DNA from: Macrostomum lignano
Taxonomy: Eukaryota
Reading direction: 5' to 3'
NCBI GenBank assembly: GCA_002269645.1
Contig: NIVC01000455.1
Span: forward strand, 310,001 to 374,000
DNA: 64,000 nucleotides
In this document: positions 1 through 64,000 of the stretch, one piece after another
Position numbering within the stretch: the first letter of the stretch is position 1
How the letters are laid out: every line of letters starts with the position of its first letter
Notes under the pieces: model-generated
The model's input: only the letters and a program-made list of their open reading frames with translations
Told to the model about the DNA's origin: nothing
Database searches by the model: none
Translations under genes and position numbers: made by a program

Positions 1-1919
1 CCTAGCATTCTAACCACAGCCATAACATGACTGTCACACCCTGCTGTCCTGCTTCCGGCCTTTGAGGATGAAAAGTAGCCATGCAGACGCAGCAGCCCCG
101 AGTCACGAAATCCGAATCGGTTACCACTTGCAGTTTCGCAAATACGAAGGACAACTCGGTAAGTTTTTGACCGATGACGGGAATGAAGAACGGCTAAATA
201 TATCCAAGATGGCCTCCATTCTCCAAACTTACTGCTCCACCCCTTTGGTGGCGCTCGCTGATGAAACTTCCAGCATTTTAAATGGCTTGGCAGTTCAGAA
301 ATCAACAATTCGAAATCGCGCCACGAGTCTCCAGCGTAGCTACTGAGCACCTCATGAACTCTGACGTTTTCGATGTAGCGTTTTGACTGAAGAACGTGGT
401 ATGGGCCGATGCTAAGCTCTTCCAGATTTCTTTCGTCAACGCTGGGGAACCCTGAACTTTCAGGGTCCAGGGGATCCACTGCTGTCCATTTTCGGGTAGA
501 ACTCGTTGGTATTCGAGTCAAATCGCAATTGTACTCAAGTTGCTCAATTTCGTCTAGCTCATTCGCAATGAAAAGACGTTTAGCAAAGTTCCGTCCGTAT
601 TCGAACATGGAGCAATCTGACCATGACGGCGGCAGACTCCTTGTAGCTTGAAATCCTGGATGCGAATGGTTGAATTTTGCCATGGAGTTTTCAATAACAA
701 CATCGAGCCGGCTGCGTTCGGTAAACTCTGGGGCATGTAGCCATTGGTACGGCTCCTGTCGCTCATTTATGCATTTGTCCTGCTTGATTGCAGCAAAGCT
801 ACATTCTACGAGATAACGGAAAAGCGTAGCGCAGCGACTTGTATTTGCTTCGATTGATGTATGCTTTCCTGGTATTGATCGGTCACCAACAGGAGCCTCA
901 TTATTTACAAATTCAAACTGCTCGTTTAGAACTCGGTCACCTGGACTGGTCGGAAATAGAAGCGTCGTGCAGCCTTTACTATTAGTCTCTATAAAGTCGC
1001 GGAAGTTAACCGAAGTTGGTGAACAAAGTTGGTGGCTGTAACCTTTGTCGAAAATGCCAATAACGTGATAATCTTTCTGTACAGAGCATAGAATGCGCAA
1101 CAAAATGGGCTCTATTAGTCCTTCAGCCTCCATGTCAACTTGCATTGCAGTCAAATTCCCATCGCCCATTGTTGGCGAGATAGCGGCGGTAAGGGGAGCG
1201 GTGTAGATAATTTTTCCTCTACTGTTGACAACCGCCATTTTTTTGTTCACATTCATTTTCTTGCCGGAAAAGTAAGTTCGAATTTGCGTGTGGTGTGAGC
1301 TGCTCTTAGGGAGATAAAAGTAAGTATGATCACCCACTAGAAGAACAAGCTTCTTGCCTTTGAGTAGTGTGTGAAATACACCGAGAATAAATTGATCGCG
1401 TACTACATTTTCCTCAAGCAGAGTCTGAATCGGAGTCGACGCTATCGACCTCGGTTGATATGGATCCCGTAGGTACTGCTCCTTGGCAATCTCCCAAAAA
1501 ATGTCGCATGCTCTTTGGGCAGAAATGTTGAAATCGAAAGCTAATGATTGAAAGCTGCAACCTTGGCGAAGCTTCTTCAGGTACAAAAATATTCGAGATG
1601 GCTTTGTCAAAATACGAAGGCGAGATACTTCTGGTAACATTTCTGAGAAGCTATCGAAATCACTATAGCTAAGACCGCAAATACGTTTGAACTCCTTCTC
1701 ATTTGCGGTTCGTGGAAAAAGGTTTGGGTTCAAAAAAACTTTCACATACTTACCACCGACCGCAAGAAACTGAAGCGCCTCTCGTGCGTTTCTCGGAGGC
1801 GCGAAGGCTCCAGACGATTCAGATGAGCAGCGACCACATCTAGTCGTTTCGAGATGTCGGTTCAAATTGGCTGCTTTGCTGAATTGATGACCACATTGAG
1901 AGCAAGTAAAATCGGACAT
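1..1919 (-). mobile_element. PIF/Harbinger-ISL2EU (PHIS)-type DDE transposase ORF, >=639 codons, open to the left window edge
   Basis: Hand translation from ATG 1919 gives no stop through position 1, which is why it is absent from the ORF track. Order: N-terminal C2H2-like finger (FTCSQCGHQFSKAANLNRHLETTRC); HTH-like segment (IFLYLKKLRQGCSFQSLAFDFNIS); DDE_Tnp_4-like triad VGDHTYFY (D at 1331), IFDKGY (D at 1049), RYLVECSFAAIK (E at 806); then IGPYHVLQSKRY, HSRHRSKTY and a SWIM-like end (KAGSRTAGCDSHVMAVVRMLG). Confidence 0.85.
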
Positions 1920-2233
1920 TACTAGCAAGTATAAAACGCAATCTGCAACAAATCTGCACCTGTCATAAAACTAAGTAAGAAAAACTGACCAAAACCTTAA
2001 CTTCATTAATATATCACTTAAAATATATCACTTAAACTAATGCTACAAATACTTGACGCACAGTATCAAAAATCTCTCGCCTAAAGTAATCAAATCAAAA
2101 CCGCGAAAACATTCTAAAAAATCCGGAAAAATTAAACGACGGAAATATTACAATGCAAACAATATATAATAGCTAAAATAAAATACACCCGCTAATGCGA
2201 TATTCGAATAGAATAGAGCTTCGTCACTTGAAA

Positions 2234-2997
2234 CCGGATGGGATGTCTCGGCGATTCTAGTCGTCTGGGCCGACAACTTATCGATTGCAGTCGGTTTGGT
2301 CCGGAGCTGAACTTCGGGCTCCATTCCAGAGCCTTAAGTTGACATGAGATCCCCATTTTATCCCCTTTATCCCCTGGGACCCCAAGGAAGGGAGCCGGAT
2401 GGGATGTCTCGGCGATTCTAGTCGTCTGGGCCGACAACTTATCGATTGCAGTCGGTTTGGTCCGGAGCTGAACTTCGGGCTCCATTCCAGAGCCTTAAGT
2501 TGACATGAGATCCCCATTTTATCCCCTTTATCCCCTGGGACCCCAAGGAAGGGAGCCGGATGGGATGTCTCGGCGATTCTAGTCGTCTGGGCCGACAAGT
2601 TATCGATTGCAGTCGGTTTGGTCCGGAGCTGAACTTCGGGCTCCATTCCAGAGCCTTAAGTTGACATGAGATCCCCATTTTATCCCCTTTATCCCCTGGG
2701 ACCCCAAGGAAGGGAGCCGGATGGGATGTCTCGGCGATTCTAGTCGTCTGGGCCGACAAGTTATCGATTGCAGTCGGTTTGGTCCGGAGCTGAACTTCGG
2801 GCTCCATTCCAGAGCCTTAAGTTGACATGAGATCCCCATTTTATCCCCTTTATCCCCTGGGACCCCAAGGAAGGGAGCCGGATGGGATGTCTCGGCGATT
2901 CTAGTCGTCTGGGCCGACAAGTTATCGATTGCAGTCGGTTTGGTCCGGAGCTGAACTTCGGGCTCCATTCTGGTGCTTAAGTTGACATCCCCTTTAT
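2234..2997. repeat. 161-bp tandem repeat, ~4.7 near-identical copies
   Basis: Unit CCGGATGGGATGTCTCGG... restarts at 2234, 2395, 2556, 2717 and 2878. Confidence 0.95.
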
Positions 2998-3209
2998 CTA
3001 GCTCTAACTATTCGATAATCCTGTTTCAATTATTAATTAATTATTCTGCTCACGCGAACAAAATTTCACTACTTGCTACTGATAGTAGAATTTTCGCAAT
3101 CGAAATTTTTGAAAAGCAGATACTAGCTATATAAGCTGTTTCACATAAACATAAATTTTAGGTTAGGGTTCTACGGCCACCTTGCCTGCCCTTTAGCTAC
3201 GCCTTGTAT

Positions 3210-3525
3210 ACTGCTTGTAGCCGAGTGGTCAGAGCGTCGGAATCACGACTGAACGGTCGGGGGTTCGATTCTCGACCCACTCAAAACAATTTGTGCCCCT
3301 GAGCAAGACACAACTGTGCATTGCTTCAGTTCACCCAGCTGTAAAATGGGTACCAGGATTAGCTGAGGTAATTGAGGATATGTGTGGTGACCGCCCAAGT
3401 ATTTTGACTAAACAGACGTACGCAGCCTTAAGATGCGCCGCGCAATATCTGCGGCTGAGCTGTCGGTTGCACAACTGCCCATTAGAGCAAGCGTAATCAA
3501 AAATTATATTATTATTAATATTATT
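3210..3525 (+). mobile_element. tRNA-derived SINE, family A
   Basis: A-box TAGCCGAGTGG, B-box GGTTCGATTC, central TTCACCCAGCTGTAAAATGGGTACC segment and a TAT-rich tail. A homologous copy lies inverted at 35075-35378. Confidence 0.8.
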
Positions 3526-3668
3526 TGGCATTACGGTAGCATCTCTTGTGTTTTATTCTCATTTCAGCACATGCTTCAGTACAAAACCATACACGCAGTT
3601 TGTGCAAATTGATAAGAGAAAAAACATCTTATGCCGTAGAGTTGATGGAGCTCGCTTTGCCTCGACAA

Positions 3669-6600
3669 TCAGATGCTGGCTCCACTCTTGTCATCCAGAG
3701 GCACTCTGGCCGCCGCATCGTTAAGCGAGGCTGAGATGTAGCGCTGCTGCTGAAGCCTCTGAACAGCAAACACTGCGACAATGGGAGTGGCGATGAGCAG
3801 AACGCAGAGGATGATGAGCAGCACACGCCAAGTGTTGCCTGCGAGTTTAAATTGAATTGGCTTAAATGAAAAAAATTACAGCCAACCTCTAAATCGGATT
3901 TTATAGCCCCACTAGCACAGGTTTTATTGCCAACACCCCACTAGCACAGATTCTATAGGCAACACCCCACTAGCACAGATTTTATTGCCAACACCCCACT
4001 AGCACAGATTTTATAGCCAACACCCCACTAGCACAGATTTTATAGCCAACACCCCACTAGCACAGATTTTATAGCCAACACCCCACTAGCACAGATTTTA
4101 TAGCCAACAACCCACTAGCACAGATTTTATAGCCAACACCCCACTAGCACAGATTCTATTGCCAACACCCCACTAGCACAGATTTTATAGCCAACACCCC
4201 ACTAGCACAGATTTTATAGCCAACACCCCACTAGCACAGATTTTATAGCCAACACCCCACTAGCACAGATTTTATAGCCAACACCCCACTAGCACAGATT
4301 TTATAGCCAACACCCCACTAGCACAGATTTTATTGCCAACACCCCACTAGCACAGATTTTATAGCCAACACCCCACTAGCACAGATTTTATAGCCAACAC
4401 CCCACTAGCACAGATTTTATTGCCAACACCCCACTAGCACAGATTTTATAGCCAACACCCCACTAGCACAGATTTTATAGCCAACACCCCACTAGCACAG
4501 ATTTTATAGCCAACACCCCACTAGCACAGATTTTATAGCCAACACCCCACTAGCACAGATTTTATTGCCAACACCCCACTAGCACAGATTTTATAGCCAA
4601 CACCCCACTAGCACAGATTTTATAGCCAACACCCCACTAGCACAGATTTTATTGCCAACACCCCACTAGCACAGATTTTATAGCCAACACCCCACTAGCA
4701 CAGATTTTATAGCCAACACCCCACTAGCACAGATTTTATAGCCAACACCCCACTAGCACAGATTCTATAGCCAACACCCAACAGCGCAGGTGTTTATCAT
4801 GATAGGAAAAAAGGAAATAGGGCATTTTTGGGCTTGCGAAATTATAAAAATACGCATGTAAAAACATGTACTAGTCGATTTGTAGGTCACCACGCAACGC
4901 GAAGCTAATTTTTCTAAATGAAGTTGCCTGCTAGCTATTGTTGTGATTTCCTATGTGAGCACGCACTCTCATTATTAGCGGTCATCTCATTAAGGGCAGG
5001 ACATTGTCAGCTAGCAATATTGGAGATTGCCACCTGAATTTGAAATTCCCTTGTCTGCTTTCCCTAATGATCAGGAAATTAAAGAAATCATTGTTTGTTT
5101 CATCGACCTCAGTAACCCAGGTGCCGCACGTCGGTTCTTGAGTGCAGAATTGCAATTCAAGTTTTTCAGAAAACATTTTTCAGCGATCGAAATTTTACTG
5201 TCTTTCTGATTTTTGCTTCCGATTTTGAATTGAAGTCGCGGAAGTTCCAAACAATGGCCTGATTGACGGGTGAAAAAAACACCTGTCTCATGGCAAAGCG
5301 ACATTGAAATTTAGCGACATTGTGACGCCATGAAATTTAGATTCTGTAATCACTTTCAATGATTAATATTGTCCACTAATTACAGTTCCCTACGGCATAA
5401 ACCGAATTCCCGATTGAACCGGGAGGGAACCGGGAGGGAACCGGGAGGGAACCGGGAGGGAACCGGGAGGGAACCGGGAGGGAACCGGGAGGGAACCGGG
5501 AGGGAACCGGGAGGGAACCGGGAGGGAACCGGGAGGGAACCGGGAGGGAACCGGGAGGGAACCGGGAGGGAACCGGGAGGGAACCGGGAGGGAACCGGGA
5601 GGGAACCGGGAGGGAACCGGGAGGGAACCGGGAGGGAACCGGGAGGGAACCGGGAGGGAACCGGGAGGGAACCGGGAGGGAACCGGGAGGGAACCGGGAG
5701 GGAACCGGGAGGGAACCGGGAGGGAACCGGGAGGGAACCGGGAGGGAACCGGGAGGGAACCGGGAGGGAACCGGGAGGGAACCGGGAGGGAACCGGGAGG
5801 GAACCGGGAGGGAACCGGGAGGGAACCGGGAGGGAACCGGGAGGGAACCGGGAGGGAACCGGGAGGGAACCGGGAGGGAACCGGGAGGGAACCGGGAGGC
5901 ATTAGGCACTAAGAAGCTCATCCATAACTGACAAACCGGAAACAGCTGTCGATGGTGTCCTATCAATTACACTTGGTTCGCTGAGGGTAGTCGTCGCCTG
6001 GTCAGGATTTGTCCCAGTCTCGCCGCCCGCAAGAGGTTGGGCACCGTGGCAGAAGCCCAGCAGCTGCAGGCAGTCCAGTTTGAATCCGCTGCTGAAAGTC
6101 GTTCGGCTCGGGCACATCTCGCAGGAGCAACCCCGGGTCAGGTAGCTGTCGGCCGGGCAGCCTCGGACCGCAGCCGTGCCGCAGGCTGCCTCGCTACCCA
6201 GGTAGGCCCTCTGGCAGGACAGCTGGTTGAGGGGGCCTGCAAATTTGAGTATTGAGTTCATCACAGGTTAGCACATCTGATGAAATCCAATCTGATTATT
6301 TGGTGGTTTCATTCCATCTGATAATCGATGATTTGTGACCTTATCGTCCCAGATGTGGTTCACGGTACCTGACTTTTCTGTCTTATCTTACCTGCATACT
6401 AAATTTGGTGTTAGGTAGTGGTGTTACCTGTAGGGTTAGCCCACCTGAAGATACGTGTTTAAAGGGCTTTAGCTGACCTGATTAATCCTTTGCAGAAGTG
6501 AAAACCAATTATCTCATACACATTTCCATACAGTGCAATTCTTGGTCAACGCTAATGACCGTAAACTGTTACCGACATCCACACGCTTGATTCAGGTAGG

Positions 6601-9600
6601 ACTTTAGCTGCATGTGGCATTATATGCTGTATCTGGTAATAGCGAATATCTTTCAGACGACTCAGACCCCGGCGGTTTGCAGACTTCGGACTCGTATTTC
6701 TTGTTCTGCTCTATTGAACTCCACAAGGATTAGTGCTCAGACACTGCTCAGACACTGCTCAGACATTTAGACCAGATATCTGAACGGCAGGAGCATAATT
6801 GGGCTAAAAATACCCGCAGATTCCTTCGCGCTGGGGAACCCACGACCGCATTTGGCATGCGACATATGCTCTCATTGTTAATGACTACTTCATGAGTCCT
6901 ATTAGCTCAAAGTGCTCTCTCGACCCAGTCGTCTCCGTGTCGAGTACCTCTTAGAGCTTGTCAGCTTGATTTCCAACCGACTGGGGCAGACGGTTTGGTT
7001 AACTCGGAAAGTTCTTGAGCTCTCACTTCTCACCTCAGTTACAATTAGATTGCACTCCCGTCCGTTTCTGTCGTTTTACTATGTGTTCATGACTATGTAC
7101 CGGTATTTATGCACCACACGCTTGGCGCTCACTTACAGCTCCTTGCAAACTTCGGAAAAATGAGTGCTACTGTAGATTATCAAAATATGTGAACTTGCTT
7201 CAAAAGTGCGACTTTCTACGAAATTTATCAATCACCCATATCAGCTGGTGTTTATGGTGCAGAACATACCGTCTCTTTGTGTCTATGGCCCAGATAAGCT
7301 ATAGTGTCTATGGCCCAGACCCATGTATTTGGCTTAGATAAGCTATAATGTCTATGGCCCAGACCCGTTGGCTTAGATAAGCTAATGTCTATGGCCAAGA
7401 CCCGTGTCTTTGGCTTAGATAAGCTATAGTACCTATGGCCCAGACCCGTTGGCTTAGATAAGCTAATCTCTATGGTCCAGACCTTTTGGGGGGCCGTAGC
7501 CCAGCGGTCTAGCGCAGGCTCTGGTGTGCCAGAGGCCCAGGCTCGATTCCAAGTGCAGTCACATTAATTTGGGGCTAAATGGGAATCTCGGCTTGGCTCT
7601 GCTCGTGCAATTAACGGCCTTGAGAGCCAACCGCCCAAGGCGCAGTGAAGTGTAAATGCCTAACGATAAAATAAAGTTAGGGCCGCTGTACACTCCTGTG
7701 TGAGTGTGTGCCTGCGTACGTATCCGCGCGCTTGTGTGCCTGCTCAGGGGAGTCGGCGGAATGGGCAGTAATGCCTCTTGCCGGTTGTGTGCCTATGTCG
7801 CTTAAAGTGCGCCAGGGTGTACACAACCCCCCTGCCTCTAAAAAAATGGTCCAGACCCGTGTCTTTGGCTTAGATAAGCTATAGTGCCTATGGCCCAGAC
7901 CCGTTGGCTTAGGTAAGCTAATGTCTATGGCCCAGACCCGTGTCTTTGGCTTAGATCAGCTGATAACTGACTCAGATTAAGTGGTCGCTATGGCACAGAT
8001 CAGCGTGCAGTCGATAAAAGTTTGCAGAGAACTATTATTTACAAGGAAACATTTACATACGGAGTGTCAAGACAGTCTAAAACTTCTTCGAAAACAATTC
8101 CGCGGTCCCTTCTACTGGAGCAGGTGCTTACAGGGCAGCTCAAATCGATAATAATAAAAGGGAGCCCTGACGTTGTCTCAAATTTTCACAAGTCAGTCAA
8201 AAGCAACAAACAAAGACCCGAATTTGCTAAAGAAATATTTTCTCGGAAATTCTCTCGTGACTGCTGTTTACCTGTAATCAAAGTCATTAACTGCGATGCA
8301 GTCGCTTATACGTTTTCGCTGGAAGTTTCGCCTCCCCACAAATTAACCTGTTTTTCAATCAGCGTTTAGCGGACAGAGCCCTCTTATTGAACTCATCTTT
8401 AATTGTGCTTTCAACACTTTCAGCTCAATCAATAGCACTACTGAGACAAAATAACAGCCTTCGCTGCATCACCTTTACCCTGTAGGTTGTGTATAGAGCA
8501 CCTGTAAGAAATGTGGGTCCCCGTGTCTGTCTCGGTTTGAGCAGCGTTCGTTCCACCTTTCCACTACTTCGTAAGTAAATTTCGAACACTTTCTGCCTTG
8601 CTCAAATTTTATTATTGAGATAGACCTCATGATGCAGCTAAATTACTCTTTTTATCGAAGCGCTGACCCACTCCTCTCCTGACCCACTCTCTCCTGACCC
8701 ACTCCTCTCCTGACCCACTGTCTCCTGACCCACTCTCTCCTGACCCACTCTTTCCTGACCCACTCTCTCCTGACCCACTCCTCTCCTGACCCACTCCTCT
8801 CCTGACCCACTCCTCTCCTGACCCACTCCTCTCCTGACCCACTCTTTCCTGACCCCCTCCTCTCCTGACCCACTCTCTCCTGACCCACTCTCTCCTGACC
8901 CCCTCCTCTCCTGACCCACTCTCTCCTGACCCCCTCCTCTCCTGACCCACTCTCTCCTGACCCACTCTCTCCTGACCCCCTCCTCTCCTGACCCACTCTC
9001 TCCTGACCCACTCCTCTCCTGACCCACTCCTCTCCTGACCCACTCCTCGATCCTGACCCACTCTCTCCTGACCCACTCCTCTCCTGACCCACTCCTCTCC
9101 TGACCCACTCTCTCCTGACCCCTCCTCTCCTGACCCACTCCTCTCCTGACCCACTCTCTCCTGACCCACTCTCTCCTGACCCACTCCTCTCCTGACCCAC
9201 TCTTTCCTGACCCACTCTCTCCTGACCCACTCTCTCCTGACCCACTCCTCTCCTGACCCACTCCTCGATCCTGACCCACTCTCTCCTGACCCACTCCTCT
9301 CCTGACCCACTCCTCGATCCTGACCCACTCTCTCCTGACCCACTCCTCTCCTGACCCACTCCTCGATCCTGACCCACTCCTCTCCTGACCGATTTCCATT
9401 CCGAAGTCAAACTCACTCGCAGTTGTGACCTCGGGCGGCTCGCACAGACCTAAGAGGCTGATGCAGCGCAGCCTGACTCTCTGGACCGGATGGCTGGGCC
9501 TCTCGCCGGCTTGCGGACACCTGTGACAGGTGCAGTCAATGCCGCGATACTCCAGGCCCTTTTGACAGGCGCTGTGGCTGCTGCGGCTGCACCGGTCGCC

Positions 9601-9683
9601 ACGAGACAGGCCCATGACCTCACGGCAGAGTTTGAGTTCGTTCAGGCCTTGCGAGTTGCCGGATGACTGGTTGACTGCAGCTC
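3669..9683 (-). CDS. 5'-partial gene for a single-pass membrane protein with two 8-Cys modules, a Ser/Thr stalk, a TM helix and a short tail
   Basis: Three phase-compatible exons with AG/GT borders: 9683-9417, 6236-5937 and 3838-3669 (stop TGA). Both introns are phase 1 and codons are GC3-biased. TM segment: [29 protein letters not shown] on the minus strand at 3557-3552. The signal-peptide exon was not located. Confidence 0.75.
3903..4783. repeat. 29-bp minisatellite, ~30 copies (intronic)
   Basis: Unit CCAACACCCCACTAGCACAGATTTTATAG. Confidence 0.95.
5417..5899. repeat. Perfect 12-bp G-rich minisatellite, ~40 copies (intronic)
   Basis: Unit AACCGGGAGGGA, with no visible variants. Confidence 0.97.
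7295..7960. repeat. Degenerate minisatellite (TATGGCCCAGACCCGT...GGCTTAGATAAGC) interrupted by a SINE
   Basis: Recurring unit on both sides of the SINE at 7484-7845. Confidence 0.85.
7484..7845 (+). mobile_element. tRNA-derived SINE, family B, full length with A-tail and target-site duplication
   Basis: Head GGGGCCGTAGCCCAGCGGT...GGCTCGATTCC and A-rich tail. TSD ATGGTCCAGACC at 7472-7483 and 7846-7857. Homologous to 12614-12976. Confidence 0.9.
8663..9390. repeat. Pyrimidine-rich 15/17-bp composite minisatellite (CCTGACCCACTC(CT)CTCT)
   Basis: Tandem units starting ~25 nt from the splice donor at 9416 and filling part of that intron. Confidence 0.93.
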
Positions 9684-9899
9684 CTGCGAATTCGATTATT
9701 ATAGGTTTTATTGCTAATAAATTCGAACTTCGAAGGTGCTGATTTTTATATTTTATGTTAATATTTATCAGAAGCAAACGCAAACTGATTAATACAGTAA
9801 AAAAAATAAATTCAGAAAGTTAGGGAATGAAGAATATTTCTCGAAGTGACTCGAGATAAAATCTCGTGCGCTAGCAGATTATTCAAGCTTTTTTCTGCA

Positions 9900-10340
9900 T
9901 CCTAGCTAGCGTCATGTATTTGAAGAGTTTTGCTAGAACTTTCATTGTTTATCCATCTTCTTGAGTCATTAGGTAAACTTTTTATCCTCTGCAGTGAGGT
10001 TTTAAGTTCAAATTTATCGCGGGGAGCACTATAAAAGTTCCAGCTGCACTTGAACAGGAAGTGAACTTCACTTTCTACCCCACATGGCACTTTGGACAGG
10101 CCCTGTTCTCGTAAGGGATCTTTATGTCTTGTAGTCCTCACTGTTTCACATCACAGTTTATGGTTTGCTAATCTAAACTGTGACAGGTAGGTAGGGTGCG
10201 CTGAATTCTGGATTGGACATTTCTAGGGCGGAATTTTCTGTTGAGTACAATGAGTAGTACCATTTGAAGCTGCAGTGACTTTGCTCTGCAGAGTTCTCCA
10301 CTCTCTGTTTCCAGTGTCTCTAAAATCTGTTATAATTCAA
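9900..10340 (-). mobile_element. Degraded 3' end of a non-LTR retrotransposon (C-terminal Cys/His region)
   Basis: PCGVESEVHFLFKCSWNFYSAPR resembles the C-x-E-x-E-x-HFL-x-x-C motif at the end of LINE ORF2. Confidence 0.4.
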
Positions 10341-10606
10341 AACCAGTTTTGTGTGTTCTGATTGACTTTCTACTCGTCCATGGTGACAGTTTCGTGTGAT
10401 TTCGTTATTCACTTCAGCTGAAATGCCAGCCTTACTGTAAAATGGATTCCCGACTAGCCTCGAGGGATGATGGAGTCTGGGGCGATTTGCTATAGTAAGG
10501 CCCGGTACTGCATAATTATCTTTCAGATATTGTATGACAAGGGCAGTCTGCCTAGCTCAGAGCGGGCTCCATTACTGTCAGTATTTTGGCTAACTTTGCT
10601 CTTTCA

Positions 10607-11520
10607 GTAGTCTGCCGCCCTACCCAATACTCACCCGGTAGTCTGCCGCCCTACCCAATACTCACCCGGTAGTCTGCTGCCCTACCCAATACTCACCCGG
10701 TAGTCTGCCGCCCTACCCAATACTCACCCAGTAGTCTGCCACTTTACCCAATACTCACCCGGTAGTCTGCCACTTTACCCAATACTCACCCAGTAGTCTG
10801 CCGCCCTACCCAATACTCACCCAGTACTGCCACTTTACCCAATACTCACCCAGTAGTCTGCCGCCCTACCCAATACTCACCCAGTAGTCTACCGCCCTAC
10901 CCAATACTCACCCAGTAGTCTACCGCCCTACCCAATACTCACCCGGTAGTCTGCTGCCCTACCCAATACTCACCCAGTAGTCTACCGCCCTACCCAATAC
11001 TCACCCAGTAGTCTACCGCCCTACCCAATACTCACCCGGTAGTCTGCCGCCCTACCCAATACTCACCCGGTAGTCTGCCGCCCTACCCAATACTCACCCG
11101 GTAGTCTGCCGCCCTACCCAATACTCACCCGGTAGTCTGCCGCCCTACCCAATACTCACCCGGTAGAGTCGTAGCCCTACCCAATACTCACCCGGTAGTC
11201 CATAGCCCTACCCAATACTCACCCGGTAGTCCGTAGCCCTACCCAATACTCACCCGGTAGTCCGTAGCCCTACCCAATACTCACCCGGTAGTCCGTAGCC
11301 CTACCCAATACTCACCCGGTAGTCCGTAGCCCTACCCAATACTCACCCGGTAGTCCGTAGCCCTACCCAATACTCACCCGGTAGTCCGTAGCCCTACCTA
11401 ATACTCACCCGGTAGTCCGTAGCCCTACCCAATACTCACCCGGTAGTCCGTAGCCCTACCCAATACTCACCCGGTAGTCCGTAGCCCTATCCAATACTCA
11501 CCCGGTAGTCCGTAGCCCTA
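10607..11520. repeat. 31-bp minisatellite, ~29 copies, with two variant domains
   Basis: Unit TACCCAATACTCACCCGGTAGTCTGCCGCCC, switching to ...GTCCGTAGCCC after ~11165. Confidence 0.95.
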
Positions 11521-12613
11521 CCATCGCATCGATAACATCTGCGATTCTTTTACCTTCGCATTCGCACTGTACGTAATTACGAGTAGTTTACCACCTCTAG
11601 GTCTTATCTGTTCAGCCGGTGTTTCTGTTCTTTCCTACACGGGCCCGCATCGCGTGTGATTTTCACGCAGCCTCTTTTGCATCCGTGAGTTTATGGCGTC
11701 CCACAGATCAAAGGAAGGAGGGGTAGAACCCCCCCCCCCGGTGTGTTTGGAACTCGCCATCGCGGGGCGTTCGTTTGATGCCGCCGCCGCGCCGCTTTCA
11801 TGCCAGTGCCGGCTACCTGACAATAAGCGATAACTCGAAGCCAATTTACAGGCCAATTATAACTTACCTAGGAGGAGGCACAGTTCAATCAGGGCAGCGG
11901 CCTGATTGCGCCAATTCATTTGGATATGCAGATAAAAACTGGTCACACTGCCAATGTCAATTAGGCCTGTTGCTAATCAGTGCAGATTCGATAGCAATGT
12001 GAGATAAAGGCACAGGATCGGCCAACATGGAACTAACGTCTAAAATATCCATTACTCGTAGCTATATCAGATGCGATGTGTACATTACCCCACTTTGCTA
12101 CTGTGTATAGTGTGGTGTACACTGGAGCCAATTCAATTTATGAGCTATAATTAAACGCGCAATTGCATTCAAGAAAAAACTTCTTGAGAGAGAGAGAAGG
12201 GTGGCTATGGATATGTAGTGAAGCGTGTAGGTTCTATTTTTAAAACAGTTCTCTGGCAGCATAGCTGCTTCAAGATCTAAGTAAACTCAGCAACAGTCAC
12301 AAGTGCCACCTGCACGCGCGTAGCACGCAACGAACTGAAGGAGGAGGGATTGACAGTCAATCACAATAAATCCTAACAGTTTATTTAGTTAGCTTGTATT
12401 AACTAATATGAAGTGTGCATACATTTTTAAAGCAATCTTGACTGTGAAATGCAAGTGCTAAAAGTATATATACAATGGTATATTGTTCTGAAGTAGGGAT
12501 GCTCAGAAACTCGGGCCGGCTCCTCCTTTAACAGGCGCTCGCATGTTATACCACTACATCCCGACTGCAGATGAGTGCATTGACTTCCCTATAGGCTAGT
12601 AGTCTATGGTCTA

Positions 12614-12976
12614 TTTTTATTAGAGGCAGGGGGGTTGTGTGCACCATGGCGCACTTTAAGCGACATAGGCACAAAACCGGCGAGAGGCATTACTGCCCAT
12701 TCCGCCGACTCCCCTGAGCAGGCATACAAGCGCGCGGATACGTACGCAGGCACACACTCACACAGGAGTGTACAGCGGCCCTAACTTTATTTTATCGTTA
12801 GGCATTTACACTTCACTGCGCCTTGGGCGGTTGGCTCTCGAGGCCGTTAATTGCACGAGCAGAGCCAAGCCGAGATTACAATTCAGCCCCAAATTAATGT
12901 GACTGCACTTGGAATCGAGCCTGGGTCGCTGGCACACCAGAGCAGCTGCGCTACCACTGGGCTACGCCCCCCCCCC
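12614..12976 (-). mobile_element. tRNA-derived SINE, family B, full length with TSD
   Basis: Reverse complement of the 7484-7845 element. TSD AGTCTATGGTCTA at 12601-12613 and 12977-12989. Confidence 0.9.
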
Positions 12977-13439
12977 AGTCTATGGTCTAGAAAGACAATA
13001 ACACGCAGTCTCGGTAGAACAGCTCGGGTGGAGGTAGTCAGTCTATGACCATAGACTATTTTTCAAATAGAAGTCAGAGTGGACTGTATCATGTCGACCC
13101 AAGCGTACGTCGTATATCGTACTACTCGTACATAAGCTTAAAGTGCCAATTAGAGAAAGACCATCAAGCGATATTTAACAAGACGCCGGGACCGCAGTCT
13201 GTTCAGGAGTTCCAAGGCAGTGAACGGTGCACTAAGTCGGCATATTCCAAGCACAAGCCCAATGCCGTCGAATAGTCTCTGCTAATGCGAGCGAATCTAT
13301 TCAGTGCTTCTTGCTTTCTTTAGTTAGTTTTTAATTATTGCGACTAAATCTAAAGGGCTTATAGAGTATCTCATAGATCATACTCACAATTTTAGTCCAT
13401 GGATATTAGAGAAGGTGAAATTCTGGTAGCCATAAAATA

Positions 13440-14110
13440 ATTTTTTCTTCCATAAAACGTCTCGCCAATTTTTATAACTAAAAAATAGGAACTCAGTCAG
13501 CTACAGAATCTTGTTCCTTTGGGGAGGGCTTGTCAAGTCTTCAAATGTTGTTCCTTCGAGGTGTTTCACTGTTTTACCTCGGGTAGCAGCCAAAAATGCA
13601 CGATGCCATACCTGGTGGAATAAGGTGCATGGACCAACTCTGCAGAGCGCCTCATCTCATCTTATAGCTAGATGATGATGTCCTGGGCAATGTCTAATCG
13701 CAACTGTTTCTGATGGTCAGTAAGCAACCTTGGCACCATCTTGGCGCACACCTTCCTCATGCTAAGATCCTCAACGAGGATGTTCGGCCATTCCCAAAAC
13801 AATAAAATAAAATTGTTAATTTGTCCCAAAAACAAAATTTCACCTCCTGGGCACATGCCAGGAAGCCAGTTCTTGCCGTTGAGGGTTGTCCAGACTTGTT
13901 ACCGACATTCTCACGTCCATCCCGGAATCGTTTGGGCCACTTATCAATACGTTCGTAACTCGCTCCCTACCATGCATTGCGGACATTGACTTTGAAATCG
14001 AAGTCACTGCAGAAATAGCAGACGCACCAGACTGCGCATACGGCTGCTTCGTATGAAGGCTGAGAAGCTATGCTTCAAGAGCATAATCGATTCATTTTGG
14101 TCAAAGCAAT
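13440..14110 (-). mobile_element. Internally deleted, degraded Tc1/mariner transposase remnant
   Basis: Minus-strand fragments KWPKRFRDGRENV..SGQPSTART, LSMRKVCAKMVPRLLTDHQK (cf. WVPRLLT) and PYSTRYGIVHFWLLPEVK (cf. YSPDLAPxDFWLFP), with stops and frameshifts. Confidence 0.75.
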
Positions 14111-15087
14111 TTTTTGGAATTTACGAGAACAAAGCAGTCCTCGCTTCATTTTGGTCACGCCTTGTATTACCGGTATCTATCGTATTTAATCTTAGGCATA
14201 GCCTGAACCCTCCTGATAGTTGTCCAGTTGGCCAAGAAGACTGTTTGAGCTGATGGAACTACTCCTGTCAGATGGCGATGAAGTGTTCAAGTGCTGAGTA
14301 GAGTCAAGAAAATGAGAATAGAAGCTGATGGAGCTAACAACAAAATATGTGACCTGTTTTGTCTAATGAAGAGAGTCTGGACTCGGGAGGGGTTGTTCTG
14401 TCACGTTAATATATCAGGATAATAAAGGCCAAAGCTGCTATATAGACCGTGTCAAATATGTTGCCTAAAGCTTTAGGATGCTGATACAGAATGTCTAGTT
14501 GTTAATTAGCCTACAAAACCCTATCTAGCCAACGTGCCAGAGTTCTAATTGCATATTCCATATTTCAGATTCTGACTGACTTAAGTCACAAAACTCGATA
14601 TTCGTCACAACGAGGAAGTAATATAGGAATTACTGGCGTGCCGAGCTGCAGAATTTATTGAGTTTGCAAAGCTTCAGTGAGCTGCAGGACAGAGAAATTC
14701 GCCAATTGAGACAATCACAGTCAGTTGAGTTCAGTGTCTGCATGAGAAAGCAGATATTGCCAGATCGTCACCTGACAAACTGCAGGGTCGTCTTGGGCAG
14801 GTGAATGAAATAATATTAATGTTACTGTATTCTTGACAATAATTTTGTGGGTTGTAACACTTTGATGTAACACTAGTACTGTAACTCTAGTATGAAGCAT
14901 CTAATTTCAATGGAGTGCAATGCAGGCTAAGTTACAAAAGCAGTAAGATCAAAAATAAACTTTGACAACTTTCTGACAACAGAGAAAACTAAAATAAATT
15001 GACACTGACCAGTTGATATGCTCTTCAAACCAGAGTCAGACATTCAACAGGTGCAGGGGCTCAATCAGATAGGCGAGTTTCTACCAT

Positions 15088-24473
<9,386 letters not shown>

Positions 24474-24689
24474 GGGGGCTGACTGACGGAGAATCGTGTC
24501 GATGGGATCTGGGATCTGTGCCGCTGCGGGCGCATTTAAACTCCCAGAGTTGGGCGACACGGTCAGGCGCCCCGAGATTTGATTGGCCCACACCGCTCAT
24601 TGGGGGGGCGTTCGAGACGAGCAACTGGAAGATCTGGGAAGACAAACTGGGGAGGGGGGCAAAGGACTGTCGAGCTTGTGGATACGACC

Positions 24690-26790
24690 GCAAGCCTTTC
24701 AAATCTCCTGGACCTGATGGTATCTACCCTGTTCTTCTTCGCGAAGCAGCCAAGATACCCACGTTCCTGAGACTTACCCGAAATCTCATGCGGGCCTCTA
24801 TCCAGCTGGGATACGTTCCCAAGTGCTGGGCCGAAGCTCGGATAGTCTTCATTCCCAAACCTGGGAATGGTGACTACCAGAGCGTGAAGGCCTTTGGGCA
24901 AATTAGCTTAACATCAGCAATGCTTAAGCTCACTGAGAGGCTTATTCTCTGGCGTCTGCTGTCCTGCGAGCTGACAGTGATGCCCCTCAGCAATAATCAG
25001 CACGTCTTCCGTACCGGGAGGTCGACTGACAGCGCTCTGCATGCGATAGTCGAGAAGATTGAACGGGCGGTACTGGGTGACGGTTACGCCCTGGCTCTCT
25101 TTCTTGACATTGTTGGCGCCTTCGACAACGTTATCTTTGAAGCGTTTCAGAGGGCCCTTCAAAATCACAAAGCTCATGCTACCCTCATACGGTGGATCAT
25201 GTACATGATCTCTAACTGTACGGTCACTGCCCAACTCCTAGGGCAAACTGCCTCCTCCAGAGTCTGTAAGGGTGGACCCCAAGGTGGAGTCCTCACCCCG
25301 ACGCTCTGGAACCTGGTCATGGACGCTCTTCTGAGTGACTCCCGACCTGATCCCGTCTTCAAAGTCGGGTTTGCTGACGACGTCACGGCCATTGTCGCAA
25401 GGCCGTCTCCCAGCATGCACAAGAATCTGATGCAGAGTTTTATCCGCAAAGCAGAATCCTGGGCCAATGACAACGGTCTGGAACCCTCTGAGCCCAAAAA
25501 CTGTTGCCATTATGTTCACCAGCAGAATACGCTGGAACATTCGACCTCTGCAGCTCTACGGCAGAGATATTGCCTTCGCGCACCAGACCAGATGTCTCGG
25601 GGTCATGCTAGACCACCGGCTCAACTGGTCCTTCCACGTGAAAGCAAAAGCCAAGCGTGCCTCAGCCATCCTGGCCCAGCTCCGACGAGCATTTGGCACT
25701 TCTTGGGGTCTATCGCCTAAGTGGCTTTGGTGGATCTACACTTCCGTAGTTAGACCTGCCATTACATACGCCTCTGTTGTCTGGGTTAGCGCTACGCAGT
25801 TCAAAAGCCATGCAGATTTGCTCAACATGATCCAGGGCAGAGCGTGTAGGCTCATCTGCAACGCCACCAGGTCCACGCCCTTTGTCGGCATGGGGGCCTT
25901 CCTTAATCTACCGCCTCTCGACCTCTTCGTCAGGAGGGTGAGGCGGCTAGAACGACCTGGCGTTTACTTGATGCCAGTGTCAAATTCCTATACATGAGAG
26001 CACCTGCTAAGCGGAACCTTGTCCCGCATAGCGATCTGTGCCTCAACATTCTCAACGAGTGTCAGGCCAATCGCATCTTCACCGATGGCATTGCCTCAAC
26101 GCTCAACCTGAGACAACGCTACTCCGTAGCTATCGACTCGCGCGATAACATCAATGACCGATGGAACCCTGGTGAGCTTCATTGCTACACCGACGGTTCT
26201 AAGCAGTCAGCCAACACCGGTTTTGGTGTTGGAATCTTCCTGAACGGGAGGGTCATCGCAACCCACGCTCAGTACACTGGGGTCAACTCCAGTGTTTTCC
26301 AAAATGAAGTTCTCGCCATCAGCTCCTGCATTGCAGAGCTTCTCGCCACTGGCGTTACTGGTAAGAACATCATTTTCCATTCGGACAGCCAAGCTGCCTT
26401 GCACGCCATCAGTGGCTGCAGCACCAATTCTGATACAGTCCTCGACTGTATCAAACTCCTCAACAGGTTGGGCTCCACCAACAAAATCACCCTTAAGTGG
26501 ATTCCGGGACATGTGGGGATCCGAGGGAATGAGTTGGCTGACGCCCTTGCAAAAGTTGGCGCCTCCGGCTCCTCTCTCGGGCCTGAACCCATTGTCCCTA
26601 TCCCCGGCTGCGTCATCGACTCGCGCATCAAAGCGTGGATCAGGATTCAGCACCGCTTGACTTGGGCGAACTGCACTACCTGCAGGCAATCCAGAGGCGC
26701 TGTCCCTCAGCCCTCTCACCAGCTCCGGAAGCTCCTCTTGCGCCTCTCGCGTAGAGACATCCGGGCTGCCACCATAACCCTCTCAGGGTC
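24690..26790 (+). mobile_element. Degraded non-LTR retrotransposon with RT and RNase H (LOA/R1/I-like), truncated at both ends
   Basis: RT motifs KSPGPDGIYP, ARIVFIPKPG, QHVFRTGRST, FLDIVGAFDNV, GPQGGVLTPTLW, FADD. RNase H motifs YTDGSK, SVFQNEVLAI, SDSQAAL, WIPGHVGIRGNELAD. Frameshifts near 25490 and ~25950; no endonuclease domain or 3' tail visible. Confidence 0.92.
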
Positions 26791-26869
26791 AAGTAAGTCA
26801 AGTTGCGGATACGACGGTGAGTTTTGGGGATAACAGCAAGGCACAATCATGTGCGCTCCTGGCGCCAGA

Positions 26870-26960
26870 GGTGACTGAGTCAAATGTGCCACTTTGTGGG
26901 TCAAATGCGCCACTTTTTGAGTTAGATGCGCCACTTTTTTAGTTAGATGCGCCACTTTGT
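26870..26960. repeat. 21-bp tandem repeat, ~4 copies
   Basis: Unit GT(C/T)A(A/G)ATGCGCCACTTTTTGA. Confidence 0.75.
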
Positions 26961-27699
26961 GACTTTGGAATATCAGTAGCCTGCTTTATCAAAGAGTTGG
27001 CACTATTTTTAGGAAAACGAGAACAAGAAGAGGTTAGATGCTCTCACACCTTTCTTTGGTTTCCCATTGCGTTTTCAGGTCCTTTGGACAACTGATTGCG
27101 ATTGGCGGGGGCTGCTTGTTGTCAAGGGGGGCTAATTTAGGCTCACAAGAGATTAGCTGAGATTAGACTCCGGAGCCGCAGCTGAGAAAGAAGCTTTCGA
27201 AACTGCAAAATTTATACGATCAAGCAAAGCATATAAGGTAATAAAAATATTGGGACAAAATGAAATGGGGTCATCAAAGAAAGGTTGGAGTGGATTAACT
27301 CATAGATTTAAGCCCGTTGCGCTGAGCAAGAAAAAAGAAAACAGGGCCCCTTGTGCGTCACTGAACTGCGCATCACGGCTCATCACTACCGGCATCTTCT
27401 CTCGCCCGGAGATAGTTGTTTGCTTGTAAATGCGTGTATTCACTGGAATTTTCGGACCCCACCCTGTCCTCACCCCAGCCTCCCCCTCATTATCAAATAA
27501 TTGTCAGTGTCACTTCCAGTTCCGCCTCGGCTGGGCCGGTGAGCCTCGGGAGCCGGAGGGGGCTGCATCAACGACTTGATGGGCGTGAAGAGGCCAGGAA
27601 TAATCCTGCCCTGATATGAGGGCTTCTTAATTGATGGACAGTCTCGAGTAGATTGATGCGGGCGACTTCAGAGGGAATGGGGAAGTGTCATGGGAGTGA

Positions 27700-28515
27700 G
27701 GTGGGTGTTTTGGAGGACAGAGAATGGGTGTTTTTCAGTGTTTTTCGGTGTTTTTACAGATAGAAGTGAGTTGGGTGTCTTTAGAGGACAGAGAATGGGG
27801 TTCGTGTTTTAAAGTTGGGAGTGAGGTGGGTGTTTTTGGAGGACAGAGAATGGGGCTGGCGTTTTTAAAGATGGGAGTGAGGTGAGTGTTTTTGGAGGAC
27901 AGAGAATGGGGTTCGTGTTTTAAAGATGGGAGTGAGGTGGGTGTTTTAGGAGGACAGAGAATGGGGTGGGTGTTTAAAGTTGGGAGTGAGGTGGGTGTTT
28001 TTGGAGGACAGAGAATGGGGTGGGTGTTTTTAAAGATGGGAGTGAGGTGGGTGTTTTTGGAGGACAGAGAATGGGGTGGGTGTTTTTAAAGGTGGGAGTG
28101 AGGTGGGTGTTTTTGGAGGAGAGAGAATGGGGTGGGTGTTTTTAAAGATGGGAGTGAGGTGGGTGTTTTTGGAGGACAGAGAATGGGGTGGGTGTTTTTA
28201 AAGGTGGGAGTGAGGTGGGTGTTTTTGGAGGACAGAGAATGGGGTGGGTGTTTCTAAAGATGGGAGTGAGGTGGTGTTTTTGGAGGACAGAGAATGGGGT
28301 GGGTGTTTTTAAAGATGGGAGTGAGGTGGGTGTTTTTGGAGGACAGAGAATGGGGTGGGTGTTTTTAAAGGTGGGAGTGAGGTGGGTGTTTTTGGAGGAT
28401 AGAGAATGGAGTGAGTGTTTATAAAGTTGGGAGTGAGGTGGGTGTTTTTGGAGGACAGAGAATGGGGTGGGTGTTTTTAAAGATGACAGTGAGGTGGGTG
28501 TTTTCGGAGGACAGA
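27700..28515. repeat. ~56-bp G/T-rich minisatellite, ~14 copies
   Basis: Unit GGAGTGAGGTGGGTGTTTTTGGAGGACAGAGAATGGGGTGGGTGTTTTTAAAGATG. Confidence 0.92.
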
Positions 28516-29149
28516 AAATATTGTTTGTGTTATTAAAGAGGAAACTGAGGTGGATCTATCGGTGTGGTAAATGAAATATTGTTCTGCGCCAGCGGCCTCT
28601 AAAATTTTTTACAGAGAAATCAAGCACCATTTGCTGCTCTAATTAGCAAACGTTAATTACGCCAAACCACAAATATATATTTGATCTCTTGGATGCTCGC
28701 ATTTCTAATTTTTCGATTTTGAGGTCCGTGTGTGATATTCCCGCGTGTTTTATTACGAGTGCTTACAGTAAAAAGAAATGCTCGATTGCTTTTCACGTAC
28801 TGCGTCAGATAAAGGATTTGTCAATTTTCTCTGCTAACGATAAGATCCAAAGAAATGGCTCGCCGTCTTCGCTTGCTTCGGTGGGTCTGGCAAAGCCTTG
28901 GAGGATTAACTGGTCTAATATGCCTGCTTGTCAGCTCAAGGCAGCCCGACGACAAGCCGAGCACAGCTGTCATGCTTTGCGCAATCGTCAGTGAGTGGCT
29001 GGGTGTTGGGAAAAATAAACAAAGAGCACGAAAAAACCTAAAAGTACACCGGGGCAGACAAGCGTGAAAATCGCGTCTGGTGTTTTGAACTGAAAGAGCT
29101 GGAGTCAGTAACTGCCGTTACTGTAGTTTAAAAGCCGAAGTTCCACAAA

Positions 29150-29575
29150 GTTAGTAACTAAAGTTACTTGAGGTCAGTAACTAAAGCTAATTGAAGTCAG
29201 TAACTAAATCTACTTGAGGTCAGTAACTAAAGCTAATTGAAGTCAGTAACTAAATCTACTTGAGGTCAGTAACTAAATCTACTTGAGGTCAGTAACTAAA
29301 TCTACTTGAGGTCAGTAACTAAATCTACTTGAGGTCAGTAACTAAATCTACTTGAGGTCAGTAACTAAAGCTACTTGAGGTCAGTAACTAAAGCTACTTG
29401 AGGTCAGTAACTAAAGCTACTTGAGGTCAGTAACTAAATCTACTTGAGGTCAGTAACTAAAGCTACTTGAGGTCAGTAACTAAATCTACTTGAGGTCAGT
29501 AACTAAATCTACTTGAGGTCAGTAACTAAAGCTACTTGAGGTCAGTAACTAAATCTACTTGAGGTTAGTAGCAGA
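29150..29575. repeat. 23-bp minisatellite
   Basis: Unit GAGGTCAGTAACTAAA(T/G)CTACTT. Confidence 0.93.
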
Positions 29576-30134
29576 AGTTACTGGAGTTTCGTGACCGAAG
29601 TTACTCGAGTTTGGCAATTGCATTTAACTAAGGTTATTAGCTGCAGTTCTTGTACAATTTTTTAGTAACCGAACGACATGGCGATAGAAAATGAAGGACC
29701 TGACGCCAGCGGGCAGAAGGACATTCAGCAGTGCAAAACAGCAGTCGGTGGAGCCTAACGCGGTGGCTGCACTTTCCCCACCCATGCTGCAAAAGCTGCT
29801 GTCAGCTCATCAAACAGTTCGCAGTTCTGTTTTCCATCAACCTTCTCAGTCAGCCGGGACAGGCGGCAAGAGACGGTAGCAAGGCATCAGAAAATTTCCC
29901 CTGTCCACACGGCTGTGGGTTGGCTGCACTGATGTAGCTAAAATTGCGCTATTTTTCCTGCCAAGCCAACTTGTGGGCACGCGAAGTCGTAGTTGCTACG
30001 ATGAAGAGAAGAAGCTGGAAAGGTCGGCAGGCTTCTGGAGAGCGAGATTTGTAGCACTGAGCGAAGACCGCAGTTCGAAGAGCGAATGACCGCAGGGTGG
30101 GGCATTAGGGAAAAAATAGGGGTACAGGGAAGTG

Positions 30135-30620
30135 AGGTTGGGAGAGAGGGAGACAGGGGTGAGAGGGAGACAGGGGTGAGGGGGAGACAGGGGTGAGAGG
30201 GAGACGGGGTGAGAGGGAGACAGGGTGAGAGGGAGACAGAGGTGAGAGGGAGACAGGGTGAGAGGGAGACAGAGGTGAGAGGGAGACAGGGGTGAGTGGG
30301 AGACAGCTGGGTGAGAAGTAAACAGATGTGAGAGGGAGACAGGGTGAGAGGGAGACAGAGGTGAGAGGGAGACAGGGTGAGAGGGAGACAGAGGTGAGAG
30401 GGAGACAGGGGTGAGTGGGAGACGGGGTGAGAGGGAGACAGTGGTGAGAGGGAGACAGGTATAAGAGGGAGATAGGGTGAGAGGGAAACAAGGGTGAGAG
30501 GGAGACAGGGTGAGAGGGAGACAGGGTGAGAGGGAGACAGAGGTGAGAGGGAGACAGAGGTGAGAGGGAGACAGGGGCGAGTGAGAGACAGCTGGGTGAG
30601 AAGTAGACAGAGGTGAGAGG
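30135..30620. repeat. Purine-rich 17-19-bp minisatellite (AGAGGGAGACAGGGTG)
   Basis: Seen directly in the sequence. Confidence 0.9.
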
Positions 30621-31225
30621 GAGGGGTAAGAAGGACAGGGAGATGTTGAAGATAGGCGTGAGAAGAGTTGAGATGGGAGTCAATAGCCGACAAATTTCAT
30701 ATAGCAAGTGGGAAGAGAGGCTGAGAGAGAGACGAGAGCTCATGGAAGGCAGAGAGGAGGCACTTAGATAAAGCCTAGTTAATGCAGTTCCGTAATTCCC
30801 ACTGCGAACAAGAGCGACGAACGGGACTAAAAAAGTTTCGAAGCCTAATTGGAGCCTCATCAGCTGCTGCTCGTCAGTTGAGCAGTAAAATTAATTGTGC
30901 ACCTTTGAGCGGGGGGGGGCATTCGAGGCTCCGGGTGTGGCTGGAATTGAAGGGGAGAGCAGATGGAGCACTTCAGCCGACATGGAGGCTGCAGCAGCCC
31001 ATCGATTCGAGATGGGGGATCAATGCTCAATAATGATCTCACAGCCTAAGAAAGAAGATTCCCCAGCAGCAAGGCTGAGGTTATAACAGCCGGATTTGTT
31101 AATCTGCTTACGGGAAGCCGCGATTCCCATAAGCTTATCCTATACTCAGGATCTGGGAACTGCAGCGTTCCTCCTACTTTCATAGCATGAGCAGGAGGGC
31201 TCACCTTCACTCGTCTGTTAACTTT

Positions 31226-31226
<1 letters not shown>

Positions 31227-31311
<85 letters not shown>
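31227..31311. repeat. (CT)n microsatellite
   Basis: Seen directly in the sequence. Confidence 0.97.
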
Positions 31312-31314
<3 letters not shown>

Positions 31315-32185
31315 TTCAATCTTGTTATTCTTATCTCTCTCTCCCTCGCTGCCTTCTGATTGGCTCTCAGTTCTCGCCTCTTTCCTCAGTCGCGCACTCC
31401 ACCCCCGTCTTATCTGATTGCACTCAAACCCCAAAAATAATGCCTTAAATACGCGCTACACTGATTTGGGCCCGGCACGGCCCTACGTGTCTGGCTCCTG
31501 ATAATTTAGTCTCGTCTGCGTCGTCTACTACAAGCTAATTAAATAGTTCGCTCATTTCTCTACAGCTGTACACAGGCACACACTTATAGACAGGCCGTAC
31601 AGGCATGTACACTCTTTCTGTGCCTTGGGGGTTGGCGGTTGGCCTTCATGGGTGTGCATCGCACGAAAAGCCTCAGATAAAGCTCTGTCCACTTGTTCGC
31701 ACTTTAGTTCTGTATAATAGTTTCCATTTTCTCTACTTACAGTAGAAATATTAGCAAAGAACGAGTAAGATTAGCCGCACATTTCATTGGTAGTTGTTGA
31801 ATTCAGTTCCGCGGTGCTTCACGGCACAGCAATTGTTGAATAAAAGTTAAATTGAGTTTTCGCCAATAGAACAGGGATATTTGAAAACAAGAGCGCTTTG
31901 TTGGGAGTTAAACAATTCAATAAAATTTTCCTAAATATTGAACATCAGCAGAGTAGAATTTAAGATTTGGACTAAAGGCAAGCAGTTCTGTTTCAACTTT
32001 CTACAATTCTGTTTTAAAATATAATGAAATTATAGCATAGCAGTCGGACACACAGCTGAAGCAAAAACGCACAGAGAAAAGCACAATTGTCGAGGCTGAA
32101 AATGTTCGTTTCGAGAATTTTAAAAGTCGATAGTTTGAATGAGAAATTTTCGCTAAGCTGACTCAGCATCCGGCATTCTGCAGAA

Positions 32186-32191
32186 TTTATT
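32186..32191 (-). terminator. Putative polyadenylation signal AATAAA of the collagen IV gene
   Basis: TTTATT on the plus strand, ~35 nt past the TAA stop at 32225. Confidence 0.5.
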
Positions 32192-32224
32192 GGAGTCTTT
32201 GTTCTGGCGAGAACAAAGACGGAC

Positions 32225-50675
<18,451 letters not shown>

Positions 50676-51370
50676 GGCAAATCTGCTATGCTGAAATTTC
50701 ACTTGAGCAAGGCAACTGCCTCACGCTTACCTGTTGGAGCCGATTTCAACATGCATTGTTCAGTCAGGCCAGGTGAGCGAATTCTCCGGCCCACTCAATT
50801 AGCTCAACTGCCCGCAGGTCCTCCCGGCCGCTATCGATGCTGAAGGAGCTGCTCGGCCGAGTCCGACGCGCTGACGCACACAGGAAACTGAAAGTTCCCC
50901 GCAAACCTGCAGCAACACGGATGCGCTGCGGGCCTGCCGCTGCCCAATTTGGATGCAAGGCCGGCTGGGGTGGGGGCGGCACAGCGATAGCGGGCGAAGC
51001 GCCCTGCACGCCCACAAACTGCCGTACACCGCTGCCGATGCCCTGCCGGAATCCAAACTGCGAATTCCGAATGGGAAGGCAGAGGGGAAAAGGGAAGAAA
51101 GGCGAGGGGGAGATGAGGGGCCGGCTGTAAAGCCTCCACCGCTGCTGCTGCTGCCTGCAGCCGCCTGCCCGCTTCATCACTGCACCCAGCATCCGCCTGG
51201 AGCGGTGAGGGCCATGCAACTGCTGCGCTCCTGCCATTTGGCCTGCTGGTGACTGCAGCCTCTGCGCCTCATCATTTATGAACTCTGTTCGATACCCGCG
51301 CCGAATGTCTCTCTGTGCCGCATTCGATGAGGGACAGCAGGGCTGACCCCCGGATTCTGGGGAGCCACCT
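50676..51370 (-). promoter_or_regulatory. Probable 5'UTR/promoter of the collagen gene, with a possible 40-nt UTR intron (50730-50691)
   Basis: GC/CpG-rich unique sequence between the ATG and the TATC tract. On the minus strand: CAG|GTAAGC...TTTCAG. Confidence 0.4.
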
Positions 51371-51377
51371 GCATCTG

Positions 51378-51432
<55 letters not shown>

Positions 51433-51523
51433 GTCTATCTATCTATCTGTCTATCTATCTGTCTATCTATCTATTTATCTATCTATCTATCTGTCTATCT
51501 ATCTATCTGTCTATCTATCTATT

Positions 51524-51554
<31 letters not shown>

Positions 51555-51569
51555 CTGTCTATCTATCTG

Positions 51570-51624
<55 letters not shown>

Positions 51625-51671
51625 GTCTATCTATCTATCTGTCTATCTATCTATCTGTCTATCTATCTATT

Positions 51672-51716
<45 letters not shown>

Positions 51717-51729
51717 GTCTATCTATCTG

Positions 51730-51768
<39 letters not shown>

Positions 51769-51817
51769 GTCTATCTATCTATTTATCTATCTATCTATCT
51801 GTCTATCTATCTATCTG

Positions 51818-51868
<51 letters not shown>

Positions 51869-51881
51869 GTCTATCTATCTG

Positions 51882-51920
<39 letters not shown>

Positions 51921-52001
51921 GTCTATCTATCTATTTATCTATCTATCTATCTGTCTATCTATCTATCTGTCTATCTATCTATTTATCTATCTATCTATCT
52001 G

Positions 52002-52040
<39 letters not shown>

Positions 52041-52057
52041 GTCTATCTATCTATCTG

Positions 52058-52092
<35 letters not shown>

Positions 52093-52093
52093 G

Positions 52094-52124
<31 letters not shown>

Positions 52125-52161
52125 GTCTATCTATCTATCTGTCTATCTATCTATCTATCTG

Positions 52162-52288
<127 letters not shown>

Positions 52289-52337
52289 GTCTATCTATCT
52301 ATTTATCTATCTATCTATCTGTCTATCTATCTATCTG

Positions 52338-52440
<103 letters not shown>

Positions 52441-52691
52441 GTCTATCTATCTATCTGTCTATCTATCTATTTATCTATCTATCTATCTGTCTATCTATCT
52501 ATCTGTCTATCTATCTATTTATCTATCTATCTATCTGTCTATCTATCTATCTATCTGTCTATCTATCTATCTGTCTATCTATCTATCTGTCTATCTATCT
52601 ATTTATCTATCTATCTATCTGTCTATCTATCTATCTGTCTATCTATCTATTTATCTATCTATCTATCTGTCTATCTATCTATCTATCTGTC

Positions 52692-52722
<31 letters not shown>

Positions 52723-52773
52723 CTATCTATCTGTCTATCTATCTATCTATCTGTCTATATATCTATCTATCTG

Positions 52774-52944
<171 letters not shown>

Positions 52945-52991
52945 GTCTATCTATCTATCTGTCTATCTAACTATCTGTCTATCTATCTATT

Positions 52992-53036
<45 letters not shown>

Positions 53037-53049
53037 GTCTATCTATCTG

Positions 53050-53128
<79 letters not shown>

Positions 53129-53177
53129 GTCTATCTATCTATTTATCTATCTATCTATCTGTCTATCTATCTATCTG

Positions 53178-53232
<55 letters not shown>

Positions 53233-53309
53233 GTCTATCTATCTGTCTATCTATCTGTCTATCTATCTATTTATCTATCTATCTATCTGTCTATCTATCT
53301 ATCTATCTG

Positions 53310-53440
<131 letters not shown>

Positions 53441-64000: not shown

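Follow-up and report, generated by a model that had tools for sequence, protein, structure and literature searches.

The minus-strand locus described here is confirmed as a real, expressed, Macrostomum-restricted gene of Macrostomum lignano, BOX15_Mlig018243g1, and the analysis demonstrates its exon-intron structure, its backing by transcripts, the topology features, the Cys skeleton, the duplication within the protein, and the restriction to the lineage. Its sequence supports a product of the type I membrane class, with a signal peptide, two duplicated Cys-rich modules, a stalk, a TM helix, and a short tail. Tentatively, this product, a 262-aa membrane glycoprotein, can be regarded as a type I receptor, a decoy, or a co-receptor that is restricted to the lineage and carries two TNFR-like modules of high divergence. 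The probability that the modules represent a truly new Cys-rich domain is almost as high.

Three minus-strand exons (9683..9417, 6236..5937, and 3838..3669) give a single open frame when they are spliced and translated. All three are entered in phase 1, their acceptors read ...TTCGCAG|G, ...TTTGCAG|G, and ...CTCGCAG|G, respectively, with |GTGAGT and |GTTTGT as donors. Across all 244 aa, the spliced product shows 100% identity to the M. lignano entry PAA82741.1 (UniRef100_A0A1I8HF80), a 262-aa protein of the gene BOX15_Mlig018243g1, located at NIVC01000455.1 313669-321919. The GenBank annotation of the M. lignano assembly was built from a genome-guided RNA-seq transcriptome (PMC5730564). Since this annotation derives from RNA-seq transcripts, the splice junctions predicted in the first-pass annotation (9417/6236 and 5937/3838), which agree with the PAA82741.1 model, are backed by transcript data. 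The signal-peptide exon, which had been reported as missing, is supplied by the same entry, as it contributes an 18-aa N-terminus (MNWRNQAAALIELCLLLG). A six-frame translation searched with this N-terminus as the query placed the exon at 11919..11868 on the minus strand. The coding part of exon 1 (11868..11919, minus strand) starts with the ATG at 11919..11917 and comprises 17 codons and 1 base (MNWRNQAAALIELCLLL and the first base of G18). It is a hydrophobic signal-peptide exon that ends in phase 1 at a GTAAGT donor.

The 8-Cys module 1 (C37..C98, 9627..9442, minus strand) lies in exon 2 (9417..9683, minus strand; 267 nt, phase 1-1), preceded by the mature N-terminus and the single N-glycosylation sequon of the protein (N22). 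Exon 3 (5937..6236, minus strand; 300 nt, phase 1-1) encodes the 8-Cys module 2 (C114..C169, 6216..6049, minus strand) and a Ser/Thr/Pro-rich stalk. The two exons are thus both symmetric and carry one module each, as had been proposed. The coding part of exon 4 (3669..3838, minus strand) encodes the TM helix and a 31-aa cytoplasmic tail and closes with a TGA stop (3671..3669). An AATAAA hexamer about 115 nt past the stop (3552..3557, minus strand), found by reading the sequence only, is likely the polyadenylation signal.

The introns are rich in tandem repeats. Intron 1 (9684..11867, minus strand) houses a 31-bp x 30 minisatellite (10607-11522), and intron 2 (6237..9416, minus strand) contains a 16-bp x 46 minisatellite (8663-9390), repeats of 37-81 bp, and a tRNA-like stretch at about 7485-7560 on the plus strand. 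Rfam and ARAGORN searches over the locus returned no matches. Intron 3 (3839..5936, minus strand) holds an 11-bp x 44 array (5416-5899), the copies of which are 100% identical to one another, and a 29-bp x 30 array (3907-4779). The earlier remark that the open reading frame track conceals the gene holds true: exon 2 is embedded in a 381-aa ORF (8638..9783, minus strand) that extends into the 16-bp minisatellite, and the remaining long ORFs near the gene are repeat ORFs.

In full-protein numbering, the cysteines of module 1 are residues 37, 49, 57, 68, 70, 73, 91, and 98, and those of module 2 are residues 114, 125, 133, 143, 145, 148, 162, and 169. A recount of these positions reproduces exactly the spacings given previously, C-x11-C-x7-C-x10-C-x-C-x2-CP-x16-C-ISLLGL-C for module 1 and C-x10-C-x7-C-x9-C-x-C-x2-CP-x12-C-LQLLGF-C for module 2. 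The modules are about 29% identical, with all 16 module cysteines kept, and their mutual similarity is above chance, as the observed alignment score was reached by 5/3000 full shuffles and 106/3000 shuffles in which the cysteines were fixed. The motifs CxCxxCP and LLGxC do not occur again in six frames of the window, that is, the whole 64-kb stretch of DNA analyzed, and additional modules elsewhere in it were therefore rejected.

Beyond the modules, the predicted stalk, TM helix, and short tail with one Tyr were all recovered. The stalk spans residues 170-208, has an S+T+P content of 38%, and is probably O-glycosylated. The TM segment covers about residues 210-231 (3830..3765, minus strand), with a Kyte-Doolittle 19-mer maximum of 3.18, and is followed by QRLQQQR, which provides positive-inside residues. 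The 31-aa tail has a single Tyr. It was scanned for TRAF2, TRAF6, YxxPhi, dileucine, ITIM, and PDZ motifs and none were found; it is also devoid of the [PSAT]x[QE]E, PxQxxD, and PxExx[Ar/Ac] motifs and gives no match to Pfam Death. The lack of a death domain and of TRAF motifs counts against a TNFR, although not every member of the superfamily has such features.

An exhaustive HMMER/phmmer scan of 1.84 billion representative proteins found no homologues outside M. lignano. The phmmer matches were the protein itself, one spurious match over the TM region (P0004), and two partial or chimeric copies derived from M. lignano, namely P0002, a model in which a GPCR is fused to module 1, and P0003, a fragment of 95 aa with a frameshift. 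This absence of relatives beyond the species, together with the nature of the only other copies, would be expected if the locus were transcribed with no functional protein being made, either as a young, drifting, or pseudogenizing ORF or as a read-through part of an upstream GPCR gene, with a cysteine pattern that has no role. It also fits such a reading that the gene ID BOX15_Mlig018243g1 was not found in the literature or in the accessible text of the gene lists that supplement two expression studies of M. lignano. Nevertheless, the frame stays intact through all four exons, the splice sites are canonical, the phase is consistent, and the signal peptide, TM helix, and positive-inside features are all there. 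The retention of the 16 module cysteines in repeats that are only about 29% identical is hard to explain without selection. The P0002 and P0003 models, in turn, probably stem from an indel-prone earlier assembly. A non-functional locus is for these reasons considered improbable.

The resemblance to TNFR CRDs lies in the cysteine skeleton. The last six cysteines of each module follow C-x9/10-C-x-C-x2-C-x13/17-C-x6-C, with gaps of 10, 1, 2, 17, and 6 in module 1 and 9, 1, 2, 13, and 6 in module 2. A Tyr is present at +6/+5 after C1 (CQKGLEY and CPADSY), and CxxCP follows from C3. For comparison, the gaps in flatworm TNFR CRDs are 10-17, 0-2, 2(3), 9-12, and 7(13), with motifs such as CPAGFW and CxxC(P/K)PG. 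The first-pass statement that the spacing does not match that of TNFR CRDs was too strong, as C1-C4 and the aromatic position follow the TNFR A1-B2 skeleton; it is only in the C4-C5 loop, which is longer, and in the C5-C6 loop, which is one residue short, that the modules depart from it. The PROSITE pattern PS00652 is C-x(4,6)-[FYH]-x(5,10)-C-x(0,2)-C-x(2,3)-C-x(7,11)-C-x(4,6)-[DNEQSKP]-x2-C, and in this strict form it has no match in the protein. C1-C4 and the aromatic residue fit, whereas C4-C5 comprises 17/13 residues (7-11 are allowed) and C5-C6 comprises 6 (7-9 are allowed). When the pattern is relaxed to allow up to 18 residues for C4-C5 and 4-7 for C5-C6, it finds both modules (residues 57-98 and 133-169). 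In place of the polar ..DT.C loop, there is a hydrophobic stretch between C5 and C6 (ISLLGL, LQLLGF), and each module carries two N-terminal cysteines beyond the six of a TNFR CRD. UniRef names the entry UniRef100_A0A1I8HF80 a “TNFR-Cys domain-containing protein”, a name that, given UniProt naming practice, is presumably the product of an automatic PROSITE PS50050-type profile match. The gene is unstudied, but the protein, earlier designated as uncharacterized, has already been deposited and bears this name.

In another interpretation, the 8-Cys module has no relationship to TNFR CRDs and is a new extracellular domain restricted to the lineage, its CxCxxC-type likeness is coincidental, and the protein is a Macrostomum-specific receptor or adhesion molecule. 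The consensus of the unit, C-x10/11-C-x7-C-x9/10-C-x-C-x2-CP-x12/16-C-x2-LLG-x-C, speaks in its favor, as there are eight cysteines per unit and not six, and none of the conserved residues other than the cysteines (CP, L-x-C-x2-LLG-x-C) is a TNFR signature. The lack of a homologue outside M. lignano points in the same direction. On the other hand, the C1-C4 half-skeleton, the aromatic position, and the type I architecture are all compatible with TNFR CRDs, and the automatic profile-based name already groups the protein with TNFR-Cys domains. The 8-Cys unit may well have arisen and been duplicated within the Macrostomum lineage, in which case the “TNFR-Cys” label would be a false positive caused by a Cys-rich skeleton.

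Pfam searches returned little that could distinguish between these readings. The module had been put forward as a possibly undescribed family, and no confident match to a known Pfam family was found for the whole protein or for either module at E<=10; specifically, Pfam-A at this threshold gave no family for either module, which is to be expected of a new domain. EGF, TIL, antistasin, and Ly6 membership was rejected, with no Pfam profile matching, and so was membership of the laminin-EGF, furin-like, and ephrin-receptor-like (Ephrin_rec_like/GCC2_GCC3) families, for which Pfam was blank at E<=10. A whole-protein match to Imm58 over the TM and tail region was spurious (E=0.078, 13.5 bits against a cut-off of 25). 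The TNFR profile itself, PF00020 (TNFR_c6), gave no match at E<=10 with the whole protein or either module; its gathering score is 29.4 bits, and the canonical M. lignano TNFR ectodomain, used as a positive control, scored 51.4 bits. Nevertheless, PF00020 reportedly misses Grindelwald, a bona fide single-CRD receptor (bioRxiv 10.1101/2024.07.27.603686), and for this reason, little can be concluded against membership from a missing match. The case for a new domain is weakened by the known divergence of TNFR CRDs past the reach of Pfam (same preprint). PDB sequence searches with the protein and the module profile found nothing relevant, and a match to a histidine phosphotransfer protein at E of about 0.7 was spurious.

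Dedicated CRD profiles were also used. Word-indexed protein searches gave 1 match when a CRD alignment was the query and 0 matches when the ectodomain of the canonical M. lignano TNFR was used, and therefore, CRDs were taken from the flatworm TNFRs in the supplement of PMC7519573 and from five human ectodomains, which were verified ungapped against PDB chains. The flatworm CRD profile was validated by its retrieval of 67 TNFRSF chains from PDB. Against it, the modules scored 3.0 and 3.9 bits, values that were reached by 32% and 17% of the Cys-fixed shuffles. With a human and flatworm profile of 28 CRDs, the scores were 2.1 and 3.9 bits, which were reached by 44% and 17% of such shuffles. Comparison of the modules with TNFR-CRD profiles by hhalign gave a local-mode probability of 2% and a global-mode probability of 0.08%. 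Taken with the full and Cys-fixed shuffles, the HMMER and hhalign tests limit the support for TNFR membership to the skeleton. Scores no better than those of shuffles, along with negative hhalign results, favor a new domain, yet the profile tests are low in power because only two module sequences are available.

As homologues are absent, a deep alignment cannot be built. MAFFT on the full modules misaligned the second and third cysteines, and the alignment, being out of register, was therefore not used as AlphaFold input. AlphaFold2 run with no alignment gave unusable models, with pLDDT values of 50.2 (whole protein) and 45.7 (module 2), and Foldseek of the latter low-confidence model against PDB returned zero matches.

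The preferred reading, that of a diverged TNFR-like receptor, would have the following form. The type I architecture with N-terminal modules fits the TNFR superfamily, as there is a hydrophobic N-terminus, a stalk, a TM helix, and positive-inside residues. A TNFR-like fold, a disulfide pairing, a ligand, and any signaling are inferred. In each module, an additional pair of cysteines would precede a CRD of the TNFR type that has diverged strongly (A1-B2: C-x9/10-C, then C-x2-C...C-x6-C). The disulfides of this CRD would form a 1-2, 3-5, 4-6 ladder, that is, C57-C68, C70-C91, and C73-C98 in module 1 and C133-C143, C145-C162, and C148-C169 in module 2. The disulfides might then make the ectodomain a rigid, elongated ladder for the binding of an extracellular protein, most plausibly one of the several TNF/Eiger-like ligands of M. 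lignano. Because a death domain is absent from the tail, as are TRAF, YxxPhi, and PDZ motifs, the protein may act as a decoy or co-receptor or may signal via a partner.

M. lignano is a regeneration model that is amenable to transgenesis and RNAi, and its several endogenous TNF/Eiger-like ligands are unusual among flatworms. Ten TNF ligand sequences have been reported for this species (PMC7519573), and a later preprint, which counts many Wengen-like proteins in M. lignano, tabulates 6 Eiger and 16 Wgn-like proteins (bioRxiv 10.1101/2024.07.27.603686). The 2020 survey assigned one canonical TNFR per platyhelminth, and the present gene is missing from its 31 listed TNFRs (PMC7519573), which speaks against the TNFR-like reading. 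If the protein is TNFR-like, it is a candidate extra receptor, decoy, or co-receptor that earlier screens may have missed. Alternatively, it may represent a second class of TNF receptor in flatworms that has diverged extremely, which would conflict with the published view of one TNFR per platyhelminth. If it is not related to TNFRs, it illustrates how a disulfide-rich domain restricted to one lineage can be assembled through phase 1-1 exon duplication. Either way, the significance is local, as this is a single orphan gene that opens no long-standing question.

Several known systems can be compared with the protein. The TNFR-like modules of EGFR and the insulin receptor, together with furin-like and ephrin-receptor-like repeats, are short units with a C-x2-C core that are stacked as rods and often repeat-encoded; the core is shared with the M. 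lignano protein, whereas the spacing outside CxxC is different. Another group consists of small receptors of the TNFR superfamily that have a short tail and one or two CRDs, such as vertebrate BCMA, TACI, and Fn14 and Drosophila Grindelwald and Wengen, the CRDs of which are often too diverged for Pfam PF00020. Like the M. lignano protein, these receptors are of type I, and one or two disulfide-rich modules at the N-terminus are followed by a stalk, one TM helix, and a short tail without a death domain; the C-x(9-10)-C / C-x2-C core is also shared. Unlike them, the M. lignano protein has eight cysteines per unit, a C2-C3 gap of 1, a C4-C5 gap of 13-17, a hydrophobic C5-C6 gap of 6 (LLG), no TRAF-binding motif in its tail, and no detectable sequence similarity to TNFRs. 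The canonical platyhelminth NGFR-like TNFRs (M. lignano BOX15_Mlig018038g1 and Schistosoma mansoni SmTNFR; PMC7519573) come from the same species or phylum. The canonical TNFR has four regularly spaced 6-Cys CRDs, a Pfam score of 51.4 bits, and a death domain, whereas the present protein has two 8-Cys modules, no Pfam match, and a 31-aa tail. Nevertheless, both are of type I, and both carry Cys-rich repeats that start with CxxG/DxY...C-x(0-2)-C-x2-C.

Three minus-strand segments of the window (9683..9417, 267 nt; 6236..5937, 300 nt; and the terminal 3838..3669, which closes on a TGA stop) carry canonical AG/GT borders and yield a single open reading frame when spliced (positions 3400-9900 examined). 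Each is entered in phase 1, and translation bears out that the two middle exons, each encoding one eight-cysteine module, are symmetric (1-1). An AATAAA hexamer lies on the same strand ~115 nt 3' of the stop (3557..3552). In a search of 5.8 billion proteins, the product gave a single match, with 100% identity across all 244 residues: PAA82741.1, "hypothetical protein BOX15_Mlig018243g1" from the free-living flatworm Macrostomum lignano. The three-exon model of the first-pass annotation is therefore correct. The signal-peptide exon that it had predicted to be missing was found on the minus strand at 11919..11868; it has a GTAAGT donor, ends in phase 1 and codes for MNWRNQAAALIELCLLLG, the 18 N-terminal residues by which the deposited protein exceeds the three-exon product. 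The gene occupies NIVC01000455.1 313669-321919 on the reverse strand, so that the window is offset from this record by 310000. The GenBank annotation of the assembly was built from a genome-guided RNA-seq transcriptome (StringTie/TACO and de novo assembly; PMC5730564). For this reason, the junctions 9417/6236 and 5937/3838, which had been proposed for a check in transcript data, are supported by a transcript-derived model.

Minisatellites are present in all three introns between the four coding exons: a 31-bp unit in 30 copies (10607-11522), a 16-bp unit in 46 (8663-9390), an 11-bp unit in 44 (5416-5899) and a 29-bp unit in 30 (3907-4779). An array of 4.7 copies of 161 bp follows downstream of the gene (2234-2988). 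The 11-bp copies are 100% identical, which suggests a very recent expansion or an assembly collapse. Since tandem repeats make up ~15% of the M. lignano genome (PMC5730564), intron minisatellites and repeat-borne reading frames are ordinary for this species. As had been remarked, the gene is hidden in a bacterial-style ORF list, where exon 9683..9417 is buried in a 381-aa frame extending into the 16-bp repeat. Intron 2 also holds, between 37-81-bp repeats, a plus-strand tRNA-like stretch (GGGGGGCCGTAGCCCAGCGGTCTAGCGC...GGCTCGATTCCAAG, ~7485-7560), which from its sequence resembles the head of a SINE or a tRNA gene in decay; neither ARAGORN nor Rfam (gathering threshold) made a call there. At the far end of the window, an (ATCT)n microsatellite array runs for 12.6 kb (51373-64000; ~82% matches, ~27% GC, extreme strand skew) and continues past the window end.

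The deposited protein corresponds to UniRef100_A0A1I8HF80, labelled "TNFR-Cys domain-containing protein". It is thus already public under an automatic label, without any study behind that label, and its identifier is absent from all indexed paper text and from the text of the supplementary files of two M. lignano expression papers. Exhaustive phmmer over 1.84 billion representative proteins (E<=0.001) gave four matches, none of them a relative outside M. lignano, and at this sensitivity the gene is taxonomically restricted. Apart from the protein itself, the matches were a 690-aa rhodopsin-type GPCR model (P0002) that closes on a 96%-identical module 1, a 95-aa protein (P0003) that copies the module-1 exon with several changes of reading frame, and a spurious match confined to the transmembrane region (P0004). 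A rhodopsin-family GPCR gene lies on the same strand ~3 kb upstream of the cysteine-rich gene (~15091-27608, minus). Residues 1-604 of P0002, in which Pfam 7tm_1 scores 99.6 bits, match this gene on the same strand at 68-97% identity per segment; P0002 and P0003 are therefore models of another copy of the locus pair, and assembly redundancy is known for M. lignano (PMC5730564). P0002 joins the GPCR straight to the module-1 exon at its acceptor (9683), in another frame. This fusion may reflect read-through, a polycistronic unit or a mis-model; polycistronic transcription has been reported for ~7% of assembled M. lignano transcripts. Compared with window positions 9403-9682, P0003 combines stretches from all three frames of the module-1 exon; it probably stems from gene prediction on an earlier, indel-rich assembly and not from a true pseudogene.

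The cysteines of module 1 (37, 49, 57, 68, 70, 73, 91 and 98 of the full protein) and module 2 (114, 125, 133, 143, 145, 148, 162 and 169) reproduce exactly the spacings read in the first pass, and the stalk, transmembrane helix and short one-tyrosine tail are all in place. Ser, Thr and Pro form 38% of the stalk (residues 170-208); the top hydrophobic 19-mer (212-230, Kyte-Doolittle 3.18) is followed by QRLQQQR and a cytoplasmic tail measured at 31 aa. One N-glycosylation sequon occurs (N22). A six-frame scan of the 64-kb window showed no further CxCxxCP or LLGxC, which leaves two modules in all. Their alignment score was reached in 5 full shuffles and 106 cysteine-fixed shuffles (3000 of each); this likeness exceeds composition and fits an internal exon duplication. 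The gene could be transcribed yet functionless, as a young reading frame or a read-through product, but we consider this improbable because two repeats that are only ~29% identical have kept all 16 cysteines, and because no topology signal is damaged.

A survey of platyhelminth TNF signalling described a single NGFR-like TNFR per species, with four cysteine-rich domains (CRDs) and a death domain each, BOX15_Mlig018038g1 being that of M. lignano, together with several TNF ligands in this worm; the present gene is absent from its tables and sequences (PMC7519573). For the M. lignano proteome, a later preprint based on iterated HMMs gives counts of 6 Eiger, 16 Wengen-like and 1 Grindelwald-like proteins (bioRxiv 10.1101/2024.07.27.603686). 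The survey's supplement (PMC7519573) gives a manually corrected ectodomain of the M. lignano TNFR, which retrieved no protein, not even itself, in the word-indexed search of 5.8 billion proteins (E<=0.001); evidently this correction departs from the deposited model, or the match was lost at the word filter.

The module had been proposed as a possibly new domain, and no relevant Pfam match was found at E<=10. TNFR_c6 matched neither the protein nor its modules at that threshold, and the canonical M. lignano TNFR, as a control, scored 51.4 bits. Grindelwald, a genuine receptor with a single CRD, reportedly escapes PF00020 (bioRxiv 10.1101/2024.07.27.603686), so the Pfam miss is no strong evidence against TNFR membership. 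The modules fail the strict PROSITE pattern on both C4-C5 and C5-C6 length (C1-C6 being the last six cysteines of each module, numbered as in TNFR CRDs). A profile of 16 flatworm CRDs, which in a PDB control gave 67 matches at E<=0.01 (each of those listed a TNFR-superfamily receptor or TNFR-like protein), gave the two modules 3.0 and 3.9 bits, values reached by 32% and 17% of cysteine-fixed shuffles. With 28 CRDs, including human TNFR1, TNFR2, CD40, DR5 and Fas (sequences verified ungapped against PDB chains), the scores were 2.1 and 3.9 bits (44% and 17%). Alignment was limited to the C1-C4 half, and hhalign gave probabilities of 2% (local) and 0.08% (global). As homologues are absent, no alignment could be built for structure prediction; AlphaFold2 without one reached a pLDDT of 50 on the full-length protein and of 46 on module 2, and Foldseek on that low-confidence module model found no match. 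A new cysteine-rich domain unrelated to TNFR is a serious possibility, rather short of an even chance.

The "TNFR-Cys" name implies a match to a curated profile, which, from UniProt naming practice, we take to be PROSITE PS50050. The C1-C6 gaps are 10,1,2,17,6 in module 1 and 9,1,2,13,6 in module 2, and those of 20 CRDs from five flatworm TNFRs are 10-17, 0-2, 2(3), 9-12 and 7(13). The earlier gene model stands, extended by the signal-peptide exon, and the earlier interpretation is supported in part. Its view that the spacing does not fit TNFR goes too far: the cysteine skeleton is TNFR-like, with membership unproven. We tentatively prefer, at close to an even chance, a diverged TNFR-like surface protein. 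Its two modules would bind an extracellular ligand, plausibly among the M. lignano TNF/Eiger homologues. In the tail, Pfam showed no death domain and a motif scan no TRAF2, TRAF6, YxxPhi, dileucine, ITIM or PDZ motif; with such a tail, the protein would serve as a decoy or co-receptor, or pass its signal through a partner.

Several features resemble the TNFR family. A tyrosine stands 5-6 residues past C1 (CQKGLEY, CPADSY), as in the TNFR motifs CPAGFW and CEKPYY at the counterpart position; the CxxCP turn is similar to TNFR CxxC(P/K)PG; and the type I layout with its stalk is one that members of the family typically have. In contrast, each module has a hydrophobic C5-C6 loop (ISLLGL, LQLLGF) where TNFR CRDs have a polar ..DT.C, and carries an additional N-terminal cysteine pair. 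The protein is an unusual variant, with eight-cysteine modules and a short tail, on the margin of a known kind, or possibly a lineage-specific new domain.
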